A stretch of DNA of 64,000 nucleotides from Elusimicrobium minutum. GTDB taxonomy: Bacteria; Elusimicrobiota; Elusimicrobia; Elusimicrobiales; UBA9959. The translations under genes were made by a program, and so were the position numbers. The stretch lies in the NCBI GenBank assembly GCA_020723765.1, contig DYIF01000006.1:5486-69485 (forward strand), in the 5' to 3' direction. The first letter of the stretch is position 1, and each line of letters begins with the position of its first letter. Of the stretch, positions 1 to 64,000 are shown in pieces. A model generated the notes under the pieces. The model was not told where the DNA came from, made no database searches, and saw only the letters and a list, made by a program, of their open reading frames with translations.

Positions 1-120
1 AAAGTTTTAATTATAGAAAAAGGCAAAATTATGTTTGAAGGGAGTTGCGAAGAGTTTAAAGCGGTTCAGAATACAAACACTTTTAAAGAAGCTTATCTTA
101 AATACAGGGGAGTTTTATGA
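1..120 (+). CDS. ABC transporter ATP-binding protein, C-terminal fragment (5' end outside window)
   Basis: Frame 1 is open from base 1 to TGA at 118-120 (KVLIIEKGKIMFEGSCEEFKAVQNTNTFKEAYLKYRGVL*). This looks like the C-terminal tail of an ABC ATPase. ATGA overlap with the downstream ABC-2 permease gene. Confidence 0.5.
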   Translation, partial: KVLIIEKGKIMFEGSCEEFKAVQNTNTFKEAYLKYRGVL

Positions 121-893
121 AAAGGGTTATTACGGTTTTTTTAAACGAACTAAAGTATTCGTTTATAATTCTCAATAGATACAGAATAAACTGGATGTTC
201 GGGCTTTCAAATCTATTTTTAAGCGTTTTATTTTTAAATTTAGGAATAAAATCTTTTGGCAATTACGTGACGGAAAATGTGTTAGATTTAAAGCTTACTC
301 AGATGATAATAGGCCTTTTTGTTTTTATAGTTATAGCGGAAGGATTAAATAATATCATAAGCAAGATAACCCAAGCCAAGCAGTCGGGGGTTCTTGAGCA
401 GATTATTGTTAATCCTTTGGGCTCAAAATATATTTTTGTAATTAAATTTTTTGCTGATTTCGTAATAGTTTTTATAAGCATAGCTATAATAATTCCTCTT
501 ACTATGATTATAACTTCTAAAATCATATCCTTTAATATCTATAAACTTATTATTCTTCTTATCCCGCTTCTTTTTTGTACTTTGGGGGTGGGGTTAATTT
601 TGGGCGGAGCCACTTTGGTTTTTAAAAAACTTCAATCTGCGACTCATTTGATGCAATTTTTAATACTTACTCTAATGGTAATCCCTTCTTATCCGATTAC
701 CCCATATTCTTTTTTGCCTATAACCGTTGAAAGTATGGCTATAAATAAAGTTTTCTCATCCCAGATATCTTTAAGTTTTGGATTGCTCGCTTTTCTTTAC
801 GCTCATAGCTTTGCTTATTTTATTTTGGGGCTTTTAGTTTATTCTAAATTTGAAGATTACGCCAAAACCAAAGGGATATTAGGCCATTATTAA
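117..893 (+). CDS. ABC-2 type transporter permease
   Basis: 258-aa polytopic hydrophobic protein with about 6 TM segments. It is start/stop-coupled to the preceding ATPase fragment. Size and topology fit ABC-2 permeases. Confidence 0.6.
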   Translation: MKRVITVFLNELKYSFIILNRYRINWMFGLSNLFLSVLFLNLGIKSFGNYVTENVLDLKLTQMIIGLFVFIVIAEGLNNIISKITQAKQSGVLEQIIVNPLGSKYIFVIKFFADFVIVFISIAIIIPLTMIITSKIISFNIYKLIILLIPLLFCTLGVGLILGGATLVFKKLQSATHLMQFLILTLMVIPSYPITPYSFLPITVESMAINKVFSSQISLSFGLLAFLYAHSFAYFILGLLVYSKFEDYAKTKGILGHY

Positions 894-966
894 TTCTTAT
901 ATTCCGAAATTTTATCTTCAGACTATTTGTTTTTTCATAATTTATATAATATGATTATCGTTTATT

Positions 967-1989
967 ATGAAGTTTATAAATATAAATGCCAAAACGAAAA
1001 ACAAACCTAATTTAAAAACCTTAAAAGCCGCTTCTTTTATAGAAATGGGCGAAAATGAAATGGCCAATCTTATCGAAGAAATAAAAAATTCAAGGCTTTT
1101 TAAGCTTCTAAAAGCCTATGGTGCCATTAAAACAAACGGGTTTAAAAAATACAACATATCCAGTAATTCGGTGGAGAATCTCCCGAGCGTAGATAACGAA
1201 GATTCGGATATATCTTATCTGTTTGAAAACGAAGAAACCTTAAACCTGATAAAAAAAATGGGAGCCGAGAAGTTTAAAAAATATTTTTTGGACGGCGGGT
1301 TTGGCGAGGCCGAGATTGAAAAACAATTAAAAATTTCAAAACAAGATATAATTAAAATAAAAGATATCGTTTCAAAAGTTTTTGTCAAAGAAGAGTTTTC
1401 AAAAACCAACGCTAAAAAAACGGATTTTAGGCCGAATTACTGCGTTGCGGAAATTAAAATAGAGGGGGAAAAGATACTCCCTTGTTTTTACAATAAAAAC
1501 ATCTGGAAAGACAGGTTTGAGATAGACAAGCAAAAGCTCAAAGAATACATAAAAATATCCGGAGACAAAGAAGATGAGATAAAAGAGATAATAGAAAAGA
1601 TATCTTTAATAGAATACAAAAAATCGTCTTTAGTCTCGCTTATAGAATATTTAATCAAAGAGCAGAAAAAATTTTTAATCTTTGAAAACTACGATCTTTT
1701 AAACGTTTTGACTCAAAAAAAGGCCGCAAGAGATATAGGCGTTTGCGAAAGCGTCGTAAACAGGCTTATATCGGGTAGGTCCGTAAAACTAAACTCCGGT
1801 ATAATAATACCGATAAAAAATCTTTTCCCTTCGTCTAAAAAAATAAACAAAAACAGATTTAAAAAAATATTTTCCAAAAACCAAAACCTGACCGACAAGG
1901 AGCTTTTGGATTTGTTTAATAAAAAATACGGCTTAAAACTTTCAAGAAGAACGATAAACCAATACAAAAACGAAATTAAAGAATTATAA
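967..1989 (+). CDS. rpoN: RNA polymerase sigma-54-like factor (unusually short, 340 aa)
   Basis: C-terminal HTH-like segment [28 protein letters not shown]...PIKNLFPSS followed by an RpoN-box-like [13 protein letters not shown]. The N-terminus [27 protein letters not shown] resembles region I. Confidence 0.6.
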
Positions 1990-3423
1990 TTTTTTTAATA
2001 TATCCATCACTATCTTCGGGTTTGCTCTCCCTTTGGATTGTTTCATAACATAACCTACGATAGGGCCTGTGGCTTTTTCGTTTCCGTTTTTAAAGTCTTC
2101 AAAAGCTTTTTTGTTTAACTCAACCGCTTCTTTTACGAATTTTTCTATTTCGGATAAATCGTTTGTTTGTTTTAATCCCAATTTTTCAACCAAAATGGAC
2201 GGGCTTTCGTTTGTTTTTATAGCCTCTTCGAAAAGTTTTTTCGCTCCGGCGCTTGAAACCTCGTTAGCCGATAAAAGTTTGGCTATCTCAAACACAAACT
2301 TCGGGTTTGGGGCTTTGGTTTCGATATCGGCTTCATCTATTTTTTGCTGGTTTATGTATCCCAAAACCTGAGTGTTTATTATATTAAGAGAATTTTTAAT
2401 TGTTTCTTTTTCGCTTGTAAAAGAAAGTATTTTTTCAAAATAAGAATTAAGATATCTGGAAGAAGTTATAGTTTCTATGTCTTCCTCTTTTACTCCGAAT
2501 TTTAAAACATATTCTTTTTTAATCTGATAAGGAAGTTTTCCCAAAGATTTTTTAATGTTTTCTATTTTCTCTTCTTCTATGTTTAACGGGGGAAGGTCTG
2601 GGTCGGGGAAGTATCTGTAATCGTTTGCCATCTCTTTGGTTCTCATAACTACGGTTATCCCTTTGCTTGCGTCCCAGAGCCTCGTTTCATGTTCAATGTT
2701 TTCTCCTTTTAATTTCGCCTCGGTTTGCCTTTTAATTTCGTAATTTAGCGCGTCTTTTACCGCTTTAAAAGAATTTAAATTTTTTATCTCCACTTTGGTC
2801 CCAAACTTTTCCGTTCCTTTTTCTCGTATGGAAACGTTTACGTCGCATCTAAGCTCGCCTTTTTCCATATCGCAGTTGGATACGTCTATCCATCTTAAAA
2901 GTTTTTTAAGTTCGGTAAGATACTCGTAAGCCTCGTCCGGCGTTCTCATATCCGCTTCGCTTACTATCTCCACAAGCGGAACGCCGCATCTGTTAAAATC
3001 AACAAGCGTATGCTCCAATTTCTCGCTTCCTATGGCGTGAAGCGATTTGCCCGCGTCTTCTTCTAAATGCGCTCTTTTTATCCTTATTTTTTTGTTAGAA
3101 ATCTCTATATATCCGTTTTCGCATATCGGAAGCTCGTACTGGGATATCTGGTATCCTTTGGGAAGGTCCGGATAGAAGTAATTTTTTCTCGCAAAAACCG
3201 AAAATTTGTTTATCGAGCAGTTTAATGCGTGGCCTATTTTTATCGCCATCTCCACCGCTTTTTCGTTCGGTTTAGGTAGCGCCCCCGGTTGAGCCGTGCA
3301 TACTGGGCATATAGATGAGTTTGCGGGGGAGTTAGAATCCACTATTTTGCACGAGCAAAACATCTTGGTTTGTGTTTTAAGCTGGGTGTGTATTTCAAGC
3401 CCTATTACAGATTCAAATTCCAT
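1984..3423 (-). CDS. gatB: Asp-tRNA(Asn)/Glu-tRNA(Gln) amidotransferase subunit B
   Basis: 479 aa. N-terminus [25 protein letters not shown] and C-terminal GatB/YqeY-like tail ([17 protein letters not shown]). Last gene of a gatC-gatA-nudix-gatB string. Confidence 0.95.
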
Positions 3424-3841
3424 TTTTTCCTCCGATCTTATCTATTTTTTTTATGATTTCCCTATCGCTTTCATACTCCGCCATCTCCAGAGCTTTATTA
3501 AAATCCGCCCATCTTATTTCTTCTATCTCGTCGGGGGTTTGTATCTCTCCGCTATCTTCAACCGGCCTCATAATATACCAAAAAACTTTTTTTTCGACCT
3601 TTTGGCCGTTTCTATTAAAAAAATAATGAGATACGTAAAATTCCTTCTCGTCCGTTATTTCGCATCTAACCCCGGTCTCTTCAAAGACCTCTCTCAAAGC
3701 GGCTTTTTGTGGCGTTTCTCCTTCTTCTATGTGCCCTTTGGGAAAAGTCCAGACCTTTCTTCCGGTTATGGTGTTCATTAAGACCATAAGTATTTTTCCG
3801 TCTTTTGTTATTACCCCGCCGGCCGAAAACTCTTTTCTCAT
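3413..3841 (-). CDS. NUDIX hydrolase
   Basis: Nudix box [23 protein letters not shown] (GX5EX7REUXEEXGU). Overlaps gatA (4 nt) and gatB (11 nt). Confidence 0.85.
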
Positions 3842-5175
3842 AATAATCCTTTTGCCGCCTCGAAAAGATATTTTTCCGAAAACCTGTCGGCTATTATCTG
3901 AACCCCGCAGGGAAGTCCTTTAGAATCTTTGCCGTAAGGGGCGCTTAAAGCGCATACCCCGGCTAAATTAACCGGGACGGTAAATATGTCGTTTAAATAC
4001 ATCGATAGCGGGTTTTCCGACTTTTCGCCTATTTTAAAAGCGGTTGTAGGGGTGGTGGGGATAATAAGAATATCCGCGGTTTTAAAAGCTTCGTCGAAAT
4101 CTTTTTTAACAAGCGCTCTTATTTTTTGAGCTTTCAGGTAATACTCGTCGTAGTATCCCGCGCTTAAAGCGTATGTTCCAAGTATTATTCTTCTTTTAAC
4201 CTCCGTTCCAAACCCTTTTCCTCTGGTCTTTTCGTATGAAGACTCTAAATCCTTTCCTTCCTCGTATCTGCCGTATCTTATGCCGTCGAATCTCGCTAAA
4301 TTGGAAGAGGCCTCGCTTGAAGCGACTATGTAATAAGAGCTTATCGCGTATTTCAGATGAGGCATTTTAATTTTAACCGTTTTTTTAGTTTTTTTTGAAA
4401 GCTCGCCTATCGCTTTATTAAAGTTTTCAATAACCGCTTCGTCGCATCCTTTTTCATCAAACTCTATTATCCCTAAACTCATATCCGATAGTTTTTTGTC
4501 GGAATGTTCTTTCATTTCTTTGTATGTTGTGGAATCGTTAGGGTCAAACCCTTTTATCGTATCGTAAGCCGATTTTAAATCATCTATAGTTTTTGCAAAA
4601 GGGCCTATCTGGTCTAAGCTTGAAGCAAACGCTATGAGCCCGTATCTTGAGACCGTTCCGTATGTGGGCTTAAGTCCGTATATTCCGCAAAAAGATGCGG
4701 GTTGCCTTATAGAGCCGCCGGTATCGGAGCCCAAAGAAATATCCGCAAAATCCGCGGCAACCGCCGCGGCAGAGCCCCCGGATGAGCCGCCCGGAACGTA
4801 ATCGGTATTTATCGGGTTTCTGGTCGGAAAATATGCCGAGTTTTCGTTGGATGAGCCCATCGCAAACTCGTCCATATTGGTTCTTCCTATTATTATCGCA
4901 TCCTCATCAATCATCTTTTTTACCGCCGTTGCGGTGTATGAGGATATATGTCCTTTTAAAATTTTAGACCCGGCTGTTATCTCTTTTCCTTCAAAAAGCA
5001 TGTTGTCTTTTATGGCCACTATCTTGCCGTATAGTTTTCCTTTTTCTTTTTTTAACTCCAATTCTTTCGCTCTTTTTATGGAATCCTCTTCCCATACCTC
5101 TATGAAAGATTTGATCTTTCCGTCTTTTTCTTTTATTTTATTTATATGTTCTCTTACTTTTTCCTCTAAATTCAT
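3838..5175 (-). CDS. gatA: Glu-tRNA(Gln) amidotransferase subunit A (amidase signature family)
   Basis: 445 aa. Amidase signature GGSSGGSAAAVAA...GSDTGGSIRQPASFCG. Confidence 0.95.
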   Translation of the reverse strand: MNLEEKVREHINKIKEKDGKIKSFIEVWEEDSIKRAKELELKKEKGKLYGKIVAIKDNMLFEGKEITAGSKILKGHISSYTATAVKKMIDEDAIIIGRTNMDEFAMGSSNENSAYFPTRNPINTDYVPGGSSGGSAAAVAADFADISLGSDTGGSIRQPASFCGIYGLKPTYGTVSRYGLIAFASSLDQIGPFAKTIDDLKSAYDTIKGFDPNDSTTYKEMKEHSDKKLSDMSLGIIEFDEKGCDEAVIENFNKAIGELSKKTKKTVKIKMPHLKYAISSYYIVASSEASSNLARFDGIRYGRYEEGKDLESSYEKTRGKGFGTEVKRRIILGTYALSAGYYDEYYLKAQKIRALVKKDFDEAFKTADILIIPTTPTTAFKIGEKSENPLSMYLNDIFTVPVNLAGVCALSAPYGKDSKGLPCGVQIIADRFSEKYLFEAAKGLL

Positions 5176-5183
5176 AAATCACC

Positions 5184-5456
5184 TCATTCTATAACTTTTT
5201 TGACTTTTGCGAAATCATATTCTCTATTCGGAAAATTTTTAATTATCCGCTCTCTGTTTCCAAAAAACTCTTCCCTATCATTTCTCAAATTGTTTTCCAT
5301 CCCGGTTATAGAAAAAATCGGCTCTATTCCGTCGGTGTTTGTCTCGTTTAACTCGTCTATCCATTTCATTATATTTTCAAATTGTTTTGAAAACTTTTCT
5401 TTTTCCTCTTCGCTTAATTCCAATCTCGCCAATTTCGAAACTTTTTCTATGTCCAT
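5184..5456 (-). CDS. gatC: Glu-tRNA(Gln) amidotransferase subunit C
   Basis: 90 aa. KLARLELSEEEKEKFSKQFENIMKWIDELNE is typical of GatC. Sits directly upstream of gatA. Confidence 0.9.
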   Translation of the reverse strand: MDIEKVSKLARLELSEEEKEKFSKQFENIMKWIDELNETNTDGIEPIFSITGMENNLRNDREEFFGNRERIIKNFPNREYDFAKVKKVIE

Positions 5457-5483
5457 CTTTCCTCCGTCTTTTTTAAATGGAAT

Positions 5484-7661
5484 TTACAGTATTTCTATCG
5501 GCGCGAATTTTAACATAAAAGTATGAACCGAGCCGTTATCGAATTTGATTTTAATTTTGGCAAACTCTCCGCTTCCTATTATCTCTACCACCGTTCCTTT
5601 TCCGAAAATCGGATGTATTACCTTTCTTCCGGACATCGGTTTGGGTTTTGAAAGCGTTTTTGCTTCTATTATTTTTATGTCGTCCGGCGCTTTGTTTTTG
5701 GAATAATTTACGAGGTTTGCTTCTATTATAAACCTCGACATCATATTCGGATAAGTTTTGCCGAAAAGCCTTCTGGTCTCGGCCCAGGAAAGATATAATT
5801 TTTTTCTGGCTCTTGTCATCCCCACATAACAAAGCCTTCTTTCCTCTTCCATATCCTCCTCGTCCGAGTTTGCGGCGTTTATTGGAAAAAGCCCTTCCTC
5901 AAGCCCGGTTATAAAAACCGTATCGAACTCAAGCCCTTTGGCCAAATGCAAAGTCATAAGCGTTACTGTGTTAGAGTCCTCTTTCATATTGTCTATGTCC
6001 GATTGGAGCGAAACCTCTTCAAGATATTTGGATATCGTGGCGGGTTCGTTTTTGGCTTTGCAATCTTGCTCAAATTGCTCCACCGCGTTTACAAGTTCCT
6101 GTAAGTTTGAAAGCCTCATAAAAGCCGTTTCTTTGTCTTTCTCGGCCTCGTCTTCAATCATCTGCCAGTACCCCGATTTTAATAAAAGATTTTCCAAAAG
6201 ATTGTGCGGCTTTAAGTTTTGAAGATTTTCTTTAAATTCTTTTATAAGATTTATAAATTCTTCTATCCCTTTTTTAACCCCTTCCGAAACCGGAAGCTCG
6301 TCCAGTAAAAGCGCGTCGAAAAAAGGAACTCCCTTTATTCTCGAAAACTCGTTTATCTTTTCTATGGTCTTATCTCCTATTCCTCTGGCCGGAAGGTTTA
6401 TTATCCTCATCAAGCTTACGGTGTCTCTCGGATTTATTATAACCCTAAGATACGCCAAAGCGTCTTTTATCTCTTTTCTTTCATAGAACCTGACGGTCCC
6501 TATAAGCCTGTAAGGAATCCTGTATTTTCTTAAGGCCTCTTCGAAGTTTCGGCTCTGGGCGTTTGTCCTGTAGAATACCGCTATTTGCGAGTAGTTTTGA
6601 GTTTCCGCGGTTTTTGTTTTTATTATCCTTGCTATCCTTTCCGCTTCGTCTATCTCGTTTGCGGTTTCCAACAACTCCACTTTCTCTCCCACTCCGTTTT
6701 CGGTCCATAGATTTTTCTCTTTTCTTTTTTTGTTATTTTTAATGACTCTATTCGCCGCATCCAGTATGGTGGATGTGGAGCGGTAGTTTTGCTCAAGCGC
6801 TATAACTTTCGCGTCTTTAAAATCCGCCTCAAACTGAAGAATGTTTTTTATATCCGCCCCTCTCCAGCCGTATATGGACTGGTCGGGATCTCCCACAACG
6901 CAAAGGTCTCTCGTTTTCTCGGATAAAATCTTAACGAGCATATACTGCGCCCTGTTAGTATCCTGATACTCGTCCACAAGTATATACCTGAAATAATTTT
7001 GATAATAGTTTAAAAGATCCAAATTGCTTTTTAATATCTCCACCGGCTTGGATATCAAATCCCCAAAATCAACCGCGTTTGACTCCGAAAGCCTTTTCTG
7101 ATACTCGAAATATATCTGAGCCGCTTTTATCCTTTCGGGGTTTCCGTTTATTCTCGCATTCAAAAGATATGACTCGGAGTCCATCAAATCGTCCTTCGCC
7201 CTTGAAATTATGGAAAGATAAACCGACGCCTTGTTCTTGTCTTTTTCAAACCCCAAATCTTTCATTACGAGATTCAAAAGTTTCTTCTGGTCGTCCTCGT
7301 CGTATATGGCGAAATCTTTGTTTAGTTTCGCTTCTTTGTAATGCATTCTTAAAAATTTAGCTCCGAATGAATGGAATGTGGAGCACCACAGCCCGTAAGC
7401 GTCGGGCACAAGCTTTACCACCCTCGTTCTCATCTCTTCGGCGGCTTTATTGGTAAATGTTATTGCTAAAATCCTCGATGCGGGCACTCCTCCGTTTGCA
7501 AGTATCGCAAGCTTTGATATCAATGTTTTGGTTTTGCCGGTCCCCGCCCCGGCTATAATCAAAAGAGGCGAGTTAAAATAAAGCGCCGCCTCCAATTGTT
7601 TTTCGTTTAAGGCAAGTTTTTTGATAAACTCATGGTCTAAATTTATTTCTGTAAGGTCCAC
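5484..7661 (-). CDS. pcrA: ATP-dependent DNA helicase, UvrD/PcrA family
   Basis: 725 aa. Walker A AGAGTGKTKTL, motif II ILVDEYQDTN, and the QNYRST and TLHLAKGLEFD motifs. Confidence 0.9.
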   Translation of the reverse strand: MDLTEINLDHEFIKKLALNEKQLEAALYFNSPLLIIAGAGTGKTKTLISKLAILANGGVPASRILAITFTNKAAEEMRTRVVKLVPDAYGLWCSTFHSFGAKFLRMHYKEAKLNKDFAIYDEDDQKKLLNLVMKDLGFEKDKNKASVYLSIISRAKDDLMDSESYLLNARINGNPERIKAAQIYFEYQKRLSESNAVDFGDLISKPVEILKSNLDLLNYYQNYFRYILVDEYQDTNRAQYMLVKILSEKTRDLCVVGDPDQSIYGWRGADIKNILQFEADFKDAKVIALEQNYRSTSTILDAANRVIKNNKKRKEKNLWTENGVGEKVELLETANEIDEAERIARIIKTKTAETQNYSQIAVFYRTNAQSRNFEEALRKYRIPYRLIGTVRFYERKEIKDALAYLRVIINPRDTVSLMRIINLPARGIGDKTIEKINEFSRIKGVPFFDALLLDELPVSEGVKKGIEEFINLIKEFKENLQNLKPHNLLENLLLKSGYWQMIEDEAEKDKETAFMRLSNLQELVNAVEQFEQDCKAKNEPATISKYLEEVSLQSDIDNMKEDSNTVTLMTLHLAKGLEFDTVFITGLEEGLFPINAANSDEEDMEEERRLCYVGMTRARKKLYLSWAETRRLFGKTYPNMMSRFIIEANLVNYSKNKAPDDIKIIEAKTLSKPKPMSGRKVIHPIFGKGTVVEIIGSGEFAKIKIKFDNGSVHTFMLKFAPIEIL

Positions 7662-7835
7662 ATATTCATTTTATCAAAAAAAGAAAAACTAAAAAAATTT
7701 AAAACCTAAAACCGATAATATAATCGAAATTTGCATTAAAAAACTAAAAAATAAATATAATAATCTTATGGCGGATTGGATGGATAAAAAATAAAAATAA
7801 TTGAAAAATGGCAGATAATGTTTTACTATAAAAAT

Positions 7836-7865
7836 TTGACTTAATAAGTTAATTTTTTTTATAAA
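7836..7865 (+). promoter_or_regulatory. Putative sigma-70 promoter of the SIR2/TIR operon
   Basis: TTGACT (7836-7841), 18-nt spacer, TATAAA (7860-7865). It lies about 14 nt upstream of the ATG at 7879, so the leader would be very short. AT-rich context makes chance matches likely. Confidence 0.3.
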
Positions 7866-7878
7866 AATATTTAATGAT

Positions 7879-8727
7879 ATGAATATGGATAAAGTCATGT
7901 TTTTTGATTCCTTAGATTTTAGTAACAATGATTATAGAAAACTTCTTTTTTTATTAAAAAGTTCTAAAGTTTGTTTTTTTATTGGCAGCGGTTTTTCTAA
8001 TTATATAAAAGATTACCCAACTTGGGATAAATTGACTGAGATACTTTGTGAAAAATTGAATTATAAATATGAAAACTGTAAAGAAATAGATAATAGACGT
8101 TTGCTGGATATTCTTAAAAACCAAGATGAAGAAAAATTTTTAAATTATTTTGAAGAAATTTTTTTAGAAAAGGAAAAATCTGAGTTCTGTGAAAGTAGAA
8201 AAGTTAAAGTTTTTGAATATATAGATTCTTTGCTTAAGGTTAGTAATAAAAATATTATAGTTACAACAAATTGGGATAGAGAAATAGAAAAAAATTTAAA
8301 AATTAACAATAGTGATATAGCTATATATCCTAATTTAACTATTCCACCTAAAAAATATACTTATCTACATGGAAGGTTAGAAGTTAGGGATAGTTATGTG
8401 ATGACATTTGTAGATTATGTGGAAGCGAATGATAGGGATATTTATAAAAAATTTGTAAAATATTTAAGCGAAAATTATTGCGTTGTATTTATTGGTTATA
8501 GTTTAAAAGAAGATATAATAAGCCTAAACTTTACTAATTATAATAGAAATAATCATTATTTTGTAAAAGCTGTAAATATAGATAAAAAGTCTTCCCTTGA
8601 AATAGAAGCAGAATCATTATATAGAGCTCATAATATTATTACCTTTGCCTATAAAATAGAATTAGGAATTGAATTTATCTTTGAAAAATTATACGAAGAT
8701 TATTTAAAATATGGAGGTTTTGAATGA
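7879..8727 (+). CDS. SIR2-like (SIR2_2 type) domain protein, stand-alone catalytic domain
   Basis: Ordered motifs FFIGSGFS, VTTNWDREIE (TTNxD Asn), TYLHGRL (His) and VVFIGYSLKEDI. The protein is only 282 aa, leaving no room for a SLOG/Macro domain. The stop overlaps the next start (ATGA). Confidence 0.7.
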   Translation: MNMDKVMFFDSLDFSNNDYRKLLFLLKSSKVCFFIGSGFSNYIKDYPTWDKLTEILCEKLNYKYENCKEIDNRRLLDILKNQDEEKFLNYFEEIFLEKEKSEFCESRKVKVFEYIDSLLKVSNKNIIVTTNWDREIEKNLKINNSDIAIYPNLTIPPKKYTYLHGRLEVRDSYVMTFVDYVEANDRDIYKKFVKYLSENYCVVFIGYSLKEDIISLNFTNYNRNNHYFVKAVNIDKKSSLEIEAESLYRAHNIITFAYKIELGIEFIFEKLYEDYLKYGGFE

Positions 8728-11700
8728 GTAAAGTTTTTATTTCACATGTTTCTGAAGACCATAAATTTATTGAGAGATTGACTAAGAAGTTAGAAAAAGA
8801 AAAGGTAGAGTTTTGGGTTGATGATCTTGAATTAAAACCTGGTGATTCTATTGTTGAAAAAATAGAAGAAGGATTGAAAGATTCCGATATATATTTGCTT
8901 GTAATTTCTGACAATTCTATAAATAAACCTTGGTTTAAAAAAGAAATGAGTGTGGCTTTGATAAAAAAAATAAATGATAAAAAAGTGCTAATAATACCTA
9001 TACTTTTAGATTTTGATCCTAATCATCTACCAGAACTATTAAGAGATATATATTGTTTAAGGTTTTCTCGGTATGATTGGAATAATGAAGTTTTTAAACT
9101 TCTTGTTAATGTTATAAAAGATCATTTTAGAAAAAAAGAGCTTTATAATTCACAAGATAAATTTATTGAGAATGCATTTTATATAGATCATATGATAAAT
9201 AAAAAAAATGTTAATATTACTCCGAAGGAGTTAGGTTTTCTTTTGGATTTAATAAAAGAAGGTAAATATCTAAATTATTTTTTTAGGAAAGCAAAAAATC
9301 CAGAGTGGTTAAAGGTTTTGGTTAATGAAGGTTTTTTGTCTCCCGAACAATTCCCATCGCCCGAAGAAAACAAAGAACAAAAAGGATATTTCTACTTTCC
9401 TCACTGGCCAGCATTGGATTATTTGGAAAGAGTTTCAGAAAAACTAAAGGATTTAAACGAAAAAGATAGAAATGAATATATTGAAATTTTGTTAAAAATA
9501 ATTAGTGGTGTTATGGATTATCACATAAAAAATAATAAGAGATTGGATAATTTTAGAATATGGACATCTTTTGTAAAAATTCTTTCCAATATACCAAATA
9601 AAAAGATTGAGAAAGATAAGTTGGAGAGTTTTATTAAAACTTCTCTTGATTCTAATTTTAGTGTCGAAATGCAGTTTATAGAAATCGGAGAAAAATTATT
9701 GCCTAAATTTTTAAAGTCAGGCAATGTTCGGGATATCGAAAAAGCGGAGTTAATTATAAAACATTTAACACAGATAAAATGGTATCCAAAATATTCAGAA
9801 AAGCAAAGAGAAAAGTTTGAAGAAAATGAAGAATCTCCAAAACTCTTAGCCGGCGAGTACTGGTTTTACAAAATATTTAATGAAAACAGGGAACTAATCG
9901 CTGAGAGGGTCTCAGATGATACAGTTTTGATATTTGTCGATAGATTAGTTGAAATTTTTGAAAAAAGATACAAAGTAAAATTTGATTACTCTAATATATG
10001 GATTAGAGCAATAAAAGATGAGGCCGATCCTGATGAGGTTGAAACCGCTATTGCTCTGGTTTTAAGAGATGTCCTTAAAATTAGAGCAAGTAAAATAGAC
10101 ATAACTCCTATTATAGACAAATTAACATCGGGGGAATATTTTGATTATTCGTTTTTTAAAAGATTAATAATTTTTTTAATAGCAGAGAGTTTTGAAAAAT
10201 TAAAAAATATATTTAAACCGCTTTTAGAAAAAGAAGGGGAATTGTATTTTAACGATATAACTTATGAACCTGAGCTTTATTATCTTTTACAAAAAAATTC
10301 GAATAAACTTTCTGAGTTTTCAGATGTTATTGTTGATATAATAGAAAACAAAGTTCCAGAGAGAGATATCGAAATTGAAAATGAAGTTCGAAAAGAAAAA
10401 ATAATATCAAATGTAAGGCTAAAATGGTATTCCGCATTAAAGGATAACAATGTTTTTAAAGAATATTACGATAAATATTTAGAAAAAGTCGGAGAAGAGC
10501 CAAAACCATATTTTACTATGCCAAGAACATATGTCGGCCCTGGCCCATCGCCTTTAACAAAAGAAGAGATTTTAAATATGGAGGGTACAGAACTTGTAGA
10601 TTACATTAAAAATTTTAAACTCCAAACAAAACTTTCTTTTGGCGAAAAACCAACCGCGAGAGGATTTGCCGAGATGATTAAAGTTAGCGCTAAAGAAAAG
10701 CCTGAAAAATTTATAAAAAATTTTAAAGAATATGCTGAAATGCCATTTTTTTATTTTGCAGATATTTTGTGGGGGGTATATGACGTTTTAAGTAAAAACA
10801 AAATTGAAGTTGATAATATTAAAATTTTTATTAGTAATATATCAGAATATTTTAAAACAGATAAATTTTGGAATGATAAGTATTATTTAAAACCGAATAA
10901 TTTTGACATTTATCATGCTGACCACTTATCTATAATTAGCATTGTTTTTGTTATTTTTAATAAGATTATAGAGCAAGAAAATATTAAAAAAGATATAACA
11001 ATAATCTCGCTTATTTGGGATATAACCATAAATGTTATTGATAAAATAACTGAAAGAAAAGAAATAAAAAAATATAATGACGAAGATGATTGGTATCTTA
11101 CTAATTCAACATTGGCAAATATAATTAGAGTTTTAATTAATCTTTTATATTTACAAAAAATGAGTAGTAATATAGGTGAAATTATTAAAATTTTTAATAA
11201 TAGTTTCAACAGTTTATTGAATAATCAGTGTATAGAATCTGTTTTCTGGTTTGGAGCAAAATTCCCTTTTTTATATTCAGTTAATAAAGAATGGACTCAA
11301 AAAACAATTGAATTTATAAGAATCGATAATAAAAAATGGGAAATATTTATGTTAGGTTACACATGGAATAATCGTTTTGATTATGATTCTTATCGCTTTC
11401 TAAAGGAGGATTATGAAAAAGCCTTGGAATATAATTTTAAACAAGGAGATGATAGAATAAAAAGTTTTTTGGTTCAAAACATATGTTATTCATATTTGTC
11501 TAAAAAAGAGAATTTAGGTGATAATAATAGTTTGTTCTCTAAGTTGCTTGAAGAATGGGATTATAAATACATCGAAGAAATAATAGATTTTTTCTGGAGA
11601 CATAGAGACAAAAAAAATGAAGAAATATCTGGGCGAATTATTGATTTCTGGAGATTGATATTTAAAAACAAGTGCGAATATCCTGAAACATTAATTAATG

Positions 11701-12119
11701 TTTATAATCTTTTATCTGACTATGACAAGAAAATACTTTCGGAGTTATCGAAATTAGCTGTATTTTTAGATGAGATAAATGAAGAAAATTCGAAATGGCT
11801 TAAAATGTCGGCTCGTTTTATTGATTATATTAACTCATCGTTTTTTATAGAGTATCTTAATAAAATAAAGGATAAAGGAGAGAGTTATAAATATTTGACT
11901 GAAATTTTTAAAGAAATATTAAACCTAACTACTCCTTTTTATAAAAAAGAAGACATCAGGTCTATAATTGAATTTTTATATCAAAAATCAATGGGTTTGG
12001 AAGATAAAAAATTAGCTGTTGAAATTGCAGATAATATTGATGAAATTATAAATACTTACGAAGAAAGAGGATATGAATTCCTTCATGATTTATATGAGAA
12101 ATATCATAAGGATAATTAG
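8724..12119 (+). CDS. TIR-domain protein with about 1000-aa uncharacterised C-terminal region
   Basis: N-terminus KVFISHVSEDHKFIERLTKKLEKEKVEFWVDDLELKPGDSIVEKIEEGLKDSDIYLLVISDNSINKPWFKKEMSVAL is a TIR_2-type domain. GGAGG lies 7 nt upstream of the ATG. I found no P-loop or other catalytic motif in aa 140-1131. Confidence 0.8.
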   Translation: MSKVFISHVSEDHKFIERLTKKLEKEKVEFWVDDLELKPGDSIVEKIEEGLKDSDIYLLVISDNSINKPWFKKEMSVALIKKINDKKVLIIPILLDFDPNHLPELLRDIYCLRFSRYDWNNEVFKLLVNVIKDHFRKKELYNSQDKFIENAFYIDHMINKKNVNITPKELGFLLDLIKEGKYLNYFFRKAKNPEWLKVLVNEGFLSPEQFPSPEENKEQKGYFYFPHWPALDYLERVSEKLKDLNEKDRNEYIEILLKIISGVMDYHIKNNKRLDNFRIWTSFVKILSNIPNKKIEKDKLESFIKTSLDSNFSVEMQFIEIGEKLLPKFLKSGNVRDIEKAELIIKHLTQIKWYPKYSEKQREKFEENEESPKLLAGEYWFYKIFNENRELIAERVSDDTVLIFVDRLVEIFEKRYKVKFDYSNIWIRAIKDEADPDEVETAIALVLRDVLKIRASKIDITPIIDKLTSGEYFDYSFFKRLIIFLIAESFEKLKNIFKPLLEKEGELYFNDITYEPELYYLLQKNSNKLSEFSDVIVDIIENKVPERDIEIENEVRKEKIISNVRLKWYSALKDNNVFKEYYDKYLEKVGEEPKPYFTMPRTYVGPGPSPLTKEEILNMEGTELVDYIKNFKLQTKLSFGEKPTARGFAEMIKVSAKEKPEKFIKNFKEYAEMPFFYFADILWGVYDVLSKNKIEVDNIKIFISNISEYFKTDKFWNDKYYLKPNNFDIYHADHLSIISIVFVIFNKIIEQENIKKDITIISLIWDITINVIDKITERKEIKKYNDEDDWYLTNSTLANIIRVLINLLYLQKMSSNIGEIIKIFNNSFNSLLNNQCIESVFWFGAKFPFLYSVNKEWTQKTIEFIRIDNKKWEIFMLGYTWNNRFDYDSYRFLKEDYEKALEYNFKQGDDRIKSFLVQNICYSYLSKKENLGDNNSLFSKLLEEWDYKYIEEIIDFFWRHRDKKNEEISGRIIDFWRLIFKNKCEYPETLINVYNLLSDYDKKILSELSKLAVFLDEINEENSKWLKMSARFIDYINSSFFIEYLNKIKDKGESYKYLTEIFKEILNLTTPFYKKEDIRSIIEFLYQKSMGLEDKKLAVEIADNIDEIINTYEERGYEFLHDLYEKYHKDN

Positions 12120-12329
12120 CTGTTTTTATATAAATGGATAATTTAAATGATTTAGAATTTGATTTTTATGAAACAGAAAAAAATAAGACTTTTCTTATTA
12201 AAAAGACAAAACCTCGGTCGCCATATGGAAACCCTGCGGAACCTCACAACCGAGGATTTACATTGATTTTATATTTTAATAAGTTTAAATTAACTTATAA
12301 ATGCTAATAATTATTAAGTTTGTATAAAA

Positions 12330-12392
12330 TAGTTCCATTACAGAACTAAAATATTGAAAAATAGTTCCAATTTGGCACTACATTTGATATAA
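12330..12392 (+). promoter_or_regulatory. Twin 19-bp palindromic operator-like sites overlapping a -10 box
   Basis: TAGTTCCATTACAGAACTA (12330-12348) and TAGTTCCAATTTGGCACTA (12362-12380), each preceded by AAAA and spaced 32 bp apart. TATAAT at 12387-12392 is only 8 nt from the ATG at 12401, and no SD is visible. Confidence 0.45.
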
Positions 12393-12400
12393 TTTATTTT

Positions 12401-13564
12401 ATGGAAATAAATAACATAATAAGAAATTTTGAGGAAATCCATAAAAGACTTATAGACTCTCTGCCGCAAAGAATAAGGCCGGTAAGTTTGGAATCGAATA
12501 TAAGCGAAAAGAGAGCGGTTATAGTGTACGGACTTAGGGGAGTCGGTAAAACCGTATTTCTTTTAAATGCGTCTAAAAACAAAAATTTTCTTTATTTCTC
12601 CGCGGATAACCCTTTAATATATAATATCCCCATAATAGAGTTAATCGATAAAATATTTAAATCCGGTTATGACGGAGTAGTAATAGACGAGATTCATTTT
12701 TCTAAGGATTGGGCGGCCCATTTGAAATCCGCTTATGACAGTTATCCTTCAAAAACAATATGGGTAAGCGGCAGCAGCAATCTTGTTTTGAAAAAAGGCC
12801 TTGCCGATTTATCGAGAAGATTTTTGTCCGTACATCTTCCTTTGCTTTCTTTTAGAGAATATATATATTTAAAAGAAGGGATAATGCTGGATAAGATAAA
12901 TTTATTTGAGAGCATAAAAAACTACGATAATATTAAATCTAAAAAAATAAATGTTTTAAAACTTTTTAAAGAACATATAAACGGCGGAATAAGGCCGATA
13001 TTTTATGAAGGCGATTATAGTGAAAGGCTTAAAAATATGATTGAAAAAAGTGTTTTTTACGACATTCCTTTTTACATAAATACGATTACCGACAATTATT
13101 TAAGATTAATGAACGGCATAATCGGACATTTGATAACTTCTCCTATCCCGACCTTAAATATTTCAAAAATGACCTCCGAGTGGGAGATAGGCAAACATAA
13201 ATTGTATTTTTTGCTTGAAATTATGGACAAAATGGAATTAATCAAAATTATAAAACCTAAAAATAAAAAACATACATATACAAAGGGCTCAAAAATATTT
13301 TTGACCGACTCTTCGATATATTCTTGTTTTAACGGAAATCTGGGAAATATAAGAGAATCCTATTTTGTAAACTCTGTTTCCAAATCCTATCCGATTTATT
13401 CAAGCGAAAACGAAGATGAGTATGATTATCTGGTCGGCGATTTAAAATTGGAAATAGGCGGCAAATCTAAAGAGATTAAAAAAGCCGATTTTGTCATAAG
13501 CGACGATATTGAAATGCCGGTTAAAAATAGAATACCTTTGTGGATGGCGGGACTTACTTACTAA
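12401..13564 (+). CDS. AAA+ ATPase, AAA_14/DUF4143-like
   Basis: Walker A YGLRGVGKT and Walker B VVIDEIHFSKDW. Overall layout is typical of the AAA_14 N-domain plus a DUF4143-like C-domain. Confidence 0.75.
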   Translation: MEINNIIRNFEEIHKRLIDSLPQRIRPVSLESNISEKRAVIVYGLRGVGKTVFLLNASKNKNFLYFSADNPLIYNIPIIELIDKIFKSGYDGVVIDEIHFSKDWAAHLKSAYDSYPSKTIWVSGSSNLVLKKGLADLSRRFLSVHLPLLSFREYIYLKEGIMLDKINLFESIKNYDNIKSKKINVLKLFKEHINGGIRPIFYEGDYSERLKNMIEKSVFYDIPFYINTITDNYLRLMNGIIGHLITSPIPTLNISKMTSEWEIGKHKLYFLLEIMDKMELIKIIKPKNKKHTYTKGSKIFLTDSSIYSCFNGNLGNIRESYFVNSVSKSYPIYSSENEDEYDYLVGDLKLEIGGKSKEIKKADFVISDDIEMPVKNRIPLWMAGLTY

Positions 13565-13573
13565 AATATTTTT

Positions 13574-14629
13574 ATGTTATTTTGGATACTGGAAAAAAGA
13601 GACAATATAAAATTCCCTTATAAGCTAACAATTAAGCAGGATAATGAAAAGATTTTAACTTTGCTTGTCCAGGATAGATGGCCGGGACAAAAAGGTAATA
13701 TCTTTTGTTTGAGAGAAACTCAGGCCGAACCTAATGAAAAATTAGAAGAGGTTGAAAGAATCCCGATAATTTCAATGCATAGATACGGTAAGAGAATATC
13801 CATAGTTTTAGATAGGCCTCAAGAAAAAAGATGCGATTTTATATTTTTAAAAAAACAATATAAAACTCATAATGGAGAATATGAGCAGATATTCTGGAAA
13901 ACTCAAAAAGCCATAAGCGAAACTACTCCTAAAGTTAAATTATCTACTTATTACTCAGGCGGGTTAAATATTATTATTGATGCAGGCGAAAAGTATCCCT
14001 GGAGGTTTAATAATTGTAATATTGAAAAAGATAAACTTCCTTGCGGAGATTATGCCTTAAAAACAGAAAGCGGGATATTAGCGGTTGTTGAAAGAAAAAG
14101 TTTTGAAAATCTTGTCGCTCATTTTTCAAAACTGACTATTCTTCATCAGCAGTTAGGGGAACTTTCCGCTTATAAATACTCCGCGCTTGTAATAGAAGCG
14201 GATTACTCGGATTTTTTAAAGCCGGACAAATTAAAATTCTATCCGCCGGTATTTGCCGCAAAAGCCATAGCGGAAATATATGCTTACCATCCAAATGTCC
14301 AAATAGTATTTGCCGGAAATAGAAAACTTGCAAACGAATGGACACATAGATTTTTTCTTGCCGTTATTTCAAACCAAAAAGACAATAACGCTCAGGTTTC
14401 TGAAGTTATTGCAAAATATGAGTATAAGAAAGAAAAGTTAGATTTTTTTGCCCTTAAAGATAGAATCAAAGCTGATTTGCCGGATGAATTTACGCTAAAA
14501 GATTTAAAAGAGAGATTTCCTGAAATAGATTTAAATACTATTAAAAAGATAATCGTAAACTTTAAAAGAAGAGGTATAATTAAAAGCATTGCTTTTGGAA
14601 AATATTCAAAAACTAATCTCATCATCTAA
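13574..14629 (+). CDS. ERCC4-like nuclease domain protein with C-terminal winged-helix-like region
   Basis: Motif series IIIDAGEKYPW ... LPCGDYAL ... AVVERKSFENL follows the ERCC4 pattern D-x-x-E, GDY, ERKxxxD, with N at the final D position. The C-terminus TLKDLKERFPEIDLNTIKKIIVNFKRRGIIKS looks like a wHTH. Starts 9 nt after the ATPase stop. Confidence 0.6.
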   Translation: MLFWILEKRDNIKFPYKLTIKQDNEKILTLLVQDRWPGQKGNIFCLRETQAEPNEKLEEVERIPIISMHRYGKRISIVLDRPQEKRCDFIFLKKQYKTHNGEYEQIFWKTQKAISETTPKVKLSTYYSGGLNIIIDAGEKYPWRFNNCNIEKDKLPCGDYALKTESGILAVVERKSFENLVAHFSKLTILHQQLGELSAYKYSALVIEADYSDFLKPDKLKFYPPVFAAKAIAEIYAYHPNVQIVFAGNRKLANEWTHRFFLAVISNQKDNNAQVSEVIAKYEYKKEKLDFFALKDRIKADLPDEFTLKDLKERFPEIDLNTIKKIIVNFKRRGIIKSIAFGKYSKTNLII

Positions 14630-14654
14630 AAACTTCTAAATTAAAATACTTGGC

Positions 14655-14692
14655 TAACCACTTTTACGAACGATCGTCTTTATCGGTGGTCA
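14655..14692. repeat. 38-bp quasi-palindromic element, copy L
   Basis: TAACCACTTTTACGAACGATCGTCTTTATCGGTGGTCA, 25 nt downstream of the ERCC4-like gene stop. Paired with the copy at 17161-17198. Confidence 0.8.
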
Positions 14693-14890
14693 CTTGTATT
14701 AAGTTTAACTTAAGCGCAAAAAACGACACTTAGCCATATTTTTTTAATCGTTTATAAATTAACGGACTATTAATACTTATAATTTGGTCCTTTTATATAG
14801 GTCCTATGGGCTTGACTTGTTAATGGAAGTCTGTTAAAACATAATTACGCAAATAATATGAAATATTATTATTTTTTGCGAAGAGGTTTT

Positions 14891-17092
14891 ATGTCTAATT
14901 TAATAAAAGCGGTTTTGTTTTCGCTATTTTTGTTCAATTATCAGGTTTTTGCCGAGCTTTCCGAAGCGGATTTTAAAAAACAATCCGAATCTGTCTCTAA
15001 AACTCTTCCAGATTCCAAATCGATAAACCCTTCTACTTCAACAACCATAGCCCCAGATTCGATAGATTTCTGGGACAAGTTAAACTCCGGGGTTTTAGAT
15101 AACTTATGTAAGCAGGCCAAATTGGACCTTAACAAAGATTTTTCCATGCCCAATGTCGGCGGTATAGAGGGCGGGCTTAAAAGGTATTTTGAAAGATATC
15201 CGGATAAAACATTGGCGTTGATAGACGAGGTTAACGTTAAAGTGGGCGCTTCGTTTGGTATGGAGGTTTTGGAAATACCGGATTTCGGGCCTTTAAACGT
15301 TGGGGTTTCGGGGAGCGTTGAGGGAAAATCGGTAGTCGTAAGGCCGCTTAAAAGCGACGATTATTGTAAAAATTTAAAAAAGCTTGTGGATTTGAGGGAA
15401 GTAAAAACCGTTCTCCCGATGAACGAAAAAAGGATTAGAGATATGGCGGTGGGGGAGATATGGAAGCTTCCGATAGTTACCAGATTCTCTTTTTCGGCCG
15501 GGGTTGGAGCCTCGCCCATTCCCTACATATCGGTTTCGGTGGGCGGAGGGGTTACAAAGGAAAGAACTCCTTCGGTAACGCTTTATAGAATGGATAACAA
15601 TACTTTGAGGCTTAGAATAAGAATACAAAGGGTATTTGTGGAGTCTGTATCGGCCGGAGTTTCTTCCACTTACGAAATAGCCCCGTCGGATATAGGGCTT
15701 TTTGAGGCTGAGAATGTGTTGACGAAATTGGTTAACAAAGAAATAGCGAAAAACATAAACAAATATCTGGCTTTAAAATTTAATTACGGGGTTTCAAAAA
15801 CGAGCGGAAGAAAGGTTATGATAGAGTTTTTGATAAATCCGAATAACGAAGAACAGCTCAAAGCCTTAACCGAATTTTTGGGCGGCAATTTGGGGATAAT
15901 ACAGAAGTTTATAAAGTTAGGTTTAAGGTTCAACGAGTTTAAAGAAGATAATAATTTTACGGAGGGTATGAGCTCTTTGAATAATGTAGCAAATCAGGCG
16001 TCTTCTCAACTCGGGGTAAAGCCGTCGTATGCCGGGGCAAATCATTATCATTCTCAGGGCAGCAACACAAACATAAACATACCGTTCATACATAGCCATA
16101 GCTGGTCGAGCAATAGTTCTTATAACAGGTATCAATCTTTGGACGGCAAGGAAGCCATTCACGTTCATCAGGCTCAAAGAGTATCAGACGGTTCTACATT
16201 GAATATACCGTTTCTGGGGACTTTGGTTAAGTATAGAGACGAAGAAAATGTCTACATAGTAAACAGAGAAAACGATAAAAAGATAGACGACCCGATGCTT
16301 TTGTACGAGTATAACGCCGGTTTTGTGAGAAACTCCGAAGATAGCGCAAGGTCGATGATAAGTAAGGCGAACGGAGTTTTAAAGTATGTGGCTATGGATG
16401 GGAACGGAACAAGCTCCGAGTATGTGATAGACCCGAACCTCGTTTTCCCGCCGTCTTTAAGGCAGGAGCTTGACGATATAAATTCTGGCCAGAGCGTTAA
16501 AACTTATAAAAGGGGAATGATAGCTTTTAAGCTTCTTATTTCCAAAGAAGGGATAAAACAAATAATTTTTTCCACTCCGGAAAGGATTTTGAAGGCGTAT
16601 CTTAATATGATGAGAGAGTTTGACTCTTTCATAGTGGATAAATTCGGTTCGTTTTTTAGTTTCGATAAAGATAAGGTTACATACGACTGGAAAAAAGTCA
16701 GAGAGAATATGGATTCTTTCGATGAAAATTATTCTCAAACCATAGGCGTTTTGGACCAGATAGCTAAATCCGCAACTAAACTTATAAAAGATATATTTTC
16801 CATAAGAGACGAGCAGGATAGCAAAAAACAGGCCGAGAAGTTTGCAAAGGTGGCAAGCGGAAAAGCGAGCACCGATATAGGCTACGACCAGTTTATGAAG
16901 GTTGTGGTTCAGCTTGTAAGCAAAGAAAATCTGGCGGGACAGCTTTATATAGCCACGGATAAGAAAGTAAAAGGCGAAGAGGATTTTAACGCAAATTATA
17001 CCATAGACCCGAATGGAGAAGTGACTCAAACGATGAACGAGATAGTTAATCAAAGAGATAGATTTTCAAATCCTTCTACGCTTAAAGATTAG
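14891..17092 (+). CDS. Secreted protein of unknown function (signal peptide)
   Basis: I prefer the ATG at 14891 (AGAGG 5 nt upstream) over 14858. N-terminus MSNLIKAVLFSLFLFNYQVFA|ELSE is a signal peptide. The protein is Gly/Ser/Val-rich and beta-like, with no recognisable catalytic motif. Confidence 0.6.
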   Translation: MSNLIKAVLFSLFLFNYQVFAELSEADFKKQSESVSKTLPDSKSINPSTSTTIAPDSIDFWDKLNSGVLDNLCKQAKLDLNKDFSMPNVGGIEGGLKRYFERYPDKTLALIDEVNVKVGASFGMEVLEIPDFGPLNVGVSGSVEGKSVVVRPLKSDDYCKNLKKLVDLREVKTVLPMNEKRIRDMAVGEIWKLPIVTRFSFSAGVGASPIPYISVSVGGGVTKERTPSVTLYRMDNNTLRLRIRIQRVFVESVSAGVSSTYEIAPSDIGLFEAENVLTKLVNKEIAKNINKYLALKFNYGVSKTSGRKVMIEFLINPNNEEQLKALTEFLGGNLGIIQKFIKLGLRFNEFKEDNNFTEGMSSLNNVANQASSQLGVKPSYAGANHYHSQGSNTNINIPFIHSHSWSSNSSYNRYQSLDGKEAIHVHQAQRVSDGSTLNIPFLGTLVKYRDEENVYIVNRENDKKIDDPMLLYEYNAGFVRNSEDSARSMISKANGVLKYVAMDGNGTSSEYVIDPNLVFPPSLRQELDDINSGQSVKTYKRGMIAFKLLISKEGIKQIIFSTPERILKAYLNMMREFDSFIVDKFGSFFSFDKDKVTYDWKKVRENMDSFDENYSQTIGVLDQIAKSATKLIKDIFSIRDEQDSKKQAEKFAKVASGKASTDIGYDQFMKVVVQLVSKENLAGQLYIATDKKVKGEEDFNANYTIDPNGEVTQTMNEIVNQRDRFSNPSTLKD

Positions 17093-17160
17093 CCATTGGG
17101 ATTTTTGTAATATTTCTCCTAAAGTAGCCATAAAAACTTTCTTTAAATATATTTTATATG

Positions 17161-17198
17161 TGACCACTGATACGAACGATCGTCTCTAAAAGTGGTTA
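17161..17198. repeat. 38-bp quasi-palindromic element, copy R
   Basis: TGACCACTGATACGAACGATCGTCTCTAAAAGTGGTTA, 68 nt downstream of the secreted-protein gene stop. Confidence 0.8.
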
Positions 17199-17262
17199 TC
17201 TTTAAAAAAGCGATTTTTAAGTTTTAAATCTAAATGGTTTTTATTTATTATATAATTAAATT

Positions 17263-17919
17263 ATGATTGAGAGTTTTATAAAGGGGATAACCGCGCTTTC
17301 TAAGTTTTTGGCTCCCAAAAGGCTTAAAAAGATAACCTATAATATAAAGGAAAGAACGGATTTCGTAACGGTGGTTTTAGACGATATATATCAGATTCAT
17401 AACGCAAGCGCCGTGCTTAGAAGCTGCGATGCTTTCGGTATTTTAGATGTTTATGTGGTTGAGAATAAAAACAAATTTCAGCCGGCAAAAGGTATATCCA
17501 ATAGCGCGGAAAAATGGCTTAATATTAAAAAATTTTCCAATTACGATGAATGTTATAAAGAGCTTAAGGATAACGATTATAAAATATGCGTTACGGTTCC
17601 GCCTTCGGAAGATTCAGTGTTTTTGGACGATTTTGAGATAAAAGAAAAAATAGCGATAGTCATAGGTTCCGAGGTTAGCGGGGTTTCGGAGTTTTTTAAA
17701 GAAAAAGCCGATATGTTTTTAAGCATAAAAATGAGAGGGTTTGTCGAGAGTTTAAATTTGTCGGTTTCAACCGGAATTATATTGTACGAGTTTAGAAAAA
17801 AACTGGAAAATTCAAATATTGACTGGAGGCTTTCTCCGGTAAAGAAATCTAAAACGATTTATAAGTGGTTTAAGAAAACTGTTTATTTTTCAGATAAAAT
17901 AACGGAGGCTAATTTATGA
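17263..17919 (+). CDS. trmH: SpoU-family tRNA/rRNA 2'-O-methyltransferase (TrmH-like)
   Basis: VVLDDIYQIHNASAVLRSCDAFG, IVIGSEVSGVS and ESLNLSVSTGIILYEF are SPOUT motifs. The 218-aa size fits TrmH. Confidence 0.75.
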   Translation: MIESFIKGITALSKFLAPKRLKKITYNIKERTDFVTVVLDDIYQIHNASAVLRSCDAFGILDVYVVENKNKFQPAKGISNSAEKWLNIKKFSNYDECYKELKDNDYKICVTVPPSEDSVFLDDFEIKEKIAIVIGSEVSGVSEFFKEKADMFLSIKMRGFVESLNLSVSTGIILYEFRKKLENSNIDWRLSPVKKSKTIYKWFKKTVYFSDKITEANL

Positions 17920-18650
17920 GCCGATTGGATTTCGTCGAGTTTTTCCCGTATATTATCATAGCCGTTATGGGCGCGATCGTTTTGGGCGTGGTTTATGCGG
18001 ATAAGAGAAGAAAAAATAAGATAAAGGAGATTGCGGAAAAAAGCGGTTTCGAATACGATTTTAACGGCGATATATTAATCGGTTATATAGGCTCCGATAG
18101 AGCCGTGCCCGAGGAAAGAAGTTTCGTTTTAAATAAATACTCGGACGACGTTTCAAGATATCTTTACTCAACCGGTATTTCGCTTTTCGATAACGGACAT
18201 TCAAAGAAAACTAAAAACATAATATCTTTTCCGTTTAAAAACTCAAAAATATTCCTTTTCGATTATTACTATACCGTAGGTTCGGGGAAAAATTCCACCA
18301 CATACTCTCAAACGGTAGCTTTTTATAAGTCGGATAAGAAATTCCCTTCTTTTAGTATGAGGCCGGAAAATTTTTTCGATACAATTACATCGCTTGTCGG
18401 ATATAACGACATAGATTTCAACGAGTTTCCTTCTTTTTCCAAACTTTATTATTTAAAATCTAAAGACGAGGCGACCGTAAAGGAGTTTTTTAGCGAGCAT
18501 AGAATAAGATTTTTCGAACAGACTCCCGGATGGTATATGGAAGCCAACGAAAACTTTATTGTTTTATATAAAAAGGGTCTGGTTTCCGTAGATAAATACC
18601 AACAACATATAGACGAAGTGACCAACATCTTTAATTCTTTAGACATATAA
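17916..18650 (+). CDS. Membrane-anchored hypothetical protein
   Basis: 244 aa with one N-terminal TM segment (FFPYIIIAVMGAIVLGVVY). ATGA-coupled to trmH. No motif recognised. Confidence 0.5.
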   Translation: MSRLDFVEFFPYIIIAVMGAIVLGVVYADKRRKNKIKEIAEKSGFEYDFNGDILIGYIGSDRAVPEERSFVLNKYSDDVSRYLYSTGISLFDNGHSKKTKNIISFPFKNSKIFLFDYYYTVGSGKNSTTYSQTVAFYKSDKKFPSFSMRPENFFDTITSLVGYNDIDFNEFPSFSKLYYLKSKDEATVKEFFSEHRIRFFEQTPGWYMEANENFIVLYKKGLVSVDKYQQHIDEVTNIFNSLDI

Positions 18651-18664
18651 TCGAAGGAGGGCGG

Positions 18665-20341
18665 ATGAGTTTAATAACGGGATTTTTTGTTTTTTTAAAT
18701 ATTTTCGGTTTTTGCGCCTCGGAGGATTCCATAATAAAAGCGATGAGCGACGAGCTTAAAGTTTCTTACGATAAGCTAAAAAACGCGGAACCTTATCCGC
18801 TTTATTTTATTCAGTATCAAACCTGGGTTTCGGATAACTATTCGGTCGGTTTAAAATTAGGCGCTATAACCGACGAAACCGATACCCACCAGGCGATTTT
18901 AACATGCGATATGAGAATCGGAAGCCCCGAGTTAGATTCAACTCACGAGATAAAGGGAAGCAAAAACTATTACGATAACTCCTACAATCTGGATATTTCT
19001 ATAATACCTTTAAACGACTACGATGCGGTAAGAGCCAATATTTGGGAGTTGACCGATAAGACTTATAAAAAAACTCTGGATAGGTATATAAAAATAATAG
19101 CCAACAAAAAATTAACCGCGGAGGAAGAGGATAAATCCGGCGATTTTATACCGGCTTTAAAACCCGAGGTTTTTTATTCGACTGTTTCCAAAGAAAATAT
19201 GGATAGAGATTATATAAAAGGTTTATTGAAAAAAGTTTCAGAAAAGGCTAAAAAATACGATTTTATAATAAACTCCGGGGTTTCCTTTTCCGCTTTAAAC
19301 AATACCAGATACATACTCAATACCGAAGGTTCAAAAATAATCGAGGGTAAAAGAAAGTATCTTATAGATTATTATATGACCGCAAGAACCGATGACGGGC
19401 TGGATATATCCAGATATAACTCTTATAGTTTTGAGGAGATAAAAGAGATGCCGGATGAAAAGAAAATATCCGCAGATTTTGAAAAATCGGTTTCGGAGTT
19501 AAAAAATCTTCTTGAGGCCAAAAATTTAGAGCCTTACCACGGTCCCGCCGTAATAGAAAACAGGGCCGCCGCGGTTTTCTGGCATGAGATATTCGGCCAT
19601 AGAATAGAAGGCCATAGGCAAAAAAGCGAAAAAGAAGGACAGACATTTGCCAAAAAAATAGGCGAGAAAATTATGCCGGATTTTATAACCATTTACGACG
19701 ACCCCAACTTAAAATATTACAAAGGAAAGTTTCTAAACGGCCATTATAATTACGACGACGAGGCGGTAAAATCGGAGAAGGCCGTTCTTGTGGAAAACGG
19801 GGTATTGAAAGGTTTTTTGATGCAAAGGGTTCCTTTAAAAGGATTTGACAAATCAAACGGACACGGCAGAAGAAGCGCTGGTTATATTACCGTATCAAGG
19901 CAGGGAAATCTTATTATGGAATCTTCCAAAACGGTTTCTTACGACGAGTTAAAGAAAATGTTAATAGACGAGATAAAGAAATCTAAAAAAGAATACGGTA
20001 TTATAATAAAGGATATAGAAGGGGGGTACACTTATACCACAAGGGATATGCCCCAAAGCTATACCATACTTATAAAATACGCGGTAAAAGTTTATCCCGA
20101 CGGAAAAGAAGAGCCTATCAGAGGGCTTAATATGATAGGAACTCCTCTCAATACTTTTCCAAAAATACTGGCTACGGGAAACGATTACGACGTTTTTAAC
20201 GGAAGTTGCGGAGCTGAGTCGGGGTGGGTGGATGTTAGCGCCGTTTCGCCCTCTTTGTTGTTTAGCGAAATAGAAACTCAAAAGGTCCAAAAATCTTCCA
20301 AAAAACCGCCGGTTTTAAAACCGCCTTATTATAAAAAGTAG
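18665..20341 (+). CDS. TldD/PmbA-family metallopeptidase homologue with signal peptide
   Basis: HExxxH-type motif WHEIFGHRIEGHR plus the GHGRR and NGSCG segments typical of TldD. Hydrophobic N-terminus. Confidence 0.7.
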   Translation: MSLITGFFVFLNIFGFCASEDSIIKAMSDELKVSYDKLKNAEPYPLYFIQYQTWVSDNYSVGLKLGAITDETDTHQAILTCDMRIGSPELDSTHEIKGSKNYYDNSYNLDISIIPLNDYDAVRANIWELTDKTYKKTLDRYIKIIANKKLTAEEEDKSGDFIPALKPEVFYSTVSKENMDRDYIKGLLKKVSEKAKKYDFIINSGVSFSALNNTRYILNTEGSKIIEGKRKYLIDYYMTARTDDGLDISRYNSYSFEEIKEMPDEKKISADFEKSVSELKNLLEAKNLEPYHGPAVIENRAAAVFWHEIFGHRIEGHRQKSEKEGQTFAKKIGEKIMPDFITIYDDPNLKYYKGKFLNGHYNYDDEAVKSEKAVLVENGVLKGFLMQRVPLKGFDKSNGHGRRSAGYITVSRQGNLIMESSKTVSYDELKKMLIDEIKKSKKEYGIIIKDIEGGYTYTTRDMPQSYTILIKYAVKVYPDGKEEPIRGLNMIGTPLNTFPKILATGNDYDVFNGSCGAESGWVDVSAVSPSLLFSEIETQKVQKSSKKPPVLKPPYYKK

Positions 20342-20351
20342 AGGAGGAAGG

Positions 20352-22016
20352 ATGAAGTTTTTATTGGTTATAATTTTAAATATTTCTTTTTTAAACGCCA
20401 ACGATGTTTATTTGAAAGCGATGAAAGACGAGATAGAAAGAAATACTAAAAATCTTGTTATGGAAGGCTTCTCGGCTCCGTATTTTTTGGCTTATACGAA
20501 TTACGATAACGATTACTGCGAGGTTTCGCTTAGCTTCGGAGATGTGGAGTATAAAACCGAAGATAGAATGAACGTGGTTAAATCTGAGTTAAGAGTAGGA
20601 AACAGAAAATTCGATAGCTCAAATTACGCAAGCGATTTAAATAAATATACGCCGTATTATACTTACCTTCCTCAGGAACCAGATTATGACGCTATAAGGC
20701 AGTCATTGTGGTATCTTACCGACGAGGCTTATAAAAACGCCATAGATTTGTATTCCAAAAAAGAAGGGTACAGGAAAAATAAGGATATAAAAGAAATATA
20801 CGACGAGATTTCCGATTCCCCAAAGGTAGAATATTTTCAAAAAGGTGGAAGGTTTAAAGAAAGTTGTTCCAAATACGAAAAAATTTTAAAAGAGATATCC
20901 GCTCTTTCAAAAAAATACGATAAAATAAAATCTTCCTCGGTAAGGTTTTATCATTCTTACGAAACCAAAAGATACGCAAACTCGGAAAATAGTTCTTTTA
21001 TAACCTCTTATCCCATTTACTCTCTTTCAATAACTGCCGAGATTATGGACAAAAACGGTTTTGTTAAAAAAACGGATAAAAAATTCATATTCGATTCCGA
21101 CAGATATATTAACGAAGCTCTCGTAAAAAAAGCGGATTCTTTTTTAAAAGAGGTTTCGGATACTTATAACTCGGAAGTTTTGGATTATTACTTAGGTCCC
21201 GCCGTATTTGAAGAGGATGCGGCCGTAGAATTTTTTAATAATCTTTTTGTTAGAAACATATCTTTTTATCCGCCGGTTGAAACGGATAAAGAAGAGTATC
21301 TTAGATATTATTACGATGTTCCTAAACTTGTGGATAGGATAGGCAAAAGAGTCATTTCCGGTTTTATAGATATATACGACGATCCTACCGTTAAAGAATA
21401 CGATGGCGAGTATCTTGCCGGTAATTATTATATAGACGACGAAGGTGTTATGGTTAAAAAGTTAAACCTTGTAGAAAACGGAGTTTTAAAAAACATATAT
21501 ACTTCTAAAAGGCCTAACAAATATTCTTCTCAGTCCAACGGACACTCAAGAGGCGGTTATTATATGTATAATTACCCGACCTCCGGAAACGTTTTTATAA
21601 ATTCCAAAAAAACTTTAAGATACGAAGAGTTAATTTCCGAAGCCAAAAAAATGGCAAAAGAGCAGAATATGGCTAATATTCTGGTGGTAAGAAAATTATC
21701 CTCGTCTTATACAGAGGATGTGCTTGGTGAGCCGTCGGTGGCTTATCTTCTGGACATAAATACCGGCGAGAAAAAATACATATCCGATTCGAAATTCGAG
21801 GGTATGGGTTTAAGGTCTTTAAGGGACATAGTTTATACCGAAGATAAAAAGTATGTTTATAATTTCGAGCAAAAAGGGCCTTTTTATAACAGCCAGAGCG
21901 TTAACTCCTCAATAATAGCTCCTAAAAGCATACTTATCAACGAGATAGAGCTTATTAAATCGGATAAAAAACCCGACAAAAAGCCTTATGTGCCTCATCC
22001 GTATTTTAATAAATGA
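20352..22016 (+). CDS. TldD/PmbA-family homologue (PmbA/TldE-like, no HExxxH) with signal peptide
   Basis: Collinear with the upstream paralogue (LGPAVFEEDAAVEFF, NGHSRGG) but the metal-binding HExxxH is absent (FNNLFVRNISF). Confidence 0.6.
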   Translation: MKFLLVIILNISFLNANDVYLKAMKDEIERNTKNLVMEGFSAPYFLAYTNYDNDYCEVSLSFGDVEYKTEDRMNVVKSELRVGNRKFDSSNYASDLNKYTPYYTYLPQEPDYDAIRQSLWYLTDEAYKNAIDLYSKKEGYRKNKDIKEIYDEISDSPKVEYFQKGGRFKESCSKYEKILKEISALSKKYDKIKSSSVRFYHSYETKRYANSENSSFITSYPIYSLSITAEIMDKNGFVKKTDKKFIFDSDRYINEALVKKADSFLKEVSDTYNSEVLDYYLGPAVFEEDAAVEFFNNLFVRNISFYPPVETDKEEYLRYYYDVPKLVDRIGKRVISGFIDIYDDPTVKEYDGEYLAGNYYIDDEGVMVKKLNLVENGVLKNIYTSKRPNKYSSQSNGHSRGGYYMYNYPTSGNVFINSKKTLRYEELISEAKKMAKEQNMANILVVRKLSSSYTEDVLGEPSVAYLLDINTGEKKYISDSKFEGMGLRSLRDIVYTEDKKYVYNFEQKGPFYNSQSVNSSIIAPKSILINEIELIKSDKKPDKKPYVPHPYFNK

Positions 22017-22069
22017 GTTATAAACATCGGCTTTTGTAATTGGTAAAATATTATTATAAGGAGATTATT

Positions 22070-23626
22070 ATGAATAAAGTTTTATTGATAGTTAGAGACG
22101 GATGGGGAATAGGAGACCCAAACGATAAGTTTAACGCGGTAAAAGCCGCAAAAACTCCAAACATAGATTTTTATTTGAAAAATTATCCTAACACCGTTCT
22201 TGACGCTTCGGGCGAAGCCGTGGGGCTTCCCAAGGGATATCAGGGCTCAAGCGAGGTCGGTCATTTGAATATGGGTGCGGGGAGGATAGTAATTCAGGAG
22301 CTTAAGAGAATCAAAGATATGATAGAAGACGGAAGCTTTTTTGAAACTGAAAATTTGAAAAGAGTTTTGTTAAACGCAAAAAATAAAGGTTCGGCTCTTC
22401 ATCTTATGGGTCTTGTCCAGGACGAGGGGGTTCATGCTCATCAGGACCATATGTATTCGATAATAAACAAAGCTTTGGAGATGGGAATAAAAAATATTTA
22501 CATCCATTTTTTTGCCGACGGCAGAGATACTCCTCCCAGAAGCGGTATGGGATACCTTAAAATGCTTATGGATTTTATAAAAGACAAGCCGGTGGTTAAA
22601 ATAGCCACCGTTATGGGAAGATATTACTCAATGGATAGGAACGAAAGCTGGAAGCTTACCGATATGGCTTATAACGCCATAACCAGAGCCGAAGGCAAAA
22701 AATATAAAACCGCTTTGGAAGTATTCGAAGACGCATATTCTAACGGCAAACAACCTAACGGCGAGCCTATGGTTGACGAGTATATAGAGCCTTCGGTAAT
22801 AGGCGATTATCCGGGAGTTAAGGACGGAGATTCGGTTATACATTTTAATTTCAGGCAGGATAGGGCCATACAGCTTACAAAGGCGTTTGTCGAAGACGAT
22901 TATAAAGGCGATAGATGGAAAAAATTGGATATATCTTACTGCGGGCTTACCAAGTACTACGACGAGTTTAAATTTTCCGCTCTTCCTCCCATGGACGAGG
23001 GCGGGAATATGAACAATCTTTTGGGAGAAATCATATCCTTAAACGGAATGAAACAGATGAGGTTATCCGAGACTCAAAAGTTTAAGCATGTGACGTCTTT
23101 CTTTAACGGTAAAAGAATAGAACCTTATAAAAACGAAGACAGAATAGAAATAAAAGGAAGATTCGATCCTTCGAGTTTCGCTCAACATCCCGAGATGGAA
23201 GCTTATATAGTGGCGGATAAAGCGGTAGGTGTAATAAAAGAAAAAGATTACGACTTTATGCTGATAAACTTCGCAAACGGGGATATGGTTGGCCATACGG
23301 GAGATTTCAACGCGGCAAAAAAAGCGGTTGAGGTCGTGGACGAATGCGTCGGCAAGGTGGTTGGCGAGGCGCTTAAAAAAGATTATGTCGTTATGATAAC
23401 CGCAGACCACGGAAACAGCGAAGAGATGTGGGATTATAAAATCAATATGCCCAAAACTTCTCATACCACAAATCCGGTCGAGTTTATACTTGTAGGAAAT
23501 AACGTAAAAAACATTAAACTTAGAGAAAGAGGCATATTGAGCGACATAGCGGTTACCATAATAGATTTTTTGGGCATAAAAAAACCGAAGGATATGACGT
23601 CGGAAAGTTTGATAATGCATAATTAG
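22070..23626 (+). CDS. gpmI: 2,3-bisphosphoglycerate-independent phosphoglycerate mutase
   Basis: LLIVRDGWG, SEVGHLNMGAGR, FADGRDTPP, NFANGDMVGHTG and ITADHGN motifs. AAGGAG lies 5 nt upstream of the ATG at 22070, so I prefer it to the TTG at 22040. Confidence 0.9.
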   Translation: MNKVLLIVRDGWGIGDPNDKFNAVKAAKTPNIDFYLKNYPNTVLDASGEAVGLPKGYQGSSEVGHLNMGAGRIVIQELKRIKDMIEDGSFFETENLKRVLLNAKNKGSALHLMGLVQDEGVHAHQDHMYSIINKALEMGIKNIYIHFFADGRDTPPRSGMGYLKMLMDFIKDKPVVKIATVMGRYYSMDRNESWKLTDMAYNAITRAEGKKYKTALEVFEDAYSNGKQPNGEPMVDEYIEPSVIGDYPGVKDGDSVIHFNFRQDRAIQLTKAFVEDDYKGDRWKKLDISYCGLTKYYDEFKFSALPPMDEGGNMNNLLGEIISLNGMKQMRLSETQKFKHVTSFFNGKRIEPYKNEDRIEIKGRFDPSSFAQHPEMEAYIVADKAVGVIKEKDYDFMLINFANGDMVGHTGDFNAAKKAVEVVDECVGKVVGEALKKDYVVMITADHGNSEEMWDYKINMPKTSHTTNPVEFILVGNNVKNIKLRERGILSDIAVTIIDFLGIKKPKDMTSESLIMHN

Positions 23627-23656
23627 TTTTTTTCGGTTTTAAAAGGTCCGGATTTT

Positions 23657-24130
23657 ATGAATAATTATGCTTTTATAGATAGCCAGAATGTAAATCTTTC
23701 AATAAAAGGAATGGGGTGGAAGTTAGATTTTGCAAAATTCAGAATTTATCTCAAAGATAAATATGATATAACAAAAGCTTTTCTTTTCATCGGCTATGTC
23801 CCGGAATTTCAAAATTTATATACTGATTTGCAAAAATATGGTTATATTATAGTTTTTAAACCCACATTAAAACTTCCTAATGGAAAAGTTAAAGGCAATG
23901 TCGATGCTGAGATGGTTTTAACCGCAGTTACCGAAATAAATAATTACGAAAAATGTTTGATTGTATCCGCAGATGGAGATTTTTATTGTCTTATAAGATA
24001 TTTAGCCGATAAGAATAAATTATTGAAACTTATGATTCCAGACAGGAATAAATATTCTTCGCTTTTGAGAAAATTTTCTAATTATATGGTTTTTATGAAC
24101 GACCTGAGAGCTAAGTTAGAAGAAAAATAA
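23657..24130 (+). CDS. NYN-domain (LabA/DUF88-like) protein
   Basis: AFIDSQNV ... GNVDAEMVLTAV ... IVSADGDF pattern of NYN/LabA ribonuclease-like domains. Confidence 0.75.
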   Translation: MNNYAFIDSQNVNLSIKGMGWKLDFAKFRIYLKDKYDITKAFLFIGYVPEFQNLYTDLQKYGYIIVFKPTLKLPNGKVKGNVDAEMVLTAVTEINNYEKCLIVSADGDFYCLIRYLADKNKLLKLMIPDRNKYSSLLRKFSNYMVFMNDLRAKLEEK

Positions 24131-24132
24131 AA

Positions 24133-24174
24133 GGGAGGCATTGCCTCAGGACATAACCTTTTGGTTTGCCTCCC
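24133..24174 (+). other. GC-rich stem-loop downstream of the NYN gene
   Basis: GGGAGGCA (24133-24140) pairs with TGCCTCCC (24167-24174). An inner AACC-TTTT-GGTT mini-hairpin is present. A competing TGCCTC at 24142-24147 could pair instead. No U-tract follows. Confidence 0.3.
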
Positions 24175-24205
24175 ATCGTGATACTTATATTTTATATGAT
24201 TTTGA

Positions 24206-24454
24206 ATGAAAAATCAATATATGGATAAGCTTATAAAAGTTAAAGTAAAAGCGGATGAAAAGGAAAACTCGGTAGAAAAACTTAAAGAAGACGAGTTTCT
24301 GGTTAAAACAAAAGCTCCCAGAAAAGAAGGCAGGGCGAACGAAAGCGTGATATGCATTTTGTCCGATTACTTTAATATCGATCCGTCCGGTATAAGAATT
24401 ATAAAGGGACATACCTCTTCTTCCAAAATATTTAGAATAAACGATAAGAAATAG
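24206..24454 (+). CDS. DUF167 (YggU-like) protein
   Basis: 82 aa. VKTKAPRKEGRANESVICILSDYF...IKGHTSSSKIFRI matches the YggU pattern (P..GkAN ... G..sr.K). Confidence 0.65.
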   Translation: MKNQYMDKLIKVKVKADEKENSVEKLKEDEFLVKTKAPRKEGRANESVICILSDYFNIDPSGIRIIKGHTSSSKIFRINDKK

Positions 24455-24512
24455 GTTTTTGTAAAGTAAAACCGATTTGTGTTGCATAATTAAAATAATG
24501 TAAAATAAATTT

Positions 24513-25139
24513 ATGAAGAAAATCTTAGTAGTTAAGATTATAACCGCATTCTTGTCGTTATTTCTTGCCACGGTAATAATACTGATATTAAACGGCTTAA
24601 ATTCAGCCATAACCGATAATCAAAAATCTCCTGATTACAGGATAGAGGGAAAGAAAAACGCCAAGATCGTAATAATAGAATACTCCGATTTCGCCTGTCC
24701 AGCATGCGCAAATATGAACTTTTATATAAAAAATTTAATTAAATATTTCCCGGATGATTTTGAGATTAATTTCAAACACTTTCCTTTGACCAACATTCAT
24801 CCTTATTCTTTTAACGCCGCCGTATGGGTTGAGTGTGCGGGAGTCGAGGAAAATAAGTTTTTCGAGGTAGGGGATCTGTTTTTTAAAAATCAAAAGGAAT
24901 GGTGGAATAACAAAGATTATGTTAAGCTTTTTGAGAAATATACCAAAGAAGCCGGAGCGAATGTGGAAAAAATAAAGAAATGTTTTAACGAATCCAAGAC
25001 GGTGGATATGGTTAAAAAGGATATCCAAAACGCTGATAAAATGAAGTTGAACTCAACGCCTACGTTTTTTGTAAACGGTAAGATCGCGGTCGGGGGAATG
25101 GAACTTGTAGAGGCGATAAAGAAGGAGAAAGGGAAATGA
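24513..25139 (+). CDS. DsbA-family thiol:disulfide oxidoreductase
   Basis: N-terminal TM/signal segment. Thioredoxin-fold CxxC (FACPACA) and STPTFFVNGK. Confidence 0.8.
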   Translation: MKKILVVKIITAFLSLFLATVIILILNGLNSAITDNQKSPDYRIEGKKNAKIVIIEYSDFACPACANMNFYIKNLIKYFPDDFEINFKHFPLTNIHPYSFNAAVWVECAGVEENKFFEVGDLFFKNQKEWWNNKDYVKLFEKYTKEAGANVEKIKKCFNESKTVDMVKKDIQNADKMKLNSTPTFFVNGKIAVGGMELVEAIKKEKGK

Positions 25140-25609
25140 GTTTTGAAAAAAGAAGGGAAATAGTTTCTTTCCTTATGAGGGCGATGGTCGGTGCGGTTCT
25201 TATTTACTCCGGTTATATAAAAATATCCGAGCCTTTGGAATCTTTTATCTCTTCAATTTTAAGCTATAAAGTGGTCGGGGAAAACATCGCGTATTACTCG
25301 GCTTTGATTCTTCCCTGGGCGGAGGTTTATATCGGAGTTCTTTTGATTTTAGGCCTTTTTACGAACTGGATGACAAAAGCCGCTTTTCTGTTATTTTGTT
25401 TTTTTGAGATTTTGCTTTTGCAGGCTATGATAAGAGGTCTTGAGGTTGTAAACTGCGGATGTTTCGGCTCAAAACACTCAAATCCAATAGGAGTGGAGTT
25501 TGCCTTGAATTTGATATGGCTTTTTTTCATTTTTATGGCTTATAAATATTCTTATCATTTTTCATTAGATAAATTCATAGAGAAGAAGTATAATTCGAAT
25601 GAAAAATAA
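25136..25609 (+). CDS. MauE/DoxX-family membrane protein
   Basis: 4 TM segments and the NCGCFG motif. ATGA-coupled to the DsbA-like gene. Confidence 0.6.
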   Translation: MSFEKRREIVSFLMRAMVGAVLIYSGYIKISEPLESFISSILSYKVVGENIAYYSALILPWAEVYIGVLLILGLFTNWMTKAAFLLFCFFEILLLQAMIRGLEVVNCGCFGSKHSNPIGVEFALNLIWLFFIFMAYKYSYHFSLDKFIEKKYNSNEK

Positions 25610-26342
25610 ATATTTTTTTTGGGGTCTGGTTTCGTTTGTTTTTTTATCTTTTACGCTTAAGGGTTATATTAAAGAAGAAAATAAAGATACGATATGGCTT
25701 TACATAACGTATCCGGATAAAAAATTGGATTATTATATAGAGGTTAGCATAGACGGCGAGGTGCTTCTAAGAATTGCAGACGGCAAAAAAAAGATAGTCA
25801 AGGAAGGAACGATTAAAAGAATGTACGCCAAAGATTTTTTCAGAGAAACAAAAAATTCGGATATAATGAATTATTCCAAAAACATAGACCTTTCAAAGAT
25901 GTTGTTTTACAGGGGAGAGCTTGTAAAAATATCCGCGAATGTTCAGGGGGAGATAAGAAGGGTGGTTTCGCCCCTGGATAGGTTTTCTCAAACATTCGTT
26001 TACGCCTTTAGACAGGTTTATAACGAGGCGATAAATCTGCCCAATACCGACAAATATGTTTCTTTCATATATGCGGCTCCTCTTGAGGGAGAAATTTATA
26101 ATCAGTTCGTTAAAAAAGTGCCTTCCAATTACAAAATGCCGTTGATAGAGACAAGAGAATTAAAAAATAACAAATACATATTTAAGGCCATAAACAACCC
26201 GTGGAGAATGATACCTATACCGTCAAAAGAAGAGGAAAACACGATTTCCGAATTTATAACCTCAAAAAACCTTTACGGCATTAAATCAGCTTTTTATTTA
26301 GGAACCACCAGAGGAAACTATCAGCTTTCCATATCCGAGTGA
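25599..26342 (+). CDS. Hypothetical secreted protein
   Basis: 247 aa with an N-terminal signal-like segment (FFWGLVSFVFLSF). No motif recognised. Confidence 0.45.
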   Translation: MKNKYFFWGLVSFVFLSFTLKGYIKEENKDTIWLYITYPDKKLDYYIEVSIDGEVLLRIADGKKKIVKEGTIKRMYAKDFFRETKNSDIMNYSKNIDLSKMLFYRGELVKISANVQGEIRRVVSPLDRFSQTFVYAFRQVYNEAINLPNTDKYVSFIYAAPLEGEIYNQFVKKVPSNYKMPLIETRELKNNKYIFKAINNPWRMIPIPSKEEENTISEFITSKNLYGIKSAFYLGTTRGNYQLSISE

Positions 26343-27197
26343 TTATTTGTAAAACCAGATTATATCCGCATACTCCGATACTTCTTTCAATTTTTTCTCG
26401 TCGTTTTTGGTTTCTTCTTTTTCGGTATAGACGCTTAAATGGTTAAATCCTTTAGTTCTTTCTTTTACCGACCGTGGTATGGCCGCGTTATACATTATGT
26501 GGCCGTTTCCGGCTATTACTACAAAAGAATAATCTTTGTTTTTGTTTAAAAAATCGCTTACACCTTCGCCCATAGTTTCGTTCCATACGGCCATGGAAAG
26601 TAGATAGTTTTCGAATGTCATTATTTTGTTCATCGGGTTATCCCCGTGGCCCGAAAAAGTTTCTTTAAGATAATCTATATATTTTTTATTGTCGGTTATT
26701 TTAATTTCTCTGGCTATCAATTTTTTTTCTTCTTCGGTTAAACTTTCAAGCCCACCCCGGGCGACTTTTGAAACTATTTTTCTCGGGATATTTAACGCTA
26801 AAGCTTTTAATTTTTTCTCTTTTATGAAATCGAATATCGGTTTGTAAAGGTTATAATCGAATCCCCACTCTTTTTTCCAGTCTATTTTAGATAAAAACTC
26901 TTCTTCCGAAATGTTTCCGTTTATATATTCGTCAAGTATCGGTTGTAAAGTTTTATTTAGCATTTCAAAACCCACGCAGATCTTATCCCCTTTCTTTGAG
27001 TAAAGCGTTTTAATGGCTTTGAGCTGTATTTCGTGAGAGCCTTTCTGATCGTGTTGTTCGCCGACGTATAAAATATCGGCTTTTTTAATAGTTTTTTCCA
27101 ATTTTTCTTGAGATATGAACTTGTTTTTTTTGTAATAATCTGTCATATCCGAGGCGAAAAGAACAAAAGGAATAAAAAATATGGGTATTATTTTCAT
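26343..27197 (-). CDS. ChaN/Tiki-like (haem-binding uptake family) protein
   Basis: Signal peptide plus ILYVGEQHDQKGSHEIQL (GEQH motif of PF04187-type proteins). Confidence 0.6.
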   Translation of the reverse strand: MKIIPIFFIPFVLFASDMTDYYKKNKFISQEKLEKTIKKADILYVGEQHDQKGSHEIQLKAIKTLYSKKGDKICVGFEMLNKTLQPILDEYINGNISEEEFLSKIDWKKEWGFDYNLYKPIFDFIKEKKLKALALNIPRKIVSKVARGGLESLTEEEKKLIAREIKITDNKKYIDYLKETFSGHGDNPMNKIMTFENYLLSMAVWNETMGEGVSDFLNKNKDYSFVVIAGNGHIMYNAAIPRSVKERTKGFNHLSVYTEKEETKNDEKKLKEVSEYADIIWFYK

Positions 27198-27199
27198 AA

Positions 27200-28423
27200 T
27201 TATATTTTATATTTTTTTAATAATCTCAAAGTTATTTCTTTTATTTCTCTTTTTGTCAAAAAGGAATTTTCGCAAAAAACTTTTATTTTTTTAGGGTCGT
27301 ATTTGAAAGATATGTTTTCTTTGAAAAAATCGTATTTAAATTTTAATTTGTATTTTTCTGGATTTTCATACTGAGGTGTGGAGGGGTAAGGGGTATTCGG
27401 CGTTACGTCTATGTCGTCCGGTTTGTTTTCTTCTATCCATCTTTCGGTTAACTCTTCGTCTTTTCTGGTGGAAAAAGGAAGCCCCACGACTATAAAAGCT
27501 TTGAATCTTATCCCGTATTTTAAGGCTAATTTTCTCGCTTTTGTGTTTGTTTCCGTCGTGGTTCCTTTTGAGGCGAGTTTTAAAACCCTGTCGCTTCCCG
27601 ATTCCACTCCGACCGTCATTTCCACGCACCCCGATTTTTTAAAAAGTTTAACCGACTCTTCGTCCAATAGATTGGCTCTCATCGGAGCTCTCCACAAATA
27701 TTTTCTTTTCGTAAGCATAAGAGCGAGGCTCATCGAATAGTTTTTGTCGGCGTTGAACTCGTCGTCGTAAAACATAAAAGCGCGGTAGCCGTAAGTTTTA
27801 TTTAGATAATCCATCTCCTCTACTACGCTTTTCGGATCTCTGAACCTTAGTTTTGAGTAATAATCCAGAGCTCTTCCGCAGCAAAAAGCGCATTTATAAG
27901 GACATCCTAAATGGGAAATTAGGCTTGTAGCCGGAAAACCGTTAATTTTGTAGTTGTATTTTTTGACGTTTATCAAATCTCTGGCCGGCATTAATATGTT
28001 TTTTATGTCGGAAATTTCGTTTTTAATAAATTTTTCTTTTGAGTTTATTATTTTATCTGCGGAGAGGAAACCGTCCCCTATTATTACCTTGTCGAACCTC
28101 GAAAGGGATTTTGGGATTATGGTGGCGTGATGTCCGCCTATGAGGGTTAAAATATTTTTGCTTATTTTTTTCGTTTCTTTAAAAAGCTTGACGACATAGG
28201 GAATGTCGGGGGTGGTTGAAGTAAAACCCACGCAATCCGGAGAATTTTTTTTGAGTAACAGAGCGTATTTTTCAATATAATTTTTTTCTCCGGTTAGATC
28301 GAAAACCTTAACGTTATGGCCTTCTTTTCTTGAATAAGAAGCGAAATACAGCGGACCCAGTGACGGAAATGCGGTGTCGGATGTCATATAAGGAGAGGGA
28401 GGAATTACTATCGCTATTTTCAT
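27200..28423 (-). CDS. B12-binding-domain radical SAM protein
   Basis: CxxxCxxC cluster motif GCPYKCAFCCG preceded by a Rossmann-like B12-binding N-domain. Confidence 0.8.
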   Translation of the reverse strand: MKIAIVIPPSPYMTSDTAFPSLGPLYFASYSRKEGHNVKVFDLTGEKNYIEKYALLLKKNSPDCVGFTSTTPDIPYVVKLFKETKKISKNILTLIGGHHATIIPKSLSRFDKVIIGDGFLSADKIINSKEKFIKNEISDIKNILMPARDLINVKKYNYKINGFPATSLISHLGCPYKCAFCCGRALDYYSKLRFRDPKSVVEEMDYLNKTYGYRAFMFYDDEFNADKNYSMSLALMLTKRKYLWRAPMRANLLDEESVKLFKKSGCVEMTVGVESGSDRVLKLASKGTTTETNTKARKLALKYGIRFKAFIVVGLPFSTRKDEELTERWIEENKPDDIDVTPNTPYPSTPQYENPEKYKLKFKYDFFKENISFKYDPKKIKVFCENSFLTKREIKEITLRLLKKYKI

Positions 28424-29415
28424 TTTAATTTTTTTCCCAATACCGAATAAGCGAAACTGTCGAGCGACGCTTTTTTAACTACAGTTTCTCTCGCTTTTTT
28501 ACCCATACCATAGAGTTTGTTTTTGTTCGCTATTATCAGATTTATTTTTTCTTTAATCTCGGCCGTTTCCGAATAAAAAAAGCCGTTTATCCCGTCTTTT
28601 ATGTATTTTCTCATCCATTTGGTATTTTTTATAAGAACCGGTTTTCCCATCGCCATAGACATAAACGCTATAGCCATTCCGGCCGTTTCGTTTTTTTCGT
28701 TATCGGATATAGGTATCGCGGTAAAATTCGCTTCGGATATGAGTTTTTTCAAATTAAATAGATTTTGGTTTAATTTTAGAAAAATTATATTTTCTTTTTG
28801 CGGTATTTGAGAGTTGGATACCGCTATTAGTTTAATGTCTTTGTCTAAAGCGTTTAAAAGATTATCGAAATCTCTTCCTTTAGAACCCGCGGTAAATATT
28901 TTTATGACTTCCGAAATGTTTTCTGAATTTTTCTCGGGCTTATAATACTCGGTGTCTATATAATAATCCCTTTTTAATATCTTCCCCAAAGGCGGATAGT
29001 TTTTAGGGTCCTCAAACCTGAATATGTATGAATAGTCGAATAGTTTAAAAAAATCGGTTTTGGAAACTTTATCGTAAAAACTCGAATCTTTGGGCATCGG
29101 GATAAGATGGTTCATTATCATTATTTTGGGAATTTCGTATCGTTTTGCGATTCTTGCGTAATAAAGAGAGGATTTATCCGTTTTCCATGGGAAATCTATC
29201 GATATTATTAAATCGCATTCGGGATTTTTTCGGATTTTTAGATAATGTGTTCTGTTTCTCTCAAGCTCTTTGGATGTGGCAAGAGCGGAGTAATCATGTT
29301 TGAAAGAGTGTATCGTTAAAAAATTTATTTTTTTATTTAAGCAGGCTCTCGATAAAGCCATTTCCATATGATAATTTTCCGGAGATTCGTTGAAATTTAA
29401 TATCAGCACCTTCAT
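28420..29415 (-). CDS. Glycosyltransferase (GT-B, GT1/GT4-like)
   Basis: C-terminal ETAGMAIAFMSMAMGKPVL...DGINGFFY resembles the GT4 nucleotide-sugar-binding region. Overlaps the radical SAM gene by 4 nt. Confidence 0.55.
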   Translation of the reverse strand: MKVLILNFNESPENYHMEMALSRACLNKKINFLTIHSFKHDYSALATSKELERNRTHYLKIRKNPECDLIISIDFPWKTDKSSLYYARIAKRYEIPKIMIMNHLIPMPKDSSFYDKVSKTDFFKLFDYSYIFRFEDPKNYPPLGKILKRDYYIDTEYYKPEKNSENISEVIKIFTAGSKGRDFDNLLNALDKDIKLIAVSNSQIPQKENIIFLKLNQNLFNLKKLISEANFTAIPISDNEKNETAGMAIAFMSMAMGKPVLIKNTKWMRKYIKDGINGFFYSETAEIKEKINLIIANKNKLYGMGKKARETVVKKASLDSFAYSVLGKKLK

Positions 29416-29438
29416 TTTTAGTATTATATAATTTTAAT

Positions 29439-30101
29439 ATGAATCTTTTAAATATAAGATTTATGAGAGAGGTTTTGCTTCCCAATTTGGCATATCTTAT
29501 AATAAAGATTTTATCGTCGAGTCTTAATATAAAATATATAAACAGAGAGAAAGTGGAAGAGTCGATAAAAGCGGGCGATAAAATAATTTTCGCTTTCTGG
29601 CATCAGAGACAATTTTTTTTGGTTAATCCTCATAGCGGATTTAGATTAGCTCTTATGACAAGCCTGTCTAAAGACGGCGAACTTCAGACCGCCATACTTT
29701 CAAAGTTCGGTTATCGTTGCATAAGGGGTTCAAGCTCGAAGGGCGGGGTTTCGGCGCTTAAGGCTATGGTAAGAATAGTAAGGGAGGGCTATAATGTAGC
29801 TTTGGCGGTGGACGGTCCTAAGGGACCGATATATGAGGTCAAAGACGGTATTTTGTTTTTGGCTAAAATGACCAAAGCGGTCATAATTCCGGTTTCCGCC
29901 TCTTCCAAAAGCTTTGTCTTTAAAAAAGCCTGGGATAGGTATATGCTTCCGATTCCTTTTTCCAAAGCGGTTATAATTTACGGGGAGCCGATAACCATAT
30001 CGGAGAAAGACGAAATAAGCGTTAAAAGAGAAGAGGTTAAAAGAAGTTTAGACTATTTGACTCTTACGGCTGATAAAGAAGCCGGTTTTATGCTAAAATA
30101 G
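29439..30101 (+). CDS. DUF374 / lysophospholipid acyltransferase-like protein
   Basis: FAFWHQRQF ... SKDGE ... RGSSSKGG ... AVDGPKGP pattern of the DUF374 family. Confidence 0.7.
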   Translation: MNLLNIRFMREVLLPNLAYLIIKILSSSLNIKYINREKVEESIKAGDKIIFAFWHQRQFFLVNPHSGFRLALMTSLSKDGELQTAILSKFGYRCIRGSSSKGGVSALKAMVRIVREGYNVALAVDGPKGPIYEVKDGILFLAKMTKAVIIPVSASSKSFVFKKAWDRYMLPIPFSKAVIIYGEPITISEKDEISVKREEVKRSLDYLTLTADKEAGFMLK

Positions 30102-30149
30102 GATAATGGGTATTGTTAAAATCGTTTTTAAATCTTTAAGGAGGGAAAA

Positions 30150-31241
30150 ATGCTAAGAAACGAAAAAGAGAAGAATAATATTTCCGATAATAAATCTTCC
30201 AAAACCGAAAAAACTCACGCTTTGGAAGCGGCTTTGTCTCAGATAGAAAAAACATTCGGGAAAGAAGCGATAATGAGGCTTGGGGAAAAGAGCGCAAAGA
30301 TAAAAATATCCGTAATACCTACCGGCGCGCTTTCGCTGGACCTTGCGCTTGGAGTGGGGGGACTTCCGAGAGGAAGAATAATAGAAGTTTTCGGCCCGGA
30401 GGCCAGCGGTAAAACTACGCTTACGCTTCACATAATAGCTCAGGCTCAAAAACAGGGCGGGGTTGCTGCTTTTATAGACGCCGAGCATGCTTTAGATCCC
30501 TTTTACGCAAAGAAAATAGGAGTGGACATCGATAACCTTTTCATATCTCAGCCGGACTCCGGAGAAGAGGCTTTGGAGATAGCCGAAAAATTGGTAAGGT
30601 CGGGAGCTGTGGACGTCATAGTTATAGACTCCGTCGCGGCGCTTGTTCCAAAAGCCGAGATAGAAGGCGAGATGGGGGACCAGCATATGGGACTTCAGGC
30701 GAGGCTTATGTCTCAGGCGCTAAGGAAACTTACCGCCATAGCCTCCAATACTAAAACCGCCATAATTTTTATAAACCAGATAAGGCATAAAATAGGAGTA
30801 ATGTTCGGAAGCCCCGAAACCACGACCGGTGGGCTTGCTTTAAAGTTTTACTCTTCGGTTAGGCTTGATATAAGAAAAATAGAAAACATAAAACAGGGAG
30901 AGATGGTCACCGGAGCCAAGATTAGAGTGAAAATAGTCAAAAACAAAGTCGCGCCTCCTTACAGAATGGCGGAGTTTGAGATGATAAACGGAGTGGGTAT
31001 TTCCAGAGAAGGATGTCTGCTGGATATGGGAGTTGAAAGCGGAATAGTGGAAAAAACCGGAAGCTGGTTTGAGTATAAAGGCGAGAGGCTTGGACAGGGA
31101 AGAGAAAACGCAAAAGAATTTTTGAAATCCAATCCAAATATCGCGGAAGAGATAGAAAAAGAGCTTAAGAACAGATATCTAAACGAAGGCGCGGCTGCCG
31201 AAGAAAAAGAAGAGCCGAAAGAAGAGAAGAAAAAGAAATAA
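30150..31241 (+). CDS. recA: Recombinase A
   Basis: [31 protein letters not shown] and VIDSVAAL are canonical RecA motifs. Acidic/Lys-rich tail. Confidence 0.97.
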
Positions 31242-31259
31242 AATCCTTTCGCTTTTTTT

Positions 31260-32147
31260 ATGTATGAAAACATTTTAAACGGTTTTTCGTCTTATATTTT
31301 ATTGGAAAAAAATCTTTCCAAAAATACAAAACTTTCTTACGTAAGGGACGTGAAAAAATTTTTAGAATACTGCGATAAAAACAATATAAGTTTCGTTTCT
31401 ATAAAACCTTTGGAACTTGAAAATTATCTTTTTTCGCTAAAAAACAAAGGCTATAAAATAAATTCGTTGTTTAGAAAAACGGAATCAATAAGGGCTTTTT
31501 ACAAGTACCTTTTAATAGACGGAAAGATAACCGAAAACCCTCTTTCTTCTTTTAAGCCGCCAAGGCCCGACAAAAAACTTCCAGAATTTCTTTCTATAGA
31601 CGACATAGAAAAACTTCTTTCGGTTTTTAAGGGCGATAGGTTTAACGGTATAAGGAGCTTTGCCATTATGGACCTTTTATATTCGAGCGGTATGAGGGTC
31701 AGCGAGGTATGCGATTTGGTTATGGAGTCGGTTAATTTAACTCAGTTATGGATAAGGGTGATAGGAAAAGGGAACAAAGAGCGAATAGTTCCGATAAACG
31801 AAAATACCGCGGGGATATTAAAGATTTATATTTCCGAAAGGAACCTGCATTTTGCAAACAAAGAAGCCGATTCTTATCTTTTTTTAAATAAAAGCGGAAA
31901 GAAGTTAAGCAGGGTTCAGATATGGAAGGACATAAAAAAATTGGCCAAAGAGGCGGGAATAAAGAAAAATGTTTATCCCCATCTATTCAGACATACCTTT
32001 GCCACTCATTTATTAAACGGCGGGGCCGATTTGAAATCTATAAGCGAAATGCTGGGCCATTCCAGTTTGACCACCACTCAAATATATACTCATTTAGATA
32101 ACAGGGTTATAAAATCTATGCATAAAAAATATCATCCCAAGGGCTGA
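31260..32147 (+). CDS. xerD: Tyrosine recombinase XerC/XerD family
   Basis: SGMRVSEV, HLFRHTFATHLL and GHSSLTTTQIYTH (R..HxxR..Y catalytic set). I cannot distinguish XerC from XerD by eye. Confidence 0.8.
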   Translation: MYENILNGFSSYILLEKNLSKNTKLSYVRDVKKFLEYCDKNNISFVSIKPLELENYLFSLKNKGYKINSLFRKTESIRAFYKYLLIDGKITENPLSSFKPPRPDKKLPEFLSIDDIEKLLSVFKGDRFNGIRSFAIMDLLYSSGMRVSEVCDLVMESVNLTQLWIRVIGKGNKERIVPINENTAGILKIYISERNLHFANKEADSYLFLNKSGKKLSRVQIWKDIKKLAKEAGIKKNVYPHLFRHTFATHLLNGGADLKSISEMLGHSSLTTTQIYTHLDNRVIKSMHKKYHPKG

Positions 32148-32150
32148 TAC

Positions 32151-32262
32151 AAGTCTAAAATTCAATGTTCAAAGTTTAATGTTAAATGTTTAAAGTCTAA
32201 TGACAGAGAACAGAGATTAGGGGTTAGAGAATAGAGTAGAGAGGGGAGAATAGGGGGAAAAT
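32151..32262. repeat. Degenerate heptanucleotide-periodic array (about 16 units)
   Basis: Read in 7-nt phase: aagtcta aaattca atgttca aagttta atgttaa atgttta aagtcta | atgacag agaacag agattag gggttag agaatag agtagag aggggag aataggg ggaaaat. That is seven AWGTYTA-like units, then at least seven purine-rich AGRNNAG-like units. Confidence 0.6.
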
Positions 32263-32289
32263 GGGTTTTCCTTATTTTTGGCATCAAAA

Positions 32290-32298
32290 TGCTATAAT
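32290..32298 (+). promoter_or_regulatory. Extended -10 promoter element (TGcTATAAT) for the nfu-like gene
   Basis: TGCTATAAT at 32290-32298. AAGGAG SD at 32306-32311, ATG at 32317. Confidence 0.4.
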
Positions 32299-32316
32299 AT
32301 AATTTAAGGAGATATT

Positions 32317-32541
32317 ATGAGAAAAAAAGTTGAAGCTGTTATAAATAAGATAAAACCGATGCTTGAGGCGGACGGCGGTTCTATAGAATTGGTTGATGTC
32401 GACGAGAAAAACGGCATAGTTAAGGTAAGGCTTGTCGGCGCCTGCGGAGCCTGTCCTTTTTCGGTTATGACATTAAAAAATCTTGTCGAAAGAACGATTA
32501 AAGAGGAAATTCCTGAAGTCAAAGAAGTCGTAAGCGCTTAA
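32317..32541 (+). CDS. NifU-like (Nfu C-terminal domain) Fe-S cluster protein
   Basis: 74 aa. IKPMLEADGGSIELVDV...VRLVGACGACPFS with the CxxC motif. Confidence 0.85.
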   Translation: MRKKVEAVINKIKPMLEADGGSIELVDVDEKNGIVKVRLVGACGACPFSVMTLKNLVERTIKEEIPEVKEVVSA

Positions 32542-32561
32542 TCTTCTTTTATATCTTTTAA

Positions 32562-33365
32562 ATGGTTTACATAAATCTTCATACCCATTCCAATTTTTCA
32601 GACGGTACTTTAACACCTTCGGATCTGATTAAGCTTTCCAATTCAAAAGGCGTGGAATATCTTTCTTTGACCGACCACGATACCGTTAACGGTTACGATT
32701 CTTTGAAAGACGAGGAGATTAAAGGCATTAAGTTTATAAAAGGTATAGAGATAAGCACTAAAAATCACGATTATCTTCATATATTGGGATATAACATAGA
32801 CGTAAAAAACAAAAGTTTTTTGTCTGACATAGCCGATTATAGAGAAAGAAGGGTTTCCAGAGTCAAGGAGATAATAAGAAAGCTTAACGAAATAAATATA
32901 AACATTTCTTTCGACGATCTAAAAGCCAACTCCCTTACGACTCTCGGAAGACCTCATATAGCGGACGCTCTTATCGAAAAAGGCTACGGCAAGACCAGAA
33001 CCGAGGTATTTCATAAGTATTTGATAGAAGGATGCTACGCTTACGTCAAACCTCGAGGGCCGGATATATCCGAGGCGATAAAAACGATTAAAAATGCGGG
33101 GGGTGTGGCGGTACTGGCTCATCCGTCCACCATAGAAGGAAGTTTTAATGTCGAGGATGTGATAAAAATGGGATTTGACGGGATAGAGGTTTTTTATCCG
33201 ACCCATACCAACAATAAAACGAAAAAATATCTGGAGATAGCGAAGAAATATAATCTCATAGTAACCGCCGGTACCGATTATCACGGTCCCGGGACGGATA
33301 GGGAAAAATTGGATCTTTTTAAGTTCGAAACCGATAAATTCAATAATATAGAAAAAATTTTATGA
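32562..33365 (+). CDS. PHP-domain phosphoesterase (TrpH/YciV-like)
   Basis: INLHTHSNFSDG, LSLTDHDT and LAHP motifs of PHP metal-dependent phosphoesterases. Confidence 0.8.
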   Translation: MVYINLHTHSNFSDGTLTPSDLIKLSNSKGVEYLSLTDHDTVNGYDSLKDEEIKGIKFIKGIEISTKNHDYLHILGYNIDVKNKSFLSDIADYRERRVSRVKEIIRKLNEININISFDDLKANSLTTLGRPHIADALIEKGYGKTRTEVFHKYLIEGCYAYVKPRGPDISEAIKTIKNAGGVAVLAHPSTIEGSFNVEDVIKMGFDGIEVFYPTHTNNKTKKYLEIAKKYNLIVTAGTDYHGPGTDREKLDLFKFETDKFNNIEKIL

Positions 33366-34372
33366 ATGCCGATATAGGAAACGAAATATTAAGATTAAAG
33401 GAAAAAGGGCTATCGAAGCTTTGCGTAGAGGAATCTCTGGAAAAAATAGCCGCTCTTACTCTCGAAATAAATAAATTAAAGAAAGAAAAGAAAGCGGTCA
33501 TAGCGGCTCATGTTTATCAAAGACCTGAGATTATTTTGGGAACGGCCGATTTCGTTGGGGACTCTTATAAACTCGCAAAAGACTGCGTGGGGGTGGATGC
33601 GGAAATTATAGTTTTTTGCGGCGTAAATTTTATGGCGGAGACCGCCAAAATACTAAATCCCAAAAAAAGAGTATTTATACCTCGAAAAGACGCGGGTTGT
33701 TCTTTAAGCGATTCAATAAAAGCCGAAGATGTCAGGAATCTTAAAAAAAACTATCCTTCGGCGCCTGTGGTTACATATATTAACACCTCCGCGGATGTCA
33801 AAGCCGAAAGCGACGTGATAGTAACAAGTTCCAACGCCGAAAAGATATTAAGAAAAATATTTGAAAAAAATAAACAGGTAATATTTATTCCCGATAAATA
33901 TATGGGGAAAAACTTAGCGGATAAGTTAAATAAAAAGATAGGGACGGATATTATTTTATGGGACGGAAGTTGCGTGGTTCATGAAAAATTCGACCCGGAG
34001 ATAATTTCGGATTACAGGAAAAAATATCCGGATATGATGGTTATGGCTCATTCGGAATGCCCTTCGGAGATAATAAAAAAAGTCGATTTTATGGGTTCCA
34101 CTTCCGATATGTTAAAACAAATAGAAAATACGAACGCTTCTCATTATATGCTTATTACCGAGTGTGGGCTGGGGGAACTTGCAGCAGTTAAATATCCGAA
34201 TAAAAAATTTATAGCCATGTGCAGGCTATGCCCTTATATGAAAATGATTACTCTTGAAAACATAAAAGACACTCTTTTAAATCTTAAATCGGAAAATGAA
34301 ATTTTTGTAGAAGAATCGGTAGCGTCAAAAGCGAAAAAATCCATAGAAAAAATGTTTGAATTTGCGGAATAA
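33362..34372 (+). CDS. nadA: Quinolinate synthase
   Basis: IAAHVYQRPEI, ADFVGDSYKLA, YINTSADVKA and MAHSECP are NadA-type motifs. Confidence 0.88.
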   Translation: MNADIGNEILRLKEKGLSKLCVEESLEKIAALTLEINKLKKEKKAVIAAHVYQRPEIILGTADFVGDSYKLAKDCVGVDAEIIVFCGVNFMAETAKILNPKKRVFIPRKDAGCSLSDSIKAEDVRNLKKNYPSAPVVTYINTSADVKAESDVIVTSSNAEKILRKIFEKNKQVIFIPDKYMGKNLADKLNKKIGTDIILWDGSCVVHEKFDPEIISDYRKKYPDMMVMAHSECPSEIIKKVDFMGSTSDMLKQIENTNASHYMLITECGLGELAAVKYPNKKFIAMCRLCPYMKMITLENIKDTLLNLKSENEIFVEESVASKAKKSIEKMFEFAE

Positions 34373-34412
34373 ACTGTTATAATATATAAAAGCCAAGTTG
34401 TAAGGAGAAAGT

Positions 34413-34817
34413 ATGGTTACAGTTAACGTTAAATGTCCGCACTGCGGAAAATCTTTGATGGATAAAAAAAGACTTATAGACTCCAAACCATCCATAGCGG
34501 TTAAGCTTACTTATGCCGGAAAAAGAGCTATGCTTTATTTGAGTTCGGTTTACGGAAGCTATAAAGTGGAAACCGAAATAGATGTTCCGAAATCGAAAAT
34601 AGCGGGTTTCAGATGCCCTCATTGCGACGGCGATTTAAAAAGCACCAGAAAATGCGATATATGCAACGCTCAGATGGTGGCTTTCGATCTTAAAGAAGGC
34701 GGTCAGGTTCAGATCTGCTCCAGAAGAGGATGTAAAAAACATATAGTGGAGTTTGAAAACCCGAAGACCGAGCTTGAGGCTTTTTATAAATCTTATATAA
34801 AAGCTTACGGCGATTGA
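34413..34817 (+). CDS. Zinc-ribbon protein of unknown function
   Basis: Paired CxxC motifs (CPHCG, CPHCDG, CDICN, C..RGC). No family recognised. Confidence 0.45.
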   Translation: MVTVNVKCPHCGKSLMDKKRLIDSKPSIAVKLTYAGKRAMLYLSSVYGSYKVETEIDVPKSKIAGFRCPHCDGDLKSTRKCDICNAQMVAFDLKEGGQVQICSRRGCKKHIVEFENPKTELEAFYKSYIKAYGD

Positions 34818-34853
34818 GCGGTTTAATACAAAATTCTTTTTATTTTTAACCAA

Positions 34854-35573
34854 ATGAAGAAATGGATATTTCTGGTTTTGCCTTTTTTGTTATTGGGTTT
34901 TGCGGTTTTTTATTACGTTAACCGAAATCCCGATATTTCCGAGTCGAGATATTCAAATAAAAGAGAGTTTAAAGCCGATAACAAATTAAACGAAAATCAA
35001 ATAATAGACGATTTCTCTTCCATAGATAATCCAAAACAAGAGCAAACCGTAAGTTTCGCTCTCGATATAAAAGGAACGGAAGATTTTAAGTCTAAGATAA
35101 AAGAATCTCTAAGGGTTTTGTGGTTATACGATAAAGAAGGAAGTTTCAGGCTTGTTAGAAGATATGTTTTTGAGATAAGAGAATCGAACAGAACGATGTT
35201 TTATTGGGATAACGAAAAACCGATAGCCGAAGTCTCCAAAGAAATGGTAGATAACAATTCAAAGACGTATCTCGCCTCGGTTCTCGCTCATTTGGGATGG
35301 CATGGTTATTATTTAAGCGTAAAAAAAGGCAAGAATAAAAAAGATGTGCCTCTTCCGGGAAAAGAGAATATAGATAAAAGTTTCGCCATGCCTTTCGGTA
35401 CCGATTTTAAAAAATTGGACGATTTATATAAAGTGGAAGAAGAAGCTTTTAAGTATCAGTTGTCGGTTTTGACCAAAATAAACGCTCCTCAAAACGAGCA
35501 AAGAGCTTTGAAAAATAGAGATTATAAAGATTTCTCTCCGGCTCACGACGGTAATTATTTCATACAATTCTAA
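34854..35573 (+). CDS. Membrane-anchored hypothetical protein
   Basis: N-terminal TM segment (WIFLVLPFLLLGFAVFYYV). No motif recognised. Confidence 0.45.
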   Translation: MKKWIFLVLPFLLLGFAVFYYVNRNPDISESRYSNKREFKADNKLNENQIIDDFSSIDNPKQEQTVSFALDIKGTEDFKSKIKESLRVLWLYDKEGSFRLVRRYVFEIRESNRTMFYWDNEKPIAEVSKEMVDNNSKTYLASVLAHLGWHGYYLSVKKGKNKKDVPLPGKENIDKSFAMPFGTDFKKLDDLYKVEEEAFKYQLSVLTKINAPQNEQRALKNRDYKDFSPAHDGNYFIQF

Positions 35574-35577
35574 AAAT

Positions 35578-36549
35578 ATGTATTTAAAGCCGTTGAAAAT
35601 AAAAAATTTAAACCTTAAAGGAAATTTGTTTTTAGCTCCAATGGCCGAGATTACGAATTATCCTTTCAGATCGATTTGCCTTAGAAACGGTTGCGATATG
35701 GTCATATCCGAAATGATATCGGCGAAAGCTTTGCATTATAAAAACCCGAAATCTTTATCCTCGCTTAAAATAAGGGACGATAAGCCGATCTGCCTTCAGA
35801 TATTCGGATCCGAACCTTCCGTGATGCTTGAAGCCGCCATTATGGCGGAAGAGGCCGGGGCGGATATGGTCGAGATAAACGCGGGTTGCCCGGTTAAAAA
35901 AATAGTAAAGACGGGAGCGGGTTCGGCTTTGATGAAAAATCCGATGCTTTTGGGAGACATTATAAATACATTATCCGCGAGGCTTAAAATACCTCTTTCG
36001 GTTAAAATAAGGATAGGGATTAACGATAAAGAAAAAAACGCTTTGATGCTCGCCAGAGTCATAGAAGAAAGCGGCGCTTCGATGATTCATATTCATCTAA
36101 GAACCATAGAACAGCATCATAGCGGGGATGTGGATTATGAAACGGCGAAAGCCGTTAAGTCTTCGGTTAAGATACCATTTATAGCAAACGGCGGGGTTGT
36201 GTCTGGCGAAAAAGCCTTAGAGATGTTTGAAAAAACCGGTTGCGACGGAATATCCATAGGCAGAGGCGCCATATCAAATCCTTTTATATTCGACGACATA
36301 AAAAACTTTTTATCTAAAGGCCAATCTAAGTTTAAATCCGTTTCGGATAGACTTAAAAGTTTTATCGAATATTTAGAGATAAGCTCAAACGAATTGGGCG
36401 AGAGAAACGCGATTGTAAAAGCAAGAAGAATAGCCGGCATGTGGATTAGCAGTTTCAAAAACGCAAGCGATATCAGAAACAGATTTATGAAGGCTCAGAG
36501 TTTGGCCGAAGCCAAAGAGATACTCGGAGAAATTTTAAACATAGTATGA
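35578..36549 (+). CDS. dusB: tRNA-dihydrouridine synthase
   Basis: LAPMAEITNYPFRSI, EINAGCP and the Dus TIM-barrel layout. Confidence 0.85.
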   Translation: MYLKPLKIKNLNLKGNLFLAPMAEITNYPFRSICLRNGCDMVISEMISAKALHYKNPKSLSSLKIRDDKPICLQIFGSEPSVMLEAAIMAEEAGADMVEINAGCPVKKIVKTGAGSALMKNPMLLGDIINTLSARLKIPLSVKIRIGINDKEKNALMLARVIEESGASMIHIHLRTIEQHHSGDVDYETAKAVKSSVKIPFIANGGVVSGEKALEMFEKTGCDGISIGRGAISNPFIFDDIKNFLSKGQSKFKSVSDRLKSFIEYLEISSNELGERNAIVKARRIAGMWISSFKNASDIRNRFMKAQSLAEAKEILGEILNIV

Positions 36550-37640
36550 AGGTTCTGGTTATTTTTAATTCTTTTAAACAAACCGCCTCTTCTTCCGAAC
36601 TAAACGAGGCGGTTTTAAAAAAACTTATTAATAAAAATATCAGCGCTTATGCCGTTAACGTTTCGGACGGTGGGGACGGTTTTTTGGATTGTTTTAGAAA
36701 AAATTGCGAAATAATAAAGAAAAAAGTAACGGGTCCTTTTTACGATATGAAGGTTAAATCCGAATACGGGATAAAAGGATACGAAGCTTTTGTTGAGATT
36801 GCGGAGATATGCGGCATAAGATATCTTAAAAAAGACGAACTGGACCCGATAAACGCCACCACATACGGAGTCGGCGAGGCAATAAAAGACGCCGTTAAAA
36901 AAGGAGTTAAAAAAATTTACATAGGGCTTGGAGGAACGGCTTCAAACGACGGGGGTTTCGGTATGGCTCGTTGTTTAGGGGCTAAGTTTCTTGATAGAAA
37001 AGCCAAACTTATAGATAATAATATTTACGGACTTTTGAATCTTTATCGAATAGATTTTTCAAATTTCATGGATGTTTCCGGTATAAAATTTTACGGAGTA
37101 TCGGATGTTAAAAATAAATTATTGGGCAAATACGGTTCGGCCAGAGTTTTCGGGCCTCAAAAAGGAGCTGACAAAAAAGATATAAAAATAATAGAAGAAG
37201 CCCTGAGTAATTTAAGCTACGTATTAAAAAAAGAAACAGGAAGGGATATATCGTCCGTCGAAGGGGGAGCAAGCGCGGGCGGGCTTGGAGCCGGGGTTTA
37301 CGGGTTTTTAAACGGCAAACTGATATCCGGTTCCGATTTTATTATTAAAAGATTTAATATTGAAGATATGATAAAAAAAGCCGATGTTATAATAACCGGT
37401 GAAGGCAAACTGGACAGATCCAGTTTCTACGGAAAGATTACGGGGGAGATAATAAAAATGGGGAGCAGGTTTAATAAAAAAATAATCTTTTTTACGGCGA
37501 TAAACGATTTTAATAAAAAAATTAAAGGAGTAGATGTAATAAATTTGTCTAAAAAATATCCTTTAAAAGCATGTTTGAGCGATATAGTATCTCTTATCGC
37601 GAAAGAGTCCGAAAATTTACGGCTGTTTAAGGCTTTGTAA
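36546..37640 (+). CDS. Glycerate kinase
   Basis: SDGGDGFLD, GLGGTASNDGG and ITGEGKLDRSSFYGK are glycerate kinase family motifs. Confidence 0.85.
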   Translation: MKVLVIFNSFKQTASSSELNEAVLKKLINKNISAYAVNVSDGGDGFLDCFRKNCEIIKKKVTGPFYDMKVKSEYGIKGYEAFVEIAEICGIRYLKKDELDPINATTYGVGEAIKDAVKKGVKKIYIGLGGTASNDGGFGMARCLGAKFLDRKAKLIDNNIYGLLNLYRIDFSNFMDVSGIKFYGVSDVKNKLLGKYGSARVFGPQKGADKKDIKIIEEALSNLSYVLKKETGRDISSVEGGASAGGLGAGVYGFLNGKLISGSDFIIKRFNIEDMIKKADVIITGEGKLDRSSFYGKITGEIIKMGSRFNKKIIFFTAINDFNKKIKGVDVINLSKKYPLKACLSDIVSLIAKESENLRLFKAL

Positions 37641-37698
37641 TTTTGTAGAATAATAGTAGATGTTTTAAAAGCTTATTTTGTTTTTAAGAGGTATTTTT

Positions 37699-38745
37699 AT
37701 GGATAAAATAAGATTCGGAGTGGCCGGAGCCGGCAAAATAGGAACATATCATACCAGAACTTTAGCCAAAATGAAAGATGTGGAACTTGTCGGAGTAGCC
37801 GATGTCGATTTGTTGAGAGCTCAAACGCTTGCATGGGATAATAATACCATAGCTTATGGAGATTACAAGGATTTGCTTCCTCAGATAGACGCTCTGGTCG
37901 TCGCGGTTCCGACTCATCTTCATGCGGAAGTGGCTTTGAAGGCTATGAATATGGGAATACATTGTATGGTCGAAAAACCGATAACCGATTCCATAGAGGA
38001 CGCAAAGAAATTAAGTGAAATGGCGGAAAAGAAGAATGTTATACTTCAGGTGGGTCATGTGGAGAGGTTCAACCCGGCAGTTGTAGAAGCGCAAAAGTAT
38101 GTAAAAAATCCGCTTTATATAAATATGGAAAGATTGGGCCCTTACGATCCGAGGGTTTCTTCGATAGGAGTTACTCTGGATTTGATGATACACGACTTAG
38201 ATATACTTTTGGCCCTTGTTAATTCCGAAGTGGAAAGCGTCGAGGCCATAGGAGCGAGAGTTTTTTCAAATTACGAGGATATTTCAAATGCGAGGATTAA
38301 GTTTAAAAACGGAACCATAGCCGACCTTACCGCAAGCAGAATAACGTTTGAGAGAATAAGAAGAATGAGGATATATCAGGACGAGGAGTATATATCGGTA
38401 GATTATATAAGTTCGAAAATAAAGATTTACAGGAAAAAAAATGACCCCCCTAAAGACCTTTCAGACATAGACATTTTCTCTCCTAAAATAGAAAGAAAAA
38501 TGCCGATAACCGAAGAGCTTTATCATTTCATAGACTGCATAAAAAACTCCAAAAAACCTCTCACCGACGCTTACAAAAGCACCACCGCCTTGAAACTCGC
38601 GATAGAAGTCACCGAAAAACTCAAGAGATACGATATGCCGAGAGAATCCAAAAATAAACCGAAACTGACCGAAAAAATATCCGACATAGTGGACGCTACC
38701 AGAGTTATAATAGATTCGAAATTAGACGATAAAATGGGGAAGTGA
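37699..38745 (+). CDS. Gfo/Idh/MocA-family NAD(P)-dependent oxidoreductase
   Basis: N-terminal Rossmann segment FGVAGAGKIG and the EKP motif (MVEKPI). AAGAGG lies upstream of the ATG at 37699. Located just upstream of lpxB. Confidence 0.8.
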   Translation: MDKIRFGVAGAGKIGTYHTRTLAKMKDVELVGVADVDLLRAQTLAWDNNTIAYGDYKDLLPQIDALVVAVPTHLHAEVALKAMNMGIHCMVEKPITDSIEDAKKLSEMAEKKNVILQVGHVERFNPAVVEAQKYVKNPLYINMERLGPYDPRVSSIGVTLDLMIHDLDILLALVNSEVESVEAIGARVFSNYEDISNARIKFKNGTIADLTASRITFERIRRMRIYQDEEYISVDYISSKIKIYRKKNDPPKDLSDIDIFSPKIERKMPITEELYHFIDCIKNSKKPLTDAYKSTTALKLAIEVTEKLKRYDMPRESKNKPKLTEKISDIVDATRVIIDSKLDDKMGK

Positions 38746-38746
38746 T

Positions 38747-39904
38747 ATGCCTAAGATATTAAGAAACAATAATATTTTGTTCGTCGCCGGCGACGTTTCC
38801 GGAGATCTTCACGCGTCTAAGTTGGCTTTGGAGATAAAGAAATTGGAGCCCTCGGTTAACATATATTCAATAGGCGGTTTGAGGCTTAAAGAGGTTTCGG
38901 ATAGGTTTTTATACGACCTTGTTTCAAAAGGTAGCTTCGGATTTGTTCAGAGTTTTAAAAGTTTCGGTTTATGGATAAAAATGATTTCGATAGTAAGAAG
39001 ATTTCTGGAGGATAAAAAACCGGCTTTTGTTGTGCTTGTGGATTTTTACGGCTTTAACAGGCAGGTTTTGGGGCTTTGTAAAAACAGGGATATCCCGGCT
39101 TATTATTACATACCGCCTCAGGTATGGGCCTCAAGGCCTAAAAGAGCCGAAACCATATCTAAAATAGCCAAAGAAATATTCGCCATATTTCCTTTCGAGC
39201 CGGATATATATAAAAAGCATAAAGGAAGAGTCAGTTTCTTTGGCCACCCTTTGCTGGATTTGATTCCAAAGGTTGACGCAGAGGAAAAGAAAAAAATAAA
39301 AAGGGATGAAAATTACGAGTATAAAATAGGTATACTGCCGGGATCGAGAAAATCCGAGATAGAAAATCATCTTAATGTTTTCGTTAAATCTTTTCTTTCG
39401 ATAAAGAATAAATTTAAAAACGCAAAAGGATACGTATTCGCGGTAAAAGAATTCGAAGACGATTTCTATCACGAAGTTTTAGAAGATATGCTTTATGAAA
39501 ACGATATCAGAATAGTAAGAGACGAGGATTATTCCATAAGATCCCAAATGGATTTTTCTCTTACCTGTTCCGGCACCGCCACTTTAGAAAACGCTCTTTT
39601 GTCGGTTCCAATGGCCGTCGGGTATAAAACCTCTTTTATAAACTACGAGATAGCAAAGGCCATAATAAACATACCGTACATATCTCTGGCCAACATAATA
39701 TCCTCAAAGGAAGTGGTAAAAGAGTTTATACAAAACGACTTCAAAGCGGATAAGATAGCCGATTACGCCATCGAAATTTTGAAAGACGAAAAAAAATACT
39801 CTTCGATGATAGACGAACTTTCAGATATCAGAAAAAAATTAGGAGAAAAAGGAGTTAACGAGAAAATCGCCAAGAAGATAATATCCGATTTCGAAATAAT
39901 ATGA
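38747..39904 (+). CDS. lpxB: Lipid-A-disaccharide synthase
   Basis: ILFVAGDVSGDLHASKL N-terminus and a GTATLE-like TCSGTATLENAL segment. Confidence 0.85.
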   Translation: MPKILRNNNILFVAGDVSGDLHASKLALEIKKLEPSVNIYSIGGLRLKEVSDRFLYDLVSKGSFGFVQSFKSFGLWIKMISIVRRFLEDKKPAFVVLVDFYGFNRQVLGLCKNRDIPAYYYIPPQVWASRPKRAETISKIAKEIFAIFPFEPDIYKKHKGRVSFFGHPLLDLIPKVDAEEKKKIKRDENYEYKIGILPGSRKSEIENHLNVFVKSFLSIKNKFKNAKGYVFAVKEFEDDFYHEVLEDMLYENDIRIVRDEDYSIRSQMDFSLTCSGTATLENALLSVPMAVGYKTSFINYEIAKAIINIPYISLANIISSKEVVKEFIQNDFKADKIADYAIEILKDEKKYSSMIDELSDIRKKLGEKGVNEKIAKKIISDFEII

Positions 39905-41646
39905 TAAAAATAACCGAGGAGAATAAAAAACTCTATATTTCTCTTTTTTCTTATTTAAAACCCTTCAAAAAAAGATTGTTTGTGGCTTTTATTTCAATGA
40001 TAGTGCTTGCGGGAATAAGAGCTTTAATAGTTTATCTTGTAGGGCCTTTCATTCAAAGCGTTTTCATAGATAAAAACTCTCAAATGTTTAATACCATAAT
40101 AATAGCTCTTCCCGTTCTTTTTTTAATAAGGATGGCCGCCGAGTATACCAATAACTATGTTATGAACTACATAGGACAAAAAATAGTCCAGAAAGTAAGA
40201 GACGACATATTCGTAAAAATTCACGCGCTTCCAATGGAGTATTACTGGAGAAGCAGAACGGGGGATATATTGAGCAGGGTTATGAACGACATAGGAAATC
40301 TCCAGAGCACGGTTCAGTTCATCCCTTTATACGGCATAAGAGATATCTCCACTGTTTTTTTCGTGACTTTAACTCTTTTTTATATAAATTTTAAATTGGC
40401 TCTTTTTTCTTTCATATTTATCCCTCTGTCTATGGTCGCGCTTAAATTTTTCGGCAGAAAAATGAGAAAATACTCAAGAGAATCTCAGCATCTAATCGGC
40501 GAGGTTTCGAATAATTTTCAAGAAAGCTTAATGTCCATACCGATAATAAAGGCTTATAATTACGAGGATGAGGCGGTTAAGAAATTTAGAGGTTCTAATC
40601 AAGAGTATTTCAATAAGATAATGAGGTACCTTAGAGCCACATCTCTTTCCGGACCGGTAATGGAGTTTATAGGAAGCATGATAATATACGGGCTTATATT
40701 CATAGGTTATAACTGGATATCCAAGGGCCAGATGACTTCCGGAACTTTTTTTTCGTTTGTCGCGGCTTTCGTAACGGCTTATACTCCTTTTAAAAACATA
40801 TCCAATATGAACTCAAAGCTTCAGATAGGGCTTGCCAGCTGGGAAAGGATATATAATTTGTTAAACGAAAAGAATGTCGTGGAGGTAAAGAAAAACCCGA
40901 TAGTACTAAAGGATGTCAAAGGAAGGGTGGAGTTTAAAAACGTATTTTATAAGTATCCAACTTCCGAAGGCTGGGTTTTGAAAAACATTAACTTTACCGT
41001 CGAGCCGAACCGGGTCGCCGCTTTTGTCGGGGGGTCGGGAAGCGGGAAGTCTACGATAATACAGTTGATACTGAGATTTTTCGATCCGATAGAAGGAAAA
41101 ATACTCATAGACGGCTACGATATAAGAGACATAGATCTTAAATCTCTTAGAAATTTTATGAGCATAGTAACACAGGATACCATGGTATTTAACGATACGA
41201 TAAGAAATAACATAAAAGTCGGAAATTTAAACGCTATTGAAGAGGATATAATAAAGGCATGCGAGGTTTCTGACTCAATCGGATTTATAAATAAAATGCC
41301 TGATAAGCTTGATACCGTAATAGGAGAAAGAGGCCTTAAAATATCGGGGGGGCAGAAACAAAGACTCGCCATAGCAAGAGCCGTAGCGAGAAAACCCAAG
41401 ATACTTTTATTGGACGAGGCGACATCGAATCTGGATTCCAAAAGCGAGGAAACGGTTCAAAGAGCCATAGAAAACGTTTTAAAAGAAAAAACGGTAATAA
41501 TGACCGCTCACAGGCTTTCCACCGTCGTAAACTCCGACAATATTTTCGTATTAAAAAACGGAGAAATAGTCGAGTCCGGAAAACACGAAGAGCTTATCAA
41601 AAAAGGCGGAGAATATTTTAATCTTTATAAAAAACAAAACATTTGA
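39901..41646 (+). CDS. msbA: ABC transporter permease/ATPase, MsbA-like lipid A exporter
   Basis: 6-TM domain followed by an NBD (GGSGSGKST, LSGGQKQR, ILLLDEATS). Coupled to lpxB. Confidence 0.75.
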   Translation: MIKITEENKKLYISLFSYLKPFKKRLFVAFISMIVLAGIRALIVYLVGPFIQSVFIDKNSQMFNTIIIALPVLFLIRMAAEYTNNYVMNYIGQKIVQKVRDDIFVKIHALPMEYYWRSRTGDILSRVMNDIGNLQSTVQFIPLYGIRDISTVFFVTLTLFYINFKLALFSFIFIPLSMVALKFFGRKMRKYSRESQHLIGEVSNNFQESLMSIPIIKAYNYEDEAVKKFRGSNQEYFNKIMRYLRATSLSGPVMEFIGSMIIYGLIFIGYNWISKGQMTSGTFFSFVAAFVTAYTPFKNISNMNSKLQIGLASWERIYNLLNEKNVVEVKKNPIVLKDVKGRVEFKNVFYKYPTSEGWVLKNINFTVEPNRVAAFVGGSGSGKSTIIQLILRFFDPIEGKILIDGYDIRDIDLKSLRNFMSIVTQDTMVFNDTIRNNIKVGNLNAIEEDIIKACEVSDSIGFINKMPDKLDTVIGERGLKISGGQKQRLAIARAVARKPKILLLDEATSNLDSKSEETVQRAIENVLKEKTVIMTAHRLSTVVNSDNIFVLKNGEIVESGKHEELIKKGGEYFNLYKKQNI

Positions 41647-41657
41647 TTTTTAAGATT

Positions 41658-43094
41658 ATGGAGATAGAAAAGCTTCTTTCAAAGATAAAAGAATACTCCA
41701 ATTCCGATACTACTATCGTGGAGTTGGCTTACGATTTCGCCAAAAAGGCTCACGGAGAGCAGAAAAGAGCAAGCGGAGAGTCCTACTTTGTACACGTATT
41801 CGAAGTGGCTTATATACTTGCGGAGTTGAAAATGGATTTAAGCACCATATCCGCAGGCCTTTTGCACGATGTGCTTGAAGATACCGAGACGACCCCTGAG
41901 ATATTAAAAAACGAGTTTGGGGAAGAGATTTTAAATCTTGTGGACGGGGTCACTAAAATAGAAGGGCTTAAATTTTCATCCAAGGATGAGGAACAAGCCG
42001 AAAACTGGCGTAAGATGATAATAGCGACCGCAAGAGATATAAGGGTCATAATAATAAAATTGGCGGACAGGCTTCATAATATGAGAACTTTAGAGTATCT
42101 CTCCCCTCAAAGACAAAAAGAGATAGCCTACGAAACTCTGACCCTATACGCCCCGATATCCCACAGGCTTGGAATATTCAATATAAAAAACGAACTGGAA
42201 GACTTATCTTTTAAATATTTATATCCCGAGGATTATAATAATCTTAAGTCCAAAGTCGATTCCAATTTTTCAGAAAGAGAAAAAATTCTAAAAAATTTTA
42301 AAGAAGAGATAGATAAAATATTGTCCAAATCGGGCATAGAGTACAAGATATTGTACAGAGCTAAAAATCTTTATTCCATATATAGGAAAATGCAAAGGCA
42401 AAACAAACCTTTCGAAGAGATACAGGATACTTTAGGCATAAGAATAATAACGGATACTGTTTTAAATTGCTACGCCGTTTTAGGCCTTATCCACTCCAAT
42501 TTTAAGCCCGTAGCCAACAGCTTCACCGATTACATAGCTATGCCGAAACAAAACCTTTATCAAAGCCTTCATACCACGGTCCTTTCCAATAACGGAGAAC
42601 CTATAGAGATACAGATAAGGACTGAGGATATGCACAGAGTCGCGGAGTACGGCATAGCTGCTCACTGGCGTTATAAACACGGCAACGCTTTCGACGAAAA
42701 GCTTAACGAAAAGCTTAACTGGGCAAGGCACTGGATAGAATGGCTTAACGAAATAGAAAGCCCGAGAGAATTTATGGAGATTTTTAAAACCGAGCTGGAT
42801 GTTGAAGAGATTTTTGTTTTTACTCCCAAAGGCGACGTCAAGGCTCTTCCCAAGGGATCCACTCCGGTGGATTTCGCTTATCATATACATACCGACATCG
42901 GAGACCATTGCGTGGGAGCTAAGGTAAATTCGAAGATAGTGAAACTGGATTACGAATTAAAAAGCGGAGATGTTTGCGAGATAATAACGAGAAAAAACGC
43001 TTTCCCCAACAAAGACTGGATTAATTTCGTTAAATCTCAAAGAGCCAGATCCAAAATAAAAAGATATTTGAGAGAACATGGCGTGGAGATTTAG
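41658..43094 (+). CDS. RelA/SpoT-family (p)ppGpp synthetase/hydrolase, short form ending after the TGS domain
   Basis: HD domain (HGEQKRASGESYFVHVFEVA...HDVLEDT), synthetase motif (RAKNLYSIYRKM...DTLGIRIIT...YQSLHT) and TGS (IFVFTPKGDVKALPKGSTPVDFAYHIH). The ORF stops about 60 aa after TGS. Confidence 0.85.
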   Translation: MEIEKLLSKIKEYSNSDTTIVELAYDFAKKAHGEQKRASGESYFVHVFEVAYILAELKMDLSTISAGLLHDVLEDTETTPEILKNEFGEEILNLVDGVTKIEGLKFSSKDEEQAENWRKMIIATARDIRVIIIKLADRLHNMRTLEYLSPQRQKEIAYETLTLYAPISHRLGIFNIKNELEDLSFKYLYPEDYNNLKSKVDSNFSEREKILKNFKEEIDKILSKSGIEYKILYRAKNLYSIYRKMQRQNKPFEEIQDTLGIRIITDTVLNCYAVLGLIHSNFKPVANSFTDYIAMPKQNLYQSLHTTVLSNNGEPIEIQIRTEDMHRVAEYGIAAHWRYKHGNAFDEKLNEKLNWARHWIEWLNEIESPREFMEIFKTELDVEEIFVFTPKGDVKALPKGSTPVDFAYHIHTDIGDHCVGAKVNSKIVKLDYELKSGDVCEIITRKNAFPNKDWINFVKSQRARSKIKRYLREHGVEI

Positions 43095-43141
43095 ATTCCC
43101 CTTAAGTCCCAATATCGAATAGGAAATAATATTTTTTAAAA

Positions 43142-43167
43142 AAGGGATAAATGTCCCTTATCTTTTT
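43142..43167 (+). terminator. Putative intrinsic terminator after rel
   Basis: AAGGGA-taaatg-TCCCTT stem-loop followed by ATCTTTTT. An A-run upstream could make it bidirectional. Confidence 0.5.
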
Positions 43168-43201
43168 CATAAATTTTGGTAAAATTTTATTGGAGGTGAG
43201 T

Positions 43202-44590
43202 ATGTTTAAAGTCTTGATTACTTTTCTTTTCTTAACCGGTTTAGGTTTTAATTTAAACGCGGATTTTAGTTTTGAAAACGGCGGGGATATAAAAAGTATA
43301 GAGGTTAAAGAAATCCCCACCGTATCTTATAAAGCGGCTAAAGAGGGGGTAAAAGATATAACCCTTATGGTTTTTATGAACGCCAAAAACGATCTTTCCA
43401 ATTCCCAGCTTTTCGGACTTGTAGGCAAATGGGCCGTTAAGGATCTGGACGAGATGAAAAAGGTCGGAAGCACCGATAAGGTAAACGTCGTAGTGGAAAT
43501 AGGGGAGAAAGGAAAAGGATCGAAAAGGCTTTTGGTTTTAAAAAAGGACGGATTTTTCTCTTCCGGCGAAAAGGTTTATTCGGAGGATAAAAATGCCGAT
43601 ATGGGAGATTATAAAAGGGTGGTAGATTTTGTTAAATGGTCTAAAACCAACTTCCCGGCCAAAAAATACATACTCGTATTGTGGAACCACGGGCTTGGCT
43701 GGATAGACCCCAACCTTCAAAGCCATTCCGCCGGAACCGGAACTTCCAAGGGAATACTTTTCGACGACGATACCAAAAATTACGTAAGAACCAAACAATT
43801 GGGCGAGATGATGAAAAATATGGGATATGTGGATGTGGTAGTATTTAACGCCTGTCTTATGCAGATGGCGGAAGTCGCTTATGAGATTAAAGATTATACC
43901 TCTTTGATAGTCGGTTCGGAAGAAACGATGTTGGCTTACGGCTTTGAGTACGATAAATTCTTGTCCTTTTTAAATTCCAACGTAAATTTCTCCAAAAAAC
44001 AGATCTCCGATTTCTTTATCAACTGGTATAAAGAATTTTATAAAAACGGAGTTAATATGGGGCCGGTTAGCGTTCCTTTGGATTCCATAGCGGCAACATT
44101 GAGCGCGATAGAACCGTCGGAACTTAAAAATCTTCCCCAGTATCTAAATTACTTCGCTTCAAACGTAATGAACAACAAAGAAGAAGAAGCGGTCAAGTCC
44201 GCAATAGGTTCGGTTATAAGGTTTACAAGCATAGCGGATCCCGCAAAAGATAAAGAGAAAAAAATAGCTCCTTATGTGGATCTATACGATTTTGCGAAAA
44301 TAGTCTACGAAAAATCGTCAAACCCATCGACTAAAGAAAGCGCCAAGCTGTTGATGGATTTTATAAAAGCTAAGCTTGTTGTATCGTCGGTAGGGATAAA
44401 CAAAGATACTACCAATAATTACGATTACTCCGCGGTCGGGGGCGTAGCGATAAATATGACTATGAAGATAAAGCCGGTTCCGCCGCAGTTCGACTCGATA
44501 CTTGAGACCAAATATTCCGAACTTTCACTGTCCAAGGATTCGTATTGGGACGAGTTTGTGAAATGGACCGACGAGGTTTGGGCGAAATAA
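43202..44590 (+). CDS. Clostripain-like (peptidase C11 family) cysteine protease with signal peptide
   Basis: His/Cys dyad contexts LVLWNHGLGW and VVFNACLMQMAEVAYE. GGAGGTGAG SD before the ATG at 43202. N-terminus MFKVLITFLFLTGLGFNLNA. Confidence 0.7.
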   Translation: MFKVLITFLFLTGLGFNLNADFSFENGGDIKSIEVKEIPTVSYKAAKEGVKDITLMVFMNAKNDLSNSQLFGLVGKWAVKDLDEMKKVGSTDKVNVVVEIGEKGKGSKRLLVLKKDGFFSSGEKVYSEDKNADMGDYKRVVDFVKWSKTNFPAKKYILVLWNHGLGWIDPNLQSHSAGTGTSKGILFDDDTKNYVRTKQLGEMMKNMGYVDVVVFNACLMQMAEVAYEIKDYTSLIVGSEETMLAYGFEYDKFLSFLNSNVNFSKKQISDFFINWYKEFYKNGVNMGPVSVPLDSIAATLSAIEPSELKNLPQYLNYFASNVMNNKEEEAVKSAIGSVIRFTSIADPAKDKEKKIAPYVDLYDFAKIVYEKSSNPSTKESAKLLMDFIKAKLVVSSVGINKDTTNNYDYSAVGGVAINMTMKIKPVPPQFDSILETKYSELSLSKDSYWDEFVKWTDEVWAK

Positions 44591-44622
44591 AAAAATTTTC
44601 AAATATCACCACATTCCCTCTC

Positions 44623-44660
44623 CCCCCTTTCTTTAAAAGAGAAAGGGGGTCATTTTTTCT
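44623..44660 (+). terminator. Rho-independent terminator
   Basis: Perfect 10-bp stem CCCCCTTTCT/AGAAAGGGGG, 7-nt loop, then TCATTTTTT. Confidence 0.85.
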
Positions 44661-44735
44661 TATAACAATCTTTAAATATTGTAAAATATGATTGTTCCGT
44701 AATTTCGTATCATATCTAAATATCTCGGAGGAGTT

Positions 44736-45812
44736 ATGGAAAGAACAAAAGAAATGACCGTTATAGAAAAAGATTGGGGAAAATTCGTTTCGCTTCCAAT
44801 TTCCGATAAGTTAAAGTATTTTTCAAAAAACTCGAGAATTTACGATTGTCTTTTCGCTCAACAATTCGACAGAGAGATTTTAGAGTATCTTTTCAGAATT
44901 TCAAATACTCTAAGAAGAATTACTAAAACCAAAGAAGGGATGAACTTCGCATCCTCTCTTTTAGACCATAAAAGAGCGATACTTTATTTTGTTCAACCCT
45001 CCACCCGAACCTTTCTTTCTTTTTTAAACGCCTGTCATATATTGGGGATAAAAACATCCGAGATAAGAGATACCTCCATATCCTCCGAATATAAAGGCGA
45101 ATCTCCCGAGGATAGCATAAGAACCTTTTCAAGTTATGTGGATCTTATAATAATGAGGCATCCGACTCCGAATTTCGTAGAAAAATCCGCATGGCTTATG
45201 AATAGAACCAAAAGGCCGGTTCCGGTAATAAACGCTGGCTCAAGCAAGGACCAGCATCCGACTCAGGCATTACTCGACATTTACACCCTTTATAGAAGTT
45301 TTAACGGCGAAATAGACGGTAAGACCATAGCCATGGTTGGAGATTTAAAGAGAGGAAGAACAGTAAGGTCTTTAAGCTATCTGATGAAAAACTATAAGAA
45401 TATGAAACTGATATACATATCGCCGAAAGAGTTTGCCATGGAAAAAGACATCATCGATTTCTTAAAAAAGAACAATATATCTTATTATGAAACGACCGAT
45501 TTTGAAGAAGGCATAAAAGAAGCGGACGCCATATATATGACAAGAATACAGGACGAGCACGATAAAAACGGCGAATCGAAAAAAGTCGATTATTCCGGTT
45601 ATTGTTTTAAGGAAAAACATCTTAAAATAATTAAAAAAGACGCGATAATAATGCATCCTCTGCCCAGACGCGACGAAATAGACGTAAAAGTGGACGACGA
45701 TCCGAGGGCGATGTACTGGAGACAGGAAAGAAACGGCATGTGGGTAAGAGCAGCATTGATGGCTTATATTTTCAATGTCGATTCCAAGATACATATTGAA
45801 AATAATCCGTAA
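44736..45812 (+). CDS. pyrB: Aspartate carbamoyltransferase catalytic chain-like
   Basis: STRTFLSF (canonical STRTR), KGESPEDSIRT, HPTQALLD, HPLPRRDEI...DDPRAMYWRQERNGMWVRAALM. It has an N-terminal extension of about 30 aa, and no other pyr genes are adjacent. Confidence 0.75.
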   Translation: MERTKEMTVIEKDWGKFVSLPISDKLKYFSKNSRIYDCLFAQQFDREILEYLFRISNTLRRITKTKEGMNFASSLLDHKRAILYFVQPSTRTFLSFLNACHILGIKTSEIRDTSISSEYKGESPEDSIRTFSSYVDLIIMRHPTPNFVEKSAWLMNRTKRPVPVINAGSSKDQHPTQALLDIYTLYRSFNGEIDGKTIAMVGDLKRGRTVRSLSYLMKNYKNMKLIYISPKEFAMEKDIIDFLKKNNISYYETTDFEEGIKEADAIYMTRIQDEHDKNGESKKVDYSGYCFKEKHLKIIKKDAIIMHPLPRRDEIDVKVDDDPRAMYWRQERNGMWVRAALMAYIFNVDSKIHIENNP

Positions 45813-45829
45813 GCTAAGGTTTTGATCTG

Positions 45830-47605
45830 TTGAATATGATAAATTTTTTATTAAAACGGGAAAATAGAGAGTTTATTTTTTATTTTTTAGTGGGTTTTTT
45901 GATTTCTTTGCCGGTTATTCTTCTTACCATAGAAAACCCGGATTTAGGGTGGCATCTTTCCACTGCGAAGTGGATGGTTCAGAATTTAAAAGTGCCTCAT
46001 TACGATATCCTTAGCTGGACAAAGGAAGGAACGGGATGGGTAAATTCAGAATGGGGCTCCGAGCTTATTTTTTATTTTTTCTATAGCCTCGGGGGTTATA
46101 AAGCTCTTTACATATTAAGGCTTATAAATATATTTCTTATTTCGTTTGCGATATCTTATTTATTGAGAGCGGTTAGGGTAAATAGCTTTAATTTATTGTG
46201 GTTTTTGCCTTCTTTTTTTCTTGCTATTTTAAATTTGATGGATTTAAGGCCCGATAACTATACGGTTTTTCTTTTTATAATCCTTTTTGTTTTTTTATAT
46301 AAAAGGACAAACTCCGACGGTTTTAATTCAAAAGACGGGGTTATCGTTTCTTTGATTTTTATCTTATGGGCGAATATACACCCAGGTTATAATTACGGCA
46401 TAATGCTTATGGGAATTTTTCTTGCCGGAAGCCTGTTAAACGAAAACCTGAATTACATATACGGCAAAGAAAGCAAAATAAGTTTTTTAAAAAGCAAAAA
46501 GTTTTTCTATTTTATTTTAATAGCTTTAATTTCGACTCTGATAAACCCTTACGGATATAAAATATATTCGGTTTTTTTCGAACATTTCGAAAATCTCTCC
46601 AAATATCAAACCTACATAGTGGAATGGCAGGAGATAAACATAGACAGATTAAATCTTCTTTTCTTTTATTTTTACGTTATTTTTTCTCTTATAGCTTATC
46701 TTTATAAATTTTTAAAAGAAAGAAAGGTCGATTTTATTGAAGTTTTTTTGATGGTTTTTTTTACGATAAATTCCGTTCTTCATGTAAGACTTAACGTATA
46801 CGGCGCCGTAATAGCCGGATTTATAATATTGAAGATTTTTTCCGATAAACTTGAAAATTTGAAATACAAGATCGTTTTCTCGATATCTTTTTTGATACCG
46901 GTTTATTATCTGTCTTTTAATATACTTTCAATAGAATTTTTTAATATATTAAACGGCAGGTATTATATGGCTTCGGGTAGCTATTTATCTACCGAGTTTA
47001 TTAAAAAAAATCATAAATATTTAAAAAATCTTAAAATGTATAACGGCTGGAATATAGGCGGTTTTTTGAGTTTTGAGTTATACGGCTATAAAAAAACTTT
47101 TATGGACGGAAGGTACATATTTACCGATATGCTTGAAGAGCATATAAAAGCCAATTCGATAAAAGGGGAGTGGGATAAGTTCGCAAATAAATATGGAATA
47201 GATATGGCGGTTTTTGCCATATCCAGAGATGTTAGACAAAACAATTATTCAAGAAAAATAGCAAACAAGGAATATCGGTTTCAAAGGCCTTACTATTTCG
47301 ACAATATAGATTTTAATAAATGGGCTTTGGTTTATTTCGATAAAAGAACGATGATAATAGTAAGAAGAGATAAGATAGGGATAGATTTTTTAAAAGATAA
47401 CGAGTATGTTTTTTTAAAGCCGTACGATTTCGATAGATTATACATAGATACTTTGATAGACAAAAGATATGTGAAACAAATAAAAAAAGAGCTTATAAGA
47501 TATATTTCCGAGTATAACAACAACCCGGAAAGTTTTTCCGATCTTTTTATATATATTCTTCACGACATGATAGACATCGAAAAAGGAAAATTCAAATACG
47601 AATAG
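45830..47605 (+). CDS. Large polytopic membrane protein (function unknown; possibly glycosyltransferase-like)
   Basis: More than 10 predicted TM helices followed by a soluble C-domain. Start is uncertain (TTG at 45830 vs ATG at 45836). Confidence 0.45.
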   Translation: MNMINFLLKRENREFIFYFLVGFLISLPVILLTIENPDLGWHLSTAKWMVQNLKVPHYDILSWTKEGTGWVNSEWGSELIFYFFYSLGGYKALYILRLINIFLISFAISYLLRAVRVNSFNLLWFLPSFFLAILNLMDLRPDNYTVFLFIILFVFLYKRTNSDGFNSKDGVIVSLIFILWANIHPGYNYGIMLMGIFLAGSLLNENLNYIYGKESKISFLKSKKFFYFILIALISTLINPYGYKIYSVFFEHFENLSKYQTYIVEWQEINIDRLNLLFFYFYVIFSLIAYLYKFLKERKVDFIEVFLMVFFTINSVLHVRLNVYGAVIAGFIILKIFSDKLENLKYKIVFSISFLIPVYYLSFNILSIEFFNILNGRYYMASGSYLSTEFIKKNHKYLKNLKMYNGWNIGGFLSFELYGYKKTFMDGRYIFTDMLEEHIKANSIKGEWDKFANKYGIDMAVFAISRDVRQNNYSRKIANKEYRFQRPYYFDNIDFNKWALVYFDKRTMIIVRRDKIGIDFLKDNEYVFLKPYDFDRLYIDTLIDKRYVKQIKKELIRYISEYNNNPESFSDLFIYILHDMIDIEKGKFKYE

Positions 47606-47612
47606 AGGCCAT

Positions 47613-48413
47613 ATGAACGAGTTTTATGTAGCAAAAAAAGCGGCTCTGGAAGCCGGAGAAATAATAAGAAAATATTTCGGCAAGGTGGGTTATAAACTTA
47701 AAGGTAGGGCAAATCCCGTTACGAAAGCGGATACGGAGTCCGAGAAAAAAATAAGAGGGATAATAGTTCAAAAATTTAAAAACGATACCATAATTTCCGA
47801 GGAAAACGGTCTAAAAGTCAAGGATAAAAAAAGGGTCTGGCTTATAGACCCTCTGGACGGAACGGTTAATTACGCCCATTCTTTTCCTCATTTTGCGGTA
47901 TCGATAGGTTTTGCGGAGGAAGGGGTGGTGAAAATGGGGTTAATATACGATTGTATTAAAAACGAGATGTTTTACGCATTAAAAGGAAAAGGAGCATATT
48001 TAAACGATAAAAGGATAAATGTTTCTAAAACTAAAAACCTTTCATCCGCGCTACTTGCCACGGGTTTTGCTTACGATAGAGGGGAAAAAGCGGAATTTTA
48101 CTGCTCTTTTTATTCTTCTTTTTTAAAAAAATCTCACGATATAAGAAGATGCGGCGCGGCAAGCCTTGATATGGCTTATACGGCATGCGGAAGGATAGAC
48201 GGATATTGGGAGTTTAATTTAAAGTCGTGGGATGTGGGTGCGGGCAAGATAATAGTCGAAGAGGCGGGAGGCAAGGTCACCGATTTTAGCGGGAAGGAAT
48301 GGAGTTTGGATTTTAGAGATTTAAAAATATGGGGCATGGAAGTCCTTTGCACAAATTCAAAAATACACTACGAAATGCTCGGAGTAATTAAACCTAAGTT
48401 AAATAGATTATGA
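47613..48413 (+). CDS. suhB: Inositol monophosphatase family protein
   Basis: SEENG, WLIDPLDGTVNYAH and WDVGAG motifs. Confidence 0.85.
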   Translation: MNEFYVAKKAALEAGEIIRKYFGKVGYKLKGRANPVTKADTESEKKIRGIIVQKFKNDTIISEENGLKVKDKKRVWLIDPLDGTVNYAHSFPHFAVSIGFAEEGVVKMGLIYDCIKNEMFYALKGKGAYLNDKRINVSKTKNLSSALLATGFAYDRGEKAEFYCSFYSSFLKKSHDIRRCGAASLDMAYTACGRIDGYWEFNLKSWDVGAGKIIVEEAGGKVTDFSGKEWSLDFRDLKIWGMEVLCTNSKIHYEMLGVIKPKLNRL

Positions 48414-48486
48414 GTATAGTAAATTTGTCGGATGAGATAAAAAAAGACGAAAGAATAAAATTTTCTCTTTTTTTTCTTTTGTTTAT

Positions 48487-50305
48487 TTGACTCTTTCCGC
48501 TTTATTTAGAATTTTTCTCGTATTTTATTATCAAAAATTCGGCCTGGATTTGTTTTTTTTGATAATCGCCGGCGTTATTCTCGATATCCCTATCGCTTCT
48601 TTCTTTTTCTGGATTTCCTCTTTGATTTATAAAATTTCATTTAAGTTAAAAAGCAAACGTGTTTTCTTTTTTTTGAATCTGATTTTGTCCTTCGGGCTAA
48701 TTTTTTTGTTTTTTACCGAGTATTTCTTTTTCGACGAGTTTAATTCCAGATTTAACTCAGTCGCCGTAGATTATCTTATTTATCCTACGGAGGTCTTTTT
48801 AAACATTTGGCAGAGCTATAATCTTGTTTTAATAGTTTCTATTTGTTTCTTGGTCGCTTTTTCGTTGACATATTTTTTGAATAAAAAGATTGGAATGAGA
48901 TTTGTCCAAACATATAAAAAAACCTCTTTTTATTCTTTTCTTTTGTTTTTGTTTCTAATTGTTATAATTCCTTTTAATGGATTTAACATTTCTTCGGATA
49001 GAATAAAAAACGAGATTTCAAAAAACGGAGTTCTTTCTTTTTTTTACGCGGCATATTACCATAATTTAGATTACGATTCCTTTTATTCAACCATAGCGGC
49101 AACCGAAGCCTTTGATATCGCGAGAAAAAAAGTGGTTTCCAAAGGAGAGGAGTTTACGAATAACATTCTAAACCCGATAGAAAGAAAGGTTTCTTATAAA
49201 GGCGAGGAGAAAAAATACAACGTAATGGTTTTTGTAATGGAAAGTTTCGGCTCGGATTTTGTTGGAGCTTTGGGAGCCAAAAAGGATTTTACCCCCGAGT
49301 TTAATAAGCTTTCGAAAGAAGGTATTTTGTTTACGAATATTTACTCGATAGGCAACAGAACTGTAAGAGGACTTGAAGGAATTTTGACCGGGTTTGTTCC
49401 TCTTCCGAGCGAATCTCTGGTTAAGATGAAGTTTTCGGATAACATAAAAACGCTTCCTCAGATATTAAAAGCAAAAGGATATTACAATTATTTTGTTTAC
49501 GGAGGAAGAGGGATATTCGATAATATGAAGCCTTTCGCCATGAGATACGGTTTCGACGAGTTTATAGAGCAGAAGGACTATAAAAACCCGGTTTTTAAAA
49601 CGATATGGGGGGTTTGCGACGAAGAAATATTCAATATGAGTTTGAAAAAAGCTAAAGAATCTTATGAAAAAAATAAAAAATTTTTTCATACTTTCGCTAT
49701 CGGTTTCAAATCATAAGCCTTATACATATCCCGAAGGAAGAATAGAGGAAGATCCTAAAAAAAAGAAAAGAGGACACGCTGTAAAATACTCGGATTGGGC
49801 GTTAGGCGATTTTTTTAAAAAAGCTAAAAAAGAAAAATTTTATAAAGATACCGTTTTTATAATAATCGCCGACCACGGCGCAAGAGTCTACGGAAGCCAG
49901 GAGATACCGATTAAATCTTACGAAATTCCTCTTCTTATAATAGCCCCCGGAGTCAAACCTTCTCTAAATAATAATTTGGGCTCTTCCACCGATATCCCTT
50001 CTACAATAATGGACATTTTGAATATAAGTTATGTTTCGCCTTTTTTTGGCAAATCGCTTTTAAGCGGAGAGAAAAACAGGTGGGTATGTTTAAATCACAA
50101 TAGGAACGTAGGTTATTACGACGGCAAAAACTTGATAGTTTTAGGGCTTAATAAAAATAATTATTACTATGAAGAAAAAGAAAAAAGCAAAATAGAAAGG
50201 ATAGATTTTAAAAAAGATAATTTAGATTTGATTAAAAAAGAAAAAGAAGCTATATCTTTATTTCAAACCGCCTGGGAGATTTATAAAAAAGGTATCAAGA
50301 ACTAA
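48487..50305 (+). pseudogene. LtaS/sulfatase-family phosphoglycerol(ethanolamine)-transferase-like gene interrupted by a +1 frameshift
   Basis: ORF 48487-49716 holds the 5-TM N-domain plus the sulfatase start (VMESFGSDF, IGNRTVRG). ORF 49664-50305 holds the rest (SVSNHKPY, IADHGAR). The frames join at the A6T6 run at 49675-49686. Removing one T gives ...EKNKKFFILSLSVSNHKPY. Confidence 0.7.
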
Positions 50306-50562
50306 TTGCCGGTTTTAATGTTTTTACCTACAAAGATTATATCGGAATTTATTATTACTGCGTTGAAATATTTCGAAAGTATGGAGTCGGGATGCGGTAT
50401 AATCGAAACTACGCCGAAAGACCAGCTTACGTATCTGATTTCCTCGTTGGTTATGTAAATAAAAAAATCGTTTTCCTTCCACACCACCGCGTTGTCCCAC
50501 GGAATTTCCGCGGTGTTTTTTGTTTTTTTAAACTCTATGAATTTTTCTATGAAAGGCTCCAT
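50302..50562 (-). CDS. Hypothetical protein
   Basis: 86-aa ORF, convergent with the LtaS-like gene (4-nt overlap). No motif recognised. Confidence 0.35.
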   Translation of the reverse strand: MEPFIEKFIEFKKTKNTAEIPWDNAVVWKENDFFIYITNEEIRYVSWSFGVVSIIPHPDSILSKYFNAVIINSDIIFVGKNIKTGN

Positions 50563-50577
50563 ATCTCCTCTTTGAAA

Positions 50578-50916
50578 ATACAGGATAGTACCCCGGATTC
50601 TGTTCCAAGACGATCATTTCTCTAAGCGGACCACCCTGCTTTTGCGTATATCTCTATACGCGCCCGGGAAAGGCATAAAGCATGCTTGTCCTTGCTCCCC
50701 GCGCGGCTTGCCAGACGCTACGTCTCCGTATCGCCGGTGAGCTCTTACCTCGCCTTTTCACCCTTACCGCCGTCTCCGGCGGCGGTATATTTTCTGTTGC
50801 GCTTTCGATTATATGCGGCTTTCGCCGCATATATCCGTTCTTGCGAACGGCGCGGCTCCCTATGGAGTCCGGAGGTTCCTCTTCGGTTTTTGCCGAAGCG
50901 ATCGCCCTTCCTGTTT
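50578..50916 (-). ncRNA. rnpB: RNase P RNA, bacterial type A
   Basis: The minus strand reads GAGGAACCUCCGGACUCCAUAGGG, GCAACAGAAAA, GGUAAGGGUGAAAAGGCGAGGUAAGAGCUCACC, GGAGCAAGG and ACAGAAUCCGGGGUA. These match universally conserved RNase P RNA blocks in the correct order. P1 is ACAGGA.../...UCCUGU. Ends are +/-5 nt. Confidence 0.9.
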
Positions 50917-51412
50917 AAAAAAGATCTTGTTGGGAAAATTTGTTTTCCCTTTCTTTTTGTAATTTTTTCTGGTCTTCTTTGTTAAGTTTTTTGGATTTTA
51001 TCAATTTGTTTACGAATGAGTCGGCTATTTTGTTTTTTTCTCTCGGTATGTGTACTATTTCCACCGAATCGAAGTTTTTTACTTCTTTTTTTATTACTAT
51101 CATCAGTTCTTTTAGCTTTTCATCTTTTATTTTGTACTCTCCGTTAAATTGTTTTACCAAAAGTTCGGAGTCTGAAAAGATTTTCAATTTTTTCGCGTTG
51201 TATCTTTTAGCCACCGTCAGGGCCAGATGAAGAGAAGAATATTCGGCGAAATTATTCGTGCATATGCCCAACACCCTTCCTTCTTCGGCTATTATCTCGT
51301 TTTTTTCGTTTAGAAACACCGCCGCGCATGCCCCTTCTCCCGGGTTTCCTTTTGAGGCCCCGTCTATGTGTATAGTTAAATTTTTTACTTCGAATTTTTT
51401 TCTCTTTTCCAT
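50915..51412 (-). CDS. rnhA: Ribonuclease HI
   Basis: IHIDGASKGNPG, NNFAEY, FSDSELLV and REKNKIAD (DEDD set), with a Lys-rich C-terminal tail. Confidence 0.85.
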   Translation of the reverse strand: MEKRKKFEVKNLTIHIDGASKGNPGEGACAAVFLNEKNEIIAEEGRVLGICTNNFAEYSSLHLALTVAKRYNAKKLKIFSDSELLVKQFNGEYKIKDEKLKELMIVIKKEVKNFDSVEIVHIPREKNKIADSFVNKLIKSKKLNKEDQKKLQKERENKFSQQDLF

Positions 51413-51413
51413 C

Positions 51414-52166
51414 TTAACCCCTGTAATAAACGAGTCTCGAGCAATTCTGGCAGATTATAAAAGTATTAAATTTTTTAACCGAAGAGGCGTCGGAAGACGT
51501 AAGTTTTACGTTGCATCCGGAACAGAAATACTCTTCGGGGCTTGATTTTAACGTTTCGTTTCTTTTAATGTTTATCTTAACCGCGGCCAGCCCGTTTTTG
51601 TTTTTAAATAAAGTTTCTATTCTTTTTTTAACCGACTCGTCTTTTATTTCGTTTTTTATCGTATTTTCTCTGGATATCAACTCTTCCAGATATATTTTGG
51701 TTTTTTTAATTTCCGATTCTTTATCCGAAACGATTTTGTTGGCTTCCAGTTCTTCTTCGTTAATCTTTTTTTTCGTTTCGAATATCGATTTGTCGAGCTT
51801 TTCTATCGATTCTATAATCTCCAATATTTTGTTCTCTATATCGTCTTTCTTGCTCTTTAAGTTTTCTATTTCGATTAAAAGAGCCTTGAATTCTTCGTTT
51901 TTTTTAACCTGATTTAACTCTATTTGATGTTTTTTGATGGATTCTTCGCACTGGTACAAATCGTTTTCTAAGTTTTTCCTTTCTACGGAAAGTTTTTTTC
52001 TTTCCTCTTCTATTTCTTTAAATTCTTCCTTTTTGGCTGAGATGTCGGATTTGACTTCTTCTATTTCCATTTCTAAGTTTTTTATTTTTTTATGTTCTTC
52101 TCTTATTATGCTCTCAAGCTCCTGCCACATTATTATTTTTTCAAAATCCGGGGAGGTTATTTCCAT
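51414..52166 (-). CDS. Coiled-coil C4 zinc-ribbon protein (COG1579/zf-RING_7 type)
   Basis: About 200 aa of heptad-like E/K-rich coiled coil, then CSGCNVKL...CQNCSRLVYY. Confidence 0.7.
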   Translation of the reverse strand: MEITSPDFEKIIMWQELESIIREEHKKIKNLEMEIEEVKSDISAKKEEFKEIEEERKKLSVERKNLENDLYQCEESIKKHQIELNQVKKNEEFKALLIEIENLKSKKDDIENKILEIIESIEKLDKSIFETKKKINEEELEANKIVSDKESEIKKTKIYLEELISRENTIKNEIKDESVKKRIETLFKNKNGLAAVKINIKRNETLKSSPEEYFCSGCNVKLTSSDASSVKKFNTFIICQNCSRLVYYRG

Positions 52167-52273
52167 AATAAAATATTATAACATAATTGATTTGAGTTTA
52201 TTAATATTGTAAAATTATAATATTATAAATTAAAAAACGAGGTAAAACCTCTAATTTTTTTCAGGAGGAATTT

Positions 52274-53470
52274 ATGTCAAAAGCTAAGTTTGAAAGGACG
52301 AAACCGCACGTGAACGTAGGAACTATAGGGCACGTGGACCATGGGAAGACTACATTAACTGCCGCTATAACGAAGGTATTATCAAAGAAAGGGCGAGCGA
52401 AGGAGATGCAGTACGCCGAGATAGCGAAGGGCGGAGTGGTGAGAGACTCCTCAAAGATTTTGACTGTGGCTGTAAGCCATGTTGAGTACGAGACCGATAA
52501 CAGGCATTATGCGCATATAGACTGTCCGGGACATGCGGACTACATAAAGAACATGATAACCGGGGCTGCGCAGATGGACGGAGCGATATTGGTGGTAAGC
52601 GCTGCAGATGGGCCGATGCCTCAAACGAGGGAGCACGTATTACTTGCAAGACAAGTAAACGTACCGAACTTAGTGGTATTTTTAAACAAATCCGATCTTG
52701 TAGACGATAAAGAGCTTTTGGACTTAGTTGAAGTGGAAATAAGGGACTTATTAAAGAAATACGAGTTTGACGGGGACAAGATAACGATAGTAAGGGGAAG
52801 CGCGTTAAAGGCGTTGGAAGGCGATCAGGGCGAGTATGGAGAGCCTGCGATAATGAAGCTAATGGAAGCTTTGGACAAGAATATTCCCGAACCCAAGAGA
52901 GAGACGGACAAACCGTTCTTAATGGCGGTTGAAGACGTATTTTCTATAACCGGAAGAGGAACGGTGGCTACCGGAAGGGTAGAAAGGGGTAAGATAAAAG
53001 TAGGCGATGCTGTTGAGATAATCGGATTTGGAAAGACATATCAGTCCGTTGCTACGGGACTTGAAATGTTTAGAAAGCTCTTGGACGACGCTATGGCCGG
53101 CGACAACATAGGAATGCTTTTAAGGGGAATCGAGAAAGACCAGGTGGAAAGAGGAATGGTCATAGCCGCACCGAAGAGCGTAACGCCGCATAAGAAATTT
53201 AAAGCGGAAGTGTACGTATTGACTAAAGACGAAGGCGGAAGACATACGCCGTTTTTCAAAGGATACAAACCGCAGTTTTATTTCAGGACTACTGACGTGA
53301 CCGGTACGGTGGAGTTAAAGCCCGGTGTAGAGATGGTAATGCCCGGGGATCATACCGAGATAAATGTGGAGTTGATAACGCCGATAGCTATGGAGAAGGG
53401 ATTAAGGTTTGCTATAAGAGAAGGCGGATGCACTATAGGTGCCGGCGTAGTAACAGATATAGTGGAGTAA
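52274..53470 (+). CDS. tuf: Elongation factor Tu
   Basis: [18 protein letters not shown] and NKSDLV motifs with full-length collinearity. AGGAGG SD. Confidence 0.98.
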
Positions 53471-53480
53471 TAGAGGAATT

Positions 53481-53645
53481 ATGGCATCTTCAGAAAGAGT
53501 AGTTTATTCGCTTGTTTGCACGCAGTGTAAGAATAAAAATTATTACTATGCGAGAAACGATAAAAAAAGAGAATATAAAGTTGAAGTAAAAAAGTATTGC
53601 AAAGCTTGCGACAAGCATACGGTTCATAAAGAAGGAAAATCTTGA
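53481..53645 (+). CDS. rpmG: 50S ribosomal protein L33
   Basis: Not in the ORF track (54 aa). My translation is MASSERVVYSLVCTQCKNKNYYYARNDKKREYKVEVKKYCKACDKHTVHKEGKS*. It has two CxxC pairs and the canonical position between tuf and tRNA-Trp/secE. Confidence 0.85.
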   Translation: MASSERVVYSLVCTQCKNKNYYYARNDKKREYKVEVKKYCKACDKHTVHKEGKS

Positions 53646-53650
53646 GTAAA

Positions 53651-53722
53651 GGGAGCGTCGGTTAACTGGTAAACCAGCGGTCTCCAAAACCGCGACTGAG
53701 GGTTCGAGTCCTTCCGCTCCCG
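53651..53722 (+). tRNA. tRNA-Trp (anticodon CCA)
   Basis: Hand-folded cloverleaf: acceptor GGGAGCG/CGCTCCC, D-arm GGTT-AACTGGTA-AACC, anticodon arm GCGGT-CTCCAAA-ACCGC, T-arm GAGGG-TTCGAGT-CCTTC. No encoded CCA. Confidence 0.9.
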
Positions 53723-53754
53723 TAAGTTTACGAGAAACAGCGGTAAGCTGTTTC
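53706..53754 (+). repeat. 49-nt direct repeat, copy 1 (last 17 nt of tRNA-Trp plus 32 nt downstream)
   Basis: GAGTCCTTCCGCTCCCGTAAGTTTACGAGAAACAGCGGTAAGCTGTTTC. Contains the hairpin GAAACAGC-GGTAA-GCTGTTTC (53734-53754). Confidence 0.95.
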
Positions 53755-53850
53755 GTAGGACTCGAAAGCCCGCAGCAAAACTTGGGCTTTTAGGTTTTGC
53801 GAGGGGCGGCCCGCGAAAAAATTTTCGGTGAGAAAATTTTATTTGTGGGA

Positions 53851-53899
53851 GAGTCCTTCCGCTCCCGTAAGTTTACGAGAAACAGCGGTAAGCTGTTTC
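53851..53899 (+). repeat. 49-nt direct repeat, copy 2 (orphan tRNA-Trp 3' fragment plus hairpin)
   Basis: Identical 49-mer 145 bp downstream of copy 1. Weaker similarity continues about 25 nt further (..GAAAGCCCGCA..). Confidence 0.95.
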
Positions 53900-54000
53900 C
53901 AAGGGCCGAAAAGCCCGCAAACACTGGAATAACGGAATACCGGGCGGTCTGTTAAAAAGAGATTTTCTTATTCTCTTTAAATTTGGTATAATTGAATATT

Positions 54001-54210
54001 ATGGATAAAATTATAAATCTACCTAAAAATCTTGTGGAGTTTATAAAAGAGGCTTATGCCGAGCTAAAAAAAGTAACCTGGCTTAGCAGACAGGACGTCG
54101 TAAGAGCCACAGCCGGCGTTTTTATGGTCGTGATATTTTTCGCCCTTTATGTCGGACTTCTCGACTTTTTGATAAGCAAACTTGTCGCGCTTTTTATCGG
54201 CGCAAGATAA
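54001..54210 (+). CDS. secE: Preprotein translocase subunit SecE
   Basis: FIKEAYAELKKVTW(L/P)SRQDVVRAT followed by a single TM segment. TATAAT at 53986-53991 lies upstream. Confidence 0.85.
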   Translation: MDKIINLPKNLVEFIKEAYAELKKVTWLSRQDVVRATAGVFMVVIFFALYVGLLDFLISKLVALFIGAR

Positions 54211-54225
54211 TTTTAAGGAGCTAAA

Positions 54226-54753
54226 ATGGCTTACAAATGGTATGTTTTAAACATAAGAACAGGTTATGAGGATAAAGTCAGAGAATCTATAGTTTCCAAA
54301 AAAGAAAATAACGAGCTTCCTCAAGAAGTGGACGTTTTGATTCCGACCGAAAATGTAATGACGGTTAAAAATAACAAAAAAGAAGTAAGGAAGAGAAAAT
54401 TTTTCCCGGGTTATCTTTTGGTTTATTTGGATTTAAACGAAGATACTTATTGGAAAATAAAAACAATAACCGGCGTAAGCGGATTTTTAGGCGGCGAAAC
54501 GCCGACTCCTCTAACCGAGGAAGACGTTCAGAGCTTGATGAATAAAATAGACGAAACGAGCAAAGAAAATCCAAAGCCGGCGGTAGATTTTTATAAAGGA
54601 GAAATGGTAAGGATAACCGAGGGTCCGTTTAAACATTTTACGGGAGTTGTGGAAGAGGTTAACCTTCAAAAATCTAAACTTCTCGTTGTTGTTACCATAT
54701 TCGATAGACCTACCCCTGTGGAATTGGATTTCTTGCAGGTAGAAAAGGTTTAA
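54226..54753 (+). CDS. nusG: Transcription termination/antitermination factor NusG
   Basis: KWYVLNIRTGYE, FPGYLLV and a KOW motif (GEMVRITEGPFKHFTGVVEEV). Confidence 0.95.
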   Translation: MAYKWYVLNIRTGYEDKVRESIVSKKENNELPQEVDVLIPTENVMTVKNNKKEVRKRKFFPGYLLVYLDLNEDTYWKIKTITGVSGFLGGETPTPLTEEDVQSLMNKIDETSKENPKPAVDFYKGEMVRITEGPFKHFTGVVEEVNLQKSKLLVVVTIFDRPTPVELDFLQVEKV

Positions 54754-54766
54754 ATAAGGAGATATT

Positions 54767-55201
54767 ATGGCACCAGTAAAGAAAGTAAAAGTTCAGATAA
54801 AACTTCAGGTCCCGGCGGGACAAGCTAATCCCGCTCCGCCGATAGGCCCCGCGCTTGGTCAGCACGGCGTTAACATAATGGATTTCTGTAAGCAGTTCAA
54901 CGAAAAAACGAAAAAGTTGGAACAAGGAATGCCCATACCCGTCGTTATAACGGTTTATGAAGATAGAAGTTTTACCTTTATAACAAAAATGCCGCCGATG
55001 TCGGCTCTTATAAGAAAAGCTTGCGGAATAGCCAAGGGTTCCGGCCAGCCGAATAAAAATAAGGTTGGCAAATTGACAAGAAAACAGCTTGAAGATATAG
55101 CGAAAGAGAAATTGCCCGACCTTAACACCAAAGACATAAATCAGGCGATAGAGATGGTGAAAGGAACCGCAAGAAGCATGGGCGTGGATATAGCGGAGTA
55201 A
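54767..55201 (+). CDS. rplK: 50S ribosomal protein L11
   Basis: [29 protein letters not shown] is canonical L11. Confidence 0.97.
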
Positions 55202-55251
55202 AAAAGTTTTTGAGGGAGTCTAATAGACGTTTGTACCTCAAGGAGGAATAA

Positions 55252-55935
55252 ATGGGAAAAAGGATAGAAAACATAAAAAAAGGTCTGGACCTTGAAAAGA
55301 AATATACCGTTGAGGAAGCGGTTAAGCTATTGAAAGAAAAAGCAAACGCTAAGTTTGACGAGACCATAGAGCTGCATGTTAAATTGGGAATAGACCCCAA
55401 GAAAGCGGACCAGAACGTAAGAGGAACGACTCCTCTTCCTCACGGGACCGGCAAAAAAATAAGAGTAGCCGTAATAGCGAAAGGCGAAAAGCTTATGGAA
55501 GCAAAGGAGAGCGGCGCGGATATAGTCGGCTCTACCGAGCTTATAGACGAAATATCCAAAGGCAAAATAGATTTCGACGTTCTCGTGGTAACTCCGGATT
55601 TGATGAAAGATGTTGCCAAATTGGGTAAGGTTTTGGGTCCGAAAGGCTTAATGCCCAATCCTAAAACAGGTACGGTTACGTTCGAAATAGGAGCGGTGGT
55701 GAAAGAGATAAAAGCCGGAAGAGTAGAATTTAAAAACGACGCTTACGGAATAATACATGTGGGATGCGGGAAAAAATCTTTTTCAGAAAACGCGCTTGTC
55801 GAAAACGTAAAAACCGTAATAGACGCCATAATAAAGGCAAAACCCTCCACATCGAAAGGCAAATACATAAATTCCGTTTATCTTTCTTCCACGATGGGCC
55901 CCGGGCTTTGTCTTAAAATAGAACAGGAAATATAG
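55252..55935 (+). CDS. rplA: 50S ribosomal protein L1
   Basis: FDETIELHVKLGIDPKKADQNVRGT..LPHGTGK is canonical L1. Confidence 0.97.
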   Translation: MGKRIENIKKGLDLEKKYTVEEAVKLLKEKANAKFDETIELHVKLGIDPKKADQNVRGTTPLPHGTGKKIRVAVIAKGEKLMEAKESGADIVGSTELIDEISKGKIDFDVLVVTPDLMKDVAKLGKVLGPKGLMPNPKTGTVTFEIGAVVKEIKAGRVEFKNDAYGIIHVGCGKKSFSENALVENVKTVIDAIIKAKPSTSKGKYINSVYLSSTMGPGLCLKIEQEI

Positions 55936-55960
55936 TTTATAATATAAAGCCTTTTAATTT

Positions 55961-56000
55961 AAATCCCGCTTTGTTAAATCGAAGCGGGATTTTTATTTTA
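55961..56000 (+). terminator. Rho-independent terminator after rplA
   Basis: 11-bp stem AAATCCCGCTT/AAGCGGGATTT, 10-nt loop, then TTATTTT. Confidence 0.8.
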
Positions 56001-56032
56001 AACCGGATGATTATTTTAGTAAAATAGTAATT

Positions 56033-56800
56033 ATGAGAAGATTGATTCTTTTCTTTGTTTTTTTAATTCCTTTTAGCCTTTTTTCGATAGAAATATCGCT
56101 TGAGGAAAACAAAGCGGAAAGCGGAACGGTGGGGTATGTCGACATAGTAAAAATTTTTAACAGATTCGCCGTGGATTACAAGAAAGGTTTCGATAAGGCG
56201 GTTGGCGAGAAGCAAAAAATAGTGGACGATAGAAAAGTGGAGCTAAATTTTTTTAAAGCCCAGAAGGAAAAATTGAATTTTGAGTATCAAATAGCCAAAA
56301 TGTATGAGGACTACAATAAAGCTTTAGCCGCGGTTTTGGCCCAATCCTCCGATGTTTCTACAAGTACCGCCGTATCCAATTCCACCGATACGGTTTTAGA
56401 GTCGGTAAAATCTTCTTCCGAAACGGTTTCCGTTTCTACCGAACAAAAAAATATTGAGGCCCCTTATATAATTATGCCAGGAGTCGGAAAAATTACTCTA
56501 TCCAATTATAAATTTTCGTTTTCTTCATCCACGGTAGAGATAGAAAAAGAGATATCCAACTTAGACAAAAAAATATCGGATATAGAAAAAAATTTATCGG
56601 AACTTAAATCGAAATTCGACGATGAACTTTCCAAAAAAGCCGCCAAAGATAACGAATATGTTTTAAAGAAAATATATAACGCCATAGAAGAAGTCGCAAA
56701 GTCCGAAGGTGTTAGCGTTGTGGTGGATAAAAAGAACATACTTTTCGGGAGAAAGACCGTAGACCTTACCGATAAGGTAATCAAAAAACTGGAAGAGTAA
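56033..56800 (+). CDS. skp: OmpH/Skp-like periplasmic chaperone
   Basis: Signal peptide, coiled-coil core and the C-terminal [10 protein letters not shown]...[10 protein letters not shown] pattern. Position upstream of lpxD is typical. Contains a Ser/Thr-rich insert. Confidence 0.65.
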
Positions 56801-56802
56801 AA

Positions 56803-57810
56803 ATGAATTTAAAGGTTAAAGAGATATCTTCGTTTTTGGGGCTAAAATTTGTCGGTAACGGGGAAAAGACTATAAAAAGAATATCTTCTTTGGAAAATTC
56901 TGACCAAGACAGCATAGTATTTTTGGAAAAAAAAGATTTTAAAATATTGAAGGCCGGATGCGTAATTTGCAAAGAAGATAGCGAGATTTTATCCGGGGTT
57001 GAATCCGCCATAATATCTCCAAATCCGAAGCTCGATTTTTTTAGGCTTGTTTCGTATATTCAAAAAGAAAGAAAGGGTTTAGTAAAGCCGAAGATATCCG
57101 AAAAAGCTTCAATTTCTAAAAACTCAAAAGTTTCCGAAACCGCTTATATAGGAGACTTCGTTACGGTAGAAGACGGCGTGGTAATAGAAGACGGAGCGGT
57201 TATATCGAACGGTTGTTTTATCGGGAAAAACTCAAAGATATCCAGCGGTACTTTTATTTATCCAAATGCGGTGGTAAGAGAAGATGTCATTATAGGCAAA
57301 AGGTGTATAATACATTCGGGCTCGATCATAGGAAGCGACGGGTTTGGTTATGTTAGAGAAAAAGATAAACACATTAAAATCCCTCATATAGGCGGAGTTA
57401 TAATAGGGGATGATGTGGAAATAGGGGCCGGGGTATGTATAGATAGGGGAACAATAGATAATACGATAATAGGGGATGGAACCAAAATCGATAATTTGGT
57501 TCACATAGCTCATAACGTAAAAGTGGGAAAGAATTGCCTTATACTCGCTCAAGCCGGTATATCCGGTTCCAGCATAATAGAGGATAACGTTACCATAGCC
57601 GGCCAGGCAGGGCTTTCCGATCATATAAGAATAGGAGAAAATTCCATAATAATGGCTCAAAGCGGAGTAATAGGAGATATAGAAAAAAATAAAATAGTCT
57701 TTGGAACTCCCGCAAGAGACCGCGGTGAGTATATGAGGATACAGGCGACGCTTTCAAAGCTTCCCGAGATTTATAAGTATTTCTTTAAAAAAATTAAAAA
57801 TGAAAAATAA
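56803..57810 (+). CDS. lpxD: UDP-3-O-acylglucosamine N-acyltransferase
   Basis: Left-handed beta-helix hexapeptide repeats, HIAHNVKVG, and an LpxD N-domain. Confidence 0.9.
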
Positions 57811-58648
57811 AAGAAAAACTATTTCTAAGGAATTTATTGTAAAAGGAAAAGGGCTTCACGGCGGAAAAGATAGTTTTTTGATATTAAAACCCAATTTTAA
57901 TTCTACGGGCGTAGTTTTTATAAATACCGATAACGGAGAAAAAATAATCCTTTCTCCTTCCGCGGTCTGCGCTTTAGAGAGAGGAACCGTTATAGGCGAA
58001 GGCGGTTTTAAGGTATCCACCGTGGAACACTTGATGTCAGCGCTTTTCGCTTTTGAAATAGACGATGTCGAGATAGAAATTAAGGGAAACGAAGTTCCCG
58101 CTATGGATGGTTCCGCTAAATTCTTTGGAGAAATGTTAAATAAGATTCCGATAATAGAAAAAGAGGAGGAATCCGATTATTTTAATTTAGAAACTCCCAT
58201 AGAGATGGAAAGTGGAGGGAGTTATTATAAAATGGAAAAATCGGATTGTTTTAAAATAGAATGCGTTTATGAAAATAATCATCCTTTAATCAAAAGACAG
58301 GTTTTGGAACTGGAGATAAACAAAGAAAATTATCTCCGAGAAATAGCCCCTGCGAGAACCTTCGGTTTCGATTACGAAATAGAGTATCTTAAAAAAAACA
58401 ATTTGGCTTTGGGCGGAACTCTTGATAACGCCGTGGTTTTGACCAAAGATTCGGTTATGAATAAAGAAGGTTTAAGGTTTAAGGATGAGTTTGTTAGACA
58501 TAAAATATTGGATTTGTTGGGAGATTTGAAGATCGGGGGCTTAAGATTCAAAGAAATAAAAATAACGGCGATAAGACCATCTCATAAAGCAAATTACGAT
58601 CTTGTTAAACTCGTTACCGCAAGGAGCGTTTATGGAAAAACAAAATAA
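57800..58648 (+). CDS. lpxC: UDP-3-O-acyl-N-acetylglucosamine deacetylase
   Basis: [23 protein letters not shown] and [13 protein letters not shown]. Confidence 0.9.
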
Positions 58649-59072
58649 AATTTTAAACGCGTTAGACATATTAAAATCCATACCTCACAGATACCCTTTT
58701 TTATTGGTAGATAGAGTGGAGATACTGGAAGAAAAAAAATCCGCGAAAGGAATAAAATGCGTAAGCGCAAACGAGCTTTTTTTCCACGGCCATTTTCCCG
58801 ATAGACCTATAATGCCAGGAGTTTTAATTCTTGAATCTATGGCTCAGACCGCCGCCGCTTTAATGAGTACCGACCCTATGTTAAACGGGAAGTTCGCTTT
58901 TTTTGCTGGAGTAAACAAGGCCAAATTTAGAAAACAGGTTATACCGGGCGATGTTATGGAGATTTTTATAACGGTCGATAAAATTAAAGGTAAAATCGCA
59001 AAGGTCAGCGGAGTTTGTAAAGTTAAGAACGATGTCGTCTGCGAAGCCGACCTTCTTTTTGCCGTAGATTAA
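58632..59072 (+). CDS. fabZ: 3-hydroxyacyl-ACP dehydratase FabZ
   Basis: PHRYPFLLVDRV, FFHGHFPDRPIMPGVLILESMAQ. AAGGAG lies 5 nt before the ATG at 58632. Overlaps the lpxC end by 17 nt. Confidence 0.93.
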   Translation: MEKQNKILNALDILKSIPHRYPFLLVDRVEILEEKKSAKGIKCVSANELFFHGHFPDRPIMPGVLILESMAQTAAALMSTDPMLNGKFAFFAGVNKAKFRKQVIPGDVMEIFITVDKIKGKIAKVSGVCKVKNDVVCEADLLFAVD

Positions 59073-59082
59073 AGGAGAGATT

Positions 59083-59877
59083 ATGACAAAGATACATCCG
59101 ACAGCAGTTGTGGATTCCAAAGTGAAGATAGCCAAAGGAGTAGAGATAGGACCTTATGCCGTGATAGGCGAGGAAGTGGAAATAGGAGAAAACACTTATG
59201 TGGGTCCTCATTGCGTTTTAGAGTATTGTAAAATAGGCAAAAACAATAAACTCATAGCCTCTTGTTATATAGGAATGCCCCCACAGGATTATAAATACTC
59301 GGGAGAAAAAACATATGTGGAGATAGGGGACGATAACATAATAAGAGAAGGGGCGTCCATACACAGAGGTACTCCCACCGGTCATAAACTTACCAAATTA
59401 GGTAGCGGTTGTTTTTTAATGGCAAATTCTCACATAGGACACGACTGCGTAGTTGGGGACAAAGTTATTATGGTAAACTCATCCGCTTTGGCCGGACACA
59501 CCACGGTGGAGAATAACGCCATACTTTCCGGTCTTGTCGGGGTTCATCAGTTTACCAGAATAGGAAAGTTTGCCATGTTAAGCGGCGGTTCTATGGCAAA
59601 TCAAGACATAATACCTTTCGTAATAGCTCAGGGAGATAGAGCCAAGCCTGTAGGACTTAATATAGTGGGACTAAAAAGATCGGGTTTTAGTCTTGAAAAA
59701 ATAAAATCCATAAAATACGCTTTCAAGGTTTTATTTTTTAGCGGGCTTAAACTTTCAGAGGCTTTGGATAAATTGGAAAAAGAAAACATATCCGAAGAAG
59801 TCAATCATATCGTAAAGTTTTGCAGAGAAACAAAAAGAGGAATATCAAGACCCGGGAGAAAAATATCCGATGAATAA
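59083..59877 (+). CDS. lpxA: Acyl-ACP--UDP-N-acetylglucosamine O-acyltransferase
   Basis: IHPTAVVDS, hexapeptide repeats, HIGHDC, and a helical C-domain. Confidence 0.93.
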   Translation: MTKIHPTAVVDSKVKIAKGVEIGPYAVIGEEVEIGENTYVGPHCVLEYCKIGKNNKLIASCYIGMPPQDYKYSGEKTYVEIGDDNIIREGASIHRGTPTGHKLTKLGSGCFLMANSHIGHDCVVGDKVIMVNSSALAGHTTVENNAILSGLVGVHQFTRIGKFAMLSGGSMANQDIIPFVIAQGDRAKPVGLNIVGLKRSGFSLEKIKSIKYAFKVLFFSGLKLSEALDKLEKENISEEVNHIVKFCRETKRGISRPGRKISDE

Positions 59878-60667
59878 GGTGGGTATAATAGCCGGGAGCG
59901 GAACTCTCCCGGTAATAGCCGCTAAGAATGCAAAAGATTCGGGTTATGAAGTTTATTCCGTTTGTTTTAAAAATCATACTTCTGGCGAGATTGAAAAATA
60001 TTCTAAGTTTAAATACTTTTCTATAGGAAATTTTTCAGGACCTATAGATTTTTTAAAAGAAAACGGAGTTAGAGACGTTATTCTTTTGGGAACGATATCT
60101 CATATAAACATATTTAGAGACCTAAGGCCGGATATGAGAGCCGCAAAATTTTTGTTTAATTTAAAAAACAAAACTCCAATAGAAGTTTTAAAATCCGTTT
60201 CTGCGGAGTTAGAAGAAGAAGGAATAAAAGTCGTAGATTCCACGTTGTTTCTAAAAGAGCTTATTGCCAAAAAAGGATTAATAACCGGAAAAGCGAGCGA
60301 AGAGCAAATTAAACAAGCAGAGTACGGCTTTAAAATAGCCAAAAAAATAGCGGATATGGACATAGGGCTTGCGGTCGCCGTAAAAGATTATTCGGTTATA
60401 GCGGTTGAAGCGATAGAAGGAACCGACGAGTGCATTAAAAGAGCAGGTGAGCTTTTAAAAGGGAAAAATTTTATATTGATAAAAGTTTCAAGAACAAATC
60501 AAGATTTTAGATTCGACCTGCCGGTCATAGGACATAAAACCGTTGAAAACGCGGCTAAAGCCGGATGCAATCTTATAGCCGTAGAATCTTTGAAAACGAT
60601 AATAGTCGATATGGATAAAACCTTAGAAATCGCGAAGCGACTTGATGTGTCAATACTCGGCTTATAA
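59870..60667 (+). CDS. lpxI: UDP-2,3-diacylglucosamine pyrophosphatase LpxI (DUF1009)
   Basis: GIIAGSGTLP, DIGLAVAV...AVEAIEGTDECI and DLPVIG are DUF1009 features. Follows lpxA. Confidence 0.8.
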   Translation: MNKVGIIAGSGTLPVIAAKNAKDSGYEVYSVCFKNHTSGEIEKYSKFKYFSIGNFSGPIDFLKENGVRDVILLGTISHINIFRDLRPDMRAAKFLFNLKNKTPIEVLKSVSAELEEEGIKVVDSTLFLKELIAKKGLITGKASEEQIKQAEYGFKIAKKIADMDIGLAVAVKDYSVIAVEAIEGTDECIKRAGELLKGKNFILIKVSRTNQDFRFDLPVIGHKTVENAAKAGCNLIAVESLKTIIVDMDKTLEIAKRLDVSILGL

Positions 60668-60708
60668 AATTGTATAATATATTTGTATAAAAGTTTTAAG
60701 GGGGAAGA

Positions 60709-62205
60709 ATGCTTCGGTCCAATCCTCATCTTATAGAAATAAATACGAGGGTGTTTTTAAATTATATGAGAGAGAAATACTCCTCTCCTGATATGACTTT
60801 GAGTTTGATACCCGATGACGAATGGCTTAAATTAAAGCATTTGGGTTTTGATATAGTTTGGCTTATGGGAGTGTGGAAAACAAGCTCAATATCAGCGGAT
60901 ATATCCAGAGACGAAGAGTTTTTAAGAGAGTTTGTTAAGAAGGTAGGCGCGGATATGTCCATAATATCGGCCTCTCCTTACTCCATAGTGGAGTATAAAC
61001 TCGATAGTTTTTTCGGATTTGAATGGGAACTGAAAGCTCTAAAAGAAAAACTTAATTCTTTCGGTTTGAGACTTTATCTTGATTTCGTGTCCAATCATAT
61101 GGCTATAGATTCCGAGTTTTCAAAAGAATGTGTGGATTGTTTCGTTTGCGCCGATAAAGAAGATTACGAGAGAAACAAGGAGCTTTTTTGCGAGAAAAAA
61201 ATAGGAGATAACGTATATTACATCGCTCACGGCCGCGACCCAAACTTCCCGGCGTGGAAGGATACTATACAGTTGAATTATTTTAATCCTAAAACAAGAA
61301 AAAAAATGATATCCGAGCTTGTTAAAATTTCTGATTTATGCGACGGTATAAGATGCGATATGGTTATGTTGAGTTTAAACGATATACATCAAAACGTATG
61401 GGGATGGGTTTTAAATAAAAAGGGATATCATAAACCCCAAGAGGAGTTTTGGCAGAAAGCCATAAGCGAAGTTAAAAGCGTAAATCCTCAGTTTGTTTTT
61501 ATGGCGGAGGTTTACTGGGGTTTAGAGTGGAAATTGCAGCAGTTGGGGTTTGACTATACTTACGATAAAGTTTTTTACGATAGATTAAAGAATATGGGGG
61601 CGGATGAGGTAAAAGGGCATTTAAGGGCCGAAAGGCTTTATCAAAAAAAATCGGTAAGATTCGTAGATAACCACGACGAGGAGCCGTCCATAGTTTGCTT
61701 TAACAATAAAAAACGAGCTTTAAGCGCAAGCGTAATGATTTCCACGGTTAAAGGGCTTAGATTTTATAACGATATGCAGTTAAAAGGAATAAGTTTAAGA
61801 GTTCCCGTTCAAATATCTGTTTTCGATTACGAAAAATACAAAGATATAGAGATAGAAAAATTTTACGAAAAGTTATTGAAAATAGCCGACCACCCGGCTT
61901 TTCACGGAGGGGAGTGGGAGCTTTTGGACGTTTCCGGGATTAACGAGACCGATAAAAGTTTTAGAAACATAATAGCTTATAAATGGACTCAAATGAGGAC
62001 CATTAAGATTATAATAGTAAATTATTCAAACGAGGTTTCAAACGGAAAGATCGGTGTTTCTCTAAAAGCCAAAGGCGATGTCGTTACTTTGTACGAAGAG
62101 TTTTCCGAAAGGTTTTTTTCTCTAAATTTATCGGAATTATCCGACGGTCTTAAAATAGAAAATATGGCTCCATACGCTTTCTACATATTCGACTACGAAT
62201 TTTAA
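60709..62205 (+). CDS. Alpha-amylase family (GH13) glycoside hydrolase
   Basis: GH13 conserved regions LDFVSNHM, GIRCDMV, MAEVYW and FVDNHDE. Confidence 0.8.
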   Translation: MLRSNPHLIEINTRVFLNYMREKYSSPDMTLSLIPDDEWLKLKHLGFDIVWLMGVWKTSSISADISRDEEFLREFVKKVGADMSIISASPYSIVEYKLDSFFGFEWELKALKEKLNSFGLRLYLDFVSNHMAIDSEFSKECVDCFVCADKEDYERNKELFCEKKIGDNVYYIAHGRDPNFPAWKDTIQLNYFNPKTRKKMISELVKISDLCDGIRCDMVMLSLNDIHQNVWGWVLNKKGYHKPQEEFWQKAISEVKSVNPQFVFMAEVYWGLEWKLQQLGFDYTYDKVFYDRLKNMGADEVKGHLRAERLYQKKSVRFVDNHDEEPSIVCFNNKKRALSASVMISTVKGLRFYNDMQLKGISLRVPVQISVFDYEKYKDIEIEKFYEKLLKIADHPAFHGGEWELLDVSGINETDKSFRNIIAYKWTQMRTIKIIIVNYSNEVSNGKIGVSLKAKGDVVTLYEEFSERFFSLNLSELSDGLKIENMAPYAFYIFDYEF

Positions 62206-62924
62206 TGTTTTTAAAAGAAGTAAAAGAAACATTGCTTCATTTTCTTTTCCCGCCGGTTTGTTTTTCATGCGAAATGGATATTCCTCAAGGCCAAAAAGAT
62301 ATACTTTGTGCTAAATGCCTTTCCAATTTGATTTACATAAACCCCCTTTATTGCAAAATATGCGGAATTAAAATAGACGGAGGAGATGTTTGTTATCATT
62401 GCCGAAAAAGAGACAAGAAATATAAATTTGAGTTTTCAAGGTCCGTATTTATGTATAATAAGGAAATATCCTCTATAATAATAGCGTATAAATATGAAAA
62501 AAAAGATTGGCTTTCTAAATGGATAAGCCGAAAGATGATAGATAAATTTAAAGATTACGAAGAATTTAAAGATTATAATTTTATAACTTATGTTCCAATT
62601 TCCAAAAAAAAGTTAAGAAAAAGAGGGTTTAACCAGTCCGAGTTAATCGCGCGGGATATTTCCAATGAAACGGGTTTGAGTTTGATAAAAGATGCTGTTA
62701 TAAAAATAAAGGAAAGCAAAAGCCAGGTTGATTTAAACGCCAAAGAAAGAGAAGAAAACGTAAAAGATTCTTTTAAAGTTATAAAACCTGAAATAATTCA
62801 AGACAGGAATATAATAATAATAGACGATGTCGCCACTACGATGTCCACTCTAAACGAACTTGCCGGAGTTTTAAAAGAATTCGGGGCCCAAAAAATAGCC
62901 TGCTATACTGCGGCGAGAGAGTAG
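62205..62924 (+). CDS. comFC: ComF-family protein (phosphoribosyltransferase-like)
   Basis: N-terminal Cys4 zinc finger, RGFNQSELIA, and the PRTase motif IIIIDDVATTMST. Confidence 0.8.
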   Translation: MFLKEVKETLLHFLFPPVCFSCEMDIPQGQKDILCAKCLSNLIYINPLYCKICGIKIDGGDVCYHCRKRDKKYKFEFSRSVFMYNKEISSIIIAYKYEKKDWLSKWISRKMIDKFKDYEEFKDYNFITYVPISKKKLRKRGFNQSELIARDISNETGLSLIKDAVIKIKESKSQVDLNAKEREENVKDSFKVIKPEIIQDRNIIIIDDVATTMSTLNELAGVLKEFGAQKIACYTAARE

Positions 62925-62933
62925 ATTTTAAAT

Positions 62934-63794
62934 TTAAAAATAAATGGACAATGAACTGCCGTATAACTCTTCGGTTTCATCGTAATAGTCGTCTTTGTCG
63001 GTTTCGTAGTTTATACCGAGAGAAAACGAGTCGAAATCTTTTTGTATTTCAAAACCAAGCGATTTAATTCCTTTATCGGAAGATACATATTTTGATAGAG
63101 AGTAGTCGGATTTTAGTTTCAAATCTTTTAAAATATTTATCCAAATTCCTATCGAGTAGGTTTTGTCTATATATCCTTCGGTTATAAAAGAAGATGTTAT
63201 GGATTTTTGTATCGGTCTTTTGGAAGAATCTATAGGATCAGAGTAATTAGTTTTTGAATAAGACAGGTCTAAACCTACCGATTTATATCTATTCTCCATA
63301 TAAATTCCCGTTTCAGTTTCGCCGAGTTCATACTCGGGAGTTTTGGTGAAAGAATTAGATTTAGATCTCTTGCCCGAGGAGTATGTGGTCGTCGAGATAA
63401 GATAAGAGTCTTTGTTTAGAGTATAGTTTATAAAAGCTCCGATACCGATGCTTGTTTTATTGGTGTTTTCTAAAAAATAACAAATATCAAGACCCAAAGA
63501 ATACGAAGAGTATCCGTCCGATTCCGGAGTATATCCAAAATCGGCGGAGATTTTAAATTCTTCGTTGTCATATCCAGTTTTTAAAGAAAGTTCTTTTCTT
63601 GGGTATAGCAAATCCGAAGAATAGGATGAATAGGAAGTAGAAATGTTGTAATCTCCGGTGGAAAATTCCAGAGAAAAAGAATATTTTTTATAATCGTATT
63701 TGCCGTAAGTAATATCCGTATTTAATGTAATGTCCGAATAAGATTTAGTTTTAAGCGTTAGAAAAACGAAAAAAATCAGTATAATTTTTTTCAT
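62934..63794 (-). CDS. Putative outer-membrane beta-barrel protein
   Basis: Signal peptide, alternating amphipathic Y/S/T-rich strands and a C-terminal ...SLSIYF (terminal Phe OMP signature). Confidence 0.55.
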   Translation of the reverse strand: MKKIILIFFVFLTLKTKSYSDITLNTDITYGKYDYKKYSFSLEFSTGDYNISTSYSSYSSDLLYPRKELSLKTGYDNEEFKISADFGYTPESDGYSSYSLGLDICYFLENTNKTSIGIGAFINYTLNKDSYLISTTTYSSGKRSKSNSFTKTPEYELGETETGIYMENRYKSVGLDLSYSKTNYSDPIDSSKRPIQKSITSSFITEGYIDKTYSIGIWINILKDLKLKSDYSLSKYVSSDKGIKSLGFEIQKDFDSFSLGINYETDKDDYYDETEELYGSSLSIYF

Positions 63795-63802
63795 ATATCT
63801 AA

Positions 63803-63827
63803 GCCCCTTCCTTTTTTGGGAAGGGGC
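63803..63827 (-). terminator. GC-rich hairpin between two minus-strand genes (possible terminator)
   Basis: 9-bp stem GCCCCTTCC/GGAAGGGGC with a 7-nt loop. There is no clear U-tract on the minus strand. Confidence 0.4.
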
Positions 63828-63839
63828 CCTCCTTTGAGT

Positions 63840-64000
63840 TTATTTTTTCCCTTTTTTTGAATGATTTTCTTTATGTTTTATTTTGCCGGCGTTTCCTTTG
63901 TTTTGTATCTTGTTTTCTATTTTCTCGCCTGATTTTGGTTCTTCGGCTTTTTGAATCATTTTTTGAGAGGATTCCATTTGTTTTTCAGCCGCCGTTTCAT
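63840..64000 (-). CDS. Unknown protein, C-terminal fragment (5' end outside window)
   Basis: The minus-strand frame is open from the window edge to TAA at 63840-63842 (...ETAAEKQMESSQKMIQKAEEPKSGEKIENKIQNKGNAGKIKHKENHSKKGKK*). Lys-rich tail. Confidence 0.4.
   Translation of the reverse strand, partial: ETAAEKQMESSQKMIQKAEEPKSGEKIENKIQNKGNAGKIKHKENHSKKGKK

What the first reader, a model, noticed from the sequence alone, without database searches (positions are those of the whole stretch)
7879..12119. SIR2-like gene translationally coupled to a giant TIR-domain protein: a Thoeris/DSR-like pair that fits neither known architecture
Seen: ORF 7879-8727 (282 aa) carries the SIR2_2-type motif series FFIGSGFS / VTTNWD / YLHG / FIGYSL. 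Its stop overlaps the next start (ATGA at 8724-8727, GGAGG 7 nt upstream). ORF 8724-12119 (1131 aa) opens with a clear TIR domain, including KPWFKKEM, where the Glu sits at the W-x-x-E position that is catalytic in NADase TIRs. Established: SIR2+TIR pairs define Thoeris, with a ThsA SIR2-SLOG or Macro effector and a roughly 200-aa ThsB TIR sensor. SIR2 fused to an 800-1000-aa helical sensor defines DSR1/DSR2. Inference: here the SIR2 protein is a bare catalytic domain with no room for a SLOG/Macro signal receptor, and the TIR rather than the SIR2 is attached to the large domain. This could be a new NAD+-depleting abortive-infection system. The large TIR protein would sense infection and either signal to or physically activate the small SIR2.
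Basis: partly seen in the sequence, partly recalled or inferred. Interest (0 to 1): 0.85.

Follow-up and report, generated by a model that had tools for sequence, protein, structure and literature searches.

The report
Split DSR1-like defence with SIR2 plus TIR
This is a two-gene anti-phage system of the DSR1 sirtuin family in which a large phage-sensing protein carries a TIR enzyme domain and is paired with a small separate SIR2 enzyme, so one sensor controls two NAD+-destroying enzymes; it is a recurring, previously undescribed variant of a known system, not a new kind of system.

Summary
ORF1 (7879-8727) is a complete stand-alone SIR2. ORF2 (8724-12119) is a TIR domain fused to a ~1000-aa helical domain, and the genes overlap by ATGA.

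PADLOC's Dsr1 profile splits across the pair: ORF1 covers positions 22-248 and ORF2 residues 117-1128 cover 262-1225 (E 2.5e-105).

A survey of 135 related loci shows this sensor family with fused SIR2, split SIR2 (commonest in the sample), TIR, PIN or an unknown domain. Of 25 non-redundant TIR-bearing sensors, 18 have a distinct small-SIR2 clade immediately upstream. Hosts include Thermosulfurimonas dismutans and an archaeon. None has the ordinary DSR1-type SIR2.

DNA breakpoints show that SIR2+TIR is a ~1.5-kb exchangeable cassette on near-identical sensors. Catalytic residues are invariant in both enzymes.

Best reading: a phage-protein sensor that switches on two NADases, with no Thoeris-type signal receptor. 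It is a new variant of a known kind and moderately interesting. Mechanism and trigger are inferred, not shown.

The parts
7879..8727 (+). ORF1: stand-alone SIR2 NADase-type protein, 282 aa. NCBI calls it 276 aa from the Met at 7897. Catalytic Asn131 is at 8269-8271, Asp133 at 8275-8277 and His164 at 8368-8370.
   Evidence: Pfam SIR2_2 at E 2.7e-11. PADLOC Dsr1 model positions 22-248. AF2 model pLDDT 84.6, with best folds KomC and the SIR2 domains of DSR2 and Avs5 at TM 0.65-0.71. G36, G38, S40, T130, N131, D133, H164 and G165 are invariant in 17 of 17 partner SIR2s.
8713..8727 (+). Junction: Shine-Dalgarno-like GGAGG (8713-8717), a 6-nt spacer, then ATGA (8724-8727), where the ORF1 stop overlaps the ORF2 start.
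   Evidence: Read directly from the sequence. The same -4 overlap or tight abutment recurs in the homologous pairs.
8724..9098 (+). TIR domain of ORF2 (aa 1 to about 125). The candidate catalytic Glu74 is at 8943-8945.
   Evidence: Pfam TIR_2 at E 2e-25. Closest solved TIRs are 7uwg, AbTIR (8g83) and 7uxr at E about 1e-12, with E74 aligned to the AbTir motif Glu. E74 is invariant in 25 of 25 TIR sensors.
9099..12119 (+). DSR1-type sensor domain of ORF2 (aa about 126-1131): an all-helical repeat solenoid. The first ~70-80 residues after the TIR belong to the exchangeable cassette side of the breakpoint.
   Evidence: PADLOC Dsr1 PDLC04166 positions 262-1225 of 1227 at E 2.5e-105. AF2 model pLDDT 89.6, all-alpha. 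Fold hits are only generic HEAT/ARM solenoids. Swap breakpoints lie at codons ~192-209 in relatives.
7879..9330 (+). Inferred effector cassette: small SIR2 gene + TIR + linker, about 1.45 kb here. It corresponds to the block exchanged in relatives.
   Evidence: L025 and L055 share both flanks, while a 1.55-kb SIR2+TIR block replaces a 1.07-kb ordinary-SIR2 block. L011 and L030 are 99.1% identical in DNA only from codon ~209 onward. The window's own breakpoint is inferred by analogy.

Best explanation
The pair is a two-gene anti-phage system of the DSR1 (defence-associated sirtuin 1) family. ORF2's helical C-terminal domain is the sensor. By analogy with DSR1 and DSR2 it would bind a phage protein made during infection, and E. 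coli Dsr1 is triggered by the major capsid protein. The effector end is a cassette of two NAD+-consuming enzymes. One is a TIR domain fused to the sensor's N-terminus. The other is a small SIR2 made from the overlapping upstream gene, which probably binds the sensor protein non-covalently, as the SIR2 domain is joined covalently in fused homologs. Sensor activation, probably through oligomerisation, would switch on both enzymes. NAD+ would be depleted and phage replication blocked. Shown: domain identities, homology to the DSR1 sensor family, recurrence of the pairing, cassette exchange, and invariant catalytic residues. Inferred: physical complex, trigger, dual NADase activity and outcome.
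For: The PADLOC Dsr1 profile splits colinearly across ORF1 and ORF2. A homology chain links the sensor to canonical Dsr1. Of 25 non-redundant TIR sensors, 17 have an intact small SIR2 immediately upstream, and one more has it with a single in-frame stop. Hosts span diverse phyla and include T. dismutans S95 and a Woesearchaeota archaeon. These SIR2s form clades separate from the SIR2s of split or fused DSR1-like loci, even where sensors are 75-88% identical. DNA breakpoints define SIR2+TIR as one exchangeable block. SIR2 and TIR catalytic residues are invariant. Each effector also occurs alone with this sensor, so each is probably a competent effector: TIR-only in 6 loci, and this SIR2 type with a bare sensor in L029 and L088. 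ORF1 is a complete defence-type SIR2 fold, and the partner-dependent stand-alone SIR2 KomC is the best structural match. Neighbours are R-M and other defence genes, and GC is low, indicating an island. Published work shows that DSR1 depletes NAD+ and that EcDsr1 is triggered by the phage major capsid protein.
Against: There is no experiment and no complex prediction, so SIR2 binding to ORF2 is inferred from fused homologs only. Similarity to canonical Dsr1 is remote. NCBIfam Dsr1 does not hit ORF2, and profile-versus-sequence hhalign with near-canonical P0162 is not significant. The capsid trigger therefore cannot be transferred with confidence. Why two NADases would be needed is unexplained. 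The window's copy is the most divergent member, at 27-43% identity to the others. The locus sample was chosen by similarity to ORF2, so frequencies are not population estimates.
Confidence: 0.6

Rival explanations
1. Compact Thoeris-like signalling. The sensor-fused TIR makes a cyclic ADPR isomer or a related nucleotide on activation, and this small molecule switches on the separate SIR2.
For: The SIR2+TIR pairing recalls Thoeris. The closest solved TIRs are the AbTir group, which from my own knowledge make cADPR isomers. The TIR catalytic Glu is invariant. The TIR-associated SIR2s are a distinct clade, which could reflect a special regulatory property.
Against: ORF1 has no SLOG, Macro or other ligand-sensing domain. 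Its 282 aa are filled by the SIR2 fold. The same SIR2 type occurs with TIR-less sensors in L029 and L088. TIR sensors work without any SIR2 in 6 loci. Overlapping genes suggest a stoichiometric complex, not an amplifying signal.
Confidence: 0.15
2. Only one of the two domains is the real effector. The other is structural or regulatory, for example a TIR acting as an oligomerisation scaffold for SIR2, or a SIR2 acting as a brake or adaptor on the TIR sensor.
For: From my own knowledge, TIR domains assemble on activation in many systems. KomC shows that a small SIR2 can depend on a partner. The SIR2 evolves faster than the TIR or sensor: L004 versus L025 is 35% for SIR2 against 83% for TIR. The SIR2 has been lost or carries a stop in L007, L013 and L096.
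Against: The catalytic residues of both enzymes are invariant across all pairs, which is not expected for a purely structural role.
Confidence: 0.15
3. Not one system: either a decayed DSR1 gene broken in two, or two unrelated defence genes adjacent by chance.
For: The Dsr1 profile is split across two ORFs. L007 shows that nonsense mutations do occur.
Against: The split, with its own start codon and a tight stop/start junction, recurs in 17 divergent loci and in 60+ TIR-less split loci. Both ORFs are full length with invariant catalytic residues. The cassette moves as a block.
Confidence: 0.03

Closest known systems
DSR1 (defence-associated sirtuin 1; Gao 2020, Garb 2022), broad sense as in PADLOC model PDLC04166
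   Same: Homologous large helical sensor domain. A SIR2 effector with the same catalytic residues. Domain order is colinear with the fused protein. Defence-island context. Bacillus plasmid proteins from pXO1 and B. mycoides p419 are fused members of the same branch.
   Different: The SIR2 is a separate polypeptide of a distinct clade. A catalytic-type TIR is fused to the sensor where the SIR2 would join. The match to canonical E. coli-type Dsr1 (NCBIfam NF041818) is only remote.
Thoeris type I (ThsA SIR2-SLOG + ThsB TIR)
   Same: A two-gene operon that combines a SIR2 and a TIR protein. NAD+ chemistry is expected.
   Different: The SIR2 has no SLOG or Macro receptor. The TIR protein is 1131 aa with a DSR1-type sensor, not a ~200-aa ThsB. 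The ThsB_TIR Pfam match sits only at threshold, 21.2 bits against a 21.2 cut-off. Either effector occurs alone with the sensor.
Avs7/Dsr1 shared sensor family with swappable effectors (Lee et al., Nature 2026, PMC13581612)
   Same: One conserved helical sensor is combined with many effectors (NADases, nucleases). Split proteins are noted. Effector exchange is inferred.
   Different: That work does not describe a SIR2+TIR double effector in its main text. Whether this branch is in their data set could not be checked because the supplements are not held. No structural match to Avs7 could be tested.
TIR + helical-repeat sensor systems (E. coli TIR-II; BcTir/Tpr; PDB 9m0n TIR-TPR protein)
   Same: An N-terminal NADase-type TIR is joined to, or encoded next to, a helical-repeat sensor.
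   Different: No SIR2 partner is present. Only the TIR part of 9m0n matches ORF2 by sequence.
Kongming KomBC (stand-alone SIR2 KomC with partner KomB)
   Same: KomC is the best structural match to ORF1, at TM 0.67-0.71. It is a small SIR2 that works only in complex with a partner protein.
   Different: The partner is a HAM1-type dITP-binding protein and activation is by a nucleotide signal. There is no sequence-level relationship beyond the SIR2 fold.

Membership tests
DSR1 (strict, NCBIfam NF041818 equivalog) | Whole-protein score at or above the curated cut-off (1400 bits) | tested here: not met
   ORF1 scores 32.6 bits on the SIR2 part only, and ORF2 has no hit.
DSR1 (strict) | Single polypeptide with an N-terminal SIR2 fused to the C-terminal sensor | tested here: not met
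   There are two ORFs with an ATGA overlap, and a TIR sits at the sensor's N-terminus.
DSR1 (broad, PADLOC PDLC04166) | C-terminal sensor domain homologous to the family profile | tested here: met
   ORF2 aa 117-1128 match profile positions 262-1225 of 1227 at E 2.5e-105. Fused members P0007 and the B. mycoides p419 protein hit the same model at E 1e-159 to 1e-179. A homology chain reaches NF041818.
DSR1 (broad) | SIR2 domain with catalytic Asn and His and a GxGxS NAD-binding motif | tested here: met
   N131, D133, H164 and G36-x-G38-x-S40 are present and invariant in 17 of 17 partners. The fold matches the DSR2 and KomC SIR2.
DSR1 (broad) | NAD+ depletion and phage resistance on infection | not testable with these tools
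   This needs expression, phage challenge and NAD+ measurement.
Thoeris | ThsA effector with a signal-binding SLOG (type I) or Macro/TM (type II) domain | tested here: not met
   Only SIR2_2 is found in ORF1. The 282 aa are fully accounted for by the SIR2 fold.
Thoeris | ThsB: small stand-alone TIR sensor protein | tested here: not met
   The TIR is the first ~125 aa of a 1131-aa protein. The ThsB_TIR match is at the cut-off, and PADLOC ThsB hits are weak at 1e-5 to 1e-6.
DSR2 | Sequence match to the Dsr2 family (SIR2 + tail-tube-binding CTD) | tested here: not met
   Neither NCBIfam nor PADLOC gives a Dsr2 hit for either ORF. Only the SIR2 fold is shared.
Avs7/Dsr1-type capsid sensor | Bilobed, sharply bent TPR sensor that binds phage major capsid protein | tested here: inconclusive

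The most novel reading that the evidence does not exclude
The small SIR2 and the TIR form an obligate two-enzyme unit with coupled chemistry. One possibility is that a TIR-made nucleotide acts directly on, or is further processed by, a receptor-less SIR2. Another is that the pair turns NAD+ into products that phage NAD+-reconstitution pathways (NARP1/2) cannot recycle. Either would explain why a distinct SIR2 clade travels with the TIR as one cassette.
Probability: 0.15. Interest if true: 0.8.

Novelty: new variant of a known kind. Interest (0 to 1): 0.55.

Why it matters
It shows that the DSR1-type sensor accepts interchangeable effector cassettes, and that one recurrent cassette carries two different NAD+-degrading enzymes at once. 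That gives a natural, genetically simple system in which to ask several questions. Why would a cell deploy SIR2 and TIR together: redundancy against phage inhibitors, different breakdown products, or enzyme coupling? How is a SIR2 that lacks any receptor domain switched on by a partner? How fast are effector ends swapped between near-identical sensors? It also flags that single-gene 'Dsr1' models in annotation tools will mislabel or miss these two-gene forms.

Tried and rejected
- The word-indexed homolog search with ORF1 found only itself, and with the SIR2 alignment it found few hits. The exhaustive HMMER search was needed.
- The search for related loci with the SIR2 alignment failed because no stretch was conserved enough.
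- Promoter and terminator scans were at chance level in this AT-rich DNA and are not used as evidence.
- The PDB sequence search found no solved DSR1-type sensor.
- hhalign of the family profile against one near-canonical Dsr1 sequence was not significant, so the link to canonical Dsr1 rests on a chain of HMM and BLAST matches.
- The viral-contig scan found no relatives, and only a TIR-only hit appeared in phage genomes.
- Enterobacterial plasmid hits were TIR-only and were not Dsr1.
- Supplements of Lee et al. were not held, so their architecture tables could not be checked.
- No conserved third gene was found.
- A multimer prediction of the pair was not possible with the tools.
Full report
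**1. The observation**

The window holds ORF1 at 7879-8727 (282 aa) and ORF2 at 8724-12119 (1131 aa), both on the + strand. The ORF1 stop overlaps the ORF2 start in ATGA at 8724-8727. GGAGG lies at 8713-8717, six bases before the ATG.

ORF1 matches Pfam SIR2_2 at E 2.7e-11. ORF2 residues 4-123 match TIR_2 at E 2e-25. There is no DUF4020 hit. GC falls to about 25.5% across the pair, against about 37% around it.

**2. What the large domain is**

PADLOC's Dsr1 profile PDLC04166 has 1227 positions and is split across the two ORFs. ORF1 residues 28-243 cover positions 22-248. ORF2 residues 117-1128 cover positions 262-1225 at E 2.5e-105. The TIR therefore sits where the SIR2 joins the sensor in a fused DSR1-type protein.

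The relation to canonical Dsr1 is remote:
- NCBIfam's Dsr1 equivalog (cut-off 1400 bits) matches only ORF1, weakly, and does not match ORF2.
- A family profile compared with one near-canonical sequence (P0162) is not significant.

A chain of significant, colinear matches does connect the two:
- My sensor HMM matches P0144 at 2e-46 and P0240 at 3e-14.
- P0240 matches P0196 at 6e-49.
- P0196 matches P0162 at 1.4e-16 over 898 aa.
- P0162 matches NF041818 at 2.3e-103.

PADLOC has three Dsr1 models. PDLC04166 fits this branch and also fused 'SIR2 family proteins' on Bacillus plasmids such as pXO1 and B. mycoides p419.

The AF2 model of ORF2 is confident (pLDDT 89.6). It shows a TIR α/β domain followed by an all-helical solenoid. 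The PDB fold search returns only generic HEAT/ARM solenoids.

**3. The SIR2 and the TIR**

ORF1's AF2 model (pLDDT 84.6) is a complete defence-type SIR2. The best structural matches are KomC, a 264-277-aa stand-alone SIR2 that works with a partner, at TM 0.67-0.71. The SIR2 domains of DSR2, Avs5, SIR2-HerA and ThsA follow. ORF1 has no room for a SLOG or Macro domain, and no profile match to one.

The TIR is closest to 7uwg, AbTIR (8g83) and 7uxr, at E about 1e-12. E74 aligns with the Glu of AbTir's WTNYELDG motif.

**4. Survey of relatives**

The window's protein is recorded from an Elusimicrobiales MAG. The sensor family carries different N-termini: SIR2, TIR, PIN_12, an unknown ~150-aa domain, or nothing.

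I fetched 135 loci and classified them with local HMMs. The non-redundant counts are:
- TIR sensors, 25 in all. Seventeen have an intact small SIR2 immediately upstream. One (L007) has that SIR2 with a single in-frame stop. Six have no SIR2. One is cut by the contig end.
- None of the TIR sensors has the ordinary DSR1-type SIR2.
- Bare sensors with an upstream SIR2, 66 in all. Sixty-one have the ordinary type.
- The Fisher test gives p about 1e-13. This is indicative only, because the loci are related.

Hosts of the pair include Nitrospirota, Thermosulfurimonas dismutans S95 (a cultured isolate), Stahlbacteria, Spirochaetia, Melainabacteria, Goldiibacteriota and a Woesearchaeota archaeon.

ORF1's nearest relatives in an exhaustive search are 280-312-aa stand-alone SIR2s at 29-34% identity. 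They rank ahead of any fused DSR1. In a SIR2 tree the TIR-associated SIR2s lie apart from those of split or fused DSR1-like loci.

**5. Cassette exchange**

In the sensor tree the TIR forms are scattered among other architectures. Their nearest neighbours often have a different effector end. DNA comparison gives sharp breakpoints:
- L011 (SIR2+TIR) and L030 (unknown N-domain) are 99.1% identical from about codon 209 of the sensor gene through the downstream flank, and unrelated before that.
- L012/L026 and L015/L035 are about 87% identical from codons ~192-193 onward.
- L025 and L055 share both flanks at about 80% identity. Between them, a 1.55-kb block (small SIR2 + TIR + linker) replaces a 1.07-kb block (ordinary SIR2 + sensor N-terminus).

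SIR2+TIR is therefore one exchangeable effector cassette. It is not a TIR inserted into an existing split DSR1.

**6. Constraint and independence**

SIR2 residues G36, G38, S40, T130, N131, D133, H164 and G165 are invariant in 17 of 17 partners. TIR E74 is invariant in 25 of 25 sensors.

TIR sensors fall into two lineages:
- A W-type (WVxRE) that almost always has the SIR2. L013, L096 and L007 look like recent losses.
- An F-type (EFVxNExKT) that stands alone. It comprises L003, L047, L089 and L104, and probably L002.

The TIR-associated SIR2 type also occurs with TIR-less sensors in L029 and L088. Each effector can therefore serve this sensor alone. This favours two parallel effectors over an obligate signal relay.

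No third gene is conserved. An Eco57I-like R-M gene lies upstream in 5 of 17 paired loci. Type I R-M, Mrr and HNH genes are frequent neighbours.

In the window, the downstream AAA_14 ATPase matches PADLOC candidate family PDC-S01. Upstream are the housekeeping genes pcrA and gatCAB.

**7. Mechanism**

Published work shows three things. DSR1 is a single protein whose C-terminal domain detects phage and whose SIR2 depletes NAD+; in B. subtilis the depletion is transient and growth is not arrested. E. coli Dsr1 shares its sensor with Avs7 and is triggered by the major capsid protein. NARP1 and NARP2 let phages rebuild NAD+.

My best explanation is a DSR1-type sensor that, on binding a phage protein, activates both a fused TIR and a non-covalently bound SIR2, and so depletes NAD+. 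The complex, the trigger and the double activity are inferences.

The rivals are Thoeris-like signalling from TIR to SIR2, a single true effector with the other domain acting as scaffold or regulator, and chance adjacency or a broken gene. The last is contradicted by the survey.

**8. Novelty**

I found no description of a SIR2 plus TIR-fused DSR1-type sensor in the searchable literature. Lee et al. note diverse effectors and split proteins on this sensor family, but their tables were not available.

I rate this a new variant of a known kind. Interest is moderate.

Noticed in passing
window 12401-14629: Two further genes lie in the same low-GC stretch: an AAA_14 ATPase (387 aa) that matches PADLOC candidate family PDC-S01 at E 5.6e-17, and an ERCC4-domain nuclease-like protein (351 aa). 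They may be a second defence module of the island.
   Followed up: partly
window 14858-17092: A 744-aa ORF with no Pfam or PADLOC match lies at the edge of the low-GC region.
   Followed up: no
L030 113-590; also L017, L024, L031, L033, L039, L041, L044, L048: An unknown Cys/His-rich N-terminal domain of about 150 aa, with no Pfam match, replaces the effector on the same sensor. No SIR2 gene lies upstream. L030's sensor DNA is 99.1% identical to that of L011 (SIR2+TIR). It is probably an uncharacterised effector domain.
   Followed up: partly
P0059, P0072, P0074 and about nine more: A clade of the same sensor family carries an N-terminal PIN_12 nuclease domain instead of an NADase. One example is a protein from Cellulophaga baltica.
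   Followed up: partly
L096 4998-8346 (Ca. Magnetobacterium): The TIR (118 aa) and the sensor (977 aa) are separate adjacent ORFs with no SIR2 upstream. This is either a frameshift or a further split of the system.
   Followed up: no
L007 about 4009-5001: The SIR2 partner is full length in one frame (269.7 bits) but carries a single in-frame stop at a conserved Leu. This is a very recent pseudogene or a sequencing error.
   Followed up: yes
L004 750-2489, L103 347-3169, L108 3-1196, L111 204-3170, L134 1417-4164: A homologous Eco57I-like methyltransferase/restriction gene sits directly upstream of the SIR2 gene in 5 of 17 paired loci. Type I R-M genes flank other family members.
   Followed up: partly
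L136 2945-6940 (B. mycoides p419); B. anthracis pXO1 records H2-H12: Bacillus virulence and mega-plasmids carry a fused SIR2-sensor protein of this DSR1-like branch, about 27% identical to ORF2's sensor. It is annotated only as 'SIR2 family protein'.
   Followed up: partly
window 12210-12260: A 7-bp inverted repeat (CCTCGGT ... ACCGAGG) with a loop of about 30 nt lies in the 280-nt gap after ORF2. The terminator scan did not call it.
   Followed up: no
PDB 9m0n / 9umd: A solved 824-aa 'tetratricopeptide repeat protein' has an N-terminal TIR that matches ORF2's TIR at E 4e-11. I could not find the paper describing it.
   Followed up: partly
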